From the NCBI GenBank assembly GCA_964342815.1, contig CAYFHS010000002.1, positions 120,790 through 184,789 on the forward strand: DNA of 64,000 nt. The letters run 5' to 3'. Below the pieces are notes generated by a model, which saw nothing but the letters and a program-made list of their open reading frames with translations, had not been told where the DNA came from and ran no database searches. Position numbers and translations under genes: made by a program. Source of the stretch: an uncultured archaeon (GTDB lineage: Archaea; Thermoplasmatota; Penumbrarchaeia; JASLWR01). Positions 1 through 64,000 of this stretch are shown here, piece after piece (position 1 is the stretch's first letter; every line of letters starts with the position of its first letter).

Positions 1-2
1 AA

Positions 3-557
3 CCCGTAGTGGAGAAAAGCAGAAGGTCCAGAAGAAGACGTGAGAAAAAGGTGTCCGAGAAAGAGAGCTGGGAACCAAAACCACCGGAAGAAGTGGAAGA
101 ACCGGTCGTGGAGAAAAGCAGAAGGTCGAGAAGAAGACAAGAGAAAAAGAAGTCCGAGGAAGAGAGCTGGGAACCAGAACCACCGGAAGAAGTGGAAAAA
201 CCGATAGTCGAAAAAAGCAGAAAGTCCAGAAGAAGACGTGAGAAAAAGGTGTCCGAGAAAGAGAGCTGGGAACTAGAACCGCCCGAAGAAGAAGTTAAAC
301 CGGTGGAAAAGAAGTCAAGAAGGTCCAGAAGAAGGCGCAATAAAAACGAGGAGGAAGAAGAAAGCTGGGGGGCGGAAGAAAACAAAAATGAGAAAAAACC
401 AGAGAAAACAACTGGTAGAAGGCGGCGGGGAAAAAGAAAATCGAAGAACACAACCGTGGATTGCCCCAGATGTAATCGAGAGATCGAGGTTAATTTCGAT
501 GTACTGCCTGTTAGGCTGGAATGTCCGTACTGTGGGGCCACGGGGACAGTTGGATGA
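3..557 (+). CDS. 5'-truncated hypothetical protein: charged 33-aa tandem repeats plus C-terminal CxxC...CPxCG zinc ribbon
   Basis: Frame is open to the window start. Repeats read EKSRRSRRRREKKVSEKESWEPKPPEEVEEPVV. Ends CPRCNREIEVNFDVLPVRLECPYCG, stop TGA 555-557. Confidence 0.8.
   Translation, partial: PVVEKSRRSRRRREKKVSEKESWEPKPPEEVEEPVVEKSRRSRRRQEKKKSEEESWEPEPPEEVEKPIVEKSRKSRRRREKKVSEKESWELEPPEEEVKPVEKKSRRSRRRRNKNEEEEESWGAEENKNEKKPEKTTGRRRRGKRKSKNTTVDCPRCNREIEVNFDVLPVRLECPYCGATGTVG
9..340 (+). repeat. In-frame 99-bp tandem repeat, about 3.5 copies
   Basis: Units start at 9, 108, 207 and about 306 (GTGGAGAAAAGCAGAAGGTCCAGAAGAAGAC...); the fourth copy is degenerate. Confidence 0.9.
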
Positions 558-598
558 TAAGCTTACGTTCATTAAAACAATACTAAAAGAGGATTACA

Positions 599-1783
599 AT
601 GAAATATTGTATCGAATGCGGCACCGAGACAAAGTATGACGCTCGAGAATGCTCGAGATGCTATCATCGTGTGGATGAGTTCTACACCAGAACACTCACC
701 GATCGTAAAAAAAAGCACCTGAACATTTTGAAGGCAAGAGAGGGTTTTATTTCCGGTGATTATGAAAATTCCGTGCGGCTGCTCTCCGAAATCGCCATGA
801 AGGAGCCCAAGAACATTAACATACTGTATGGTCTTGGACGTTCGCTCACGAATACCACCGATTATTCTAGAGCAATGCAGATTTACGACAGGGCTCTGAG
901 TATAAGGCCCGATGCGGTCAATATCCTATTCGCAAAGGGAATGTGCTACATGGAGCTGGGGGACCTGAAAGAGGCAAAGAAATGTTTCGTACGCAGCCTG
1001 GAACTGGAACCCATATTCAAGAATGCTCGGAATATGATGAAAAAATGCGAGGAGGGGCTGGAAAAACAGCATGATAATATCGTGCAGGTACAAATGAAAG
1101 GATTAATGAAACCCCAACCCGTGGAAGAACCGGCTGCCCCGGCGAAAACTAACTTAAAAGAATCTCATAGGGGCGGCAAAGATTACATTTGCGGCACATG
1201 CAGCTCGCCAGTTAGTTTCGAGGACCAGTACCAGATGTGGTGGTGCAACAGCTGCTCACGCTATGTGGAAGACGACATGGTGGAACCTGATCTTGGATTA
1301 TCCAAGGTAGGGGCTGAATATACATGCAAAAAATGCAGTGGTGTACTGGTGTACGTAGATGAGTACCAGAGATGGTGGTGTGACGCATGCAGGAGATATG
1401 TCGGTGATGATATCGAATCCGAAGAAGAATATGAACAGATGGAACACTCGCCTACTAGTGCCGTGGATCACAGAGCTCAAGCCGCCGGGCATCAACATGA
1501 GAGGAAAAGAGGATTTTCACAAGACCCCACCTGCGATAGTTGTAAAGGAGCAATGCGTTACATAGATACCTATAAAATGTGGTGGTGTGACCGATGTGAA
1601 AAATACCTGGGCGAGGAAGAGGAAAAAACAGCTCAAAGCTCCGGTATACAATCATATGCCGGGCGGAGGCAGGAAACACCCTCGGCACAACCTCATTACC
1701 CCTGCCGTGAATGCGGGACCATTCTGAAGTTCGTTGAGCAGTACCAGAGATGGTGGTGCGACGGCTGCGGCGGATATATCTGA
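599..1783 (+). CDS. TPR protein with an N-terminal zinc ribbon and four C-terminal CxxC-x(10-11)-WWCxxC zinc-finger repeats
   Basis: N-terminal CIECG...CSRC. TPR-like helices (LYGLGRSLTNTTDYSRAMQIYDRAL; LFAKGMCYMELGDLKEAKKCFVRSLELEP). Four motifs of the type CxxCxxxLxYxxQYQRWWCDxCxxY. Confidence 0.85.
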   Translation: MKYCIECGTETKYDARECSRCYHRVDEFYTRTLTDRKKKHLNILKAREGFISGDYENSVRLLSEIAMKEPKNINILYGLGRSLTNTTDYSRAMQIYDRALSIRPDAVNILFAKGMCYMELGDLKEAKKCFVRSLELEPIFKNARNMMKKCEEGLEKQHDNIVQVQMKGLMKPQPVEEPAAPAKTNLKESHRGGKDYICGTCSSPVSFEDQYQMWWCNSCSRYVEDDMVEPDLGLSKVGAEYTCKKCSGVLVYVDEYQRWWCDACRRYVGDDIESEEEYEQMEHSPTSAVDHRAQAAGHQHERKRGFSQDPTCDSCKGAMRYIDTYKMWWCDRCEKYLGEEEEKTAQSSGIQSYAGRRQETPSAQPHYPCRECGTILKFVEQYQRWWCDGCGGYI

Positions 1784-1857
1784 TCACAGATAAATTCCTC
1801 GGTTACATATTATTTTCCATAACTGTCACCATTCCGGATGTGGACAGGTGAAATGAG

Positions 1858-4800
1858 ATGAACGTCAAGAAAGAGGGATGCAGGTATTGGCCGGTTTTTT
1901 TCATTTTAATTTCCATCAGCCTCATCTGCTCAGAACCCTTTACCGGTTCCGCCAACCCGTCCTCATTCTTGAAAAGTTCATCTTCTTCACGGGCCAGCGG
2001 ACCGGACCTCGAAGTAAGCTCCGCCAACATTTCCGTCCTCCCCGCACCGCTAAAGGTTGGGGACACCGGTTTTATCACTGCGGAGGTGTTCAACATCGGA
2101 AATGAGGCCGCCGCCCTCGTCAATGTATCATTCAGCATAGATAACATAACTCTGGGTTCTCCTATGATTATACCGTTAATATCGGGGAATTCAAGCGAGA
2201 ATATAACAAAGATGTGGCAGCCTACGGCTCCTGGTAACCACTCCATCCAGGTGGAAATCGATAAAGGGGATTTTATTCCAGAACTGGACGAAGACAACAA
2301 CGCAGCCAGTATCGAAGTTTTCGTGGCAACCGCATTGAACATAGCTCCTTCAGTGAACATTACCCATCCCAGGGACAGAGAAAAGGTAAGCGGAACAGTT
2401 CTGATTTCCGGGACTGCATCCGACAGTCCCATGGATACCAACGAACTGACGGGAGTGAAAGTGAGTATCGATTCCGGAGATTACCAAGAGGCCACGGGGC
2501 TCAATGCCTGGGAATATCAGTGGGATACCACTTCATACAGCGAGGGACTGCACACCATAAACGCAATATCCCATGACGATGAAGACAATTCCGTGGTCCG
2601 ATCCATCGAAGTGATCGTGGACAATGATCAGTCAAACCAGGCTCCCGTGGCAGTTATATCATCTCCCCAGAGGTTGAGCAATTTCTCCGTTAACGAAACT
2701 ATCTTTTTCAAGGGCGACAATTCCTCCGACCCCGATCTCGGACCAAATGAAATGAACTTTACCTGGGACATGGGCGACGGCAGCATTGTCTGGGGTGCGA
2801 ACATCAACTACAGTTACAGTGAAATCGTACCTTTCATCACGGTTACACTGAGGGTATACGACGGGGATCAGGAGGATTCCGCATCAATACAGATATTCAT
2901 AAACAATACTCCCCCGGTTGCCGTAGCCGGTAATAACAGAACGGCCGAGATAGGGGAGATGATCACCTTCAACGGCTCGAACTCATATGATCCCGATGAG
3001 CCATTCGACCAAATAAGCAAGTACCAGTGGAACATGGGTAATGGCGATGTTCTGGAGGGAGAGGTGGTGCAGTATAGCTATAACGAAGGCGGTGGCGAGT
3101 ATACTGTGGTTCTCACGGTGTCGGACGGCGACAGCTCGGACAACGATTCCCTGGTTGTAAGCCTTAACAATACCATACCTGTCGCATTGCTAAAGCTGCC
3201 ATCTCGGACCGTTTATGCCAATGTTGATCTGTACTTCGACGGTAGTGATTCACATGACCCTGATGGTGAAATAATCGAATATTATTTCGATTTCGGCGAT
3301 GGTTATTCAACTGGGTGGAGCGCATACCAGGGCAGCAATCATACCTATCGTGAATCCGGAGAATATGCCCCCAGATTGAAGGTTAAGGATTCCAAAGGCG
3401 GCATCAGCCTATGGAACAGCATGGAAATTACCGTTCTGCCTGCTCCAAACAACAAGCCTTTGGTGCAAATCGATGCACCTCTCGAAGGGGCCGTGGTGGC
3501 GTCACCTCTAATAGTGGAAGGAACAAGCAGCGACCCGGATATGACGGATAAAGTGGAAAAAGTAGAGGTAAGCCTGAGAGGAACAACGATCCTTGCCAAA
3601 CCTATTTACGGTCAAGACCTAGGAGAATGGCGGGCAAGTTTCGAGGATATCGGCGACATGGAAAACGGCTCCGCAAGATTAGAGGTCCGGGCCTTTGACG
3701 GCAAGGGATATTCCGAGCCGGCAGTACTGAACGTCATAATAAACAACGACGAGCCCGAATTTATTGACATCACCGTTATGGATCATACTTCCGAGGCATT
3801 CCCCGGGGACAATATTGATGTATACGGGCAGGCCAAGTACGATACGGGTGTCGCAGTATTGGGATCCACTGTCACAGCCTCATTGTACGGTAGCACAAAA
3901 ACAGTCAAAAGCGATTCGAACGGTTTTTTTTCTCTTACAATTTCCGCCCCAATGGAGTCAGGGTTGGTTTCTCTTGAGATTAGCGTGGAGAACGGCACTC
4001 TTGCGGGAAACACTTCCGAGACCATTCTTGTATACAGCACGGAATTCTCCGTGGACGACGACTCAATAAAACTTTATCGGGATGAAACGGAGGTAATCGG
4101 TTACAACGATGCGGTTCGTGTGGGGGAGACCGTTGAGATCAGGGTCACGGTAGATTTCTACAGCGATGCAACGGAGGGGCCGAGCTTTACGGCCACGGTC
4201 AACGTAACGCAGATCTCCGACGGAGTGAACAATGATAATCTGGAGAACGAGAGCATCAGTTTTATCCCCGACGGAAAAGAACAATCAAAAACACTGACAA
4301 TTACATGGAGTCCGGAAGAAGGAAGCCATACCATCAACGTGAAGGTCGAAGCTGCGGGTGATACCTCCGAGAATGACGATCTCGGATCGCGAACATTCAC
4401 CGTAAGAGAGAAAATAATACTGGCCGACTTCAAGGTCACTGACATACAGCTTCCGGGGACTAACCTGCGGGACGGCGAATTCGTTACCGTTTCCATTACA
4501 GTGGTCAACGATGGGGACGCAAGCGGTTTCGTAAACGTTTCTCTGTACCAGGGAAGGGAGAATCCCGCCGATTTGATCGACCAAAAGACTGACATATTCT
4601 TGAGTCAAAATGCGGAACAGAAGATATTGATCAACTGGCAGGTGGAAAGCGGTTATATAGAGCTGATGGCGGTGGTGGACAGTTCCCTCGAAGAGGCCTC
4701 GAAGGACAATAATCGTTACAGCACCAGCGTACGGGTCTATCCACCTGAAGACGTTCAAAAAGAAGAATCGAGCCAGGCCATAACCGTGGCGGTCATCGGG

Positions 4801-4923
4801 GGCATTCTGGTCATAGCGGCAGCGGCATGGGCTTTTTACCGGAAAAAAGAGGCGGAGGAAGCTGAAAGCGTTGAAGCTATCTCGGACATTGATGTCGAAG
4901 AAGAGGACGGCGACGAATTTTGA
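1858..4923 (+). CDS. Secreted, membrane-anchored CARDB + Ig-like + PKD-domain surface protein
   Basis: N-terminal hydrophobic signal. CARDB motifs (PDLEVSSANISV...PELDEDNNAAS; DFKVTDI...DNNRYS). Three PKD motifs (FTWDMGDG, YQWNMGNG, YYFDFGDG). C-terminal TM (AVIGGILVIAAAAWAFY) and acidic tail. Confidence 0.9.
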   Translation: MNVKKEGCRYWPVFFILISISLICSEPFTGSANPSSFLKSSSSSRASGPDLEVSSANISVLPAPLKVGDTGFITAEVFNIGNEAAALVNVSFSIDNITLGSPMIIPLISGNSSENITKMWQPTAPGNHSIQVEIDKGDFIPELDEDNNAASIEVFVATALNIAPSVNITHPRDREKVSGTVLISGTASDSPMDTNELTGVKVSIDSGDYQEATGLNAWEYQWDTTSYSEGLHTINAISHDDEDNSVVRSIEVIVDNDQSNQAPVAVISSPQRLSNFSVNETIFFKGDNSSDPDLGPNEMNFTWDMGDGSIVWGANINYSYSEIVPFITVTLRVYDGDQEDSASIQIFINNTPPVAVAGNNRTAEIGEMITFNGSNSYDPDEPFDQISKYQWNMGNGDVLEGEVVQYSYNEGGGEYTVVLTVSDGDSSDNDSLVVSLNNTIPVALLKLPSRTVYANVDLYFDGSDSHDPDGEIIEYYFDFGDGYSTGWSAYQGSNHTYRESGEYAPRLKVKDSKGGISLWNSMEITVLPAPNNKPLVQIDAPLEGAVVASPLIVEGTSSDPDMTDKVEKVEVSLRGTTILAKPIYGQDLGEWRASFEDIGDMENGSARLEVRAFDGKGYSEPAVLNVIINNDEPEFIDITVMDHTSEAFPGDNIDVYGQAKYDTGVAVLGSTVTASLYGSTKTVKSDSNGFFSLTISAPMESGLVSLEISVENGTLAGNTSETILVYSTEFSVDDDSIKLYRDETEVIGYNDAVRVGETVEIRVTVDFYSDATEGPSFTATVNVTQISDGVNNDNLENESISFIPDGKEQSKTLTITWSPEEGSHTINVKVEAAGDTSENDDLGSRTFTVREKIILADFKVTDIQLPGTNLRDGEFVTVSITVVNDGDASGFVNVSLYQGRENPADLIDQKTDIFLSQNAEQKILINWQVESGYIELMAVVDSSLEEASKDNNRYSTSVRVYPPEDVQKEESSQAITVAVIGGILVIAAAAWAFYRKKEAEEAESVEAISDIDVEEEDGDEF

Positions 4924-4939
4924 GTTTCGTGAGCTTATA

Positions 4940-6055
4940 TCATGGTCTTCTCGGGCACGGGGGTAAAGTGATCTTTTCGCATAATCCCGGTGCTTGAGAG
5001 TCCATACATACTTTCGGATCACAGCACGTATGACAGACCCTTTTAAACGCTTTGTAGGAGATCAGTTCGATATCTGGTGATAAAAAATCGGATTTTATTG
5101 GTTCTTCACGCAGCAGGTCCGTGCTCAGATATTTTTTGTTGTCATCGGGAAGGATGGTCACAACTATCTTTTCACTCCCGTAGATATTCTGAAGCAGAAC
5201 TGCGCCCAGGAAATTCGCTCCAGATGATATACCCACGCCCAAGCCCAGGTCACGAGATAATTTTTGAGCCATTATTATGGAATCGCCGTCATCGACGCTG
5301 ATGATTCCATACAGGCCCTCCAAACTCAAAATTTCCGGAATGAACTCATCGGATATACCCTGGATACGATGTTTGCCGATCTTGTGTCCAGTGGACAATG
5401 TTGGAGAATTCGACGGCTCCAAGGGATGCAATTTTATTTTCGGATTTTTCCAGCGCAGGAACTTTCCGGCGCCCATTATGGTACCACCGGTTCCGACTCC
5501 GGCAATAAATGCGTCGGGATGTCGGGAACGATAACCCAGCTGCCACCAGATCTCCGGTCCCGTGGTAAGACAATGTGCCTCGATGTTATCTTCATTGGAA
5601 AATTGCCGGGGCAGGAAGGTACCGTCCATGGTCTCGGCCAATTTTTCGGCTTTCTCAATACTGCCAATGAATCCACCTTCCTCATGGCTTACCAATCTGA
5701 TCTCGGCTCCCAGACTTTTAATAAGATTCTTCCGCTCGACGCTCATCCAATCAGGCATAAAAATAATAACGGGATGACCCAAAGCGCGGCCTATGGCGGT
5801 AAAAGCAATTCCTGTGTTACCACTTGTGGCCTCAATTATCACATCGTCGGGTTTGAGTGTTCCTCTTTTATAACCCTGTTTTATTATGTGAAATGCCATT
5901 CTGTCTTTTATGCTGCCGGTCATGTTCAGATTTTCGGCTTTCGCATAAATAATTCTTTTTTGACCCTGAAAGGTATATTGAATGGCCAGAAGCGGTGTAT
6001 TGCCTATGAGAGAGGATAGACCGTTTATCTTGGCGTCCAGCTCACCAGCAGTCAT
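4940..6055 (-). CDS. cysK: PLP-dependent cysteine synthase family protein with a Cys-rich C-terminal extension
   Basis: [20 protein letters not shown] (PLP lysine), [34 protein letters not shown]. Confidence 0.9.
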
Positions 6056-6142
6056 TATTTTTTACACCGAATCTCCACAATGTATCGATTTATTTTATAA
6101 TTTTTCTTCAGAGATTTTTCCGCGATTCTCTCATTATCTGTT

Positions 6143-9136
6143 CTACTCTCCCGCCCCGTCACTATCCCCATCCCCATCCTTTCCAACCCTCCCAAGATCA
6201 TCCATCGCACCATTTTCTATCTCCTCCTCATCTATCCCACTCCTCTTCCGACCAAACACCACTACCCCAATCACCACAAACATCAACATCACACACAAAA
6301 TTACCACTATCCACCATAGATTATACCACGCATCTCCATCATCCTCCTTCCCCCGGTCCCCATCATCGGGCCCGGTCCAGTTCTCCCAATGATCGATACC
6401 CCATCTCTCTGGATCATCGGGATAAGGGTCCTCGTCGTTGGGGTACCCGTCGCCATCGCGGTCGAATGGTGTTGAGAGTGGATTGTTTGGATTGGAGCCC
6501 TGTGAGAGTTCAAAAGTGTCGTTGTAGGTATCGTTGTCGGAATCGATTTCTGGTTCTATTTGTGGGGATAGTTCCAGAACTGTGATATTAAGTGTGTCAT
6601 TAGCCCAGTTTCCGGCCTTGTCTGAAAAGTCCATGATTACGACGTATATTCCAGGTATATCAAACCTGAAATGCGGAACCGAGGACCGCCAGGTAAAAAT
6701 TATTATTTCAGTTCCATTATAATTAAAAGTCCACGTCAAATTCCATAGCCAGACGTCATTCGTCAAATTTTGAATTAGATTTAAAAAGAAAACGGTTTCC
6801 GATTGGTTGATTATGATGTCAGGACCTGCGTTTGCGATGGGCGGCGTGATGTCTCGGACGGTGACGTTAAGTGTGTCGGTGGCCCAGTTGCCTTGGGCAT
6901 CCGATATATTAAGAGTAATCGGATAATTGCCAGATTCGTCAAATACAAATTCAGCGGTCTTTCCATATAGAAATACATCCAATCCATCGTATGTGAATAC
7001 CCAAGTATAGTTAGTAATAGCGACATTACCAGAACAATTGGATGCATTTAGGTAGGCAACCTGGTGTTGATCGAGGCGTATGTCGGGCCCAGCATCGGCA
7101 ATTGGCAGATCCGAATCAATAACATCAATGGATATCGTTTGCTCACCAGAATTAAATTCATTATCCCATACCTCCAACATAACTAAATATTTCCCTATAT
7201 TGTCAAAAGTAAAAGAAATCTCAAATCCATTTCCCGTACCCATTGCTACAACTGGATAAACATCAATTTTTATTATTTCCCATTCATAGGTCATTATTCC
7301 TACATTATCTGTACTATTCCTACCGTCAAATGAAAAATTAGCATGCTGAGGACATCGAAATACTCCATTATCCCAAGTTCCCAGACTTTCATCGAACTTG
7401 ATTACTGCAACCGGTGGATCGACATCCCATACTGTAATAATTGAAGTTGCAGTATCGCGATTTCCCTGGGTATTTGTCACGGTCAATGATATCTTGTGCA
7501 CACCTGCCTCATGGAATGTGAATTTGGGAGAGATTCCGAATAAACGGATGTGTTTTCCATTGTAGTTGAGATCCCAGGTATAGTTCACAATACCCAGGCA
7601 ATCGAATGAATGGGACCCGGAGAAATGAAATGTCTCATGCTGGGCTATTGCGATAGGTGGGCCAATCATGGCAACCGGATAATACATCTCTTCACCGATT
7701 GGATTCACAAGAGGAAAGTAGTCTTTGGCTCCGTAATCACTGTCCAATCCATAGGGCTGATTCCATATAGAACCATTTTGATGTGCCGAAGGATATCTAG
7801 ATGAATAATCGGACCAGTAATTGCCTTCTCCGAATGAATCGTTCCATGAATTCATTTGCCCATAATCTGCTGCTTGTTTCCACCCAGAACCGGAATTGTT
7901 GAATAAATTGTTATGATGAATGCGATTGAATTTTGTATTATCAAGATTATCTGAATCGTCCTCAAAGTGTATTCCTCCACAATTCGAATCTCTAAAGGTA
8001 TTCCCAATAATTGAATTATAAGATGATGTTCTAATAATAAATAGAACATAATTTTTAAAACTATTATGAGATATGACATTATAGGAGCTTGACATGATCA
8101 TGCCATATTTGGCAATACGATTGCGAAATATCACATTATATTTACCTTCCCAAATATTAATCGCACCTAGAAAGCCCCCAATGCAATTATTATCTTGAAT
8201 TCTACATCGAGAAGATTCATATAAATATACGCCATGATTACTAGAATACATAAGATTATTATTTTTCACTTCATTATCATTGGAGAAAAAAAGTGCTACT
8301 CCACTACATATTCCAGACAAGGCACCTTTGCTATAGGAGCGATTGCAGTAGTTAGATAGGATTGAGTTATTATTTGAATAGACAAGATATATACCTGTTC
8401 CAAACTCCTCTTCATGTGTAGGGACGTTAACTTTTGTTGGCCATCCACCATTATCAATGCATATGTTCTCTGATATCAAACTATTATTCGTATTATTAAA
8501 CACTATACCAGACCAAGTATTATTACTGCAAGTATTTTGTGTGATCTGGTTACTTGTAGATTCATTTAGAAAAATCCCAATTCCTGTAGTATAACCATAG
8601 TAATCATCACCAGTTCCTTCCGAATCACATATATTGTTGGAGACAACTGTATTGGATACATTGCGAAGAGCAATTCCGCAATAGGAATTATTACTACAAT
8701 TGTTCCAGGATATGTTACAGTGATTCACATTTTCGAGATATATTCCGATTCCTTCAAATGGAATTAAACTTCCGGTTACATTGAAACCAGTTACATTTAC
8801 ATAATTGGAAAAAATCGTTATAATCCGACCTTCTCCCATAATAGTTGTTGCACCGATTGACTCACCTGAAAGAGTGATTGATTTATTGATGACAATGTTT
8901 TCATAATACGTCCCTGCCTCCACAAAAATCTTATCCCCCTCACTGGCATTATCTATTGCCCACTGTATGTGTGTGTAATCACCCCCGCCCGATGCGTTCA
9001 CGATGATCGTGCTTCGTGTGTAGATCACCTCCTCCGCACCGGACATTGATGGTTCCATGGGAGGGAGAGGGATGACTGTAAGTACAAGAGCAATCATCAA
9101 CAGATATGTAGTAACTTTTCTTCCAGGACAGGCCAT
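6143..9136 (-). CDS. NosD/right-handed beta-helix + PKD surface protein with C-terminal TM anchor
   Basis: DYTHIQWAIDNA cap, repeated NNxCxxN beta-helix coils, GNYWSDY motif, four PKD-like domains (YTWDL, YEWEI, YTWVF, LTWTF), DxDGDG motif, TM. Start placed at ATG 9136 behind GAGGT; the ORF track opens at 9163. Confidence 0.88.
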   Translation of the reverse strand: MACPGRKVTTYLLMIALVLTVIPLPPMEPSMSGAEEVIYTRSTIIVNASGGGDYTHIQWAIDNASEGDKIFVEAGTYYENIVINKSITLSGESIGATTIMGEGRIITIFSNYVNVTGFNVTGSLIPFEGIGIYLENVNHCNISWNNCSNNSYCGIALRNVSNTVVSNNICDSEGTGDDYYGYTTGIGIFLNESTSNQITQNTCSNNTWSGIVFNNTNNSLISENICIDNGGWPTKVNVPTHEEEFGTGIYLVYSNNNSILSNYCNRSYSKGALSGICSGVALFFSNDNEVKNNNLMYSSNHGVYLYESSRCRIQDNNCIGGFLGAINIWEGKYNVIFRNRIAKYGMIMSSSYNVISHNSFKNYVLFIIRTSSYNSIIGNTFRDSNCGGIHFEDDSDNLDNTKFNRIHHNNLFNNSGSGWKQAADYGQMNSWNDSFGEGNYWSDYSSRYPSAHQNGSIWNQPYGLDSDYGAKDYFPLVNPIGEEMYYPVAMIGPPIAIAQHETFHFSGSHSFDCLGIVNYTWDLNYNGKHIRLFGISPKFTFHEAGVHKISLTVTNTQGNRDTATSIITVWDVDPPVAVIKFDESLGTWDNGVFRCPQHANFSFDGRNSTDNVGIMTYEWEIIKIDVYPVVAMGTGNGFEISFTFDNIGKYLVMLEVWDNEFNSGEQTISIDVIDSDLPIADAGPDIRLDQHQVAYLNASNCSGNVAITNYTWVFTYDGLDVFLYGKTAEFVFDESGNYPITLNISDAQGNWATDTLNVTVRDITPPIANAGPDIIINQSETVFFLNLIQNLTNDVWLWNLTWTFNYNGTEIIIFTWRSSVPHFRFDIPGIYVVIMDFSDKAGNWANDTLNITVLELSPQIEPEIDSDNDTYNDTFELSQGSNPNNPLSTPFDRDGDGYPNDEDPYPDDPERWGIDHWENWTGPDDGDRGKEDDGDAWYNLWWIVVILCVMLMFVVIGVVVFGRKRSGIDEEEIENGAMDDLGRVGKDGDGDSDGAGE

Positions 9137-9332
9137 TAACACTACCTCGTAATGGTCTGCCATATGCTATTAGACATTATTTATAATTTCTAGAACAAAG
9201 GTCGAACAATCTTCCAAGCTTGAATGATGATTTTTTCACCCTGGTCATGTATCATGTACACATACAATAATTCTTCTGCTGGCGCAGAAGCCGGGGGCAA
9301 GCCCCCAATAATATTGATTTTATTTTTATATC

Positions 9333-9423
9333 GGGCCGCCGTTTGCTGTTGGTCGCCCGTAGGCTCACTAGCCGAGGGCTCAGGGGTATCTTTGATGCCA
9401 CGTAGTGAAACGGGAGCAGGCCC
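9333..9423 (+). ncRNA. Candidate structured element (RNA or ssDNA), 91 nt, pseudoknot-capable; family unassigned
   Basis: Pairings by eye: GGGCC/GGCCC, CCGTTT/AAACGG, GCCC-GTA-GGC-TCACTA-GCC-GA-GGGC, GGTATC-TTT-GATGCC. The loop TCACTA is complementary to TAGTGA at 9403-9408. GC-rich island between AT-rich flanks. Confidence 0.4.
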
Positions 9424-9453
9424 TCTATATTAAGAAAAGAAATCCTAGCTTCC

Positions 9454-12123
9454 TCATTTCTTCCTCATCTCCGCCTCGCAAAGCTTTCTCAGTGTTTTCG
9501 CGGCGGCGTAATCGGGATTGATGGAGAGAACACGTTTCGTGCAGCGCAGCGCCTTCCTGTACATGTTCAATTTCTTGTATGCAACTCCCTTGTTATGAAT
9601 GATCCTCTCGTCGTTGGGAGTGAGTTTCAGCGCCCTGTTAAACAGTTTAATGGCTCCCTTTGCATTTCCCTCTTTAAACAATTTGTTGCCGTCCTGCTTG
9701 AACTTTTTCGCTTCCGATTTCTTCTTTTCTTCCTGGGCTGTCTCCAGCTCGACAAGATCGTCGTCCAGGCGGAAGAGAATACTCTCGATCTCCGCTTTTT
9801 TACCCAGCTGTATCAGCTTTTCCGCGCGTTTCAGATCCTCGCGCATAAGCTCCTCGCTCTCGATATCCTCATCAATGGAATCGATCCGACTTTCCAGTTT
9901 TTTCACTCTCAGAACGAAGACATGCATCTCCTTTGCCTGTTTCGCCAGTTTCTTGGACTGTTTTGAGTGATCCATTGCAGTCTGGTAGAACCGGTTCTCA
10001 AGAGCGGGTTTGGCAAGCGACAGAACGTTCTTTGCCTCCGAAACGTCTATTCCCTCTTTATTCAACTTGTCAATAAATTCCCGCACGGATTTCAGCTCGT
10101 CAATAAGCTCCTCGTACATTTTCGAGTTCTCGGCCGCTTCCCATGCTTCCTCGCTCAGCTCATACGCCATCTCGAAATCCTTATCCTTGAAACTATCCTG
10201 CGAGCTAGCAAAGAGTTTCTGGGATTTTTCCACTTCCCCTCCAAGGGCTAGCACCTCGTTTATCTTCTCCTGGGTTTTAATCAGCTGGTCTTTGGCCTTT
10301 TCCTCGAACAAAGGCTGTCTTATCTTCATAAGCAGCTCGTTGGCCTCCTCGTATTCCTTTGCCAAAATAAGTTCGTCCACCTCTATGAGATCCTCTCTGG
10401 CCACCTCAATGTTCACACCGGTTTTCTCGTAACTTTTCTCAACGAGTTTTTTGGTATCATCCTGGAGAAAGACCAGCTTCAGCATCATAAAATTCTTTAT
10501 AGCATTCTTACCGTATTCGCTTGAACGATCGAATTCGCTCTCATTGAAATACAGTTTTGCTTTCTTCAATAGAGAGATCCCTTCCGATACGTCAATCCCC
10601 TGATACCTGCAGTCTTCGAACAATCCCTCGGCCTCCTCTATGGCAAGGAGGGCCTTGTTCTGATCTTGAACCGACCTGCTCTTTTCCACAAAGTCCTGTA
10701 TCTCTTCGGCGATCACCGGAACGTTCTCATAATTTCCCCTTCCCAGCTCCAACTTCATGGTCCTCAGCGATTGTTCCATTCCACTGGTATCCACTCCGTG
10801 GGTCTTGGCCTCGTCAACCTTGAATTTCGTTATCTGATAGAACAATAGTCCCCGATTGTATTCCATCTCTTGTGCGGACAGCTCGTTCTTTACCTGGAAT
10901 ACCAGATCATCGGCCTTGTCCACAGCTCCCTTATTGATTCCCTGCTCTATTTCCGACATGGTCTTTTGAAATGATGCGACATCCATATCCAATCCTTCAC
11001 ACAGTACGATCCTGGCCTTCAATGAACGAAATTCATCCTTGAGCTTTTTCAAGGCATTAAGAGAGGTCTGAATGATATCCTGGCTGCTTCTTGCGTGCTC
11101 GATCGCCTCATCATAATCTCCATTGGTTACACATTTCCTGCCCTTGCTCAACTGCTCATCCGCCTCATGGTCCCGTATACCTTCCTTTAAAGCGGCCTTG
11201 ATGGACTGCCAGCTGTCCCGAATAGCGTCGAGAGCATCCTGATATACCACCTTTCTTATGGATAGTTTATCCAGGGCTACTGCCGCAATATCTAAAACTT
11301 CCTTATAACTACCCCTGTGCAGGAGTTCAGGAACCGTTTTCAGGTCTTCATCCACATCCTTCACATTTGCACCCTGAGAACGAAGAGAGACCATGTTCTG
11401 CTGGATCCTCTTTACGAGACGTTGGGTTCGATCGTATTCATTTTTCGTATCCGACAGATAAGCCAGGCATTTCCCCGTGATCTTCAGTGCTCCAGCCGGG
11501 TTGCCCGAATCCATATTGGAGGTGATCTCTTCGAGGTAAGGTTTGATATCACTGATGATGATCCCTTTCTTTTCGAATTCCGTGACCTTCTGGATGATCT
11601 CATTGCTCTTCTGGATCGCCTTCGATTTTGTTTCGTCTGTGCCCGAATCAACATATTTCTTAAATGGAGCTTTGGCCTTCCCGGAGGATTTTTTCATTCT
11701 CTTTTCGGGCTTATCGATCTTTTCTTCAACCACTTCAAAGAGCTCTTCCGAACTAATCTCATGTATCTCTTCCACCGCTCCAAGTGTGTTATCCGCAGGT
11801 ATGGACTCTTCTTTGGGTAGCTGTATCTCCGTGGTGCCCTTTCTCAGCATCTCAAGGCAGTCGGATCTCATGTCCGAAGCTTCTTGATTGGATGGATTTT
11901 TTAAAAGCAAATTATCAAGAGAACCAATGGCTTCCACGAGGGATCTTCTTTTGATGAATACTCTGCATTTGTTCAGCAGAATAGCCTCGTTTCCCGAATC
12001 GATCTTCAGTGCTTCGTCGAAATATTCCAGGGCAAGCTTGTAGTTCTTGTTCGAAAACGCATTCAAACCCAGTTCATTGAATGTTCTTACCCGTATATCC
12101 ATTGGTCCACCGGTTCCTATCAT
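9454..12123 (-). CDS. Large coiled-coil/helical-repeat protein with N- and C-terminal TPR domains
   Basis: TPRs at both ends (FNELGLNAFSNKNYKLALEYFDEALKID; KQDGNKLFKEGNAKGAIKLFNRALKLTP) around repeated GxDVxxA..L..A helical units. Start at ATG 12123 (3 nt after the upstream stop) or 12102. Confidence 0.85.
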   Translation of the reverse strand: MIGTGGPMDIRVRTFNELGLNAFSNKNYKLALEYFDEALKIDSGNEAILLNKCRVFIKRRSLVEAIGSLDNLLLKNPSNQEASDMRSDCLEMLRKGTTEIQLPKEESIPADNTLGAVEEIHEISSEELFEVVEEKIDKPEKRMKKSSGKAKAPFKKYVDSGTDETKSKAIQKSNEIIQKVTEFEKKGIIISDIKPYLEEITSNMDSGNPAGALKITGKCLAYLSDTKNEYDRTQRLVKRIQQNMVSLRSQGANVKDVDEDLKTVPELLHRGSYKEVLDIAAVALDKLSIRKVVYQDALDAIRDSWQSIKAALKEGIRDHEADEQLSKGRKCVTNGDYDEAIEHARSSQDIIQTSLNALKKLKDEFRSLKARIVLCEGLDMDVASFQKTMSEIEQGINKGAVDKADDLVFQVKNELSAQEMEYNRGLLFYQITKFKVDEAKTHGVDTSGMEQSLRTMKLELGRGNYENVPVIAEEIQDFVEKSRSVQDQNKALLAIEEAEGLFEDCRYQGIDVSEGISLLKKAKLYFNESEFDRSSEYGKNAIKNFMMLKLVFLQDDTKKLVEKSYEKTGVNIEVAREDLIEVDELILAKEYEEANELLMKIRQPLFEEKAKDQLIKTQEKINEVLALGGEVEKSQKLFASSQDSFKDKDFEMAYELSEEAWEAAENSKMYEELIDELKSVREFIDKLNKEGIDVSEAKNVLSLAKPALENRFYQTAMDHSKQSKKLAKQAKEMHVFVLRVKKLESRIDSIDEDIESEELMREDLKRAEKLIQLGKKAEIESILFRLDDDLVELETAQEEKKKSEAKKFKQDGNKLFKEGNAKGAIKLFNRALKLTPNDERIIHNKGVAYKKLNMYRKALRCTKRVLSINPDYAAAKTLRKLCEAEMRKK

Positions 12124-12125
12124 AT

Positions 12126-13112
12126 TCACTCTACATGGTCTATGCACATCATTGCTGTGGAATCGAAACAATCCTTGCAGACCCAGTTGTGGCAAGCTGG
12201 ACAGTAATTCATCTTGGCAAGGATCCCTTCGTCACGAAGGCGGGTGACTATTTCGTCTTTCTCTTCCGTGGTAAGGAAAAGATTCTCTTTCGGAATATCA
12301 TCGAGGGGTTTCCCGTTAAGATCTTCCAATAGTTTTTTTATACCTTTCCCGCTCATCTCGGCGCTGAAGGTCGCGATACCAAGTCCGGTCATGGCCGCGC
12401 CGATTGCGAGATGAACCCACCTTGTCCAGCGCCTGTCCTTCACGGTACCGATATACTCACCATTCCGGGAACAGCTATATTCCATTTCCACCACAGCCCT
12501 GCCCCTGGTAATGTTTGAAGGATAGGGCAGGTCCTTCATCAGCTCGCCAAAATGACGCTCGAGGTCCTTAGCCATTTCCTTCGTCAATCCCTTTATCTCC
12601 AAGAGGTTCTTTCCTATTTTCATTTGACCGCGTTTCAGCTCTGAAGTTCTTTTTTGATTTTGCTCATCCAACCACTGTATCTTCTCATCCAGTCCCTCGT
12701 TTACCTTGATATCCGCTCCTATATTGGATCTTTGAATCACACTGTCGCTTATAGCGATTTTCGAAGCACCTTCCTGAATATAATCACCGTGAAAATGCTG
12801 TTCAATGACAATAGGCGCTGCCTCGGGTGGCTTGCTCTCCTTTACTTTATCAAGGGGAATCTCCAGTTCCGTTAAATCAATATCAGCATCCGGGCGCCAG
12901 ATGAATTTGTTCGAACAGTCCTGGCACCATCCGTACCCAACAGGCATGAATGATAGAGAATGGGTCTTGCATCTCCTGCATACCGGCGGCTTGGGAACCC
13001 CGGGTTTATTCCATATGAACGACCTAGAACATACGTTGCATAAACCGGTCCCGTCATCATTGAAACGCAGAGCAACGTTCTTACATTTAGTACAGATGGG
13101 AGGAGAAGCCAT
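12126..13112 (-). CDS. Hypothetical multi-zinc-finger protein
   Basis: Two CxxC...CxxC..F.W units at the N-terminus, a GDY...DSVIQRSNIG linker, a coiled coil, and C-terminal CPACHNWVCKDC...CIDH. Confidence 0.8.
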   Translation of the reverse strand: MASPPICTKCKNVALRFNDDGTGLCNVCSRSFIWNKPGVPKPPVCRRCKTHSLSFMPVGYGWCQDCSNKFIWRPDADIDLTELEIPLDKVKESKPPEAAPIVIEQHFHGDYIQEGASKIAISDSVIQRSNIGADIKVNEGLDEKIQWLDEQNQKRTSELKRGQMKIGKNLLEIKGLTKEMAKDLERHFGELMKDLPYPSNITRGRAVVEMEYSCSRNGEYIGTVKDRRWTRWVHLAIGAAMTGLGIATFSAEMSGKGIKKLLEDLNGKPLDDIPKENLFLTTEEKDEIVTRLRDEGILAKMNYCPACHNWVCKDCFDSTAMMCIDHVE

Positions 13113-13455
13113 TACGCCACCATAGGCAACTATTCGGATATATATAATACAAGAGTATGCCCTAGCTAATCATAACCATCTGATTTAAATATTTTCGAAA
13201 ATGGTTTGTCCGCAGGAAACCTTCAAGATAGTTTCTTACAAGTCAGTTTTTGAATATATTAGGTACCAAAATGTAGAAATTATATAAGCAAATTGATTGA
13301 AATATAGAAAAATGTCCAGTGTGCAAAACGGAATCGGCCCAAAGTAATGACAGTGGTATGAAAAAAAAAGCTCAGATAGCCTTATTAAAATTGCATAAAA
13401 TACTCTATCTTAACATAGAAAAAACAGGAAAAGAAGAAAAAATGAAAAAGGGTTT

Positions 13456-13677
13456 TTAAGCCTTTTTCATTATTTTCATCCATCCGCCGCTCTCGAAAAC
13501 GGCGAGTCCTCTTTCGCTAAGAGTTTTCTCAAACTCGTTCCAATCAATTGCTTCTATTCTCGTGTTTGAACCCTTCGTGAATTGAATGCCATTGGTCCCA
13601 ACAACTCTCCCGGGTTTGAGACCTTTGCCTTCTGCAATTTTTCTAGCTGCGCCAACAGTGATTTCTTCCATTACCAT
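13456..13677 (-). CDS. Small conserved hypothetical protein (73 aa)
   Basis: Clean ORF. IAEGKGLKPGRVVGT...IDWNEFEKTLSERGLAV resembles, from memory, the bacterial/haloarchaeal WAEERGGKPARV...ISWDEFFEKF family of unknown function. Confidence 0.7.
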   Translation of the reverse strand: MVMEEITVGAARKIAEGKGLKPGRVVGTNGIQFTKGSNTRIEAIDWNEFEKTLSERGLAVFESGGWMKIMKKA

Positions 13678-13819
13678 AGAGCATACACTCCTCTTATTAT
13701 TTTATTGGTATTCCAGATACCCATGACTACATATCAATATATAATATATAATATTTTTGCAGAAATAGATTGCATCCCAAAAAGGATACTGGCCAAGGAC
13801 TTGATCAGGAATGAGTTAT

Positions 13820-14164
13820 TTATCTTTCTATCAGCTGTTTTTCTGCCCTTTCGGGCATCAAATATTTGCACAGAATGTCAAATGCTAATTCCGTATCGCT
13901 CTCCTCGCTGCATGAAAAGATGTCAACCGCCGCGAATCCATGTTCCGGCCACGTATGAATGCTGAAATGAGAATCCGAAACTAGGATAACTCCGGTGACT
14001 CCGAAGGGTTCGTACTGGTGGAAAACCTCTCCCACATAATTGAATTTCGCTTCCTTGACCGTTCTGTACATGATATCTCTTACCGGTTCGACCTCTTTTA
14101 ATAAATGGAACGGACAGTTGTACAGGCTTCCAAGAAGATGTTTTCCAACACTAAACTTCGACAT
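13820..14164 (-). CDS. speD: S-adenosylmethionine decarboxylase proenzyme (class 1B, pyruvoyl-dependent), variant cleavage motif
   Basis: GKHLL...FHQYEPFGVTGVILVSDSHFSIHTWPEHGFAAVDIFSC; DSH occupies the usual ESH position. Confidence 0.88.
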   Translation of the reverse strand: MSKFSVGKHLLGSLYNCPFHLLKEVEPVRDIMYRTVKEAKFNYVGEVFHQYEPFGVTGVILVSDSHFSIHTWPEHGFAAVDIFSCSEESDTELAFDILCKYLMPERAEKQLIER

Positions 14165-14173
14165 TTATATACC

Positions 14174-15388
14174 TTAATTGATTTTCTTTACCAGTTTCCA
14201 AAGCTCCCGGAACTCGGCCTGGCAGTTTCTCAGGACCAGCTGTTGTTTGCCGTGTTTGAACCAGGGTTGGATAGATGAGGGTCTGCGTTTCAAAACCATG
14301 AGAAAATCGCTTTCCCTTATCGGTCTCGATTTGCCGCCTATAATAGCCTCTTTCAAGGGAATATCCGCTGCCTCTTCAACGATCTGTTCGAGGTCGGCGC
14401 ATGAGTAGCCGGCGGTTTTCTTGGCGATCATCTTCAAGTTCACCATATGTGAAATGGGTTTTTTCCCGGCAAGTAATTTAAGAATCTCAAGTCTTGCCTT
14501 GAGATCCGGAGGCGGTATAAAAAGAAGTTTCGAAAATCTTCCAGGCCGTTTCAACGCGGAATCCACATGCCATGGTTCATTGGTTGCAGCCAGGATAAGA
14601 ACCTTCTCCTTGGGCCCTTCGAACCCATCCAGTTCCGTCAACAGGGCATTGACCAGGCGGTTCGTATGGTCCTGAGACATCTCCCCCCTTTTGGAGCCTA
14701 TGGAATCTATCTCGTCGAAGAACAGTATTGCAGGTTTGTTCTTTGAAGCTATCTGGAACGCCTCGCTGATGTTCTTCTCACTTTGACCTACCCATTTACT
14801 GAGAACGTCACTGACCTTGAGATTAATGAAGGAGGCATTGGCCTCTCCGGCAGTGGCCCTTGCTATGAAGGTCTTCCCACAGCCGGGCGGTCCGTACAGA
14901 AGTATTCCCTCGCCTATTCGTTTCCCATAAAGTGAGTACAGCTTCGGGTGTTCGAAAGGATAGATGATGGCCTTTCTGATTTCTTCCTTGACCCTTCCGA
15001 GACCCCCGACGTTTGAAAAATCGATATCGGGTTTATCCACCGGTATGAAACTGCCGCCTTTACCGATAGGAGCTGTTCCGGAGGCGATCTTTCTCTGTTT
15101 CTGCTCCTCTTCCAACGCAATGGCTTTATCATAGAGAATGGATGCCACCGTGTTCATCAGCTTGTCCTGCTGCGAGGTGGTATAATGAATGGTCAGCAGT
15201 ACAAGAAAAGCTCCTGCTGATATGATTACGATTAGTAGGGCAATAAGTTTGAAGTCAGAAGTCTCGAAATAATAAAGCAGAAGAAAGGTGAGGAAAAAGG
15301 TAAGGCTGAGGATCGTTACTAGCTTCCCGGTACTTTTCTGGATTTTGCGGCCTCCCCGATCTTTTTCATGTAATGGATGCAGGTACAA
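14174..15388 (-). CDS. Single-module AAA+ ATPase (Cdc48/Vps4/FtsH-like clade) with two N-terminal TM helices
   Basis: Walker A GPPGCGKT, Walker B LFFDEID, ATNEPW, second region of homology RPGRF. Two hydrophobic N-terminal segments; no protease domain. Confidence 0.9.
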   Translation of the reverse strand: MYLHPLHEKDRGGRKIQKSTGKLVTILSLTFFLTFLLLYYFETSDFKLIALLIVIISAGAFLVLLTIHYTTSQQDKLMNTVASILYDKAIALEEEQKQRKIASGTAPIGKGGSFIPVDKPDIDFSNVGGLGRVKEEIRKAIIYPFEHPKLYSLYGKRIGEGILLYGPPGCGKTFIARATAGEANASFINLKVSDVLSKWVGQSEKNISEAFQIASKNKPAILFFDEIDSIGSKRGEMSQDHTNRLVNALLTELDGFEGPKEKVLILAATNEPWHVDSALKRPGRFSKLLFIPPPDLKARLEILKLLAGKKPISHMVNLKMIAKKTAGYSCADLEQIVEEAADIPLKEAIIGGKSRPIRESDFLMVLKRRPSSIQPWFKHGKQQLVLRNCQAEFRELWKLVKKIN

Positions 15389-15445
15389 TATCCTATCCCG
15401 GTATATTTAGGTTATTGGGGATTTATAGGAATTGGTAATAAAAAA

Positions 15446-16711
15446 TCAGTCATCCTTGTAAACCTTTATGGCACAGAATTCACCGCACATGGAACAGTAA
15501 TCGTTTTCTTTTGGATTGATCTTGCATTCTTCCAGCCTCAACTCCGTAAAGCGCTTTGGGTCAATGGTAAATTCCGTCATATCGTCCCATTTGATATTGC
15601 GTCTTGCAACACTGATTCCACGGTCCTTTTCCATGGCCGAGACGTTTCCCCGGGCAATATCCGCCACATGAGCAGCTATTCTCGAAGCTATGATCCCTTC
15701 TCTTACATCTTCTATATTGGGAAGACCAACATGTTCCTTTGGGGTAACATAACACAGAAAGTCCGCTCCATGATAGCAGGCCAAGGCCCCACCGATTGCG
15801 CATACGATGTGATCGTACCCGGGAGCAATGTCTGTTGGCAGGGGTCCAAGGACGTAGAATGGTGCATTATTGCAGTATTTTTTTGCCAATCTCACATTCT
15901 TCTCTATCTGATTCAAGGGAATGTGACCGGGTCCTTCGATCATTACCTGGACTCCTGCATCGAGACACCTTTTTGAGAGTTTGCCCAGTACCTCAAGCTC
16001 GTGCAGCTGAGCTTTGTCAGTGGCATCGTGGATACAACCCGGCCTCAGGCCGTCTCCAAGGCTCATCGTAACGTCATATTCTCTTGCTATCTTCAGTATT
16101 TCACCGAAATGAGTGTAGAGAGGATTTTCTTCATTATTTTGTTTCATCCATCTTACAAGGAAGGAACCACCCCTGCTGACCACCCCCATCAGTCTGTCGT
16201 TTAGAAGTGGAATTGCACTCATTGTAACGCCGGCGTGCACTGTGGCGAAATCGATTCCATCCCGGGCCTGCCGCTCAAATACATCAAGATAGTTCTCTAT
16301 GGTCAGATCCACTGGATTTCCCAACTCCACCACTGCTTCATATATGGGAACGGTGCCGACCGGCATATTCGAACGAGCAAGAACAGCTCGTCTTATAGAA
16401 CGAAGATCGCCTCCGGTGCTGAGATCCATTATGGTATCCGCACCGGCTTCTCTGGACACATCTACCTTTTTAAGTTCATTTTCCAGGTCCGATGACAAAC
16501 TGGATGTACCTATATTCGCATTTATCTTGACCTTTAAATCCTTTCCGATACCTATGGGATTGATGTTTTTGTGATTTTTATTTACAGGTATTACCACTAG
16601 ACCTCGAGATACAAGATCCAGGATATGTTTGGGAGTAATTCCTTCGATAGATGCTACTTTTTCCATTTCCTTTGTGATCTCGTGGTTTCGGGCACTTTGA
16701 AGTTGGGTCAT
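15446..16711 (-). CDS. thiC: Phosphomethylpyrimidine synthase ThiC (a BzaF-type paralog cannot be excluded)
   Basis: KINANIGTS, ADTIMDLSTGG, GTVPIYE, SRGGS, LSLGDGLRPG, EGPGHIP, CYVTPKEH, C-terminal CSMCGEFC Fe-S motif. Confidence 0.9.
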   Translation of the reverse strand: MTQLQSARNHEITKEMEKVASIEGITPKHILDLVSRGLVVIPVNKNHKNINPIGIGKDLKVKINANIGTSSLSSDLENELKKVDVSREAGADTIMDLSTGGDLRSIRRAVLARSNMPVGTVPIYEAVVELGNPVDLTIENYLDVFERQARDGIDFATVHAGVTMSAIPLLNDRLMGVVSRGGSFLVRWMKQNNEENPLYTHFGEILKIAREYDVTMSLGDGLRPGCIHDATDKAQLHELEVLGKLSKRCLDAGVQVMIEGPGHIPLNQIEKNVRLAKKYCNNAPFYVLGPLPTDIAPGYDHIVCAIGGALACYHGADFLCYVTPKEHVGLPNIEDVREGIIASRIAAHVADIARGNVSAMEKDRGISVARRNIKWDDMTEFTIDPKRFTELRLEECKINPKENDYCSMCGEFCAIKVYKDD

Positions 16712-17147
16712 ATATCTCACATTTCAACTATATCTAGGTCTTTATTCAAAATGAACAAAAGGAAGAAGGACAATCAATATTTTAATATAAAAAACCATTT
16801 TGTCTTTTTGGGCTGGAGATGGAAAGAATACCACCCGACGAAGGTTTGATGAAAGGGATGTTAACAATCTTGATCCTTGAAGGAGGGGGGCTACCCCTAT
16901 GTTTCCTATGGAAATAGAATATAAAAATGACTCTTCGGGGAAAAGAATGTTTTAGACCTTTATTATTTATTTGTTTTAGAATAGACTCTCCCATATCTAT
17001 ATACTATTAATATATTATATATTTAATTGTTATATTATCTTCTAATAATAATAGGAAAAATGAAAAAAACAGTTTAATAAATACTAAAAAGTAATATGTT
17101 CCACATGAAACAAACGGGCCCCCCTCCTTGCCAATCTCTTATCAATT

Positions 17148-20138
17148 TCAGCATAATCGAAATTCCAATTGCCCTTTCTCAATACATATTTTCTTGATCT
17201 TTACCAATATTTTATCCCCAATTCCCATAAGTATCCTTTTATTATCTTCTCTGTAGTTTCGTTTTCCGTTTGAATTTCTATTTCTATCTCTATTATTGTT
17301 CTTGAAACTTTTCCATCTCTTTCCATCCCTGAAAGAATCTATGTTGTTCTCCAGGATCAGTTCTGTTTCTTTATCATTTAGAGAGACTCTGTCTCTTGTG
17401 ATCTTCTTTCTTGGAATAAACCCTTCGACCCCCCTGCCAAGATCTACGAACACGCCGCCGGCTATGATCCCTGAGACGATACCGGAGTGTGTGGATCTTA
17501 AATAATTCTCATCAAACATGATATCCATACAAGTGCAGACATCGTTCATCACGTGCTCGAATTTATCAGCATTTCTCGACTGATCTGAGCATCTTTCACT
17601 TATTGAGAGTGCTTCATCGCCCTGCAAGCTGATTTGCCCCTCATGTTTTTTCGTTTTTTCTCCTGTTTCCCATTCAATTTTCTTCATCAATTTTTCATCC
17701 GGTTTTCCGTTCTTTGTCACTATTGTACCTGCAATATTATTCTCCTTGATCACTTTGATTATTCTGTGGACCACAAGATCGGCATATCTTCTTATGGGTG
17801 ATGTGAAGTGTGAATAACAATCGGATGCCAGCCCAAAATGCCCAATATTTTCAGGACTGTAAATTGCCAGAGAAAGAGTTCTCAGTATACAGACATTCAG
17901 CAGTTCCTTCAACCTTTCGTCTTCCTTGGTGTTGTTGATATCCTCCAGTACGTCATTGATATTTTCAAGCAGATATTCCCTTTTTTCGAGATCTATCAAA
18001 GTACCTAATTGTTCATTTATGATAACTTTCATCTCTTCTACATAGTTCCCTTTTCCTTCACTTTTTTCTTTTTTCAGTAATATTTCTCTCAACTTATTTC
18101 TGAAATTGTTTTTTTCATATAGACCCGTAATCAAACTTTTTTTGCCAGAATTAGCAACACTGACCCCGTTCATTCCCATTGCCTTCACAAGCTCGTCATC
18201 CACATTCCCTTCTATTCTGATATTGAATCCATATGAAGAACTTATATCCTGTTCAGAGCGTTTATCTTCTTTCTTTCGTGAATTATTCTTTTCAGAAATG
18301 CTGTCCTCAAATTTCTTGAGATCCAGATCTAGTCGGTCAACTATCGAGTTGAACCTGTCCAGCCTGGAAGTATCGGGAAGGCTGTGCACCCGGTATATCG
18401 TATCGGCGGTAAACGAGCTGACGTACATTGCAATAACCTCGTTGGTGGATACCATGAAGCATTCGATCATCTCTGTTGCCGCATTCCCCCTTTTCATTTT
18501 CTTTTCGACCTTGTTATCCTTAATGTGAATCTTCATTTCCGCAGTTTCGAGTTTTAACTGTTTTCGTTTTTTCCTAAGTTCCCTGCTGAAATCGATCCAT
18601 TCTTTGTACGGTTCCAGTTTTTTATGGTAATGATCCAGCACCATATCGTAGCTGAGATTTCTGTCGACATTAATTATGGAAGGATTTATATCGAAGTCCA
18701 CAAGCCTCAAGTTCTCATCATAAACCATTCTGGTCGATACAGCGAACCTTTCCACCTTTTCTCTCAAGGAGCAGTAATCGTTACTGAGTATCTCGGGCAG
18801 CATTGGCAGAACGGTATCGGGAAGATAGACGCTTGTACATCGGTAATAGGCTTCTTTATCCAAGGGGCTTCCTTTCGACACATAGTGAGAAACGTCGGCA
18901 ATGTGAACGTATAATACAGTTTTATTTCCGTCTTTTTCAATGGAAATGGCATCGTCGAAATCCTTGGCATCCACGGGATCCACGGTAACCGTGTACAGAT
19001 CCCTCAGATCCACTCTTTTTTTAAGCTCGTTTTCGTTTTTTGTATCCGCCTTTCGCTTTAACATCTTTTCGTCGAAAACCCGAGGATAGCCGAGTTTGAA
19101 ATCGAATTCTTTGGTGACGATGAACCTTTCGATATATGCTCTCGAAGCCTTTTCCATGGTCCAGTATCCCATAATTATTAGAAAACAGGTGAATAAAGTA
19201 CTGTAAGTAACTTTTTTCAGACCGGTGACGAGCCTCGCGAGCTGTACCATGTATCTTTTCGGATCGAAATTATCCAATTTGACCAACAGATTACCCCCTC
19301 GCCCCATATCTTTACTCCAATCATCCCTTTTTACAAATCCCTCCATTTGGCGGCATATGGAATTGAAAAGACGATGTAGATTCTTTCTGGTTACGTCCTC
19401 TTCCGCCTTCTCAATTTCCAGTATCCAATCCTCAAAACGATTCCCAAAAATGGATCGAATGTTCTTCTGGGAGAGCGTACCTGTGTCCGAGGATCGAAAC
19501 ATTTCGGCAGCTTTCCTTTTCTTGTACTTCCCCACGGCATCGAAAATTTTTTTCAGATTTTTTATATTTGAATTAATTTTATTGTATTCTTCCTTGGAAA
19601 GAATATTGAATTTCTTTTTGTTCTTATGGATATTGAAGTACGGCAGTTCCTCCGTTATACTATCGTTTATTATATTTCTGATCATATCGACGCGAGAAGC
19701 ACTGGGAGCTTTTGTTTTTTGAAATTTGGCCGCGATCTCGTATGCATTCAGGATTTCGTTTTCACCAGTATCCAATCCAAGCCATATCTCCTTTACCGCG
19801 GTATCTTTATCGATGAGTTTCCTCCCATGGATATTATGCCTCTTCCTTTGTGAGAATTTTTTTCCTTTTTTCTTTTCATATCCTCTGATATCGCTGATGA
19901 TAGTTCTCAATTTTTCCAAAAGGGTCAATGAATCATAAATTTCCTCTCCAAGATCGGGATGATCTATCTTTTTTCTCGTGACATGCTGGGGGTGAATGTT
20001 ATTTTTACCGTTAATGGTGAAGGCGACGATGTAATGTTTTTTTCCTTTTTTGGACATACCCAGGCATACCGCTATGTTATTGGGAAACTCTATGCCATAA
20101 TGGCCGGATTTGAATTCGAACAGATGACCCTTTCTCAT
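17148..20138 (-). CDS. rnr: RNase II/R-family (RNB) 3'-5' exoribonuclease with long N-terminal extension, RNB insertion and C-terminal S1 domain
   Basis: TVDPVDAKDFDDAIS catalytic motif, VHIADVSHYV, TSVYLP, MIECFM, HFGLA...HFTSPIRRYADLVVHR, S1-like GGVFVDL...EGFIP. Confidence 0.9.
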   Translation of the reverse strand: MRKGHLFEFKSGHYGIEFPNNIAVCLGMSKKGKKHYIVAFTINGKNNIHPQHVTRKKIDHPDLGEEIYDSLTLLEKLRTIISDIRGYEKKKGKKFSQRKRHNIHGRKLIDKDTAVKEIWLGLDTGENEILNAYEIAAKFQKTKAPSASRVDMIRNIINDSITEELPYFNIHKNKKKFNILSKEEYNKINSNIKNLKKIFDAVGKYKKRKAAEMFRSSDTGTLSQKNIRSIFGNRFEDWILEIEKAEEDVTRKNLHRLFNSICRQMEGFVKRDDWSKDMGRGGNLLVKLDNFDPKRYMVQLARLVTGLKKVTYSTLFTCFLIIMGYWTMEKASRAYIERFIVTKEFDFKLGYPRVFDEKMLKRKADTKNENELKKRVDLRDLYTVTVDPVDAKDFDDAISIEKDGNKTVLYVHIADVSHYVSKGSPLDKEAYYRCTSVYLPDTVLPMLPEILSNDYCSLREKVERFAVSTRMVYDENLRLVDFDINPSIINVDRNLSYDMVLDHYHKKLEPYKEWIDFSRELRKKRKQLKLETAEMKIHIKDNKVEKKMKRGNAATEMIECFMVSTNEVIAMYVSSFTADTIYRVHSLPDTSRLDRFNSIVDRLDLDLKKFEDSISEKNNSRKKEDKRSEQDISSSYGFNIRIEGNVDDELVKAMGMNGVSVANSGKKSLITGLYEKNNFRNKLREILLKKEKSEGKGNYVEEMKVIINEQLGTLIDLEKREYLLENINDVLEDINNTKEDERLKELLNVCILRTLSLAIYSPENIGHFGLASDCYSHFTSPIRRYADLVVHRIIKVIKENNIAGTIVTKNGKPDEKLMKKIEWETGEKTKKHEGQISLQGDEALSISERCSDQSRNADKFEHVMNDVCTCMDIMFDENYLRSTHSGIVSGIIAGGVFVDLGRGVEGFIPRKKITRDRVSLNDKETELILENNIDSFRDGKRWKSFKNNNRDRNRNSNGKRNYREDNKRILMGIGDKILVKIKKICIEKGQLEFRLC

Positions 20139-20234
20139 GAAAATTCCAATCCCCCGATTGTCAACATATCTTATTAATGTTCGATTATTATTATTCGGAA
20201 TTTTATTCTATGGACAAAAACATATCTATTTTGC

Positions 20235-20456
20235 ATGGTATTTTGTCTAGTAGAAGATGTCTGTCTAGTAAAGGATGTTTGTCTAGTAGATGATGTTTGT
20301 CTAGTAGATGATGTTTGTCTAGTAGATGATGTTTGTCTGATAGATGATGTTTGTCTGGTAGATGATGTTTGTCTGGTAGATGATGTTTGTCTGGTAGATG
20401 ATGTTTGTCTGGTAGATGATGTTTGTATAGTAGAGGATATATCTGGTAGAGAATAG
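20235..20456 (+). CDS. Possible small acidic Cys-repeat peptide (VCLVDD)n encoded by the minisatellite
   Basis: ATG 20235 to TAG 20456 exactly brackets the array, 18 nt upstream of nreA. It may be a by-product of a stop-free 18-mer. Confidence 0.3.
   Translation: MVFCLVEDVCLVKDVCLVDDVCLVDDVCLVDDVCLIDDVCLVDDVCLVDDVCLVDDVCLVDDVCIVEDISGRE
20242..20439. repeat. Minisatellite: 11 tandem copies of an 18-bp unit, TTTGTCT(A/G)GTAGATGATG
   Basis: Units start every 18 bp from 20242 to 20422. Copies 3-5 are identical (CTAG), copies 7-10 are identical (CTGG), and the terminal copies are degenerate. No spacers. Confidence 0.95.
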
Positions 20457-20474
20457 ATCATACAGGGTGAATAA

Positions 20475-21734
20475 TTGGCATTACCGGTGAAGGATTCGGC
20501 GATATGCATAAAGTGCAAGGGAGGCAAGAGACTTTGCGGTCGGGATAGATGTCCGTATCTCGAAAAGATGAACATGTTCAACAAATCCGTCCCGATAGAA
20601 AAAGACAGTTTTTGCGGTTCTTCACCCCCTTCGGTATTCGTTGGAAGATACGGTTATCCGAAGGTGAAGATGGGGCCTCTGCTGCCGCCTTACAGAGTAT
20701 TTCGACCGGAAAGATTGGAGGACAGCAGTTACTGGCTGGACAAGGAGATCGAAGATATAGTGGGTATGCGCAGCTCCATGTACCGTACCAGCCAAGAGAT
20801 AAGCGTGAAAAACAGCTACGAGCCCTCCTCGCGTTTTCTGGCAACTACTCAGGAACTTGCACTTTCGCGCAAGAATGTTGATACCGAGATATTTCTCACA
20901 TCCATCCCAAAGGTACAAAAGATCACCAGTTTCGACTCCAGGACAGCCCCCATGGGTCCTTCGGTGGAGGCCAGGAAGGTCGATATAACCGAGAATCCCA
21001 AGGTTCCGAAGAAGGTGGACTATCTCACGTCGGACATACATGCAAAGGCCGTAACCGCAATGGTTGAGCTGTATATGTCCGGTATTCCTGTACACCATAT
21101 CGTAAGAATATTGTCGTCGGGACTTCTGGGCAGGGCGAAGGCCCGGAGCCTGGTGCCAACGAGATGGTCCATTACTGCCGTGGATGATGTAATTGGGAAA
21201 AGGCTTGCCTCGCGGGTTCGATACTTTCAGCAGTTGAACGAAGTGGAATTATATCGATACGATCATTTTGGCAATTATTTCAATGTTCTGTTGATACCCG
21301 GTTCTTATTCGTTCGAGATGATCGAAACATGGCTGAAGGGAGCTTTCTGGTCGCAGGATACCGTGCTGGTAACTGACCACGAGGGCTACAGGGGGAGAAA
21401 GGACTATGCTAGCAATATAACCGGGGCGTACTATGCCGCCAGGCTGGAAGCGTTGGCCCATCTGAGCCGTATCGGTCGTCAGGCAACCGTTATAATCTAC
21501 CGCGAGATAACAGATAAATACTGGGCTCCTCTCGGTGTATGGGTTATAAGGGATGGGGTACGGGAAGCGTTGAGCAGGAAATCAGAAAAATTTTCAGGCC
21601 TGAATGAAGCCGTATCCTCAATCACAAGCCAGGTTGAGGTTAAGAATTGGTCAAACAGCTCGAAGCTTCTCAAGGAACTGCGATGCCAGAAGAGGATCGA
21701 AGATTATGTTGATGTTTCTCCGGGCGCATTATGA
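20475..21734 (+). CDS. nreA: Nre family archaeal DNA repair protein
   Basis: N-terminal CIKCKG..LCG..RCP, GSSPPSVFVGRYGYPKV, LVPTRWSITAVDD, GAYYAARL, PLGVWVIR, C-terminal PIP-like QKRIEDY. TTG start behind GGGTGA. Confidence 0.92.
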   Translation: MALPVKDSAICIKCKGGKRLCGRDRCPYLEKMNMFNKSVPIEKDSFCGSSPPSVFVGRYGYPKVKMGPLLPPYRVFRPERLEDSSYWLDKEIEDIVGMRSSMYRTSQEISVKNSYEPSSRFLATTQELALSRKNVDTEIFLTSIPKVQKITSFDSRTAPMGPSVEARKVDITENPKVPKKVDYLTSDIHAKAVTAMVELYMSGIPVHHIVRILSSGLLGRAKARSLVPTRWSITAVDDVIGKRLASRVRYFQQLNEVELYRYDHFGNYFNVLLIPGSYSFEMIETWLKGAFWSQDTVLVTDHEGYRGRKDYASNITGAYYAARLEALAHLSRIGRQATVIIYREITDKYWAPLGVWVIRDGVREALSRKSEKFSGLNEAVSSITSQVEVKNWSNSSKLLKELRCQKRIEDYVDVSPGAL

Positions 21735-21927
21735 TATCCAAGGTCAATATTTTCCGACACTGTCTATGGAGATTTCGAAAACTCCAATTCGGTTCATGTT
21801 CCTGAAAGCGGTGTCCAACAATCTGTTATTGAATCAAACAAGCAATAAATTATTTATAGAAATATCCCGCATAATATTATATAGGCGTCTCTCGTCACTG
21901 GATTAAAACTAATATAAGGTCATATGA

Positions 21928-22449
21928 ATGAAACGATATTCACGAGATCGCAATGCCGTATCGCCAGTCATAGCCACGATTCTATTGGTTGCCATCACCA
22001 TTGTACTGGTGGGTCTTCTCTTTGCATGGATACTTCCAATGATAGAAACTCCAAAGGAATCTACACCGGATATGAATATCGCACTCAGCGTGGAAAGTGA
22101 TGGTGAGGAGACTTTTTTCAAGGTTCTTGTAACAGAGATAGACCGCGAACCGTCTCTCAATCATATCAAGTACAAGGTATACCAGGAGAGCGGAGTTCAG
22201 ATCGAGGAGATGACGGCTGAGGAAGTATACTCTAACGATAATTTTATGGCGACCAAGAACGACGAGCCTCTGTGCGTTAGTTTCTCCGATAGCGACAGCA
22301 ACGGACTTTTAACTGTGGGTGATTATTTTCTGGTAAAACAGCTATTCGACAAGAAGTACAGCAATGACATCGACGTCTCAGGAGGAGGAATAAGCTTAAT
22401 TTATATCCCCTCGGGTTCCACGCTCGCAGATGTCAATTTCGAGTTATAG
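21928..22449 (+). CDS. Archaeal type IV pilin (DUF1628-like N-terminus)
   Basis: Class III signal RDRNA|VSPVIATILLVAITIVLVGLLFAWI. Confidence 0.88.
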   Translation: MKRYSRDRNAVSPVIATILLVAITIVLVGLLFAWILPMIETPKESTPDMNIALSVESDGEETFFKVLVTEIDREPSLNHIKYKVYQESGVQIEEMTAEEVYSNDNFMATKNDEPLCVSFSDSDSNGLLTVGDYFLVKQLFDKKYSNDIDVSGGGISLIYIPSGSTLADVNFEL

Positions 22450-22480
22450 GCCACTGTATATATTTGTTTTTCTTTTTGAT

Positions 22481-22510
22481 TCGGACCTGCGTTTCTTACG
22501 TCGCAGGTCC
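22481..22510. repeat. Dispersed palindromic element, copy 1; lies between convergent genes and may act as a terminator
   Basis: GGACCTGCG-TTTCTTACGT-CGCAGGTCC flanked by T-tracts; near-identical copy at 51101. Confidence 0.7.
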
Positions 22511-22537
22511 TCTTTTTGAATAAAAGAAATAGCATTC

Positions 22538-22960
22538 TTAATTTCCTTTTTCCAGCGTATAATAAACCTTTATTTCCTCGATCTCTTCGAAAATCTTGGG
22601 GACCACCTTTAGCGGCATCCCTATCTCAATATCGTCTTTCTGAATTCCCTGGATCCAACCCAGCAATCTTCCACCCTCTGGAAGATCCACGATACCGATT
22701 ATGTAGGGAACCATTTCATCAAACCCAGTTGGAGCCGCGTGTATAACCGTGAATGTATGCAGGGTGCAGTCACCGCTGTACTGAAGCCATTCGAAGTCAG
22801 GGGAAAGGCATTCTATGCAGTCGGCCCTTGGAGGAAATGAGACATGACCGCAGGCCTTGCACTTCGATCCCACAAGCCGCCTCTCCCTCAGTTCTTCGGC
22901 AAAATCAGTAACCTTGGTGAACGGAACAAAATTTACCTTTCCAAACCAGTAGAACGGCAT
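22538..22960 (-). CDS. DUF35/ChsH2-type Zn-ribbon + OB-fold acyl-CoA-binding protein
   Basis: GSKCKACG..FPPRADC..C, TFTVIH..P.GF...PYIIGIVDL, IEIGMPL; directly downstream of the thiolase. Confidence 0.92.
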   Translation of the reverse strand: MPFYWFGKVNFVPFTKVTDFAEELRERRLVGSKCKACGHVSFPPRADCIECLSPDFEWLQYSGDCTLHTFTVIHAAPTGFDEMVPYIIGIVDLPEGGRLLGWIQGIQKDDIEIGMPLKVVPKIFEEIEEIKVYYTLEKGN

Positions 22961-22963
22961 ATT

Positions 22964-24118
22964 TCATCGCCTCCTTAGTATGTGTACAAAGGTATATTGG
23001 CCGATTCCGCCCACGTTATGGGTGAGGCCTATCTCGGCGCCGTCAACCTGCCTTTTGCTCGCTTCTCCCCGTAGCTGAGTTACTATCTCATAGGTCTGCG
23101 AGGCCCCCGTTGCTCCCACCGGATGCCCCTTCGCCTTCAGCCCGCCGTCGACGTTCACCGGCGTACTGCCTCCGACGTAAGACTGTTTCTCGTCTATGAA
23201 CTTGCCGCCGTCTCCCTTATCGCAGAATCCCAGGTCCTCGTAGGCCAGTATTTCCGCGATGGTGAAACAGTCGTGTACGTCCGCCACCTGTATATTTTCC
23301 GGTCCGATCCCCACCTGTTCATAAGCCTGCCGGGATGCCTCTTTCGCGCTTGGGATGCTGACTAGATCGGGTCTTCTCAGCAGAGACATGGCGGCCGACG
23401 CGCAACCCAGACCGTCCAGCCATACGGGGGTATCATGTAATTTCTTGGCTTTTTCCTCATTGGCGAGTATCAGGCAGACCGCCCCGTCGGCGTTTGCACA
23501 GCAGTCGAACACAGTGAACGGATCAGCCACCGGGGGGGCCGCAAGGGCCCTCTTCACAGTAATCTCCTTTTGAAACATTGCTTTCGGGTTCATTGATCCG
23601 TAATGGTGATTCTTCACCGCCACGTTCAGCATCTGTTCATGAGTAGTCCCGAACTCGTGCATGTGACGGTTCGCATACATGGCGTAATATCCTGGAAAGG
23701 TGGTTCCGAAACCGGATTCCCACTGCACATCGCCGACCCTGCCCATAAGGGCCAGCAGTTCGGGTGTTTCCAGCTCGGTCATTTTCTGAACTCCAAGAAC
23801 GGCCACCACATCGTGCATGCCGGATCGGATCGCCATATAAGCGCTTCTTATGGCCGCGCTGCTGGATGCGCAGGCTGCTTCCGTCAGCCACGTGGGTTGA
23901 TGATTCATACCCAGATACTCAGCCACCACCCCGGGCAGCGATCTCTGCCTGTGGTATTCCGGAACCGAACCGATAATGGTTGCATCGATCTCCTTTCGGG
24001 TCAGTTCAGGTGAATCATCCATGGCAAGGCGGAATGCCTCGAAGGCCAGTTCCTGGACGGTCGCATCGCTTCTTCGTCCGAATCTTCCGTGTCCGATACC
24101 AGTTATTCCTACTTTCAT
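22964..24118 (-). CDS. Archaeal/SCP-x-type thiolase (acetyl-CoA C-acyltransferase)
   Basis: EAACASSSAA (catalytic Cys), AVKNH, DVHDCFTIAE, VNVDGGLKAKGHPVGATG, HNVGG. Confidence 0.93.
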   Translation of the reverse strand: MKVGITGIGHGRFGRRSDATVQELAFEAFRLAMDDSPELTRKEIDATIIGSVPEYHRQRSLPGVVAEYLGMNHQPTWLTEAACASSSAAIRSAYMAIRSGMHDVVAVLGVQKMTELETPELLALMGRVGDVQWESGFGTTFPGYYAMYANRHMHEFGTTHEQMLNVAVKNHHYGSMNPKAMFQKEITVKRALAAPPVADPFTVFDCCANADGAVCLILANEEKAKKLHDTPVWLDGLGCASAAMSLLRRPDLVSIPSAKEASRQAYEQVGIGPENIQVADVHDCFTIAEILAYEDLGFCDKGDGGKFIDEKQSYVGGSTPVNVDGGLKAKGHPVGATGASQTYEIVTQLRGEASKRQVDGAEIGLTHNVGGIGQYTFVHILRRR

Positions 24119-24130
24119 TTTTTCACGTCC

Positions 24131-24874
24131 CTAGATATACTGGCCCCCGTCCACCTTGATGATCTCCCCGGTAACGTGCCTGGAGCGCTCGCTGCAGAGG
24201 AAGGATACAACGTTTGCGATATCCTCGGGATCGGCCACCCTGCCCAGCACAGTTTCGTCTATTGCCTTGTTCAGAAACTGGGCAGGTATATTCTTTGCCA
24301 TATCCGTCATCACCATACCCGGTGCCACGGCGTTCACGTTTACGTTGAACTTTCCCATTTCCTTCGCCAGAGACTTCGTAAGAGCGATTATACCGCCTTT
24401 GGACGCTGAATAATTGGTCTGGCCGAACTTTCCTCTGAGCCCGTTTATGGATGTGATGTTCACGATTTTGCCGTATCTCCTGTCCTTGAAATGGGCCGCC
24501 GCAAGCTTATTGTAATTGAAATAACCCTTCAGATTGACGGCGATTACCGAGTCCCATTCCTGCTCGCTCATTCTCCAGATGACCCTGTCACGGGTAATGC
24601 CGGCATTGCATACCAGGATATCAAGGCTTCCGAAAGAGGCGATGACCTTGTCGAACATGGAAACCGCATCCGCATAGCTTGAAACATCTGCTTTCACTAC
24701 AAGGGCCTTTCGCCCCATCTCATTGATCCGGGCCGCGACCTCCTTTGCCTCTATGTCATGCCTGCGATAGTTGATTGCCACGTTTGCTCCGTCTTCAGCC
24801 AGTTTTAGAGCGATAGCCGTGCCGATCCCCAGGCTGCCGCCGGTCACTATTGCATTTTTTCCTTCTAGTTCCAC
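24131..24874 (-). CDS. fabG: FabG-like short-chain dehydrogenase (3-oxoacyl/acetoacetyl-CoA reductase)
   Basis: TGGSLGIG, CNAG, GKIVNITS, YSASK, NAVAPG, VDGG. Confidence 0.88.
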   Translation of the reverse strand: MELEGKNAIVTGGSLGIGTAIALKLAEDGANVAINYRRHDIEAKEVAARINEMGRKALVVKADVSSYADAVSMFDKVIASFGSLDILVCNAGITRDRVIWRMSEQEWDSVIAVNLKGYFNYNKLAAAHFKDRRYGKIVNITSINGLRGKFGQTNYSASKGGIIALTKSLAKEMGKFNVNVNAVAPGMVMTDMAKNIPAQFLNKAIDETVLGRVADPEDIANVVSFLCSERSRHVTGEIIKVDGGQYI

Positions 24875-25051
24875 TGTACCGCCTCTATATTTCTTGTAAA
24901 GTTAATCGGGCAAAGTAATGATAATATGATATTTTAAGATTAGGGGTCCGCAATTTGTGGCCCAAATTATTTGAGAGTTCTATTTTTATAAGTTAATACA
25001 CATATTATAAGCATAATACAGTATTATCACTCAAATTTGGGAGATATATTA

Positions 25052-25807
25052 ATGGGCAGCCTCTCGCGACATAACAGAACGAACCGCAAATCGGCAAAGA
25101 CAAACCGAAGGTCGCGTCGTGGACAGAGAAGCAGTTTTACGGATGCAAAAGATATAAAATCCGGGAGAGACAGTAATAAAGAGCTGCCGCAAAAAATCGT
25201 AAACCCCCGAAATCTATCCCAGTCACAGCGAAAGCGCGAAGAGGACCGTGAGGTCATCTATGCCCTGCGGGCAATGGAAATACTGGTGGATTCGGGGGTG
25301 GGTCTCTCGGAAGCAATGAAGCATATTGCGGACGAGGACTACGGCTGTATATCTGAAGAGTTCGCTCGTATTCTCAAGGAGACGGAACAGGGAGAATACC
25401 TTGATAGGTGTATCGAGGAAGCTGTCAGCAGAGCGGCTTCACCGGCTTTCAAAAAGATGCTTGAGGCCATGGTCATGGCCGTAAGGGACGATATAGGGAT
25501 ATCGAAGATCTTGAAAAAGACCGCTGATCGAGAATTCGAAGAAAGGCGAACCCGCCTATCCGCATATACAAAGAAACTAACGGGGACGGCGGAAATTTTC
25601 ATAACAACAGGGATACTTCTTCCCATAATCCTCGTTGTATTCGGCTTTTTAAGCTCTATTACAGAATCCATTGCAGAGGTAGCCCCGTTTCTGGACGGCG
25701 GAATACTGGGAAGTATGAAGGTCTGCACCGTCCCCGCTCTGCTTATCGTGTTAGCCATACTGCTTGGATTGATCCTCTCCACTCGGGCCCGGGATCCCAA
25801 TATCTGA
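25052..25807 (+). CDS. Type II secretion system F-family (TadC/FlaJ-like) platform protein
   Basis: ALRAMEILVDSGVGLSEAM..IADEDYG.ISEEF pattern, C-terminal TMs, basic N-terminal tail; ATG 25052 behind GGGAGA. Confidence 0.82.
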   Translation: MGSLSRHNRTNRKSAKTNRRSRRGQRSSFTDAKDIKSGRDSNKELPQKIVNPRNLSQSQRKREEDREVIYALRAMEILVDSGVGLSEAMKHIADEDYGCISEEFARILKETEQGEYLDRCIEEAVSRAASPAFKKMLEAMVMAVRDDIGISKILKKTADREFEERRTRLSAYTKKLTGTAEIFITTGILLPIILVVFGFLSSITESIAEVAPFLDGGILGSMKVCTVPALLIVLAILLGLILSTRARDPNI

Positions 25808-25837
25808 ATATTGACAAAAAATTAAAATAATGAACGG

Positions 25838-26611
25838 TTGTGTAGAATGATAAACGTCCTTGACGGTATAATGATCGGGTTTCTCGCCCTCGTGGGATTC
25901 ATATCCCTGGCATATTCCATACCCATATCGTTGAGGTTGAGAAGAATTCGAAAGATAGATTCAGCTCTACCGGATTTCCTTATGTCTCTCGCAAAGGAGG
26001 TGGAGAACGGTGCTTCTCTCGAGCACGCATTCAAGGCTAGTTCCAAGGTCCGAAGCGATCTTCTGGGCACTTATCTGAAAGAAGTCGCGCAAGATATGAA
26101 ATCCAGGTCTCTGGCTGAATCCCTGCACGATCTGGCCCGCCGGACTGAATCGAAACTTGCAAGGAGGACCTTCTCACTTCTGGAGGTGGGTCTTAAGGCG
26201 GAAGCTTCTCTTGCCGACCTGTTGGATCGGATGGGTAACGAGCTGTGGCAGACGTACATGCTCAAGTTCGATCGGGAGTCTGAGACCTCCAAACACGCTT
26301 CCTTTATTCTCTGGGGAGGAACCATACTTCTGGCCAGCATGTCCGCCATCATTTTATCGTTCTTCGACCCAAAGAACATAACCATAGGGCTTATTGACAC
26401 CAGTGTCCTGAGTAAGGACCTCGACAGCCTGGTTCTCATGATAAAGATATTCCTGATAATCGTCGGGGCATTTGCAAGTATTATGTGGGGAGTTATCTCT
26501 GACAAGGCAAGATTGGGTATCATCAGGGCTCCGTTCTTCATGTTCATTTCTTACATTTCCTTTATTTTAGCATATTGGCTTGGCTCCGCATTGATAAAAA
26601 GCTTTGCCTGA
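25838..26611 (+). CDS. Type II secretion system F-family (TadB-like) platform protein
   Basis: KIDSALPDFLMSLAKEVENGASLEHA pattern and several TMs; tandem with the previous gene. Confidence 0.82.
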   Translation: MCRMINVLDGIMIGFLALVGFISLAYSIPISLRLRRIRKIDSALPDFLMSLAKEVENGASLEHAFKASSKVRSDLLGTYLKEVAQDMKSRSLAESLHDLARRTESKLARRTFSLLEVGLKAEASLADLLDRMGNELWQTYMLKFDRESETSKHASFILWGGTILLASMSAIILSFFDPKNITIGLIDTSVLSKDLDSLVLMIKIFLIIVGAFASIMWGVISDKARLGIIRAPFFMFISYISFILAYWLGSALIKSFA

Positions 26612-26692
26612 ACCAGTTTGAATAAAACTGTTTTGGCAAGCCTGGTCCAGAGGATTTGGCTTTTCATACGCGGGCCGCCGGGGGCAACGTAG

Positions 26693-27964
26693 ATGAGAAA
26701 CGATACCACAAGGAGAAAGGAACGGGTGCTGGAGAAACGCGGTCCGGTAAAGATCCACATGGATGATAATGGATATCTGCCTGTATATTCATTGATTACC
26801 CGCGGTAGTCCCGAGGGAGGATTCATCGAGGCGTACGGTGATATCGGGCCGTTACTGGCTGACGACAACCTGGAAGAGATAATGTACAACGGGCAGGATA
26901 AATGCGTCAAGGTTTATCATCGGAAATATGGAATGTGCGACACCAATTTATTCATCACCGAGGATGAGATTCTGGATGTTATCGATCACATTGCCAACCT
27001 TGCAGGAAAGACCATCGACAGCTCTTCTCCGTTCCTGGATGCCCGGCTCGAGGACGGCAGCAGGCTCAACGCCACCATACCGCCCGCTTCGCCTTACGGG
27101 CCGACCCTTACCATCAGAAAGTTCCTCAAAAATCCCCTGACAATTATTAGCCTCATAAAAAACAGGACGATAAATCCGAAGGTGGCGGCATTTCTTTGGA
27201 TGTGTGTGGACGGGCTGGACTACAAACCGGCGAATCTTATAGTTTCGGGGGGTACAGGTTCCGGAAAGACCACTTTTCTGAATGCTCTTGCAGTGTTTAT
27301 TCGTGAAGGGACCAGGCTGGTTACTATTGAGGACACCACGGAGCTGCAGCTGATGCACGAGCATATAGTCAGGCTGGAGACCATCCCGCCCGACCAGGAC
27401 GGTACCATGGAGATCAGCATGGATACACTTTTGAAGAATTCGCTGAGAATGAGGCCGGACAGAATAATCGTAGGCGAGGTGAGGGGAAGCGAGGCGGTTA
27501 CACTGTTCACGGCCATGAACACCGGCCACGACGGCTGCATGGGCACGCTGCACGCGAATACGGCTAAGGAAACGGCCACCAGGCTCTTGAGTCCTCCCAT
27601 GAATGTGGCCCCAATAATGCTTACGGCCCTGGATCTGTTGGTTGTAATGGAGAGAAAGACTGTTGAAGGGAAGACCGTACGGAAGATCACGGAGATATCG
27701 GAGATCGCCGGTCTCGAAAAAGACAGGCCGCGCATGAATAATATATTTAAGTTGGATCCGGTATCGAATTTATTAAAGTCCACCGGTGTTCCAAGCAGAT
27801 TGAGAGAAAGAATTTCGAAGGCTGTGGGCATCGAGATAAAAAAATTCGACGATATCCAGGCACGGAGAGAGAGGCTGTTGAAGCATCTGGTCACAAAAAA
27901 TCAGGCGGATATGAAGGTGGTATCGGGAGCGATCCAGAAGCATTATTTTCGGTCGGGGAAATAA
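26693..27964 (+). CDS. Type IV pilus assembly ATPase (CpaF/TadA/VirB11 family)
   Basis: LEEIMYNG, DARLEDGSRLNA, Walker A GGTGSGKT, TIEDTTEL, LRMRPDRIIVGEVRG, MNTGHDG.MGTLHAN. Confidence 0.93.
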   Translation: MRNDTTRRKERVLEKRGPVKIHMDDNGYLPVYSLITRGSPEGGFIEAYGDIGPLLADDNLEEIMYNGQDKCVKVYHRKYGMCDTNLFITEDEILDVIDHIANLAGKTIDSSSPFLDARLEDGSRLNATIPPASPYGPTLTIRKFLKNPLTIISLIKNRTINPKVAAFLWMCVDGLDYKPANLIVSGGTGSGKTTFLNALAVFIREGTRLVTIEDTTELQLMHEHIVRLETIPPDQDGTMEISMDTLLKNSLRMRPDRIIVGEVRGSEAVTLFTAMNTGHDGCMGTLHANTAKETATRLLSPPMNVAPIMLTALDLLVVMERKTVEGKTVRKITEISEIAGLEKDRPRMNNIFKLDPVSNLLKSTGVPSRLRERISKAVGIEIKKFDDIQARRERLLKHLVTKNQADMKVVSGAIQKHYFRSGK

Positions 27965-28026
27965 TTGTTTTCGTAGTAATTTTTCTCTACTGCAAGGGAT
28001 TTAACCTGTTCAATAGAGGTAACACT

Positions 28027-28392
28027 ATGATAGTTCGGAACATAGACGATGATGAGGTGAACGATACCACCTACCGCGCCCATGGAGGTGGCATTGCTAA
28101 GATGTTATTGACTTCCAGAGAACTGAGATCAATGCTTTTCCTCGCCCATGCGGTTCTTGAACCCACAAGAGAGTTGGAAGAACATATCGACCCTTACGAG
28201 GAAATCTATTTCATCCTCAGTGGTGAGGGGACCATGAGAGTGGGGGACGATAGAAGAAAGGTGAAGACGGGGGATGCTATCTGGATTCCCACGGGAGATG
28301 TTCACGGACTGGTGAATGAAAGTGATGAGGATCTGGAAATACTTGTTATGGCTGCGTATGATAGATACCCAAGAAAAATTCCAAATTATTGA
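28027..28392 (+). CDS. Cupin-domain protein
   Basis: HIDPYEEIYFILSGEG...VKTGDAIWIP.G.VHGL cupin motifs. Confidence 0.88.
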   Translation: MIVRNIDDDEVNDTTYRAHGGGIAKMLLTSRELRSMLFLAHAVLEPTRELEEHIDPYEEIYFILSGEGTMRVGDDRRKVKTGDAIWIPTGDVHGLVNESDEDLEILVMAAYDRYPRKIPNY

Positions 28393-28396
28393 CTGT

Positions 28397-28885
28397 ATGG
28401 AGCCTATTTCTATGGGTAAATTTGAAGAAAAAGAAGGGTCGACAACCATTCACGTGGAAGGTATGACATGTCTTCATTGTAAAAAGAGAGTCACAAAGGC
28501 CCTGAAGAAGGTGGAAGGCGTGAAAACAGTCAAGGTAAGTCTGTCCGAGAAAGAAGCGGAGGTGGGATTTGAAGGGGTTCCGGTTGATGAGGAATTGCTT
28601 GTCAAGGCCGTAGAGGATGCAGGATACAGGGTTGGATCTGATGAAAATTCAGTACCAAAAAATAACGAAAAAAGTATGAAGAGAAAAATGAGATTGTTAA
28701 TGGGCGGAGGAATCGGATTTGTTGGAATGGTAGTCTTTATGATAGTTATGTTCATCATACCCGGTTTTTTCGGCATTGGAGGAATGGAAGATTTCAATAT
28801 GATGCTAATTGGTATTCCCATAATGTTAGCTGTGATGATAACGATGATGCTTATTATTCGATATGTGCATAAAAGAAAAACTTAG
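28397..28885 (+). CDS. Heavy-metal-associated (HMA/CopZ-like) domain fused to Met-rich TM helices
   Basis: VEGMTCLHC...ALKKVEGV...AVEDAGY followed by two Met-rich hydrophobic helices; start moved to ATG 28397 after the cupin stop. Confidence 0.85.
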   Translation: MEPISMGKFEEKEGSTTIHVEGMTCLHCKKRVTKALKKVEGVKTVKVSLSEKEAEVGFEGVPVDEELLVKAVEDAGYRVGSDENSVPKNNEKSMKRKMRLLMGGGIGFVGMVVFMIVMFIIPGFFGIGGMEDFNMMLIGIPIMLAVMITMMLIIRYVHKRKT

Positions 28886-28938
28886 ATTTCTACGAGATAA
28901 GGTTACTTATTCGTAAATATGCCATGGTGTGAATAGTC

Positions 28939-29592
28939 CTAATAGACCCACTTCACAATATTCTCCAGCCCGTCGCGGCCAGTCCTGATTTTGTTTACAG
29001 GCGAAGCGGGGTCGGGATACCCGAGAGCGATCCCCAGCGTCAGTTTCTTTTCTTCCGGTAGGTTGAGAAAATCTTTTATCTCGTTCCCATAGGGGTTGAT
29101 GATTCCGATTGGACAGGTCCCAAGTCCCAGCGAATGAGCGGCCAGCGTCAGATGAGCGAGAAACGAACCGTGACAGATCATCCGTCTGTCCGGATGCGAG
29201 TCGTCCAGGAACAGTAGAATCGCAACCGGAGCGCCGTAGAATTTACAACTACCTTCGTTAATGAAAGAATCGAATTCCATTCCGGCTTCCTCGATGAAGG
29301 GCATCATTGATTTATATGCTTCCTTCTGTCTTCTATAATACTCGGGCGGCATCCTCTTTTGCGCGGAAGGGCCGCAGGGTACGCTTTTTTCTCGATACGC
29401 TTTCAGGATCACGTTCGAGAGCCGCTTCTTCTCCTTTCCGGCAAGCACCACCACTTCCCAGGGCTGGAGGTTCAGAGCGGAGGGCGAGGCAGCGGCCAGC
29501 CTCAATATCTTTTCCACGGTCTCCTTTTCGACGGTTTTTGGGAGAAATGCTCTTGTTGACGTTCTACCCTCGATAGCTTCCTTTACTTCCAT
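28939..29592 (-). CDS. Nitroreductase family protein
   Basis: AIEGRTSTRAF, ASPSALNLQPWE, FYGAPV, LAAHSLGLGTC, IALGYP. Confidence 0.92.
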   Translation of the reverse strand: MEVKEAIEGRTSTRAFLPKTVEKETVEKILRLAAASPSALNLQPWEVVVLAGKEKKRLSNVILKAYREKSVPCGPSAQKRMPPEYYRRQKEAYKSMMPFIEEAGMEFDSFINEGSCKFYGAPVAILLFLDDSHPDRRMICHGSFLAHLTLAAHSLGLGTCPIGIINPYGNEIKDFLNLPEEKKLTLGIALGYPDPASPVNKIRTGRDGLENIVKWVY

Positions 29593-29699
29593 GATGATCG
29601 CCTGATTTACTGTATGATTGATGAAGTATAATTGAAGTATCGCATATAATAAAATGGGTGAAATAAACGGCGAGAGGTATTGGTGAGAACTTACCTAGT

Positions 29700-30133
29700 T
29701 GAGCGAATACACACAGTGGAAACAACCTGAATTAGCCGTCCCAAGCCCCCCACCCTGAGCTCTTCGCTGGCTCGTTCTGGTCAATTTGCTTCGCAAACAG
29801 CCCTGTATCTTCCAGCAAATTTGCTGTAAGACACCTCACCCCCGCTCACCTGCTTGGTCTCGTAAATATAATGGGATTTGCTATGGAATAGGTTATATTA
29901 GTTGTTATCGGGCTCGCGCCCACTCTGTTCCGTTGCATCAGAGATACAACTGCGACTATCGAGTATTGCCCGATAGTATGTGCAATGCTCTCGCATTGAA
30001 ACGCCCTCGGGGTGTTACCCTACGGGCATGCACCTATACCACCCCTACAATCCACCCCGGCTATCGTGATCGACAGGACCCCTCCTGGCGACTCAGGTGT
30101 GCTCGTAGGGCACACCACGAGCCCTTGAGGTAG
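29700..30133 (-). ncRNA. Candidate large structured non-coding element; family unassigned
   Basis: Protein-gene-free GC-rich stretch with many hairpins. GNRA loops (GAGA, GCGA) and a G-U pair favour the minus strand. Shares a covarying 25-nt hairpin with 9355-9379. Confidence 0.5.
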
Positions 30134-30181
30134 GTTTGAATCGAAAAAATTAGTGTTCAAATCTTAATTTCAAACACTTCC

Positions 30182-30197
30182 ACCAAAGATATTTAAA
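30182..30197 (+). promoter_or_regulatory. Putative BRE/TATA promoter of a leaderless MBL hydrolase transcript
   Basis: TTTAAA at 30192-30197 preceded by purine-rich AAAG, about 28 nt before ATG 30220, with no SD sequence. Confidence 0.45.
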
Positions 30198-30219
30198 CAA
30201 CTAAGTGTAATTTACCAAC

Positions 30220-31050
30220 ATGCATATGGTGATATTGGGGTCCGGACAGGATGCGGGTAATCCGCAGATTGGGTGCAGTTGCGAGATATGTGAGCGGGCC
30301 TGGAATGACAGTAATTTTGGAAGATTCGGGCCTTCTATCGCCTTAATTGATGAAACCAATAATTCTTTTATTATCATCGATGCCTCGCCCGATCTCAAGT
30401 ATCAACTGGAAATCCTTCGAGAAACTTATCCAGGTATTAGTGATATAAAAAAGTCCTTGAAGGGCGTACTTCTGACACACGCTCACATGGGACACTGTTT
30501 TGGGTTATGGCATTTCGGCAGGGAATCTCTGAATACCCGGGATGTTCCGGTTTACTGCACTTCGCACATGAAATTTATTCTGTACAATAATTACCCTTTC
30601 GATCAACTGGTCCGGGGAAATAACATCAGAATAATCGAAGTGGCCGACAACAGCAGATTCACGGTGCAGGGCTTAAGTATCATACCGGTGACGGTTCCTC
30701 ACAGGAACGAGGTTGCTGATACCGTGGGATATGTCATTGATTCCGGCAAGAAAATAGTCTATTTTCCAGATGTGAACTACTGGACGAAGAGCGTCATGAA
30801 AATCATCCGTTTGGCAGATGTCGCTCTGCTGGACGGAACTTTCTACTCCAGGAACGAATTGGGCCGTTTCAATGAAGTTCCGCATCCGTTGATCAAGGAA
30901 ACAATTGAACTTCTTTGGAACGTGAAAAACCGCATTATTTTCACACATATAAATCATACGAATCCACTGAACTTCAATGGTAGTGAAAGAGAATATGTGG
31001 AGAGCAAAGGATTCGAGGTCGCTTCGGATGGTATGAAAATAGAGATTTAA
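30220..31050 (+). CDS. Metallo-beta-lactamase-fold hydrolase, PqqB/PhnP-like
   Basis: ILGSGQDAGNPQIGCSC..C, IIDASPD, LTHAHMGH, VPHRNE, DGTFY, HP, THINHTNP. Confidence 0.88.
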   Translation: MHMVILGSGQDAGNPQIGCSCEICERAWNDSNFGRFGPSIALIDETNNSFIIIDASPDLKYQLEILRETYPGISDIKKSLKGVLLTHAHMGHCFGLWHFGRESLNTRDVPVYCTSHMKFILYNNYPFDQLVRGNNIRIIEVADNSRFTVQGLSIIPVTVPHRNEVADTVGYVIDSGKKIVYFPDVNYWTKSVMKIIRLADVALLDGTFYSRNELGRFNEVPHPLIKETIELLWNVKNRIIFTHINHTNPLNFNGSEREYVESKGFEVASDGMKIEI

Positions 31051-31135
31051 GTTCAGCTTACGGTCAACTTCAGTTTTCCTGAAATGTGTATTTTCGATGA
31101 GATAATTTTTTATATTGCACAATATTAGTGCAAAT

Positions 31136-31810
31136 ATGGAGAAAAAACAAAAAGAAAATGTAATTCAGCTGGCTGTTTTTACAGTTGCTCTAATCTTATC
31201 TGCAATAAAACCTTTTGAATTCAGCACCTGGGCCATGGAGGCCGCGATTCCGATAGCTGCCACAATTTTTCTTATTGTGATCTACAGAAAAGTAACTCTC
31301 TCCAGAACCGCATATTGGCTTTTATTGGCATTCTTTTTAATACATTTATACGCAGCACATTACTCCTATTCCGCGACTCCCATAGGAAACTGGTTCCAGG
31401 AAACGTTTAGCATGGCCAGGAACAATTATGATAGGGTCGTACACTTTCTATTTGGGTTCCTGCTGGTGATGATAGTAAGGGAATTTCTCATCAGGACCAC
31501 ACCATTGAAGAACAGCATAATGCTGTTCACACTTTCAACCTGCGTAATAGGAACTCTTGGGGTCATTTACGAACTGGTCGAATGGGTTGCCGCACTCATA
31601 TTTGACCCCGATGGAGGCGGCGCATTTCTTGGTGCACAGGGAGATATATGGGATGCGCAGTGGGACCTTTTCCTGGCCCTTCTGGGGGCAATATTGGGAC
31701 AATGGATATTTCGTAAGCTTTACATGCGAATCATGAAGCAGGAAGGATGTATGGAAGTTTACAATTCGGAAAACACATGTGGTTTTTTCGAAGGTCTAAT
31801 TAAGGGGTAA
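31136..31810 (+). CDS. DUF2238 (YjdF-like) membrane protein
   Basis: AHYSYS..P.G.W......RNNYDRVVHFLFG, YELVEW, FLGAQGDIWDAQWD. Confidence 0.88.
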   Translation: MEKKQKENVIQLAVFTVALILSAIKPFEFSTWAMEAAIPIAATIFLIVIYRKVTLSRTAYWLLLAFFLIHLYAAHYSYSATPIGNWFQETFSMARNNYDRVVHFLFGFLLVMIVREFLIRTTPLKNSIMLFTLSTCVIGTLGVIYELVEWVAALIFDPDGGGAFLGAQGDIWDAQWDLFLALLGAILGQWIFRKLYMRIMKQEGCMEVYNSENTCGFFEGLIKG

Positions 31811-31876
31811 TAGGAAGGTTTTAAGTTCGCCTGCGAGCCCTCGGTCTCATAAAAACTTCACCTTGGTGACAAAATC

Positions 31877-32659
31877 CTAAAGAATTTCATTTCTAAGTAT
31901 CCCGTAAAACAGATCTCTCGCATACTTTTCCAGCCAGGGATAATGCCCGCATTTCTCCAAAACAATAAACCGGAAATCACCTAGAACGCGGGACAGCGGT
32001 TCTCTTACACCTTCCACCGGATGTGGATCGTGATCGCCGTGGATCGCCACCACCGGGCATTTTATTTTTGTGGCAAGCCCGAGAAGTTCCCCGCTGCTTC
32101 TCAATTCCTCCGCATCGTCCCACACACTGCAGAAAACGTCGTAGTCGCATTCGGGCATTTCCATCTTTCGGAGCAGGAGATCGACCGAATCGGTCTTCAT
32201 CGTCATTTCCCCAAGCCGGGTGAATATCCGGTTTTTATCGCGTTCCCACGGATCGATCAAGCGCTTCATCAATTTGCCGAGTTCGGATATCTCATCTACT
32301 CCGAGGCGAGCCCGCCGCGTTTTCATGATCGCTTCCTCGTAGCCCGTTTCGAACACGGCGCTCGAAACCATGATGAGCCTTTTAACCATTTTTGGATATT
32401 TGGCTGAAAAGACGTAGGCGAGCATGGCTCCCCATGAATGACCCACGAGGGTAACGGGACCTTTCCCATACCTCCTCACTGGAGAAAGAATTTCACCGAC
32501 CTGTCCATCGAGAGTAGCCGCCCTGTGAATGGTCTCGATTACGCCCCGTTCGCGGGAGAGTACCCTTGCCACGGGAGCCATGTACCCGGGAGCACCGGGG
32601 CCGCCGTGTATGACGACCACGTTGTAGGGCTCATTTCCATATGTTCTTGTGGTTTTCAT
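31877..32659 (-). CDS. Alpha/beta-fold hydrolase
   Basis: IHGGPGAPG, nucleophile elbow GHSWG, IHGDHD, CGHYPW. Confidence 0.9.
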   Translation of the reverse strand: MKTTRTYGNEPYNVVVIHGGPGAPGYMAPVARVLSRERGVIETIHRAATLDGQVGEILSPVRRYGKGPVTLVGHSWGAMLAYVFSAKYPKMVKRLIMVSSAVFETGYEEAIMKTRRARLGVDEISELGKLMKRLIDPWERDKNRIFTRLGEMTMKTDSVDLLLRKMEMPECDYDVFCSVWDDAEELRSSGELLGLATKIKCPVVAIHGDHDPHPVEGVREPLSRVLGDFRFIVLEKCGHYPWLEKYARDLFYGILRNEIL

Positions 32660-32678
32660 ATTCGGTCATATCCATTAT

Positions 32679-32927
32679 TCATTCCGTCAAGCGACCCCTA
32701 AGCTGCGCAATGGCTTCACCGTGGGTGAGATTCTCGAGAGTCATCGCCATTTCGTAATGCTTCTCGCAGAACCATACGGCATAGGGTGGGTGACCAACCA
32801 TCCCCGTTTCTTTCATCTTGCAATCCCATTCTATGTCTGATTCCGTTCGTTTGAAATAGACCAATCCGCAGTCTTCCCTGAAAGGATCGAAATCATTTCC
32901 GCATATTCTGCATTCCGGAGGCATCAT
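32679..32927 (-). CDS. Small conserved hypothetical protein, probable Zn binder
   Basis: PPECRIC...GLVYF...GHPP..WFCEKH pattern; clean ORF co-oriented with its neighbours. Confidence 0.7.
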   Translation of the reverse strand: MMPPECRICGNDFDPFREDCGLVYFKRTESDIEWDCKMKETGMVGHPPYAVWFCEKHYEMAMTLENLTHGEAIAQLRGRLTE

Positions 32928-33029
32928 GATAAGACCGTACATTTAAGGAAAATGAAGGTTCTTAAATTGTTTTCTCAAAATTCAAATGAAGAAAATTAAT
33001 AAAACCGGATAAAATACCATTAGATTATC

Positions 33030-33653
33030 TCAACTCATCGCCCTTAGCTTATTATACCGAAAACAATCTACCAGATGGTCATTCACCATCCCGGCTGCCT
33101 GCATGAATGCATAGCAGATCGTTGTCCCAACAAATTTGAATCCGCGTTTTTTTAACTCAGCGCTCATTGAATTGGATTCCGTGGAATGTGATGGGATCTC
33201 TTTTTCTGTTTTCCAATGGTTGACAATGGTTTTCCCCTCTGTAAACTGCCAGATGAACCGGTCGAAACTGCCATACTCTTTTCGGATATTCAGAAAAGTC
33301 TGAGCATTTGTCACGGTTGTTCGGATTTTCAGTTTATTTCGAATAATTGCCGGATTTTGAATCAATTCTCCAATTTTTGTTTCATCATATACAGCAATGA
33401 TTTCAGGCTGAAAGTTATCAAACGCTTTTCGGAAACCTTCCCTTTTTTTGAGTACGATCGCCCAACTCAATCCCGCCTGAAAAGTATCCAGCACCATGAA
33501 CTCAAATAGTTTTCGATCATCATGGACGGGGACTCCCCATTCTTTGTCATGATAAGTAATCATCAGCGGATCATCGCCAGGCCAAAAGCAGCGTTTTTTA
33601 TCGATATTGGAATTCATGATTTTCTCATCTTTTATTATTTTGTATTCGTTCAT
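33030..33653 (-). CDS. tag: DNA-3-methyladenine glycosylase I
   Basis: RCFW, YHDKEWGVP, FQAGLSW, IIRNKLKI, GFKFVGTTICYAFMQAAGMVNDH..C. Confidence 0.95.
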   Translation of the reverse strand: MNEYKIIKDEKIMNSNIDKKRCFWPGDDPLMITYHDKEWGVPVHDDRKLFEFMVLDTFQAGLSWAIVLKKREGFRKAFDNFQPEIIAVYDETKIGELIQNPAIIRNKLKIRTTVTNAQTFLNIRKEYGSFDRFIWQFTEGKTIVNHWKTEKEIPSHSTESNSMSAELKKRGFKFVGTTICYAFMQAAGMVNDHLVDCFRYNKLRAMS

Positions 33654-33674
33654 TCTTAAGAATTGTTTTGTACA

Positions 33675-35282
33675 TCAAAATCTCACGGGTTCGCAGAACT
33701 CACCGAACACTTCCCGGAAAACGTTTGCGATCTCACCCACCGTTGCATAAGCCTTGACCGCGTCTATGATATAGGGCATGAGATTCTCGCAGCCGGCTGC
33801 CTTTTCCCTCAGGATATCCAGTTTTTCACTTACCGCCGTATTGTTCCTCTCCGCTCTTATCGTTCGCAACCTATCTATCTGCTCGTCGGTCTTCTCTCTG
33901 TCGTAATCGTGGTACTCCACCGCCCGCTCATCTTCCTCGGTACGATATTTGTTGACGCCGACCTTCGAGATCTCTCCCGACTGTATCTTCCGTTCGGTCT
34001 CGTAAGCCTGCCGCGACACTTCCCTCTGTATGTACCCTTCCGATATGGCTTTGACTATACCGCCCTTATCGGCCACGTCCTTCATGCAGGCTTTTATCCG
34101 TCTTTCGAACTCCCCGGTGAGGGATTCCACGTAATATGAGCCGGCCAGAGGGTCCACGGTGTCTGCAAGGCCCATTTCCTCTACCAGTATCTGCATGGTC
34201 CGCAATGATAGGAGCGCGGCCTTCTTGGAGGGTATGGTATATGCCTCGTCGTAAGAGCACAGCGCCATTGTCTGTGTGCCGCTTAGAGCCGATATCAGTG
34301 CATAGTACGCGCCACGGACTATGTTGTTTTCCGGCTGCTCGATGGTAAGCCCGCCGCCTCCGCCGCCGGCGATCATTTTCATTTTCTGCGCTCTCGGATT
34401 CTCGCAGCCGTAATCGTTCCGGACAATTCTGGCCCACAATCCCCTTGCCGCCCGGAACTTGGCAATCTGTTCGAATAAGTTTCCGTGGATGTCGAAATTG
34501 AACGATAATCGAGCAATGAACGAGTCGGGGTCGAGTCCTCTTAGGAGAACATCGTCTATGTACGCTTTCGCGATTGCATAGGCATAAGCTATTTCCTGAA
34601 CCGGATTGGCGCCGGACTCTCTTATATGGTACCCGCACACGCTCACCGGGTAGTACATGGGCACGTTCCCTGCACAGAATTCTATTGTGTCGGTGACGAG
34701 CCTAATGGACGGTTCAACCGGGTATATCCACGTTCCGCGTCCAACGAACTCCTTCAGTATGTCGTTCTGTGCGGTCCCCCGGAGGCTCTCCAGCGGAACT
34801 CCACGCTTTTCCGCTATGACAAAGTACATGGCCATCATTACAGAAGCCATGGAATTGATGGTCAGGGACACGCTTATCCTGTCTATGGGTATGTCCCGGA
34901 AGGCTTCCTCCATGTCCTTCAGCGAATCTATGGCCATCCCCACTCTGCCAACCTCGCCAAAGGCCCGGGGGTCATCGGAGTCGAGTCCCAGCTGCGTGGG
35001 CAGATCGAAGGCAACGTTCAGGCCGGTCTGGCCCTGGGAAATAAGATACTTGAAACGCTCATTCGTTTCCCTTGCCGTGGCAAAACCCGAGTACTGTCTC
35101 ATGGTGAATGGACGCGCGCGGTACATGTACTGGTGTATACCTCTCGTAAACGGGAACTCTCCTGGTTTTCCAATATCCTTTTGGTAATTTCGATCAATCA
35201 CATCTTCCGGACCGTAGACCGGCTTGACCTCGATACCGGATTCCAGAACGACGTCCTTCAGTTTTAACTGAGGCCTAGGCAA
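33675..35282 (-). CDS. B12-dependent acyl-CoA mutase, large (substrate-binding) subunit, divergent methylmalonyl-CoA mutase family
   Basis: PGEFPFTRG, TMRQYSGF, GQTGLNVAFDLPTQ.G.DSD, GTAQNDILKEF, GYHIRE, DEA. TTG start at 35282 behind GGTGA. Confidence 0.92.
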   Translation of the reverse strand: MPRPQLKLKDVVLESGIEVKPVYGPEDVIDRNYQKDIGKPGEFPFTRGIHQYMYRARPFTMRQYSGFATARETNERFKYLISQGQTGLNVAFDLPTQLGLDSDDPRAFGEVGRVGMAIDSLKDMEEAFRDIPIDRISVSLTINSMASVMMAMYFVIAEKRGVPLESLRGTAQNDILKEFVGRGTWIYPVEPSIRLVTDTIEFCAGNVPMYYPVSVCGYHIRESGANPVQEIAYAYAIAKAYIDDVLLRGLDPDSFIARLSFNFDIHGNLFEQIAKFRAARGLWARIVRNDYGCENPRAQKMKMIAGGGGGGLTIEQPENNIVRGAYYALISALSGTQTMALCSYDEAYTIPSKKAALLSLRTMQILVEEMGLADTVDPLAGSYYVESLTGEFERRIKACMKDVADKGGIVKAISEGYIQREVSRQAYETERKIQSGEISKVGVNKYRTEEDERAVEYHDYDREKTDEQIDRLRTIRAERNNTAVSEKLDILREKAAGCENLMPYIIDAVKAYATVGEIANVFREVFGEFCEPVRF

Positions 35283-35673
35283 CTTTATCACCAACCCTCG
35301 CATTGATGAAATTAACTATGTCATTGAAATTGGATCCCGTGGGAAAGATCCCTGCCACACCTAGGGCATGGAGATCATCGAAATCCCTTTTCGGAATGTT
35401 TCCGCCAACGAGTACAATGACATCTTCCATTTTGTTGGCCCTAAGTTTCTCCGTGAGTCCCTTTGTAAGGGGAAGGTGGGCACCGGAAAGTATGCTGAGA
35501 CCTATGACGTTGACATCCTCCTGCAGAGCGGCTTCCACGATATTTTCAACCGTCCGGTGAAGACCGGTATAAATGACTTCGAACCCAGCTTCGATCAATG
35601 CATGCACTATCACCTTGGCGCCCCTATCGTGGCCGTCCAATCCCGGTTTTGCGATTAATATTCTCGTGGGAAT
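35275..35673 (-). CDS. Cobalamin-binding small subunit of the acyl-CoA mutase
   Basis: RILIAKPGLDGHDRGAK (DxHxxG), GFEVIYTG, IGLSILSGAH, VGGNIP. The only plausible start is ATT 35673, 4 nt after AGGTGA. Confidence 0.92.
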   Translation of the reverse strand: MPTRILIAKPGLDGHDRGAKVIVHALIEAGFEVIYTGLHRTVENIVEAALQEDVNVIGLSILSGAHLPLTKGLTEKLRANKMEDVIVLVGGNIPKRDFDDLHALGVAGIFPTGSNFNDIVNFINARVGDKVA

Positions 35674-35693
35674 GATATCACCTGTTAAAATTA

Positions 35694-36860
35694 TTAAAGT
35701 CCTAATTGCCTAGCTATCACATCTTGAAGTATCTCCGAGGTTCCGCCCCCAAACAGCAGGAATCTGGTATCCCGGTAGTATCTCGAAACGGCATACTCAT
35801 TGGAGAAACTGTAGCTTCCGTATATCCGCGTTGCCTGATCAGCTGCGCGGCATGCCACTTCCGAGACGAAATATTTTGCCATGGAAGCTTCCTTGAGGGC
35901 GTTCTCCCCCCTGTCGATCATACCCGTTACATGTTGTATTAAATGCTTGGATGCCTCGATCTCGGTGGCCATGGTAGCGAGTTTCATCCTTATGGCCTGG
36001 AACTTTCCGATAGGTCTTCCGAACTGTTCCCGCTCGGTTGCGTAACGGAAACCGTCATCATAGGCCGCACGTGCGAGGCCGAGACTTAGTGATGCCGTCA
36101 TTACGCGTATCTGGGCCAGTATCCTCATAAGGTTACCGATCCCCCTGCCTTCGTCACCGAGCCTATTTACCAGTGGTATGCGTACGTTATCGAAAGCAAG
36201 CTCGGAAATGATGGATGCCCGGGTTCCGATCTTGTCGAACTTTGGCGATACTGAAAGACCCTCCGTATTCCGGTCGATGAGAAAAAAATTAACACCCTTC
36301 AGTCCTTTTTTCCTGTCCGTTTGACATAGAACGGTGAACATGTCCGCCACCGGGCCGTTGGTGATCCAGGTCTTCGTACCGTTTATGACATATTCGTCAC
36401 CGTCCCGTACCGCGCTGGTTCGTACAGAATTCAGATCGGTTCCGGCATCAGGTTCGGTAAGAGCGAATGCCGCCACCTTCTCACCCCGAATTGCGGGTTT
36501 CAGGTATTTTTCGTGATGTTCGGGCGTACCGAACTTGAAGATGAAATTGGTACCCATTAGAGCCTGCATTGCGGTTATTGCACCGAGACTCATGGAACCC
36601 CGTGCGATCTCTTCGCACATTATGTTGTACAGAGTGGTATTGCCGCCGCCCCCGCCGATCTCCACTGGGTACCTGATGCCGAAAGCGCCGATGTCCGCAA
36701 GCTTTTTGAACATTGGAAATGGGAATTCCTCATTATCATCGATTTCCTTTGCCACAGGGATAATTTCCCGGTCGACGAATCTGGCAATCACGCTTCTCGT
36801 GAGAGCTTCCGTATTTTCGTCGATTTCTTTTGTTGATTTTTCAGCAAATGATATGTCCAT
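35694..36860 (-). CDS. Acyl-CoA dehydrogenase
   Basis: AFALTEPDAGTD, INGTKTWITNG, R.QFGRPIGKFQ, ASMAK, YYRD......GGTSEI. Confidence 0.93.
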   Translation of the reverse strand: MDISFAEKSTKEIDENTEALTRSVIARFVDREIIPVAKEIDDNEEFPFPMFKKLADIGAFGIRYPVEIGGGGGNTTLYNIMCEEIARGSMSLGAITAMQALMGTNFIFKFGTPEHHEKYLKPAIRGEKVAAFALTEPDAGTDLNSVRTSAVRDGDEYVINGTKTWITNGPVADMFTVLCQTDRKKGLKGVNFFLIDRNTEGLSVSPKFDKIGTRASIISELAFDNVRIPLVNRLGDEGRGIGNLMRILAQIRVMTASLSLGLARAAYDDGFRYATEREQFGRPIGKFQAIRMKLATMATEIEASKHLIQHVTGMIDRGENALKEASMAKYFVSEVACRAADQATRIYGSYSFSNEYAVSRYYRDTRFLLFGGGTSEILQDVIARQLGL

Positions 36861-37142
36861 ACAGGGCACCTGTGGTAACAGTAGTAGGAAATTTTTTTAT
36901 TCTTTGTCGTCTTTGGAAAGTTTGAAAAGTATTCTGGTCGTATTTATTTCTTTCTTAACAAAAACATGAATCACCCATATTTTGGGTAAGAGATTAATTC
37001 CCCCGGGTCCGAATCGCAATGGAACTGATGGAATAATCAAGTGAATGTATGGATATACCCCGTGACTTGCCTTCTCACACGGCTGAATATCTACTTAATC
37101 GGGATGCGGTGGGAACGTTTCGGGAGCTACGACAACTTTCTT

Positions 37143-37871
37143 TTATGGATCGAGATCTTCGGGTGGCGGTATAATATCATTTGGGATTGGCTGATGTGGC
37201 GGAAGTGCTTTCACTTCTTTAGTTTGACCGGTTATTGGGAAGTTTTGGTGTTTTTTAAATTTCTTATGTTGTGCGCTAGGCTGTCGATCCTGAGAAAAAG
37301 ATGTGGTCAATCTCCCGTGGAATGGACGGCGGTCTGGAATGTCCAGCTCATCATCTGCGTCCTCAGTATCCGTCTCTTTTTTCTTAGATACAGTAGCCTT
37401 TTGAACACCACCTTCTTTTGGAATTGTTTTCCTTTTCGCTTCGCCACAGGAGTCTTGATCGTCTTGCAGAAACCGAAAATTGATAAACACATATATCCCG
37501 CCGATCATTATAACGAATAGGGAGAAAAGGGCTGTCCAAAATCTCGGGTCCCTTACAAGCTGAATCTCTTCATTTTCATCGGTATCCGAAGATACGGAAG
37601 AATTATTGAGCAAAATTTGTGAAAAAATGCTTTTTTTTATACTGATATGGAAATCACCCCCGATATCATCCCCTCGTAAAGTGTTGGGATTTTCGGATTC
37701 CAAATCCGCCGTCCTTGTTTTCACAGCTGCATCAATAGACCCATTGATATAGACATTCGTTATTCGAGAATCAGCGTCTTCTTCACAAACCTCTGCAAGA
37801 TGAGAGACTTTAATAAGAGAAACGATCAGTAGCAGCATGATTATCCATATCACGGTATGAAATTTCATCAT
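37143..37871 (-). CDS. Hypothetical membrane protein (signal peptide, one TM, disordered tail)
   Basis: Hydrophobic N-terminus, TM FWTALFSLFVIMIGGIYVFI, Pro/charged tail. Confidence 0.65.
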   Translation of the reverse strand: MMKFHTVIWIIMLLLIVSLIKVSHLAEVCEEDADSRITNVYINGSIDAAVKTRTADLESENPNTLRGDDIGGDFHISIKKSIFSQILLNNSSVSSDTDENEEIQLVRDPRFWTALFSLFVIMIGGIYVFINFRFLQDDQDSCGEAKRKTIPKEGGVQKATVSKKKETDTEDADDELDIPDRRPFHGRLTTSFSQDRQPSAQHKKFKKHQNFPITGQTKEVKALPPHQPIPNDIIPPPEDLDP

Positions 37872-37930
37872 GGAAGCATATCTCCATTTTAGGCTTTGAT
37901 TAGTGAGACCTGTTCACCATTGATAATATC

Positions 37931-40900
37931 TTACTGGATATTTTTTAGATCATTGGACAGCATCTTGTATTCCTCAACGGTAATTTCTTTATTTATCACT
38001 TTTTTCAGTAATTGTTTCATCATATCGTCCGTATCGTCCCAATCGACCTTCACTCCAACCTCTCGTTTTGCCGTCTTTTTGCTATCCTCGATACTCTTTA
38101 TTATTGCTTCCTGGCTTACCCTCGTAACAATATCCTGGTAATCGACTCCGCATTCTGAACATCGCCCGATTTGTATTCCGCACGTGAGATGAGAAATGTC
38201 TCCACAGGGGCATCGGATCGCCTGAAGACCTGCGCTAATGTCGCCATAGCATATTGAACAGGGCATGGAATCTTCCATTTTAAATAACATAGAACGTTTT
38301 ATGGACAAATAAGACGGCTTCTTTCTCAAACTGGGACTAAACATTGTGGGCCGATCTATTTCCTCCTCTGAAAATATCTGTGGAGTGTCTTCTTCGGGGG
38401 GCCGGAAGTCCGGTGGCGGAGGCAGAGGTTTTGTTAGCACAGGTTTAATGTCCATCCTCAATGGTGTTGAAGTTATGATGGGCTGGGTTTGAATGGCGCC
38501 CGGGATCACCGTATTCATCTCAGGAGAGGGCCCCCTTAGCCCTTTATGCTCGGTTAGATGCTCGGGAGGGATGAAAGGAACTGCCTCAACGCCCGGTATG
38601 GAATTAGACGTCACTGGCCCAGGCGGACCGATCGAAGGCAGTTTTCGTGGCCCCTCCCGCTTATTCTCCTCTTTTTTTCTGTTACCTTCATCCCAGGCTA
38701 CATCGATAGTAATGCCAGCTGTCTCCGGTAGAGCCTTTATGTGTTCATCCACCCTCCCAGTTCCCAATTTTGAAGTTTCATCCATAGCGGCTCTCATAAG
38801 CGGTTGCGGATAAGGCCCCCCTCCCGGTATGGTATTGCGTTCCTTTCCAGTACCGGCAGGTGGATGTGGGATGTCTCTAAATTGCTTGTCCATATCTTCA
38901 AGAGACTCTGCCGAGATATCTATTTCGTGCGGGTATTTCTCACCCTCGGTACCACCCCCCGCTTCGTTTTTCGTCATTTTCTGAGAATCCTTCTTGACAT
39001 CCGACGATAAATCTTGTGCCTTTCTTCTTTTTTTAATGAAAATAAGCAATACCAGTCCAACAACCAGCAGTGCAATTAAATTAAGCGGAATCGATATCCA
39101 TAGTGGAACTGTGGAAACTGGATCTGTTCTCCTACCCCCCCCATCATCGGTCACCCCGGGAATCTCATCATCGGGGTCATCGTCCGGCATATCATCATGG
39201 GGAATGGGCTCTTCTTTTCCAGTGGAATTTATTGATATATCGACAAAATCAATGGCACAATTTCCCGCGAGATCCTCCACAGTTAATTTCACGGTATAAT
39301 TTCCTTCTCTTAGGAATATGAAGGACGGAGTAGGATCGAAAAGACGCACGGTAGTATTATTATAGGAAAATGACCAGGTATAGTTTAAAATTCCGATATT
39401 ATCCCGGCTGTTCGTCCCGTTGAAAACTACGTTTTCACCTTTTTTCATCCTGATATTCTCTCCTGCATCAGGAAATGGAGCATCATTATCAGTTACATCC
39501 CGAACAGTTGAGGAAGAAGTTATTAAGTTCCCCGAAAAATCTGAGAACTGGAAATGGTAACCCATCATCGTCGAGTTCATTTCTATCGTAATTGTTCCTA
39601 TCCATTCGTTCCCTTTTTCATGATACAGAAATAATCTGTGATATTCAATTCCATCAGTTGTATAATTGGCGATAGCGGAGAATATTCCCACATTATCTTC
39701 AAGAAGAACCGAGAACGTAAAGGTATCGCCGGTTGTGGGAACCGTAGAGATATTATCTTTTATCAGGACGGGAAATTCATTGTCGTGGACATCTATTCTC
39801 CGTGGGGGACAAGTGTTGAAGTTTGGGGCATTATCCGAAATATGAAAAATATATTCGAGATATACGGCGCTTGAACTGATTTCGATAGTTGAGTTCCAGC
39901 TAAGTTCATTTTGTTTATACATGGATTGACGATAAAAGGTGCTGTTATCAAAAGTGTAATTGACCGAAGCCGAAGTAACTCCGATATTATCGGCAACCAT
40001 GAGAATAAAAGTAAAACTTTCACTGGTTACCGCCAGTTGAGATGTCTGGTCAGAAAGAAATATCGGAACATCATTGTCGCGGACCAATAAGATTTTTGAT
40101 AGGGTGGTGTTTTTATTATTTGCTTTATCTTCAAAATTGAAGAAATAGGTCAAATTGGTCGCACGGGAATTTATTCTAATTTTAAACGTCCACAGTGTTG
40201 AATTGATATTGTTTAACGGGACATTGAAGAAATCCTGGGAGTCAAATGCATAATTTATCCAAACGGAAGAAATATTAATATTGTCAGTAAATTCCGCGGA
40301 AAAAAGAAAATCTTCCCCAGTTGTGGAAGTCTCCGGGGTGTTATCTTTCAAGAGGATTGGCAGGTCATTATCCGTAACGGTAATGTTCCTAGCATCCGTT
40401 ATATTCCTATTTCCGGCAGCATCTCCGAAATAGAAATAATATGTAAAAAAGGTTGCCCAGGATGGTATATCAAGAGTCTTGTTCCATTGCATTGTTTCCA
40501 TATCGAACAACGACTCGTTATGGAATTGAATTCCGTCGAATGTATAGTTTATCAGCACGAAATCGACACGAATATTATCTGCGAAATCCGCCGTGATCTC
40601 GTAACGGTCCCCGGTTGTTGCAGAATTCATGGAATTATCGAGGATCAGTTCGGGTGCATCGTTATCATTGACCAATATGTTACTTCCATGAACCCTTTTC
40701 CAGTTTCTGCCGGCATCGAGTACAGAAAAATGATATGTGAGATTTGTGGCATTTTCAAGAAGCACCGTGTTATTATACCAAATATCGTTATCGTGATGGA
40801 CCAAAGATATGTTATGGAAGATTCTCCCGTTAATTGTATAATTAACCCATACATTGACCACCGCAATATTATCGATAACAGTGGCACTGAAGTTGAATAT

Positions 40901-43900
40901 ATCTCCTGTGGTGGCATTTTTCCAGGTTCGATCGGTTACGAATGTAGGGCTAATATCATCCACGAACGTGATGAATACCAGAGGATGTTCATCTTTGACG
41001 CCCATACCACCATCCACCGAATAAGCTATGTCCCAGGTCACTCCGTTATGGGTTGCAAGGGGATAACGAGATGAGTAATCTGACCAGAAATTCCCTTCAC
41101 CCAAGTTATTATTCCATTTGTTATTGTTACTTCTGTCAAAAGCCTGTACTCTTTCGCCTATATTGGCTATGAAATTATTGTGGTGAATGACATTATTTAC
41201 TGCGTTCTGTTCAATGTAAACGCCATAATTTTTGTTCTCGGAAAATATATTGTAATGAATAATATTATTTTTACTGCTGGTGTTGAGAAAGATTCCATAG
41301 CCGTTGTTCGAACTGAGTGTGTTGTTATTGATAGAATTGTTATCGGACAGCGATACATGAATGCCGTACCCATTATTTGAAGTTATATTATTGTAACTTA
41401 TGCTGTTGTTGGAGGAGGAGTTAATGTATAGACCCTGAGTCAGATCGTATAGATGATTGTAGCGGACGGTATTATTTAAAGCGGATTGAATACATATTCC
41501 CATACGGTCATTGTTTGAGAATATCTTGTTATGTTCGATTATATTTCCACCTGAGCCATTTACCCAGATGCCTTGTTCATTTGTGTTCAGGGTGTTATGA
41601 CGGATGATGTTATTGTTGGAATAAGTTCTCGCTATAATATAAACATCATCTATGTGCCAATAATCAGTACGCCCGCTGCCGTCAGTCTGATATAAACGCA
41701 TCTGGAATGACGAATGGAGTGCTCCGGCCGGCAGGTGAAAAGTAGGTTTATAAATTTGCCCGGGTACTCCATTCCCAAGGTATTGGACAAGATCTTTCCA
41801 CGAGCTCCCTGAATCCTTGTATTGAACCTTAAGGTCATCACCGTTATCCGGATTCTCGCTGAAAGCATCGGACCCTCTTCGAATCCAGCAATTTATGGTT
41901 GCGAAATCGTAACGGCTCAGATCAAGAACCGGCGAGGTACAATAAAGAGATCCTCCCCTTGTGTACATGGATTTTGATCCGGAGTTTGCCGTATGATCGC
42001 TTACTCCCGCAACACCAACACCACTTTTGGACCATGGGGCAAGGGTGCCGTCTTCAAAGTCATCCATAAAAATAATAATACTCTGGTTTAAAAAGACACC
42101 GCATCTGTTCTTTGTCACATTGTTTTCCACTATTGTGTTGTTGAAGGAAAAGTCGAGGTATATGCCGCTCTTTTTGTTCATTTCAACGATATTACCAGTA
42201 ATGGAGTTATTATTGCTGGCCGGTGAAATGGAGATTCCGTTGGTGTTGTTCGAAAAGTTGTTATTCCGGATTGAATTATATTTACTGATATCGAGATGGA
42301 TTCCGTTGTTGCGGTTGCCGTTACAGGTGTTATTTGCCAGTGAATTATTGTCAGAATGGTATAGATGGATGGCATCCTTGTGATTGCTGTTCAATGTGTT
42401 GTTCGAGATGTTGTTAAGTTCGGACGATTCCATAAATATTCCGTATGTCGAGTTGACGCCGCTGTTGAAGCTTATCGAATTCTTAAGTGACTTGTTGAGA
42501 TATATACCGTACTCGTTATCGGAAACGTTGTTATTTGCCAATAAATTGTGGCCGCCCAGCAGAAGATATATGCCCAAATCGTTGTCAGTTACGTTGTTTG
42601 AGGCGATAGTGTTATTGTTGCTGTTGTTGAGATGGATTCCATTTGTATTACCTGTTATGTTATTGTTCTTCAGTAAATTGTCGCTTGAATCCTTCAGATA
42701 TATACCTATTACGCCATCGGTGATTGTGGAATTCGTAAGATTGACATCATGGCAATCGTACAGGATTATCTGTCCCACGTTCGTGGACCCACGTCCCGAG
42801 ATCACTAGGCCGTTAAGTGAGATTCCCCTTTCGTGGCCGTACCATCTTATTGGAATATTATTCACTACATTGGAACTGTTGACGGTGTTATCATAGGCAC
42901 CTTCCCCAGAAAAATAAAAGCCGTATTGGGCATCAGTTTTTATGATGACGTTTCCGTTAAAATCATTGTGGGCCGGGGAACCGTACAGGAGGATTCCGTT
43001 AGTGTTATTTTTGAGGTTATTGTTATTTATCTTATTGAACCGGCTGCTGTATACACTGATACCGTTGGTACAATCTGAACAATTATTGTCGATAATGCTG
43101 TTATTATTGGATTGGAAAATCTTTATTCCATCCTCACTCAGAAATTCGTAGGTATTATTTCGTATGCTGTTATTCCCCCCATATTCAAGGAATATCCCCG
43201 CAGAATTTTTCGATCCCGTATTGTTGTATAGGTTATTGTCGCTGCTATCGTGGAGAAAAATACCGTAATTGTTGTTGGCGCAAGTGTTGTTGTATAAATT
43301 GCTGTAACTTTCCTTATACAGAAAAATACCACGTGTGTTGTTCGAACAGGTGTTGTTCGTAATTTTGTTTTTTCCCCCCGAGGCGAGGTATATTCCGAAA
43401 TCGATGCTGGAATCACATAGGTTTTCCCGAATGATGTTCTCTTCTGATGTTACGAGTCGGATACCTTCTACATTGTCGGAGCAATTATTGTTTTCAATGC
43501 TGTTATTGCTACTTTTCCATATGTGAATTCCGCGTTCATTGTCCGTAAAAGTATTATTGTCAATAATGCTGTAATTTCCTTTATACAGAAAAATGCCACG
43601 TGTGTTGTTCGAACAGGTGTTGTTGGTGATACTGTTGTTTTCAGACAAATTGAGGTATATGCCAAAAGCGGTGTTGGAACCACACAGATTTTTCCGTATA
43701 GTGTTCTTTTCTGATGATACGAGTCGGATACCTTCTTCATTGTTGGAGCAATTGTTGTATTCAATAGTATTATTGGTACTGTTACATATATGTATGGCAT
43801 AGGTATTATTTGAGCAGGTATTATTTACGAGCTTATTACCATTTGAATTGTTTAGTAAAATACCTTGCTGCTTATTCGAGTTGCATTCATTGTCCGAGAC

Positions 43901-45922
43901 ATTATTCCCATAAGACGACTCTATCCGGATACCGGTATGATTTGAAACACAGTAATTTTGTTTGATTGTATTGTTCCCGCCATTATCTATAACCATACCG
44001 TACTCGTTGTTTGTGAAATTGTTATACATGATGTCATTCTTCTCTCCGTTGTTTATGTTGATACCTTGAACATTGTTGTTACAATCGTTGTACTTGACGG
44101 CGTTGTAATCACCATTGAAGATATAAATACCATATTTACCCCAACCGCAGCTGTTGTTGCGAATTGTGTTATTGTCAGAAAACCCCAAGAGGACTGGAAT
44201 CGTACAATTAGTGATGTTCTGATCATAGATTGTAATTTTCGAGCAGTTGGCCAGTATTACCTGTCCGTTGGAATTTGAAATACTACCGGATATCTCGTTC
44301 TTTCTGTAACAAAGAGGCTTATCGTTTATTTTATTAGATGAATCCATCGTATGGGAGTTCCAGTGTTCCAGCGAAGGACCTGTGATAATAAACCCAGTTC
44401 CATTTAGCTTATTCCCCGAAAACGTATTATTGCCACACGATTCCATTAAAATTCCGTTTTTACACTCAGTATCCACCATTGTCGAGTTTATAATAGTGGC
44501 TTTTGGTTCCGAAGCGGAATATTTTCTCATGATAACGATATCGTAGTAACTGTCCATTTCCACGTCTTGTGTCCAATGATCCATAAATGCATCCAAGGTA
44601 ATTTGAAAAGGTCTGTTAAAAGTTTGTATTGTATCACCAAAAGAGGGTGAATAAGTGCCGGACAATTTCTCTGAAAAGATATTTCCCTTTACGATATAAT
44701 TAAATTCAGCCGTTCCGCTCGCGAAATCATTTGGATTATTCAAAATTTTTTGATTTGCATCTTTCGAATGACCAATCGTAACCTTAAAATCACCCCAAAG
44801 ACAAATTGATAAACCAGTGTAATCACCATCATTATCCAATAATCGTAAGCTTTGCATCGACCCGCCCCCTCGATCCCAATCCAAATTAGTCCACCGCCCT
44901 TTGGAAAAAACTGTGAAATTTTCAGTATTGAATTTTTTTTTACTTATGAAACGGTATCCCGACGGTAGATTATTTGATTTCGCATAAACATGCAATTCAC
45001 CCCCTGATACCTGATATGAATGTGTACCTGCTGCAAATTCCGATACGGTCCATTTATTCTGGTTTAAGCTATTTCCACTGAAATCATCGAAAAAATCAAA
45101 CGTTTTGTTTCCATCGCTTTCCGGGTTTGCGTTGCCATCTCCGTATAACATGTACAGTTCGGATGTTCCTTTCAAAGGGATATTCACCCATATTATCGAG
45201 GTCCCTTTTGAGTTCCATTTTTCGATCCAGTAATTCAGTTTGCTCCCGTTGATGTCGTAAAATCTTACGTCATTTCCGCTGCCATTTGCCCTTGAATAAT
45301 TGAAAGTATCTTTATCGAGTTCGATCTTGATCTGATAATCTGCATCGGGTGTCACCGGGTTCAAAAGGATTTTGTTCCGGTAACCCTCAACAACTGATTT
45401 CATCTTGACCGTATTATTGTTTATTATATTGTTATGCGAATCGATCAGGTAGATGCCATTCTGATTTTTGGAGCAATTGTTCTTACTTATCTTACAGTTG
45501 TTAGATTCGAATAGTTTTATTCCTGCATCTGACTCCGCCGCTCCGCTGTTATTGATATGGAACCCGCTCACATTTACCCAACTCGAATTGATATATATTA
45601 CATTGCCGTGACCAATACCGCGGATATTCGTGCCGGTGCTTGCATTTCCCATCAAAGTGATGGATTTATTGATGATCAGATTTTCATTGTAGGTGCCGTT
45701 GTAAACAAGAATAGTATCACCTGCGGAAGCATTGTCGATGGCCCATTGGATATGCGAGTAATCCTGCGTGCCGTTTTTTCCAACCGTAGATGTAGCACCG
45801 TGACTGGAACCAATTGGGCTGAGGATTTCAAGAAATGAGAAATCGAATCCCACAAACATCTGGCTTGTCAATATTATTACAAGCCAGATTGTAAAAATAT
45901 CTTTTTTCATCAATCTCATCAT
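37931..45922 (-). CDS. Giant (2663 aa) type I membrane protein: NosD beta-helix, DUF2341, lectin-like domains, five Ig-like repeats, PKD, TM, cytoplasmic C4HC3 finger, SHOCT-like tail
   Basis: Single uninterrupted ORF. DYSHIQWAIDNA cap; NDVRFYD..G.KLNYWIEKW...IIWVNIP...LYMLYG (DUF2341-like); dozens of NN.C.xN coils; GNFWSDY; DNDxP repeats; TM; CSIC...CPC...H..C...CSEC. Confidence 0.9.
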   Translation of the reverse strand: MMRLMKKDIFTIWLVIILTSQMFVGFDFSFLEILSPIGSSHGATSTVGKNGTQDYSHIQWAIDNASAGDTILVYNGTYNENLIINKSITLMGNASTGTNIRGIGHGNVIYINSSWVNVSGFHINNSGAAESDAGIKLFESNNCKISKNNCSKNQNGIYLIDSHNNIINNNTVKMKSVVEGYRNKILLNPVTPDADYQIKIELDKDTFNYSRANGSGNDVRFYDINGSKLNYWIEKWNSKGTSIIWVNIPLKGTSELYMLYGDGNANPESDGNKTFDFFDDFSGNSLNQNKWTVSEFAAGTHSYQVSGGELHVYAKSNNLPSGYRFISKKKFNTENFTVFSKGRWTNLDWDRGGGSMQSLRLLDNDGDYTGLSICLWGDFKVTIGHSKDANQKILNNPNDFASGTAEFNYIVKGNIFSEKLSGTYSPSFGDTIQTFNRPFQITLDAFMDHWTQDVEMDSYYDIVIMRKYSASEPKATIINSTMVDTECKNGILMESCGNNTFSGNKLNGTGFIITGPSLEHWNSHTMDSSNKINDKPLCYRKNEISGSISNSNGQVILANCSKITIYDQNITNCTIPVLLGFSDNNTIRNNSCGWGKYGIYIFNGDYNAVKYNDCNNNVQGININNGEKNDIMYNNFTNNEYGMVIDNGGNNTIKQNYCVSNHTGIRIESSYGNNVSDNECNSNKQQGILLNNSNGNKLVNNTCSNNTYAIHICNSTNNTIEYNNCSNNEEGIRLVSSEKNTIRKNLCGSNTAFGIYLNLSENNSITNNTCSNNTRGIFLYKGNYSIIDNNTFTDNERGIHIWKSSNNSIENNNCSDNVEGIRLVTSEENIIRENLCDSSIDFGIYLASGGKNKITNNTCSNNTRGIFLYKESYSNLYNNTCANNNYGIFLHDSSDNNLYNNTGSKNSAGIFLEYGGNNSIRNNTYEFLSEDGIKIFQSNNNSIIDNNCSDCTNGISVYSSRFNKINNNNLKNNTNGILLYGSPAHNDFNGNVIIKTDAQYGFYFSGEGAYDNTVNSSNVVNNIPIRWYGHERGISLNGLVISGRGSTNVGQIILYDCHDVNLTNSTITDGVIGIYLKDSSDNLLKNNNITGNTNGIHLNNSNNNTIASNNVTDNDLGIYLLLGGHNLLANNNVSDNEYGIYLNKSLKNSISFNSGVNSTYGIFMESSELNNISNNTLNSNHKDAIHLYHSDNNSLANNTCNGNRNNGIHLDISKYNSIRNNNFSNNTNGISISPASNNNSITGNIVEMNKKSGIYLDFSFNNTIVENNVTKNRCGVFLNQSIIIFMDDFEDGTLAPWSKSGVGVAGVSDHTANSGSKSMYTRGGSLYCTSPVLDLSRYDFATINCWIRRGSDAFSENPDNGDDLKVQYKDSGSSWKDLVQYLGNGVPGQIYKPTFHLPAGALHSSFQMRLYQTDGSGRTDYWHIDDVYIIARTYSNNNIIRHNTLNTNEQGIWVNGSGGNIIEHNKIFSNNDRMGICIQSALNNTVRYNHLYDLTQGLYINSSSNNSISYNNITSNNGYGIHVSLSDNNSINNNTLSSNNGYGIFLNTSSKNNIIHYNIFSENKNYGVYIEQNAVNNVIHHNNFIANIGERVQAFDRSNNNKWNNNLGEGNFWSDYSSRYPLATHNGVTWDIAYSVDGGMGVKDEHPLVFITFVDDISPTFVTDRTWKNATTGDIFNFSATVIDNIAVVNVWVNYTINGRIFHNISLVHHDNDIWYNNTVLLENATNLTYHFSVLDAGRNWKRVHGSNILVNDNDAPELILDNSMNSATTGDRYEITADFADNIRVDFVLINYTFDGIQFHNESLFDMETMQWNKTLDIPSWATFFTYYFYFGDAAGNRNITDARNITVTDNDLPILLKDNTPETSTTGEDFLFSAEFTDNINISSVWINYAFDSQDFFNVPLNNINSTLWTFKIRINSRATNLTYFFNFEDKANNKNTTLSKILLVRDNDVPIFLSDQTSQLAVTSESFTFILMVADNIGVTSASVNYTFDNSTFYRQSMYKQNELSWNSTIEISSSAVYLEYIFHISDNAPNFNTCPPRRIDVHDNEFPVLIKDNISTVPTTGDTFTFSVLLEDNVGIFSAIANYTTDGIEYHRLFLYHEKGNEWIGTITIEMNSTMMGYHFQFSDFSGNLITSSSTVRDVTDNDAPFPDAGENIRMKKGENVVFNGTNSRDNIGILNYTWSFSYNNTTVRLFDPTPSFIFLREGNYTVKLTVEDLAGNCAIDFVDISINSTGKEEPIPHDDMPDDDPDDEIPGVTDDGGGRRTDPVSTVPLWISIPLNLIALLVVGLVLLIFIKKRRKAQDLSSDVKKDSQKMTKNEAGGGTEGEKYPHEIDISAESLEDMDKQFRDIPHPPAGTGKERNTIPGGGPYPQPLMRAAMDETSKLGTGRVDEHIKALPETAGITIDVAWDEGNRKKEENKREGPRKLPSIGPPGPVTSNSIPGVEAVPFIPPEHLTEHKGLRGPSPEMNTVIPGAIQTQPIITSTPLRMDIKPVLTKPLPPPPDFRPPEEDTPQIFSEEEIDRPTMFSPSLRKKPSYLSIKRSMLFKMEDSMPCSICYGDISAGLQAIRCPCGDISHLTCGIQIGRCSECGVDYQDIVTRVSQEAIIKSIEDSKKTAKREVGVKVDWDDTDDMMKQLLKKVINKEITVEEYKMLSNDLKNIQ

Positions 45923-46025
45923 ATTTGGATGAAAATAATATTATTAATATATTTCCAAATTTTCTATCAAATTCTATTTTGAATATTGTTCCATAAATAT
46001 TAAGAACTTCCTTGATTTTACAGTA

Positions 46026-48875
46026 ATGTTAGTGGTTTTTTTCATGATAAAGGAATCGAAATGGATTATATTCATGATCACCATTTTCCTCGTTGTTAAT
46101 GTGATCAGGTGCAATAATAGCGTATCCGCTTCTTTTCCGATAAACATTGCCTGGGTGACATTTTCGGATCACTCCAATGAAGTGGTTTCGGTATCATGGT
46201 CGCCCGACGAGGGAAAGATCGCCTCGTGTTCCTATGACGGGACCGTAAAGATATGGATCCCTTCTACCAAAGAAATCATCCGGACTTTTTCTAATCTGGA
46301 AGGATACGTTATGGACCTCGCGTGGTCCCCCGACAGCACTAAGATAGTCGCCTCCTCATATGAGATTGCCAAGATATGGGATGTGGGGAGCGGTAGTATA
46401 GTGACCACATACTCCGGTCATACCAATTACATCACCTGTGTCTCTTGGGCTGCTACCGGAAACAAGATCGCCTCTGGAGCCGGGGACAATACCATAAAGA
46501 TATGGGATGCTGTGACAGGAAACGAGATATCCGATCTGAACGGACACAACGGCACGGTGCTCGATGTCGCCTGGTCACCGGATGCAACGAAACTGGCATC
46601 CTGTTCAAGCGATAACACCATAAAGATATGGAATGTGACAGCTGAGCAAGCCATATCTTCCCTGGAAGGACACACAGGTGCAGTTAATGGGATTTCTTGG
46701 TCCCCCGATGGCAACTTTCTTGTTTCTTGTTCCTCTGATAATTATATCAAGATCTGGAACGTCACTAACGAAAACGTCATAACGACATTGTCCGGCCATA
46801 CCCTGAGTGTCAGTTCTGTGGTATGTTCACCGGACGGGACGATGATCCTTTCAACTTCATTCGACCAATCGGCGAGGGTGTGGGATTTTGAGACCGGAGA
46901 TGAGATCATAGGTCTTTTAGAACACAGCTCAGGTCTACATTCCGCTGCGTGGTGTCCCGACACTATGTCGGTGGTCACTTGTTCTGAGGATTACACTGCA
47001 AAGGTATGGTATCTCGATTTCGATGGAGATGATTTTGTGAGAGATTCCTTTCCCCTGGACCCGGCCGCCAGTAAAGATACTGACGGCGATGGAACTCCGG
47101 ATTCATGGAACGAGGGAATGAATGAAAATGACTCTCTCTATGACCTTTACTTGGATATTTTCCCGACCGATCCTTCAGCATCTGTCGATACCGATGAAGA
47201 CGGTTGGCCGGATGAGTGGAATGAGGGCTGTACCGAGAATGATAGCACGACTTGGCTGGTTCTTGATGCTTTTCCAACCGATCCTGCCGCGAGTATGGAT
47301 CGCGATGGAGATAATTACCCTGACCGATGGAACGGCGGTTATGGTCCCAATAGTTCCACTTTGGGATTAGAAAGACTTGATGATTTCCCGAATGATCCGG
47401 CTGCTAGCCTGGACACTGATGGTGATGGGTATCCGTACATGTGGAATGCCGGAAAGGGACCGACCGATTCGACCACGGGTTTAAGACTTGATGATTTCAC
47501 ATATGATCCCGCAGCCTCGCTTGACAGCGACGGGGACGGTTTTCCCGATGAATGGAATCGCTTCAAAAGCGCTTCGGATTCCACCAAGGGATTGCGATTG
47601 GATGATCTTCCGCATGATATTGCAGCGAGCTTGGACACAGATGGTGACGGTTATCCCAACCAATGGAATCAGGGAATGGGGGTACATAATTCCGTCACTG
47701 GCTTGAAGATAGATGTATTTCCAAATGACCCTGCTGCGGCCCTTGATAGCGATGGCGACGGGGCGACCGACGAGTGGGTAGCGGGCAAGGATAAAGATGA
47801 CTCTTTCGATAGATTGGAACTGGATGCGTTTCCTTATGATATTGCAGCTACCGTGGATAGCGATGGCGACGGTTACCCTGATAAATGGAACCCTGGAATG
47901 ACAAAGAAAGACTCGGTAACGGGTTTAGTTCTGGATTCATTTCCTGATGATTCCGCGGCCACTCTTGATACAGATGGTGACGGATACCCCGATCGTTGGA
48001 ATGAGGGGATGAATGAATCAAATTCATCCACGGATCTACGCTTGGATGCGTTTCCTTATGATCCAGCTGCGAGCCTGGATAGCGATGGTGACGGCTCACC
48101 GGATTTCTGGAATATAGGTAAATCCAAAATAGACTCCACCAAGGATCTTACCCTTGACGATTTCCCGAACGATACCGCTGCGAGCCTTGATACCGACAGG
48201 GATGGCTCACCAGATTCATGGAATGAACGAATGTCTCAAAAGGATTCCACTACCGGGCTTGTACTGGATGCATATCCTCATGATTCTAGTAGATACTGGA
48301 CAGAAGATGAAAGTGGAAATAACTTTCTATGGCTGGTAATGATCATTGTTATATTATTCATTGTTATCTTATCAGGAATAGGTGTATTTCTATTTATCCG
48401 AACAAGAAAAAAGAATGCAACCTCTAATCAGGAAAGTGAAAGCGAATATATTAATACCGAAGTGGATATCGTATACCCATCTACAGATTTGTCAGCTGGT
48501 GATTCATCAACGCATTTTGCAAAAAGACAACCTGAATATTACGGAAGGACCAAAAATTTTCCTCCCCCAAGTGATTATATTCCTCATCAAAGAAAGGAAA
48601 GTTTTATGGATAACATAAATCCGTATGAGCGATCCGTAGGGAATTCTATTCAGGAGGATGTTCCGGTAGGATCGGGTTGGTTGCCACCTGTGAAGAAGAT
48701 ATCCGCATCCAATCTACCCGAACCTCAAATAGCCCGGTTGCAGTTGTCCGAACCAAAATTGAAAACCATTACCTGTTCGGGTTGTGATGGAAAATTCATG
48801 GGTCAAATCTCTGTTGTGCCTTCCATGGTGACTTGTCCGTTTTGTGGAGTTGAAAAAATAATTGCTTCCTTTTAG
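46026..48875 (+). CDS. Membrane-anchored protein: signal peptide, 7 WD40 repeats, 11-12 DxDGDG Ca-binding (TSP3-like) repeats, TM, C-terminal zinc ribbon
   Basis: GH..V..V.WSPD....S.S.D.T.KIW repeats; 37-aa FPxDPAASLDxDGDGxPDxWN units; TM; CSGC...CPFCG. Confidence 0.92.
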   Translation: MLVVFFMIKESKWIIFMITIFLVVNVIRCNNSVSASFPINIAWVTFSDHSNEVVSVSWSPDEGKIASCSYDGTVKIWIPSTKEIIRTFSNLEGYVMDLAWSPDSTKIVASSYEIAKIWDVGSGSIVTTYSGHTNYITCVSWAATGNKIASGAGDNTIKIWDAVTGNEISDLNGHNGTVLDVAWSPDATKLASCSSDNTIKIWNVTAEQAISSLEGHTGAVNGISWSPDGNFLVSCSSDNYIKIWNVTNENVITTLSGHTLSVSSVVCSPDGTMILSTSFDQSARVWDFETGDEIIGLLEHSSGLHSAAWCPDTMSVVTCSEDYTAKVWYLDFDGDDFVRDSFPLDPAASKDTDGDGTPDSWNEGMNENDSLYDLYLDIFPTDPSASVDTDEDGWPDEWNEGCTENDSTTWLVLDAFPTDPAASMDRDGDNYPDRWNGGYGPNSSTLGLERLDDFPNDPAASLDTDGDGYPYMWNAGKGPTDSTTGLRLDDFTYDPAASLDSDGDGFPDEWNRFKSASDSTKGLRLDDLPHDIAASLDTDGDGYPNQWNQGMGVHNSVTGLKIDVFPNDPAAALDSDGDGATDEWVAGKDKDDSFDRLELDAFPYDIAATVDSDGDGYPDKWNPGMTKKDSVTGLVLDSFPDDSAATLDTDGDGYPDRWNEGMNESNSSTDLRLDAFPYDPAASLDSDGDGSPDFWNIGKSKIDSTKDLTLDDFPNDTAASLDTDRDGSPDSWNERMSQKDSTTGLVLDAYPHDSSRYWTEDESGNNFLWLVMIIVILFIVILSGIGVFLFIRTRKKNATSNQESESEYINTEVDIVYPSTDLSAGDSSTHFAKRQPEYYGRTKNFPPPSDYIPHQRKESFMDNINPYERSVGNSIQEDVPVGSGWLPPVKKISASNLPEPQIARLQLSEPKLKTITCSGCDGKFMGQISVVPSMVTCPFCGVEKIIASF
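47049..48296 (+). repeat. In-frame repeat of about 111 bp (37 aa), 11 full copies plus a partial copy
   Basis: FPxDxAASLDxDGDG recurs every 37 aa (one unit is 38 aa); the DNA is diverged. Confidence 0.9.
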
Positions 48876-48946
48876 CTCTATCCTTCTCAGGATAAAAACA
48901 ATCCTCAGTTGTTTTAGCAATAACGAATACAATCTCGAACAGATAA

Positions 48947-49732
48947 TTAATAATTGGGCGGCATTGAATAATATGGATAACTCATATCATCGTGTCTCTG
49001 TCCAGGACTTTCCAGTGTTGTTCCTATCATGAAAGCTGCGGCAGCCATTAAAAAGTGCCCGATGGAAGAAACTGCCCTGATAGCATAGAGCATTCCCGGG
49101 TCAAGTGCGTCCTGCATTTCTGCCAAAGATTCCTCTTCCTCAAAATCAACATCGCTGTAGACATTCCTTACGTCCTCGATTACAGACATAAGGAGTATCA
49201 CATTGACAATAGTAAGGACAATAACCAGAGACTCACCAATTATTCCCAATAATTGGGCCGGTTTCTTTTCGGACCAGAAACTGGGTCCTCCTTCTGCAAG
49301 GACCTGGGCAATGGCTGAAAATACACCGAAAATACCTAAGATGAGAACCCAACTGAGCAGATCCTCGAACGCTGTATTGTAATCCGTCTCCGACCCGTCG
49401 GAGGAAAAAGAACCAATAATGCTCGCTATCATAAAGAATGCTAAAACGATGGTTATTAAGAATAAAACACCCATACTTATACTACCGATCAAGCCTGCGA
49501 TTGCTCCTTTTCTCCCCTCTTTTGACAGTTCGTTCCTTTTCACAAAGATAACAATATTGCCGGCCACAACAAGCCCCAGGCCAGCAAGGCCCAGAAGTCC
49601 GGATAGACAGGATAGACCCATTTGACCTCCATCTGATCCGCCAGTACCACTTGAACCGGTTGGAAGGAGTAAATTAAAACCCAAACAGAGTATTCCAGAG
49701 CCTAACAGCATGTATCCGGTTTTCGCACCCAT
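48947..49732 (-). CDS. Hypothetical polytopic membrane protein
   Basis: At least five long hydrophobic segments; no recognised motif. Confidence 0.75.
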   Translation of the reverse strand: MGAKTGYMLLGSGILCLGFNLLLPTGSSGTGGSDGGQMGLSCLSGLLGLAGLGLVVAGNIVIFVKRNELSKEGRKGAIAGLIGSISMGVLFLITIVLAFFMIASIIGSFSSDGSETDYNTAFEDLLSWVLILGIFGVFSAIAQVLAEGGPSFWSEKKPAQLLGIIGESLVIVLTIVNVILLMSVIEDVRNVYSDVDFEEEESLAEMQDALDPGMLYAIRAVSSIGHFLMAAAAFMIGTTLESPGQRHDDMSYPYYSMPPNY

Positions 49733-49968
49733 AGTATCACCATTAATGACATTTGCTTTTATACTATTTCTGTCTACCTATAATATAATTTTTATCGGTT
49801 TCCCACGAAGCTCTACAGAGAGAAAGAGAGGCACGGACGGGCAGTGGAGCATGCTCGTAATAAATATCTGTTATGTTTGTCTGGAAAAAAGAATGATATT
49901 AGATTGTATGTTGATTGTGTATTGGAACGTAGGGAGAAGTGATTGTATAACTTTCTCCTTGTTTAATC

Positions 49969-50898
49969 TTACCCCCAATCAACGTCATCGTAGTATTTAT
50001 TTTCATCACCCATATCATAATCGCCATCATCGTAATCTTCCTGATACGAATAACGTCGGGGATTTTCATGATACTTGTCTCTTCTTGGAACTCCCCTTTT
50101 TTTAAATAAACTTCGCGAATCCCTTCCTCTCATTTTCTCCCCCTCACCCCTACTTCTCCGCCTGTGGTTTTGGAATGAGGGTCTTGAATGCGTTCTTCCC
50201 CTGAAACGACCTTCTTTTAGCATTCTTCTTTCATCCCTATCTCTTTCAATTTGCCATGAGTTCTGGTCCCTTTTATGGGTGCTTCGTTCTCTTTTTGGGA
50301 TGATCTCTCTTTCTCTATTTATTGAGATACGATGTCGGGCGCCAACCATTTTTCTTCCCGGAGATATTTCAAGACCTTTTTGGGAATCCTTTTCCCTCCT
50401 TTTTTCCTGCAGATACTCTTCACTTTGACGAGTTCCGGCCCACTGTGCCCATCGGCGTTTGTCTGCGGAATCCTCCCACTCATCGTAATCTTCATATTCT
50501 TCGATGAAATCATACTTCCCTTTCTTTGAAAAAGCTTTTCTTACATTACTGTTAAGCAGCAAATATAGAGCAATTACTAAATATAAAATAATGCCGCATA
50601 AGGCAGGAATATATCCCAATGCTAAATTTAAAAACCCTCCCATCACTCCTAAAAAGCTAAACGTTATTATAACAATCCGGGCCCAATTCTTGGCTTTCCA
50701 TAAATAATAAGCAACATAAACCATGCCTATTCCCATAATTATAGACACAAAACAAATCGTATAGATCACTATCACATTAACATTACCCGGGATATCCGAT
50801 CCTAAAACAAACAATATGAAAGCAGCTACTATCCAAATAATAGACAATACAATTAGAAAAACAGAGATGGCTTTCACACCACCCGGCACCTTTTTCAT
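49969..50898 (-). CDS. Four-TM membrane protein with a long Arg-rich/acidic disordered C-terminal tail
   Basis: PGGVKAISV...GL..AKNWARIV..., YLLLNSNVRKAF, then a low-complexity charged tail. Confidence 0.78.
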   Translation of the reverse strand: MKKVPGGVKAISVFLIVLSIIWIVAAFILFVLGSDIPGNVNVIVIYTICFVSIIMGIGMVYVAYYLWKAKNWARIVIITFSFLGVMGGFLNLALGYIPALCGIILYLVIALYLLLNSNVRKAFSKKGKYDFIEEYEDYDEWEDSADKRRWAQWAGTRQSEEYLQEKRREKDSQKGLEISPGRKMVGARHRISINREREIIPKRERSTHKRDQNSWQIERDRDERRMLKEGRFRGRTHSRPSFQNHRRRSRGEGEKMRGRDSRSLFKKRGVPRRDKYHENPRRYSYQEDYDDGDYDMGDENKYYDDVDWG

Positions 50899-51100
50899 TA
50901 TTATTCCTACAAACAGTTATCATTTATAATTTTTGTCTTAATGTCGTATAACTAGCAAAATTGACCATTTTTGTAATATTCGAAAACCAACTGGACGTTC
51001 GATTATCATTTCTATTTATCCAACCCGCAGATAAAGATTGGCCGGTATTTTACCGACCTTGGAGACTACCGTCTCCTTTTGTAATCATTTTATTTTTTTG

Positions 51101-51130
51101 TCGGGCCTGCGTTTCTTGCGTCGCAGGCCC
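51101..51130. repeat. Dispersed palindromic element, copy 2
   Basis: GGGCCTGCG-TTTCTTGCGT-CGCAGGCCC; differs from copy 1 by a compensatory A-T to G-C stem pair and one loop base. Confidence 0.7.
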
Positions 51131-51250
51131 TTTAGGTAAACAAGTCGTCAATTGTCCCTATATGTCTGTTTTCAATTCGAAATAATAAACAATGTTTTTA
51201 ATCTGTTCTTCCGTTATACGTATCTCCCACAGCAGCCACCGGGTGCCAAA

Positions 51251-52954
51251 ATGAGTGAAACGATCAAAAGAATATCAAAACGATACCGCCGCGTGATTCT
51301 TTTATTCATGTTCTTCACCGGTGTATGCTCCTTTGGTTACGAGGTTCTGTTAGAGCGAGCCGTTGGAATACTCGTTGGCTCTTCATCGGTGGCAATGGGT
51401 CTCATCATATCCACGTTCATAATGGGATACCTCTCGTCGTTCTACTTCGGGAAACTGGCGGACCGCGTCGAATCCAAAAGGAAACTCGTAACCATGCTGG
51501 CAATGCTCGAGTGTCTTATCTGCATCGCCCTCGTTCTCGTGATACCCATTTCGAGATACAGTCTGCTTATCGCCGATTATCTGTCCTACCTCATTTTCTT
51601 CTATTACCTGGATTACTACTACGTGCTTCTCATTACAATAGGCCTCATAGCCCTGATCGTTCCGCTTCTCATGGGCGCGGAGATACCCATTGCCATGAAG
51701 CTTATGGCCTGGGCCGAGAGGGAGGAAGGCCGCGACACCTACGGGGATGTGGGAAAGATATCCGGGAAAATATTCACAGTGGACAGTCTCGGCGCCGGGC
51801 TGGGCGGCCTGCTGACCGCTCTCTTCTTCATACCGTTCCTGGGGAGAACCTATACATCCCTTTTACTGGCCCTTACCACCCTCTGCGCGGGAATGATTCT
51901 TCTTTTTACCCATCAGTGGTACGTTCGCCGCATGGGGTTGGACCGCATACCCGCCGATTTGAAAAAGAATAAAAAAGCACACTACCTCCGGCGGAAGCGG
52001 ACCACAGCCCCCTACAAGATCGCTGTGGTCATCCTCTTCGTGATCCTCCTGATACTGGCAAACATGTCCGAGATCGAGGAAAGATCCATCGACAGGTTCT
52101 ACGGCGGGAACGTTTTATTCCATAAGGACAGCAAGTACCAGGAGATAGTGATCACCCATCACGAACCTGAGGGAACCACACTCTATCTCAACGGGCAGCT
52201 TCAGATAAGCGAGCTTGACGACGCCATGTATCACGAGTTCCTGATCCATCCTGCTCTTGTAACTCATCCGGCTCCCAGGAAGGTTCTCGTTATAGGGGGG
52301 GGCGACGGTGGCGCGGTAGAGGAGATACTGAAACACGATACCGTAATGGAAATAACCTTCGTGGAGCTGGACATCGAAGTTATTAATGTATGCAAGAAAT
52401 ATTTGAAGTCCATCAACGACAACTGTTTCAACGATCCCCGTGTAGACGTGAAGATCACAGACGGCAGGATATTCGTGAGAGACTACGAAGGAGAGAAGTT
52501 CGACGTGGTGGTGGGCGATCTGCCGGACCCCGATACCGAAGCGGTTGCAATGCTGTACACCACCGAGTTCTTCGGGGACGTGAAGAACGTGTTGAAAGAG
52601 GATGGAATATTCGTTTTGCAATCCTGCTCCTGGTTCGAGTATCCGAAGATAACCATGTCCATAGTGGAGACGCTCCACTCGGTCTTTTCGGAGGTCGACC
52701 TTTACCTGTATAACGTGTGGACATACGGCCCTTGGAGTTCAGCCGTGGGATCCGAGAAACTTATACCAAGTAACATGTCCTCGAAAGATATCGATTTTAT
52801 ATTGAACGAGCGCACGGTAACTACGGAATATTACAACGGGGACACCCACAATGCGTCTTTTTCCATGAGCAAGAATCCTTTCCTTGAAAGCGCCCGTAAA
52901 GACGCCAGGATATCGACTATTGACCGACCAATACTGCAGAACCCGTGGGAGTGA
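51251..52954 (+). CDS. speE: Membrane (MFS-like TM bundle) fused spermidine synthase/aminopropyltransferase, paralog 1
   Basis: About 7 TMs (F.TG.CS.GYEV...; DSLGAGLGG), then SKYQEI, LYLNGQLQ, YHE, IGGGDGG, VELD, DLPDP, LYTTEF. Confidence 0.88.
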   Translation: MSETIKRISKRYRRVILLFMFFTGVCSFGYEVLLERAVGILVGSSSVAMGLIISTFIMGYLSSFYFGKLADRVESKRKLVTMLAMLECLICIALVLVIPISRYSLLIADYLSYLIFFYYLDYYYVLLITIGLIALIVPLLMGAEIPIAMKLMAWAEREEGRDTYGDVGKISGKIFTVDSLGAGLGGLLTALFFIPFLGRTYTSLLLALTTLCAGMILLFTHQWYVRRMGLDRIPADLKKNKKAHYLRRKRTTAPYKIAVVILFVILLILANMSEIEERSIDRFYGGNVLFHKDSKYQEIVITHHEPEGTTLYLNGQLQISELDDAMYHEFLIHPALVTHPAPRKVLVIGGGDGGAVEEILKHDTVMEITFVELDIEVINVCKKYLKSINDNCFNDPRVDVKITDGRIFVRDYEGEKFDVVVGDLPDPDTEAVAMLYTTEFFGDVKNVLKEDGIFVLQSCSWFEYPKITMSIVETLHSVFSEVDLYLYNVWTYGPWSSAVGSEKLIPSNMSSKDIDFILNERTVTTEYYNGDTHNASFSMSKNPFLESARKDARISTIDRPILQNPWE

Positions 52955-54687
52955 TGAGCTTGAAGGATGCCGAGAACGGACAAAGGGATTTGAGACCATT
53001 CATCTGCCTGGTCATGTTCATCACAGGGTTCGTCTCTTTCGGTTACGAGGTGGTGATGCAGGCATTGGCAGTGGTTTATCTGGGTTCGTCGAACATCAGT
53101 ATGGGCGTGGTAATATCAATGTTCATTCTGGGTTATCTTACGAGCATTCTGTTCGGAATGTGGGTGGATCGTTTGAAAGTGACGAAATACCTGATTCTTC
53201 TGTTCATGGCAATAGAGCTTCTAGTTGGAATTTTCATCATTTTCATGGGAGATTTCGTCAGTTCCGCCCCAATCATTGCAGAGTGGTTCGCCGATCTTCC
53301 GCTTCTCGGCGGTTTATCCTATTATACCTACCTTCTAATCGTGGTGGCCTTCATGGCCGGTATTGTCCCTGCGCTCATGGGGGGTGAGCTGCCAATCGCC
53401 ATGAAGATACTTTCCGGAATCTCCTCCAATGCCTACAAGGACATCGGAAAGAACACTGGTACCATTTTCGCTCTGGATTCACTGGGCTCGGCATTGGGCG
53501 GCGTTTTCACCGCGATGTTTCTGCTTGAGAATCTCGGAAAGAACGATGCAGCCCTCGTGGTGGGATTAGTTTCTCTTTTCGTGGTTTTATTGTTTGGAAT
53601 ACTGTATATGACCTACGGCAAGAGACCAGCGTTAACGAGACAATGGCCAAGAATTCGCCGCCTGAGGACAGTGGTGAAGGAGCGACGGCGGGCTATAATC
53701 TGGTTTCTCGTCATTGGCACCATCCTGTCCACCCTTTTGGTGAATCTCGCACCCATAAAATACGGCGGACAGCAGGAGAATTACCCCGGAGTAGTGATCC
53801 ATTACCAGGAAACGCCGTACAACACCATTGCGGTAAGCGAGCATATGGAACTGGATTTCACCATGTATCAGAACTCGAAACTTGTTCTTTCGCAAAGGGA
53901 CCATTTTCAGTTGTACGAGCCCATGGTGCACGTACCCCTTATGAACATGCAAACCCCTGAACGTGTTCTGTTGCTTGGCGGTGGCAACGGCGGAGCCCTC
54001 TCGGAAGTGCTGAAGCATCCTTCGGTAATGGAGGTTACCGTGGTGGAGGTGGATCCTGCCATGGTGAAGGTCTCAAAGGAATATTTCTCGACGCTTCTCA
54101 ACTCTCCATTCGACGACCCGCGTGTGGAAGTGGTAAAAGAGATGCCGAGGGATTATCTTATTCGTTACGAGGATGATACTTCACAGGATGGAGGGAATAC
54201 CGGCGAGGCGTTAAAGTACGACTGTATATTCATCGATCTCATGGAGCCGCGGACCCTTGACCGGGCAATGAATTATACGGTGGAGTTCTACGATAACGTT
54301 TCACAGGTTCTGGCGGAGGATGGATTGGTAATAACTCATGCTTCTTCGCCTGTTCTCAGCCCGGAAAGCTGCGTTGTGATAAGGAACAGTATGACGCAGG
54401 CTTTCGGCTCGGCCCGTCTGTTCGGTACCGATTCGTGGTCCCACGGCCCCTATCTGTTCTCCATGGGATGGGCAGGCCGGGAACCCCAAGATGAGATGGA
54501 TCGGATAGAGGAAAATTTCGCCAATCTTACGGGGAAGACCAAGTTCTACACGCCTGTAAATCATCCGGCGTATTGGTTAAACGCCCGCACGAATATCATA
54601 ATTAAAGAGCTTGAGAAAACCGTGGTTTCCACCGATAACGAACCCTATCTGGAGATATTGGATGTGGAAAAAGTGGAATACTGGTGA
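52954..54687 (+). CDS. Membrane-fused spermidine-synthase-like protein, paralog 2, with altered active-site motifs
   Basis: Same architecture as paralog 1; TGATG stop/start overlap; motifs read GGGNGG, VEVD, DLMEP; Q/YHE motifs changed. Confidence 0.88.
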   Translation: MSLKDAENGQRDLRPFICLVMFITGFVSFGYEVVMQALAVVYLGSSNISMGVVISMFILGYLTSILFGMWVDRLKVTKYLILLFMAIELLVGIFIIFMGDFVSSAPIIAEWFADLPLLGGLSYYTYLLIVVAFMAGIVPALMGGELPIAMKILSGISSNAYKDIGKNTGTIFALDSLGSALGGVFTAMFLLENLGKNDAALVVGLVSLFVVLLFGILYMTYGKRPALTRQWPRIRRLRTVVKERRRAIIWFLVIGTILSTLLVNLAPIKYGGQQENYPGVVIHYQETPYNTIAVSEHMELDFTMYQNSKLVLSQRDHFQLYEPMVHVPLMNMQTPERVLLLGGGNGGALSEVLKHPSVMEVTVVEVDPAMVKVSKEYFSTLLNSPFDDPRVEVVKEMPRDYLIRYEDDTSQDGGNTGEALKYDCIFIDLMEPRTLDRAMNYTVEFYDNVSQVLAEDGLVITHASSPVLSPESCVVIRNSMTQAFGSARLFGTDSWSHGPYLFSMGWAGREPQDEMDRIEENFANLTGKTKFYTPVNHPAYWLNARTNIIIKELEKTVVSTDNEPYLEILDVEKVEYW

Positions 54688-54808
54688 AACTTTTATCTAA
54701 TTGAATCACAACTTTATTTTCATGAACGTACCAAAATAGATATATATATTCTAGAAAGGTATCTTAACCCTATATCAGTAATATACAAAGATGCAAAGGG
54801 TGATGAAA

Positions 54809-56086
54809 ATGAATAATTTATATAACATTCTTGGAGTTATATTGCTCGCCTCCACGGTGCTGACAGCAGGCTGTCTTGACGATAATGGGACCGATGAAAA
54901 TTCAAATTTACCTCCCGATTCGACAGGTGATTCCATCGTATTGGGAGGATTGAACGAGTTTATCAACAGCACTAATGAATTTTCTTTCAATATGTATCAG
55001 GAACTGACAGAGGGGAATGAAAATGTCTTCTTTTCACCTTACAGCATTACTACGGCACTTGGCATGGCATACGAGGGGGCCCGGGGTGAGACGGCTGCGG
55101 AGATGGAACAGGTATTGGAAATCCCGAAAGATAGGCAAACAAGACTGGATATGATGAAAGAGTACCAGAGTATATTCAATAAAAAAGGTCCTTCATACAA
55201 TCTGTCCACCGCAAATTCCTATTGGCTGAGAGAGGGCGGGTCGCTCAAGCAAGAATATAAAGATGCCATCGAGAACTACTATCTGGCTCATGGAGAAGAA
55301 CTGGACTTTGCTGGAGATCCTGCGGGTTCCGTGGATACCATAAACGAATGGGTGGAAGGGGAGACAAATGAAAAGATAAAAGACCTTCTTTCGGTACAGG
55401 ACATCGATTACATGACATATCTGGTACTGACCAATGCCATATATTTCAAATCCGACTGGAAATACCAGTTTGATGAAAGTGCAACGGAAAATATGGATTT
55501 TCACCTGTCGGATGGAACGGATATTACGACAGATATGATGCGGATGTGCGATGAAGACATCGACCTTAAGTATTCAAGCAATTCCGAAGTACAGCTTCTT
55601 CAGCTACCCTACGAGAATAATGAAATATCCATGTATGTAATGCTTCCAAAAGAGAATGATATCGGCACAGTTTCTTCAAAGCTAGATATTTCGTATTTGA
55701 ACACCCTGAAGAGCGATTTAACAGCCAAGTATATCGATCTGTATCTTCCAAAATTCAAGTTAGAGGAAAAATATAGACTGAAAAAGAATCTCAAAAACAT
55801 GGGAATGTCCACAGCTTTCACTTCGAATGCGGATTTCTCGGGAATTAACAACGCCGGTTTGTTCATCACAAAAGTTATTCATCAATCATTCATAGAGGTT
55901 AATGAAGAGGGCACGGAGGCGGCAGCAGCCACTGCAGTTATAATGGGGAATTTCTCAGCTGGTTCAGCTCCCGATCCAATTCAATTCAAGGCAGATCGCC
56001 CTTTTATGTTTATAATAGAACACAAAGAGAGCGGCCAGATTCTATTCATGGGAAAAGTAGAAGATCCTACGGGCGAACTCGGGTGA
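54809..56086 (+). CDS. Serpin (serine protease inhibitor) lipoprotein
   Basis: Lipobox-like LTAGC, NVFFSPYSI, INEWV..ETN.KI, LVLTNAIYFK, LPKFK, IEVNEEGTEAAAAT hinge, FKADRPF. Confidence 0.95.
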   Translation: MNNLYNILGVILLASTVLTAGCLDDNGTDENSNLPPDSTGDSIVLGGLNEFINSTNEFSFNMYQELTEGNENVFFSPYSITTALGMAYEGARGETAAEMEQVLEIPKDRQTRLDMMKEYQSIFNKKGPSYNLSTANSYWLREGGSLKQEYKDAIENYYLAHGEELDFAGDPAGSVDTINEWVEGETNEKIKDLLSVQDIDYMTYLVLTNAIYFKSDWKYQFDESATENMDFHLSDGTDITTDMMRMCDEDIDLKYSSNSEVQLLQLPYENNEISMYVMLPKENDIGTVSSKLDISYLNTLKSDLTAKYIDLYLPKFKLEEKYRLKKNLKNMGMSTAFTSNADFSGINNAGLFITKVIHQSFIEVNEEGTEAAAATAVIMGNFSAGSAPDPIQFKADRPFMFIIEHKESGQILFMGKVEDPTGELG

Positions 56087-56212
56087 AACTGGCTAATAAT
56101 GCAGTTGCCCATGGGCAAGGGGCATGAAAAATTTTAGCGGATATCGATAGGATCCAAATCTTGATCCGCTAAGTCAGGACCTTTCACGAGGAGCGGTTGA
56201 AATTCGTTTAGC

Positions 56213-56632
56213 CTACTCATCGATGTAAAAATGGAATTTGTTTTTAACCCTCTCAGCTCTTATGAGTCCTATCTTTATGAGCTTGTTCATGTGGTAGATG
56301 ATGGCCTGGCGGGTCTTTCCGAATTTGTCCACGAGGTCCATGTACGTGGCGCCAGGACGTTTCCTGATGAAATCGCAGGTCTCCTTTTGTCTCGGAGTTA
56401 TCGGTTCGGGGATCTTATCGCCTTTCATGGATATGGGATAGAATCTTTTCCAGTATCCATTATATACCGCAAAGATCTTTTCGGTTTCGGTAAGCTTCAA
56501 AATGTGGTAAGTAAGCCTCCCTGAAGATAATTCCAAGCGTTTGAGTATATAGCTGAAATGACATCCAGGGTTTCTTTTGATATATGACAGGATCTTCGCC
56601 CTTACTTTTTTTGAAATATCGAATCGGTTCAT
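56213..56632 (-). CDS. Double winged helix-turn-helix transcriptional regulator
   Basis: ILSYIKRNPGCHF...L.LSSG.L.YH..KL and FIRKRPGAT...KTRQAIIYHMNKL. Confidence 0.85.
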   Translation of the reverse strand: MNRFDISKKVRAKILSYIKRNPGCHFSYILKRLELSSGRLTYHILKLTETEKIFAVYNGYWKRFYPISMKGDKIPEPITPRQKETCDFIRKRPGATYMDLVDKFGKTRQAIIYHMNKLIKIGLIRAERVKNKFHFYIDE

Positions 56633-56814
56633 CTTGATACCTCCATATTTTCAGCAGTCCATTTTCCTTTTATAAAATTTTCTATTAGAATATGCTTTAG
56701 CGAAAATTTTTGCTCTGGAACGAGTCCGGACGAAAAAACCTCGTTCAAGTGCAATAACTGATTTTCCTGTATTGGATAAATGGCTAAATGTAGGGGAGTT
56801 TTTTTAAAATAAAT

Positions 56815-58782
56815 TCATTCCCCGATTCCCAGTTTCGCCACTATCTCGTCGTGTTCCTTCTGTGTTATGTTGAGCTTGTTACGGAGGACGCTCAGCGCCC
56901 TTTTCTCCGTCTCAGTGATCTGCTTATCCTGCCACATGGCCTCGAAGGTTGCCTCGTAGGCGGATATTCGTGCAGCGTATTCCTGCTCGTATTTCGCCAG
57001 TGTCGGGAATAGCTTGTTGAATAGTTTCTTGATGTAGTTTATCATGGGCATGAACGATATGGAAACGATGAGAGCCGATATGATGTTCGAAAGCAGCTCG
57101 GATACCTTGGGCAGCAGTTTACCTATGACGAATTCCAGAGATTCTCCCACCACCGTGAAGAGCATTGCTATCATGAGAACGATCATGGAGTATGTCAAGC
57201 TCTTCTTGATTATCAACTGGATATCCATCAGGTTGTATTTCAGCACTGCCACAGCAAAGAACAACGATATTACCAGCGTCAGAAGGCTGTCCCATAATAT
57301 TGGCAGCCATGCCAGCCCCAGAACTTCCGGCAGAATGGGTCCCAGAAGAATCATGAGCACTATTAGAAGCAATCCGACGATCATGAACTTGATCTGTTTT
57401 CTGAATCTTGGGTTTCGCTTTACCAGGTACTTCTTGAAAAAGAAACCCAGTGTCGATATAATGTAGATAAAGAAAGCGAGAACCAGGACTGTGTAGAGCG
57501 GTCCGGGGATATAGACGAAATTCTTGTATGGTTCATTGGTTTTTACCCAGGTGATATGATCAAAGTCAGGGTCCCATTGGCCGTTCCCGTTATCGAGGTA
57601 GATATCCTCGCCGTCATTGTAAGTCCCATTTCCTTTTTTCGAGTTATCGAGCCAGAATATGTGTGCGTGATTGGACGCATTCTTGAGAGGGATCCACGAA
57701 ATATTCGAATCCGACAAATTATCTCCGCTCTTGGCAAACGACGTGTTGAAGATAATGATGGTATTATTGCCGTTCTCGTACATCAAAGGCTCAGGTTCGG
57801 CTCCTTTTTTGGAAAAACCGTATTTCCCGTTCCCGTCGAGATCTCTCCAAAACCAGTGGACCAGGTCTTCGGTTTTATACAACGCCCGGTAAACATCGGT
57901 TGTATAGTCCGCTGAACCGGTTGTGGCGTAGCTCAATTTCGTTTTCGTTCCGTTTACAAACTTGTCGGTAGTATTCATGGACGCAGGTAAATACTCGAAT
58001 TTCCCATCCCCATTATCGAGGTATACGTTTTTACTCTCGAAGGCTCCTTCATCATCGTTCCAATCGAATTCAAGCAGGAACAACCGCTGGTGATTTGAAG
58101 CATTCTCGATACTCGTCCATTCCACCTCTCCACCACCCGCCTGGGAATCGTTGTTATCTGTGAAATCCGCATAGCTGAAATTGACCAGCTCCATGGAGTT
58201 ATTTCCGTCAACCACAATCATGGGTTCGGGGACGGTACCGTTATTTCCAAAGCTGTAATTGCCGTCCCCGTCGTAATCCCGAAAGTACCAATGTGTTAGG
58301 TTTTCGTCGGATCCGTTGCCAAAAAGCATACCGTACCTCGAGAGTCCCCCGTCTGCATCAATGATCTTATCGGGCTGAACCACGGGTCTTGCGGTGAAAA
58401 AAAGTGTAGTTGAAAGGATAAGCACTCCGATGATGATCGGAGGGATGTACAGTAAGTACATGGAGTGTGAGGTCTTGCTGTTTTTTTTTTGAGTATGGCT
58501 TTCCTTCCGACTTCTCCGGGCATAAGCAACGGAAAAATGTAACAAGGTGATGGGGATAAGAACGAAACCGACATTTGCCATCTTCGAACCTACGATGGCA
58601 ATGGTGTTACTGCTGGTCAGCTGCAGAAGAAACTCGCCAAAAGACCAGAAACTGCAAGATAGCATAAGTAAAAAGAAAACCCTGCTCGCTCTATCCCGGA
58701 AGTTCTTTTTCAGGACGTATATTCCAAGGGTAAGGCTAGCGACGCCTGCGATGAATGTCGGTATTACTATGGGAGTGGCCAT
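56815..58782 (-). CDS. HisKA_7TM-like multi-pass membrane sensor with a large duplicated extracytoplasmic insert and no kinase domain
   Basis: LGIYVLKKN......FFLLM.S...WSFGE, LLHF, FF.A.LKYNL.DI, plus two roughly 120-aa DxDGxG-containing repeats and a short helical C-terminal domain. Confidence 0.8.
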   Translation of the reverse strand: MATPIVIPTFIAGVASLTLGIYVLKKNFRDRASRVFFLLMLSCSFWSFGEFLLQLTSSNTIAIVGSKMANVGFVLIPITLLHFSVAYARRSRKESHTQKKNSKTSHSMYLLYIPPIIIGVLILSTTLFFTARPVVQPDKIIDADGGLSRYGMLFGNGSDENLTHWYFRDYDGDGNYSFGNNGTVPEPMIVVDGNNSMELVNFSYADFTDNNDSQAGGGEVEWTSIENASNHQRLFLLEFDWNDDEGAFESKNVYLDNGDGKFEYLPASMNTTDKFVNGTKTKLSYATTGSADYTTDVYRALYKTEDLVHWFWRDLDGNGKYGFSKKGAEPEPLMYENGNNTIIIFNTSFAKSGDNLSDSNISWIPLKNASNHAHIFWLDNSKKGNGTYNDGEDIYLDNGNGQWDPDFDHITWVKTNEPYKNFVYIPGPLYTVLVLAFFIYIISTLGFFFKKYLVKRNPRFRKQIKFMIVGLLLIVLMILLGPILPEVLGLAWLPILWDSLLTLVISLFFAVAVLKYNLMDIQLIIKKSLTYSMIVLMIAMLFTVVGESLEFVIGKLLPKVSELLSNIISALIVSISFMPMINYIKKLFNKLFPTLAKYEQEYAARISAYEATFEAMWQDKQITETEKRALSVLRNKLNITQKEHDEIVAKLGIGE

Positions 58783-59069
58783 TGATACCCTCTCTGTTCA
58801 AACGATCTGTAATAATAGTGTTGCATTTGGCTCTTGACCTTTCGATAACGAATATCCATATTTAAAGGTATTTTGTAATAATCTATATTGGAAAGGATTG
58901 TCAGCTCGCCAAAATCATCCTCTTACATCCCCGTTTCCGCTTCACTTTTCTCTCCTTTTTTTCATCATTTAGGAAATACGGACCATGCCCACTTTGTTCC
59001 GCAGAATCAGAGATACTGCTGCACCTTCGATTTCCCTTGGAAATCTGCTGGGCCAGTCGATTTTTTTCG

Positions 59070-59789
59070 TCAATCGCGAGAACTGTACCCCCTCTTTTTT
59101 TGGGCTGCTTTTTCCAAAAAAGTAGTTTTGGGCCGCTTTTTGGCAGGATTTGGGGTGGGAGGGTCTAATAAGTGGTATTTCATAAGGATCGAGGGATTTT
59201 TACGTAACTCGATTATCCTTTTTTGCATCCTGCGGGTGCTGGCAAGCAGGCTTTTCTGCTGTTTCTTTATCTTCCCCACTGGCGTTTCCATGATTTCTTT
59301 TAAATCGGCGAGAAACTGCTCACCGGTCCTGGGAGGTGGTCCGGTGCTTCCTACCCTCTCCCTTATCTTTCCTATGTATGAATCGAACCGTGCGCTCCAT
59401 GCCCTCCCCTCCAGCCCGAAAAGAGCCAGATACATGTCTATCCTCAGCGCCTGGTAGTACTTGAATCCCTGAATGGAGGAACCGTCCTTTTTCATCTCTT
59501 TATCGAAGAGAGCATAAGTCCTCTGAATGAAATTCCAGTAGAATTTTTTAAAACGATAACCCTTTTCAAGATATTCCAGCAGCTCTTCTCGAAATCCTTC
59601 GAGTCCTTCAGGAGCAAGGTCCCCCTGTATCTCGAGATATGCTATCTTCTGGATCGGAAAGTGTATATTGAATTCTTTAAGCCCTTTTATAACCCTGGGT
59701 ATCAGTTCTTCCAGGGGTTCCAGTACCCTCTTCCGGATATGTGTTTCAGGGTCAGGTTCCGGGTTTTCCATAACTTCTTTTTCTACCAT
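59070..59789 (-). CDS. Hypothetical protein
   Basis: ATG 59789 lies 7 nt after the GGR stop; helical, with a basic C-terminal tail; no motif recognised. Confidence 0.7.
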   Translation of the reverse strand: MVEKEVMENPEPDPETHIRKRVLEPLEELIPRVIKGLKEFNIHFPIQKIAYLEIQGDLAPEGLEGFREELLEYLEKGYRFKKFYWNFIQRTYALFDKEMKKDGSSIQGFKYYQALRIDMYLALFGLEGRAWSARFDSYIGKIRERVGSTGPPPRTGEQFLADLKEIMETPVGKIKKQQKSLLASTRRMQKRIIELRKNPSILMKYHLLDPPTPNPAKKRPKTTFLEKAAQKKRGYSSRD

Positions 59790-59796
59790 AAAAGAC

Positions 59797-60993
59797 CTAC
59801 CAGCCGTTCTCCCAGAGAAGCGGCATTGCACGGTTCAATTCTTTTAGTTTTCCCAAATCACTCAGTACCGAAGGGGCCGTTAGTAATCCGAGCCATAGTT
59901 TCCACACAGAAAGACCGCCGCGTTTTCGCGATCTGGCAGCTCTGCCCAGGAGGTCGAGTGCTTTCTCCGTCAATCCGTACAGTGAATTCGCACCGTGACG
60001 TAATAGAGATGACTGTGATGGGTGCGAAAGCATGTTAGTTTCGTATTTTTTTAACTCTGAATAGTCATCCTCATTCTCTTTTTTATTATTAAAATATCTC
60101 CCCACGGCATCCGCTGCGATTTTTGCACTCAGCATCCCGCTGTAGTTCCCTGCAAAGTTCATGGGATTTACGAGAGAACCGCTTTCTCCAAGCAGCAGTA
60201 TTCTGTTGTAAACCAATTTTTTCACCGGGCCATTGCATGGGATCCTGCCTCCTGTGACATTATTGGACTCTGGAAAACTTCGGTGGTGATGACCAATAAG
60301 ATTTCTCAGAGAACGTGCGGGATTCCCCCGGCACACTGCGCCCACCTGTACGTTTTGACCCATTGGAAAGACCCATGCATAGCCGCCCGGCAGGATCTTC
60401 GGGTGGAAGATGAAATTTGCATATACATAATCCTCCTGAGAGACTCCTATCCAACGCGGGTCGAATTCTTCACTGGGATACAGAAACCTCACTGCACCCA
60501 GTGTGGGTACGGTTTCGAGACCGAGATATGAATGCACTGGTGAGGAAATACCGCTGCAGTCAACCATCACCTCGCATCGATATTTTCCTTTACTCGAGCG
60601 CAGGAGGTACTTTCCGCTTTCTTCCATTTCAACGGAGATTATCCGTTCGTCCCTAAAAAAGCGAACTCCTGCCTGCTCGGCCTTTCCTGCAAGATATGAT
60701 ACCAATAGATCCTTCTTCAGGATGTAACCCCTGCTCGCATTATTATAATATCTGAAATGAGAAGGTGTAACGAAGCAAATCCCTTCAAGTCGGCTCACAA
60801 CAAATTCCTCACGTAACGGGATTCCTGAGGATATAAAAGAGTTCTTAGAAAATCCGCAACCGCACCTCACCGGACGCCCCAGTACTGGATTCCTCTCGAA
60901 CACAGCCACATCCAGGCCGGTTTTTCTTATCTTGAACGCAAATGCCGCTCCCGTTATGCCGCAACCTATGACCGCCACCGCATGTTCCTCCAG
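59797..60993 (-). CDS. Geranylgeranyl reductase family FAD-dependent oxidoreductase
   Basis: VAVIGCGITG dinucleotide fold, VFERN...G..V.CG.G, GYAWVFP, GG.IP, LLLGES...VNP...G. Likely CTG start at 60993 behind AAGGGGGA (GTG 60978 is the alternative). Confidence 0.85.
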   Translation of the reverse strand: MEEHAVAVIGCGITGAAFAFKIRKTGLDVAVFERNPVLGRPVRCGCGFSKNSFISSGIPLREEFVVSRLEGICFVTPSHFRYYNNASRGYILKKDLLVSYLAGKAEQAGVRFFRDERIISVEMEESGKYLLRSSKGKYRCEVMVDCSGISSPVHSYLGLETVPTLGAVRFLYPSEEFDPRWIGVSQEDYVYANFIFHPKILPGGYAWVFPMGQNVQVGAVCRGNPARSLRNLIGHHHRSFPESNNVTGGRIPCNGPVKKLVYNRILLLGESGSLVNPMNFAGNYSGMLSAKIAADAVGRYFNNKKENEDDYSELKKYETNMLSHPSQSSLLRHGANSLYGLTEKALDLLGRAARSRKRGGLSVWKLWLGLLTAPSVLSDLGKLKELNRAMPLLWENGW

Positions 60994-61008
60994 AAATGCG
61001 TCCCCCTT

Positions 61009-64000
61009 TCAGATCTTTTTGTTGCAGTTCGGACACATCCACCACCCCTTTTTTACCGGGGCGCTGCAGTGCTTGCAGGTGGGAGAATTTTTTTCGGGAC
61101 GTTTGTATCTGGACGGCGGTTTGAAGCTAAGATCCAGCCCTGGCTCTTCCAAGCACTCGTCCTGGCCTTCCGGTAAAATTACCTCTACACGACAGGGTCT
61201 CTCCTTCATCCTCTTCCTTCCTGCCTTTTCGTCATGATATACTCCGTCAGGTTTTCCGGATCCCGTTCTTTCTTCGGTTATTGGCTTCATCAACGGCGGA
61301 AGAACTTCTCCTGCTGCTTCTCCGACCTTTCTTCTTTTATCGGAAATTTTCCTCTCCTTAAGCGGCTTCATCAGGAGCAGTTTCTTTTCCCCGGATATGG
61401 GTTTCATAAGGTTTCTTTTCGATCTTGCAGTCTTCCCTGCTGCCGGAAGTGTGAAAAGATCATCGATTTCTTTTTTACCACTTGTACTCTCCTTCACGAC
61501 AGGCTCCAGCAAAGGCCAAAAATTCTCTTCCTCAGGGATTTTTGACTCGGTCTCTTCGTCGCTCCACTCCGCATCCAGCTCATATTCAGCCTCATATTCT
61601 CCTTCCATAGGTTGGTCGGAAATGTCCAGTTTAGGCAGGTCCGACAGGTCATCCACTTCATCTTCACCCACGTCATTGAAAAAATTAAGATCATCGGGAT
61701 CGTATGCAGGACCCATTTCCGTCTGGGATTGGAAGCCTGCCGGCTTCCTCTCGACATAAAGATCCTCATAACCGGAGTCCCGTTTCTTTTCTTTCTTGGT
61801 CCGCAGGCCCATTTCGTTGGCAAGATAATCGAAGGTCTCGTCACTATCCGTCTGACCTTTTTTACTTTTGCGTTTCTTGACTGCATCTTCCACATCGTCT
61901 CTTGTGAAAGCTTTCATAAGCCTCTTTCTATACCTTCTACGTTTTATGACCTTGACCACGATTATTAATGACAGCAATGCTATGACCACACCGCCCGTTA
62001 CCAACCAGACCCAGCTATCCACGCCTACCAGGAAACGTTTAAGCTTTGCGGGCACCCCCTGGTTCTCCTCTGTCTCTTCTTCGGGGTTCTCTCCGGGTCG
62101 TTTCCCGGGCTTTACGGGAACCTTGGTCCCCACATTCTTTGCCACTACCCTTAAACTATCTGATACCGCCGCACCGTTATCGTCCTCTATCCTGAGATGA
62201 ATATCATATTCACCGTCTTTTACAAACTCATGGGAGAGTATTTCATCGGTGGAATCAAGGTTGGTGAAGTCAGGCTTTGCATCCTTCTCGACGATTGACC
62301 ATCTATACCACATCCTCGCCAGATCACCCGGGGAATCGGTTATCTTTGGCTCCACCACAATAGAGCCGTTCTTTTCCAGTACCTGATCATCCCCCAGTTC
62401 CAGTGTGGGTGCAATATTCTTCACGAAGATGGAAAATGTGGCACCGGCCGCGTTGTCAGGTTCGTCGTCCGTAACCGTGAGTTGAATGATGAAGGCATTT
62501 TCACTGGAATAAAGAAAAGTATGACTTGCACTCTTCCCGAATGCCAGGGATCCCCCGTCCCCGAAATCCCAGGAGTAGTTCAACCCGTCAATATCACCGG
62601 GAACGTCAAAAGCATCACCTACGAAAGCTACTGATTCACCTTCCTCCACCTCGAAAGCTTCTCTCTGAACTTCACCCTTGTAAATGGCAGACAGGTTAAG
62701 ATCATAAGGCTGAGAGTTCTTAATATATATCATGGCCTGGACGATGTCGAAAACCCCATCGTTATCTTCCACAATGAGAGAAATATGGTAAGTACCATTG
62801 TTTTCATAGGGGAATTCCTCCAGTCCTCCCTTTATATCGTGATCGTTGTCCGGTATCCCGTCATGATCCTCATCGGTCTTGGTATCCAGATCCCAGTAGT
62901 ACTGCAGCGATGCCATATCCCCCGGTGTGTCCGTGGAATTCGTACCTATCAAAGGGATGATGTCTCCCTCGTAATATTCGTCCTGAAACTCGTTGATCAC
63001 TGCAGTGGGCCTCTTATTCTTGATCTCTATGTCCATGCTGTCCGTATCCCCAGCACCGTCGTTATCCTTTAAACGGATGGTGACAGTATAGTAACCCTGC
63101 TGAGAGTAGCTGTGGGTAGCTGTGGGGTCATCCTGCCATTCTGATTCCTCGCCGTCCCCGAAATCCCACTTGTACTCCAGCGTATCCAAGTCGTTTTCCG
63201 TATCAGAGGAGTCCGATGCATCGAATTCGATACTGTCATCCTCGTAGAGAGAGTCCAAATTCACATTGGAACCCAGGTTTACCACGGCATTTGGTTTGCG
63301 GTTCTTAACTACTATGGATCGCGTTATATTCGTCTGGTCTACGTCATCATCCCATACGATAAGCAGCACCGTGGTGGTCCCGCTTTCGAGGTATGTGTGG
63401 GATCCACTTGCCGAGGTTCCCGTTCCATCTGCCATCCTGTCATTATCCGGAATATGGTCGCCGCTCCAGACGTTGATACCGTCGTAAGGCATGTCGTTCT
63501 CCCCATCGAAATCCCAGTACCATTTAAGTGAGTCCAGGTCCGAGGCAGTATCGGAAAGGGCACCGCTGAACTCGATCGGAACTCCCTCATCCACGGGTCC
63601 GGATGTAACAATGTCGCCTGTGGGAGCAACGTTGTGAATCCTGACATAGCAGTACTCGGTCACCTTGAAATTGTCCACATCCGTAACCTCGAGTTTGACG
63701 GTCTTGAGGCCATTCCGGGGCTTTTCGCTTGGGTAACTGGTGGTAACAGTTCGCCCGGTGGCATCGTTATTGCCGTCATTGTCGAAATCCCAGACGAACG
63801 CGGATTCAGCCAGGTTCTTGTCATCGGTTGCCGTTGCAGAGAACTGGATCTGCTCGTCCTCGTCCGCATCGGGAACATGCCCCTGAATACCGTTGCCTCC
63901 CTTGACCATGATGGCTGTGATCTTGGGTGAATTGCCTATGAGATCGAGAGCGTCCTTGGCATCTATCATGCCGCATCCGCGCTCATTGTTTGGATTGTTC
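61009..64000 (-). CDS. 5'-truncated membrane-anchored multi-PKD protein, probably the C-terminal part of an S8 subtilase; cytoplasmic disordered tail ending in a zinc ribbon
   Basis: Frame is open beyond 64000 and reads NNPNNERGCGMIDAKDAL, like the PNNxxGxGxIDAxxA end of S8 domains. About six PKD motifs (WDFD, WDFGDG), TM, CKHC...CPNC. Confidence 0.85.
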   Translation of the reverse strand, partial: NNPNNERGCGMIDAKDALDLIGNSPKITAIMVKGGNGIQGHVPDADEDEQIQFSATATDDKNLAESAFVWDFDNDGNNDATGRTVTTSYPSEKPRNGLKTVKLEVTDVDNFKVTEYCYVRIHNVAPTGDIVTSGPVDEGVPIEFSGALSDTASDLDSLKWYWDFDGENDMPYDGINVWSGDHIPDNDRMADGTGTSASGSHTYLESGTTTVLLIVWDDDVDQTNITRSIVVKNRKPNAVVNLGSNVNLDSLYEDDSIEFDASDSSDTENDLDTLEYKWDFGDGEESEWQDDPTATHSYSQQGYYTVTIRLKDNDGAGDTDSMDIEIKNKRPTAVINEFQDEYYEGDIIPLIGTNSTDTPGDMASLQYYWDLDTKTDEDHDGIPDNDHDIKGGLEEFPYENNGTYHISLIVEDNDGVFDIVQAMIYIKNSQPYDLNLSAIYKGEVQREAFEVEEGESVAFVGDAFDVPGDIDGLNYSWDFGDGGSLAFGKSASHTFLYSSENAFIIQLTVTDDEPDNAAGATFSIFVKNIAPTLELGDDQVLEKNGSIVVEPKITDSPGDLARMWYRWSIVEKDAKPDFTNLDSTDEILSHEFVKDGEYDIHLRIEDDNGAAVSDSLRVVAKNVGTKVPVKPGKRPGENPEEETEENQGVPAKLKRFLVGVDSWVWLVTGGVVIALLSLIIVVKVIKRRRYRKRLMKAFTRDDVEDAVKKRKSKKGQTDSDETFDYLANEMGLRTKKEKKRDSGYEDLYVERKPAGFQSQTEMGPAYDPDDLNFFNDVGEDEVDDLSDLPKLDISDQPMEGEYEAEYELDAEWSDEETESKIPEEENFWPLLEPVVKESTSGKKEIDDLFTLPAAGKTARSKRNLMKPISGEKKLLLMKPLKERKISDKRRKVGEAAGEVLPPLMKPITEERTGSGKPDGVYHDEKAGRKRMKERPCRVEVILPEGQDECLEEPGLDLSFKPPSRYKRPEKNSPTCKHCSAPVKKGWWMCPNCNKKI

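What the first reader, a model, noticed from the sequence alone, without database searches (positions are those of the whole stretch)
29895..30133. Dense multi-hairpin element with GNRA loops and alternative pairings: candidate novel large ncRNA
Seen on the minus strand: CAATGC[GAGA]GCATTG (29983-98), GGGC[GCGA]GCCC (29910-21), GTTGTATC[TCT]GATGCAAC with a G-U pair (29932-50), ACTATCG/CGATAGT (29955-77), CAGGA[GGGG]TCCTG (30074-87), GGTGTGC/GCACACC (30096-116), and the 25-nt hairpin shared with the 9333 element (30003-27). The 5' segment offers three mutually exclusive pairings (AGGGC/GCCCT, GCTCGT/ACGAGC, GGTGT/ACACC), and AGTTGT can alternatively pair with ACAACT at the 3' end. AT-rich promoter-like DNA lies upstream, back to back with the MBL hydrolase promoter. 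It lacks the diagnostic motifs of RNase P, SRP, 5S, tRNA and group I/II introns. Inference: an undescribed structured RNA, or the long form of the dispersed element family.
Basis: partly seen in the sequence, partly recalled or inferred. Interest (0 to 1): 0.72.

Follow-up and report, generated by a model that had tools for sequence, protein, structure and literature searches.

The report
Nested archaeal mobile hairpin repeat composite
The hairpin-dense stretch is not a single new RNA gene: it is one small structured mobile repeat inserted inside another, from a family with over 100 copies in this archaeon, and each copy carries an internal sequence that matches the place where it sits.

Summary
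The minus strand folds better than shuffles (z = -3.4), and Rfam has no match.

The element is not a discrete ncRNA gene. It lies in a ~468-nt block (29672-30139) that the same-genus genome G001 lacks at the orthologous nitroreductase/MBL spacer.

It has two layers:
- A ~125-nt host module (30126-30027 plus 29916-29892).
- A 110-nt core unit inserted into it (30026-29917), which carries a 49-nt two-hairpin expansion.

The core unit has at least 106-126 copies in this genome and at least 120 in each of two relatives. It was found in one archaeal family only, out of 151 sampled phylum genomes.

Its layout is: left flank yx | YCC-GUA-hairpin-GA-GGxy-CAG-hairpin-CGGAAC..GGGyx |. The stems covary, with 63 G.U cells against 6 A.C. 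The internal 'guide' covaries with both the left flank and the unit's 3' end. Cutting units out in silico recreates real empty sites for 21 of 50 units.

Best reading: REP-like or IS200/IS605-like elements inserted by guide pairing. The enzyme is unidentified; this assembly shows no RAYT, Y1 transposase, TnpB or RT.

Other first readers of this scan noted the same family elsewhere in this genome.

The parts
29672..30139 (.). Lineage-specific inserted block between the divergent nitroreductase (28939-29592, -) and MBL hydrolase (30220-31050, +) genes
   Evidence: In same-genus genome G001 the orthologous spacer is 178 nt. Both flanks align, and G000 carries about 468 extra nt.
30027..30126 (-). 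Host module 'L', 5' part. It contains the closing strand GGGCUCG (30124-18), hairpin H1 (30116-30096), hairpin H2 (30087-30074) and a G-rich tract (30058-30033).
   Evidence: 74-81% identical to multi-copy modules in G003. H1, H2 and the GGCUC/GAGUC helix show compensatory changes. The module also stands alone without a core unit in G003 (L027, L190, L028, L189).
29917..30026 (-). Inserted core unit: YCC (30026-24), GUA (30023-21), P3 hairpin (30020-30009), GA (30008-07), guide GGGCG (30006-02), expansion, CAG (29952-50), P4 hairpin (29950-32), CGGAAC-AGAGU linker (29932-22), GGG+CG tail (29921-17).
   Evidence: Covariance model R1 hits 29908-29978 (39 bits; the match is split by the expansion). 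Cutting 30026-29917 out in silico makes the host align across the junction with stand-alone L copies.
29953..30001 (-). 49-nt two-hairpin expansion between the guide and CAG: CAAUGC-GAGA-GCAUUG at 29998-83 and ACUAUCG..CGAUAGU at 29977-55
   Evidence: Missing from most units: L019 joins 30002 directly to 29954. It is present at the same position in 3 units of G003, with compensatory changes and loops GAGA/GAAA/CAGA.
29892..29916 (-). Host module 'L', 3' part (CGAGCCC at 29916-10, then GAUAACAACUAA)
   Evidence: Aligns with the 3' end of stand-alone L modules directly after the junction.
29672..29862 (-). Second composite of other dispersed repeat modules within the same inserted block
   Evidence: 29733-29853 matches C19, C10, C37 and other contigs at 79-89%. 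Not dissected further.
9348..9425 (+). Canonical short copy of the core unit (the '9333 element')
   Evidence: R1 match of 72 bits, E = 5e-20.
58977..59059 (-). Another family member in the window; nhmmer aligns only the guide, P4 and tail portion (profile positions 18-71)
   Evidence: R1 match of 39.5 bits; sequence shown.
22468..22511 (+). Unoccupied copy of one host hairpin (GGACCUGCG-UUUCUUACGU-CGCAGGUCC). A second copy lies at 51088-51131.
   Evidence: Direct-repeat family D18. The same hairpin carries a core unit at C23:38259-38335 and at other sites.

Best explanation
The 239-nt element is a nested composite of two members of a prolific family of small, structure-dependent, non-autonomous mobile elements. 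This family is confined, among the genomes searched, to one archaeal family (probably Thermoplasmatota). A ~125-nt host module carries a core unit inserted after ...GCAUG. That unit belongs to a sub-lineage with a 49-nt two-hairpin expansion.

Shown:
- Core units are discrete 58-80-nt insertions with the layout: left flank ..yx | YCC-GUA-[P3 hairpin]-GA-GG(G/A)xy-CAG-[P4 hairpin]-CGGAAC-N5-GGG-yx | right flank.
- They sit inside other repeats, inside each other and in intergenic DNA, and are present or absent between paralogous and orthologous sites.
- An internal 'guide' (xyC, just 5' of the P4 foot) covaries with the last bases of the unit and with the bases left of the insertion point.
- Stem variation tolerates G.U but not A.C, so one strand matters.

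Inferred:
- The units move as a folded single strand (most likely ssDNA), by the logic known from IS200/IS605 transposons and REP elements.
- In that logic a structure-specific enzyme binds the hairpins, and the internal guide pairs with the right-end cleavage site and with the target. The element then lands 3' of a short sequence complementary to its guide, and changing the guide changes the target.
- The enzyme is not identified.
- At this locus the composite is most likely a selfish passenger in the permissive spacer between two divergent promoters, not a regulator of either gene. Transcription and an RNA-level side effect are not excluded.
For: Copy number and range:
- It finds 1 copy in G002, 1 in one other genome of the class, and none in 32 further class genomes or in any genome outside family f1 in the sample of 151 phylum genomes.

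Structure:
- In A1, P2+P4 are 95.9% paired, with 74 double-change cells and 0 of 500 shuffles as good.
- In 72 distinct units, P2+P4 have 801 Watson-Crick, 63 G.U and 6 A.C cells.

Guide pairing:
- Guide to tail: 92.9% paired, 0 of 500 shuffles. The two middle pairs are paired (Watson-Crick or G.U) in 89% of cells across 72 units, against a shuffle mean of 62% and maximum of 71%.
- Guide to left flank: 79% paired, against a shuffle mean of 63% and maximum of 71%.

Insertion:
- C6:45732-45795 is filled and C3:137678-137747 is empty, with the 35 nt on each side of the unit identical (70/70) and a 3-nt repeat GCA.
- 21 of 50 units have gapless junction-spanning empty-site paralogs at 85-100% identity.
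- Nested units lie in the P4 apex and the P3 loop of other units.

This locus:
- The G001 ortholog lacks the block.
- After the unit is cut out, the host aligns across the junction with stand-alone modules L027 and L190. Alignments to the occupied copies L019, L023 and L029 stop exactly at the junction.

Established knowledge:
- IS608 inserts 3' of a tetranucleotide recognised by pairing with a guide located 5' of a subterminal hairpin, and its right end is recognised the same way (PMC5934647, PMC6006769).
- REPs carry a GTAG guide 5' of the hairpin foot (PMC6006769).
- GTAG-tagged REPs are found inserted in palindromes (PMC3733652).
Against: No mobilising enzyme was found. G000 (89% complete) has no Y1/HUH transposase, RAYT, TnpB or reverse transcriptase. 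The IS200-type TnpA genes of G001 and G003 have unrelated end hairpins and no adjacent units.

The geometry differs from IS608. One guide serves both the left flank and the right end. The invariant GUA 5' of P3 does not covary with anything. The linker between P4 and the end varies from 3 to 13 nt.

The short flanking repeats (0-6 nt) could instead be target-site duplications made by another kind of enzyme.

Unit orientation shows no link to GC skew or gene-strand bias.

Conserved single-stranded junction sequences and GNRA-type loops would also fit an RNA-level function. No expression data exist.
Confidence: 0.6

Rival explanations
1. The units are genes or modules of a functional structured RNA, such as a protein-binding sRNA, an RNA-stability or termination module, or an undescribed self-cleaving or self-ligating ribozyme. 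On this reading the two guide pairings (with the 5' flank and with the 3' tail) are alternative RNA helices or a splint that brings the ends together. The finding would then be a large variant with expansion segments. This could coexist with DNA-level mobility.
For: Strand-specific covariation with many G.U pairs. Conserved unpaired junction sequences: GUA/GA internal loop, NCAG, CGGAAC..GUGGG. GNRA-type loops kept as GAGA/GAAA in the expansion. The fold is more stable than shuffles. In a circular or end-joined form, guide, tail and 5' end would make one continuous 6-bp helix (inference).
Against: No Rfam family matches, even at permissive E-values, for this locus or for canonical copies. The element is absent from the orthologous locus. 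Units are inserted into each other on either strand. Co-directional spacers show no sense/antisense bias (14 against 12). The stem sequences P3 and P4 are free to vary, as expected if only shape is recognised. G.T tolerance is equally expected for folded ssDNA. No transcription data exist.
Confidence: 0.2
2. The units spread through RNA: reverse splicing or target-primed reverse transcription guided by pairing between the guide and the 5' flank, analogous to intron EBS/IBS pairing.
For: The guide pairs with the sequence just upstream of the insertion point plus the first bases of the element. The structure is strand-specific.
Against: No reverse transcriptase (PF00078) in G000 or G001, which each hold over 100 copies; only G003 has one. 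Units of 58-80 nt carry no recognisable intron core, and no group I or II Rfam hit was found.
Confidence: 0.05
3. A locus-specific cis-regulatory RNA (leader, riboswitch or antisense RNA) of the MBL hydrolase or the nitroreductase.
For: It lies between the two divergent genes, and a TATA-like box lies upstream of it on the minus strand.
Against: G001 keeps both genes (74% and 89% amino-acid identity), both promoter-proximal flanks and the TATA-like box, but lacks the whole block. The parts of the element occur at many unrelated loci.
Confidence: 0.03

Closest known systems
REP / BIME elements of bacteria (GTAG-tagged repetitive extragenic palindromes, mobilised by RAYT/TnpA-REP)
   Same: High copy number and mainly intergenic, with an excess in convergent spacers. 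A conserved GTAG directly 5' of a hairpin whose stem sequence varies but stays paired. Clustering into mosaics. Insertion inside palindromes (PMC3733652). Strand-specific structure.
   Different: The host is an archaeon, and RAYTs have not been seen in archaea (PMC6006769). No RAYT was found here. The unit has two hairpins plus an internal guide and a conserved 3' tail, not a single 20-40-nt palindrome. The guide that covaries with the flanks is not the GTAG.
IS200/IS605 family ends (IS608, ISDra2) and their ORF-less derivatives
   Same: Subterminal hairpins. A short guide 5' of a hairpin foot that base-pairs with the element's last bases and with the target. Insertion 3' of the target, which stays in the left flank. 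Target choice set by element DNA rather than by protein (PMC5934647). Precise empty sites.
   Different: One guide serves both ends. The elements are only 58-80 nt, with no ORF-bearing master copy found. There is no Y1 transposase in G000, and the IS200 copies in relatives have different ends. No TnpB or omega-RNA is present. Guides differ widely between copies (CGC, CUC, UGC, UUC, UAC and others), whereas an IS family normally has a fixed target.
Nested MITE-like repeats (Correia elements, RPEs, ERIC, Sulfolobus SM MITEs)
   Same: Short non-autonomous repeats that fold, nest and litter intergenic DNA. The host module L has inverted-repeat-like ends (GGGCUCG/CGAGCCC).
   Different: Core units have no terminal inverted repeats and no fixed-length target duplication. 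Copies are diverse, with compensatory stem changes, rather than near-identical.

Membership tests
REP/RAYT system | [quoted passage not shown] | tested here: met
   GUAG precedes P3 in 26 of 28 aligned units, and its four columns are invariant or at least 90% conserved. The same holds in the 72-unit alignment consensus.
REP/RAYT system | Many copies per genome, largely extragenic | tested here: met
   106-126 or more model hits in G000. Of 77 nhmmer hits, 45 are intergenic, 10 lie at contig edges, and 22 lie in short or doubtful ORFs or at ORF ends.
REP/RAYT system | A cognate REP-associated tyrosine transposase (RAYT) gene in the genome, usually flanked by REPs | tested here: not met
   NF047646 and PF01797 give nothing in G000 (89% complete). 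G001 and G003 have only IS200-type TnpA (NF033573 at 99-115 bits; RAYT model at 22-26 bits against a cut-off of 80) with no units beside them.
IS200/IS605-type single-strand transposon (non-autonomous derivative) | Guide 5' of a subterminal hairpin foot that base-pairs with the terminal nucleotides of the right end | tested here: met
   Guide xyC lies 1 nt 5' of the P4 foot and covaries with the tail G-y'-x'. Pairing is 92.9% with 0 of 500 shuffles. In 72 units the pair counts are CG 32 / UA 29 and GC 44 / UA 15.
IS200/IS605-type single-strand transposon (non-autonomous derivative) | Insertion exactly 3' of a short target complementary to a guide, with no target duplication and a precise empty site | tested here: inconclusive
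   Empty sites are reproduced exactly when the unit is defined as YCC...GGGyx (21 of 50 units), and the left flank pairs with the guide (79%). The same data fit a 1-4-bp target duplication.
IS200/IS605-type single-strand transposon (non-autonomous derivative) | Y1 HUH transposase that recognises these hairpins | tested here: not met
   None in G000. The IS200 copies of G001 and G003 have unrelated end hairpins.
IS200/IS605-type single-strand transposon (non-autonomous derivative) | Orientation bias towards the lagging-strand template | tested here: inconclusive
   No association of unit strand with local GC skew or gene-strand bias (Fisher p = 0.35-1.0). This is a fragmented archaeal assembly with unknown origins of replication.
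Classical MITE (DDE transposase derivative) | Terminal inverted repeats and a fixed-length target-site duplication | tested here: not met
   Unit ends YCCGUAG... and ...GGGyx are not inverted repeats, and flanking repeats vary from 0 to 6 nt. Only the host module L has inverted-repeat-like ends.
Any described RNA family (Rfam 15, including self-cleaving ribozymes, RNase P, SRP, introns) | Covariance-model match | tested here: not met
   No hit at gathering score in the 64-kb window. No relevant hit at E<=10 in 29500-30300, or at E<=1 in seven loci holding canonical or long copies.
Locus-specific cis-regulatory RNA | Conserved at the orthologous position next to the regulated gene | tested here: not met
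   Absent from the orthologous spacer in G001.

The most novel reading that the evidence does not exclude
These archaea host a so far undescribed kind of miniature mobile element. It chooses its insertion site through a short internal guide that pairs with both the target and its own end, so it is naturally re-programmable, as the many guide/target variants show. It would be moved by an enzyme that is none of the known partners (no RAYT, TnpA, TnpB or RT in the genome), or it would be self-processing at the nucleic-acid level. This would be the first REP-like system in Archaea and a new minimal guide-directed insertion machinery.
Probability: 0.3. Interest if true: 0.8.

Novelty: new variant of a known kind. 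Interest (0 to 1): 0.55.

Why it matters
It removes a false lead: this is not a new large ncRNA gene and not a regulator of the neighbouring genes.

The family behind it deserves attention. It gives a large natural data set, with hundreds of copies in three genomes, of small folded elements whose internal guide covaries with their insertion site and their own end. That is the principle that makes IS608 re-targetable. Here it occurs in archaea, where REP/RAYT systems are unknown, and without an identifiable transposase. Finding the enzyme could yield a very small guide-directed DNA insertion system.

The family also explains many 'structured RNA candidates' and contig breaks in these genomes. 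Such regions should be masked before RNA-motif discovery.

Tried and rejected
- Rfam at gathering score and at permissive thresholds, on the locus and on canonical copies: nothing relevant. The only hits were chance-level C/D-box matches at 29585-29669 (+) (E = 2-9) and one anti-hemB-like terminator.
- REP/RAYT membership: no RAYT.
- Omega-RNA or TnpB origin: no TnpB in G000.
- Trans-mobilisation by the IS200 copies of G001 and G003: their end hairpins are unrelated, and only one weak model hit (9.7 bits) lies near them.
- Retro-mobility: no RT in G000 or G001.
- Search for an ORF-carrying master copy among units that match only their 5' half: these turned out to be nested units or a sister family, with no cargo ORF.
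- Orientation against GC skew or gene-strand bias: no signal.
- Pattern scan of 185,579 species genomes: mostly chance hits in GC-rich bacteria. The multi-hit genomes were two archaeal MAGs, one identical to G003 at one locus and one titled Thermoplasmatota.
- IMG/VR scan: 13 pattern hits, and none passes the model.
- BHB-intron, K-turn and C/D-box readings of the GUA/GA loop were considered by eye and dropped because the motif geometry does not fit. This is my inference and was not tool-tested.
- The 49-nt expansion as an independently mobile module: rejected, because all 4 copies sit at the same place in a unit and only one has a flanking repeat.
- Literature searches found no description of this family.

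Full report
**Observation**

The finding lies in the 627-nt spacer between a nitroreductase gene (28939-29592, minus) and a metallo-beta-lactamase-fold gene (30220-31050, plus). The minus strand of 29895-30140 folds to -96.2 kcal/mol, against -81.0 +/- 4.5 for dinucleotide shuffles (z = -3.39). The plus strand is weaker (z = -2.12). Rfam 15 has no match at gathering score in the whole window and nothing relevant at E<=10 around the locus. The genome is archaeal: archaeal RNase P RNA scores 201 bits. A relative carrying the same repeat is titled Thermoplasmatota.

**The element is part of a very large repeat family**

BLAST of the region against its own genome and relatives showed that it is single-copy as a whole. 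Its pieces recur, as 36-nt matches at many G000 loci and as long modular matches at more than 25 loci in a sister genus, G003. Inspecting the short matches revealed a common unit. I aligned 28 units (A1) and built covariance model R1.

R1 results:
- 126 matches in G000, with only 150 of about 1300 candidates scored.
- At least 120 in the same-genus genome G001 and at least 121 in G003.
- One in the third genus of the family (G002) and one in a single other genome of the class.
- None in 32 further class genomes, none outside family f1 in a sample of 151 genomes of the phylum, and none in IMG/VR.

**Anatomy of the core unit (RNA-sense strand)**

The layout is: left flank ..y x | Y-C-C, G-U-A, P3 hairpin (any sequence), G-A, G-G-(G/A)-x-y (the 'guide'), C-A-G, P4 hairpin (apex often AUC-nnn-GAU), CGGAAC, about 5 nt, G-G-G-y'-x' | right flank.
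- P2 is formed by the last flank bases plus YCC pairing with the guide.
- P2, the outer P3 pair and P4 are 95.9% paired in A1, with 74 cells changed on both sides. None of 500 shuffles and none of the slid controls come near this.
- In a model-derived alignment of 72 distinct units from three genomes, P2+P4 hold 801 Watson-Crick, 63 G.U and only 6 A.C cells. The structure therefore matters on this strand only. For the finding, that is the window's minus strand.
- The guide dinucleotide xy also covaries with the two bases after the 3' GGG. Pairing is 92.9% in A1 with 0 of 500 shuffles. In the 72 units the pair counts are CG 32 / UA 29 and GC 44 / UA 15.
- So the same guide is complementary both to the bases left of the unit and to the unit's own last bases.

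**Units are discrete insertions**

1. Two loci, C3:137650-138040 and C6:45403-45793, share a composite repeat about 340 nt long. It is identical over the stretches I compared (278 nt downstream of the insertion point and about 50 nt upstream), except that C6 carries one extra 63-nt unit. The site is ..CCUGCA|CCCUCGG.. when empty and ..CCUGCA|UCCGUAG...GGUGAGCA|CCCUCGG.. when filled.
2. I defined the unit as YCC...GGGyx, deleted it in silico from 50 full-length copies, and searched the joined 35+35-nt flanks against the genome. For 21 units this gave gapless, junction-spanning matches at 85-100% identity, some with dozens of empty copies.
3. Units are found inside the P4 apex or the P3 loop of other units, and on either strand of other units.
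4. Flanking direct repeats are short and variable (0-6 nt, mostly 1-4).

Of 45 clearly intergenic copies, 14 are in convergent spacers, 26 in co-directional spacers (14 sense, 12 antisense) and 5 in divergent spacers. By length, the intergenic background is 17%, 54% and 28% respectively. The units therefore favour gene 3' sides and show no sense bias.

**What the finding itself is**

In the same-genus genome G001 the two flanking genes are conserved and divergent in the same way, but the spacer is 178 nt. Both promoter-proximal flanks align, and G000 has about 468 extra nt (29672-30139). Within this block the finding has two layers.

- Layer 0 is a ~125-nt host module 'L' (30126-30027 plus 29916-29892).
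  - It is 74-81% identical to many copies in G003.
  - It shows compensatory changes in its hairpins H1 and H2 and in a local GGCUC/GAGUC helix.
  - It occurs alone, without a core unit, at L027, L190, L028 and L189.
- Layer 1 is a core unit inserted after ..GCAUG (30026-29917).
  - When it is cut out in silico, the host aligns straight across the junction with the stand-alone copies L027 and L190.
  - Alignments to the occupied G003 copies L019, L023 and L029 stop exactly at the junction.
- This unit belongs to a rare sub-lineage with a 49-nt two-hairpin expansion (30001-29953) between the guide and CAG.
  - The expansion is absent from ordinary units: L019 joins 30002 to 29954 directly.
  - It is present at the same place in three G003 units, with compensatory changes.
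- The rest of the block (29672-29862) is another mosaic of dispersed modules.
- The AT-rich TATA-like box upstream is conserved in G001, which has no element, so it most likely serves the MBL gene (inference).

**Mechanism**

The shown facts are:
- discrete, structure-conserving, strand-specific units;
- a guide complementary to the target and to the unit's own end;
- precise empty sites;
- nesting;
- presence/absence polymorphism, including one event with no substitutions in the surrounding repeat.

These match the logic established for IS200/IS605 elements. There, a Y1 HUH transposase binds subterminal hairpins on one strand. A tetranucleotide guide 5' of each hairpin foot pairs with the cleavage site. 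The element inserts 3' of a target recognised by pairing with the guide, and changing the guide redirects integration (PMC5934647, PMC6006769). REPs share the design, with a GTAG guide 5' of the hairpin (PMC6006769), and GTAG-tagged REPs are known to sit inside palindromes (PMC3733652). I therefore infer single-strand, guide-directed 'peel and paste'-like mobility.

The weak point is the enzyme. G000 (89% complete) shows no Y1 transposase, RAYT, TnpB or reverse transcriptase. G001 and G003 have ordinary IS200-type TnpA with unrelated end hairpins and no units beside them. G002 has one unit and no Y1 gene, but that is a sample of one. The geometry also differs from IS608: there is one guide for both ends, the linker length varies, and the invariant GUA does not act as a covarying guide. 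Orientation shows no replication-related bias in this fragmented assembly.

**Rivals**

- An RNA-level function cannot be excluded and could coexist with mobility. This could be a ribozyme, a protein-binding module, or an end-joining splint, since guide, tail and 5' end would form one continuous helix if the ends were joined. The G.U signal and the conserved junction sequences fit it. Against it as the primary explanation are the absence from Rfam, the lack of sense bias, the nesting on either strand and the absence at the orthologous locus.
- Retro-mobility is unlikely without an RT in G000 and G001.
- A locus-specific regulatory RNA is contradicted by G001.

**Comparison and novelty**

The closest known kinds are bacterial REP/BIME elements and IS200/IS605 ends. 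The family fails the defining test of each (no RAYT; no cognate TnpA). It also differs in architecture: two hairpins, a single internal guide with many natural variants, and a conserved tail. RAYT-type proteins have not been seen in archaea (PMC6006769). My literature searches found no description of this family. I rate it a new variant of a known kind.

Other first readers of this scan noted the same family elsewhere in this genome. None of those notes showed a follow-up. My tests confirm their observation of GTAG-tagged, covarying double-hairpin modules.

**Confidence**

- That the finding is a nested composite of dispersed mobile repeats rather than a discrete ncRNA gene: about 0.85.
- That mobility follows an IS200/IS605/REP-like single-strand, guide-pairing mechanism: about 0.4.
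- For the combined statement I give 0.6.

Noticed in passing
window 29585-29669 (+): Weak C/D-box snoRNA-like Rfam matches (E = 2-9, 10-16 bits) overlapping the start and promoter of the nitroreductase gene. The region is conserved in G001. The matches are probably chance.
   Followed up: partly
window 20206-20475: Eleven head-to-tail copies of an 18-bp unit (family D1).
   Followed up: no
window 47076-48247: Eight or more 111-bp repeats encoding an Asp/Gly-rich repeat (GAT..GAT GGT GAC GGN); these are protein repeats of a large surface protein. Window 1-396 also holds 99-bp tandem repeats.
   Followed up: no
G000 C19:5807-5945 (L205:108-246); also C17:65371-65562 and C3:22894-23129: A ~65-nt tandem satellite (94% between copies) with dozens of copies genome-wide. 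It is a frequent host for core-unit insertions; two units (C3:68538-68599 and C2:218268-218327) have 38 and 44 empty-site matches in it.
   Followed up: partly
G000 C12:59107-60270 (L204:208-1371): One core unit lies antisense inside a 387-aa ORF whose N-terminus is a DnaJ domain. It could be an intragenic insertion like bacterial intragenic REPs and RPEs, or an over-extended ORF.
   Followed up: partly
G000 C27:29993-30029, C36:1079-1115, C10:122250-122281: A sister family with the same P2-GUA-P3-GA-guide arm but GAAG instead of GCAG, and a conserved second hairpin GUGAAUUUACNAAUUCAC followed by a U-rich tail.
   Followed up: no
L167:1465-1956 (G003), L168:1405-1896 and L166:1423-1890 (G001): IS200-type TnpA genes (155-163 aa). 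The G003 copy (L167), whose ends I read, has GCCAG...CUGG end hairpins and a ..TTTAC right end. None was found in G000 or G002.
   Followed up: yes
window 30033-30058 (-) and G003 copies of module L: The host module carries a conserved G-rich tract (GGGG-N-GGGG-N4-GGGG-N-GG in G003) that could form a G-quadruplex or pair with the C-rich side of P3.
   Followed up: no
G000 contig ends (C1:3-337, C16:4-65, C29:2-157, C33:350-471, C52:85-209, C61:3-180): Many units lie at contig ends, so this repeat family probably causes assembly breaks and is under-counted.
   Followed up: no
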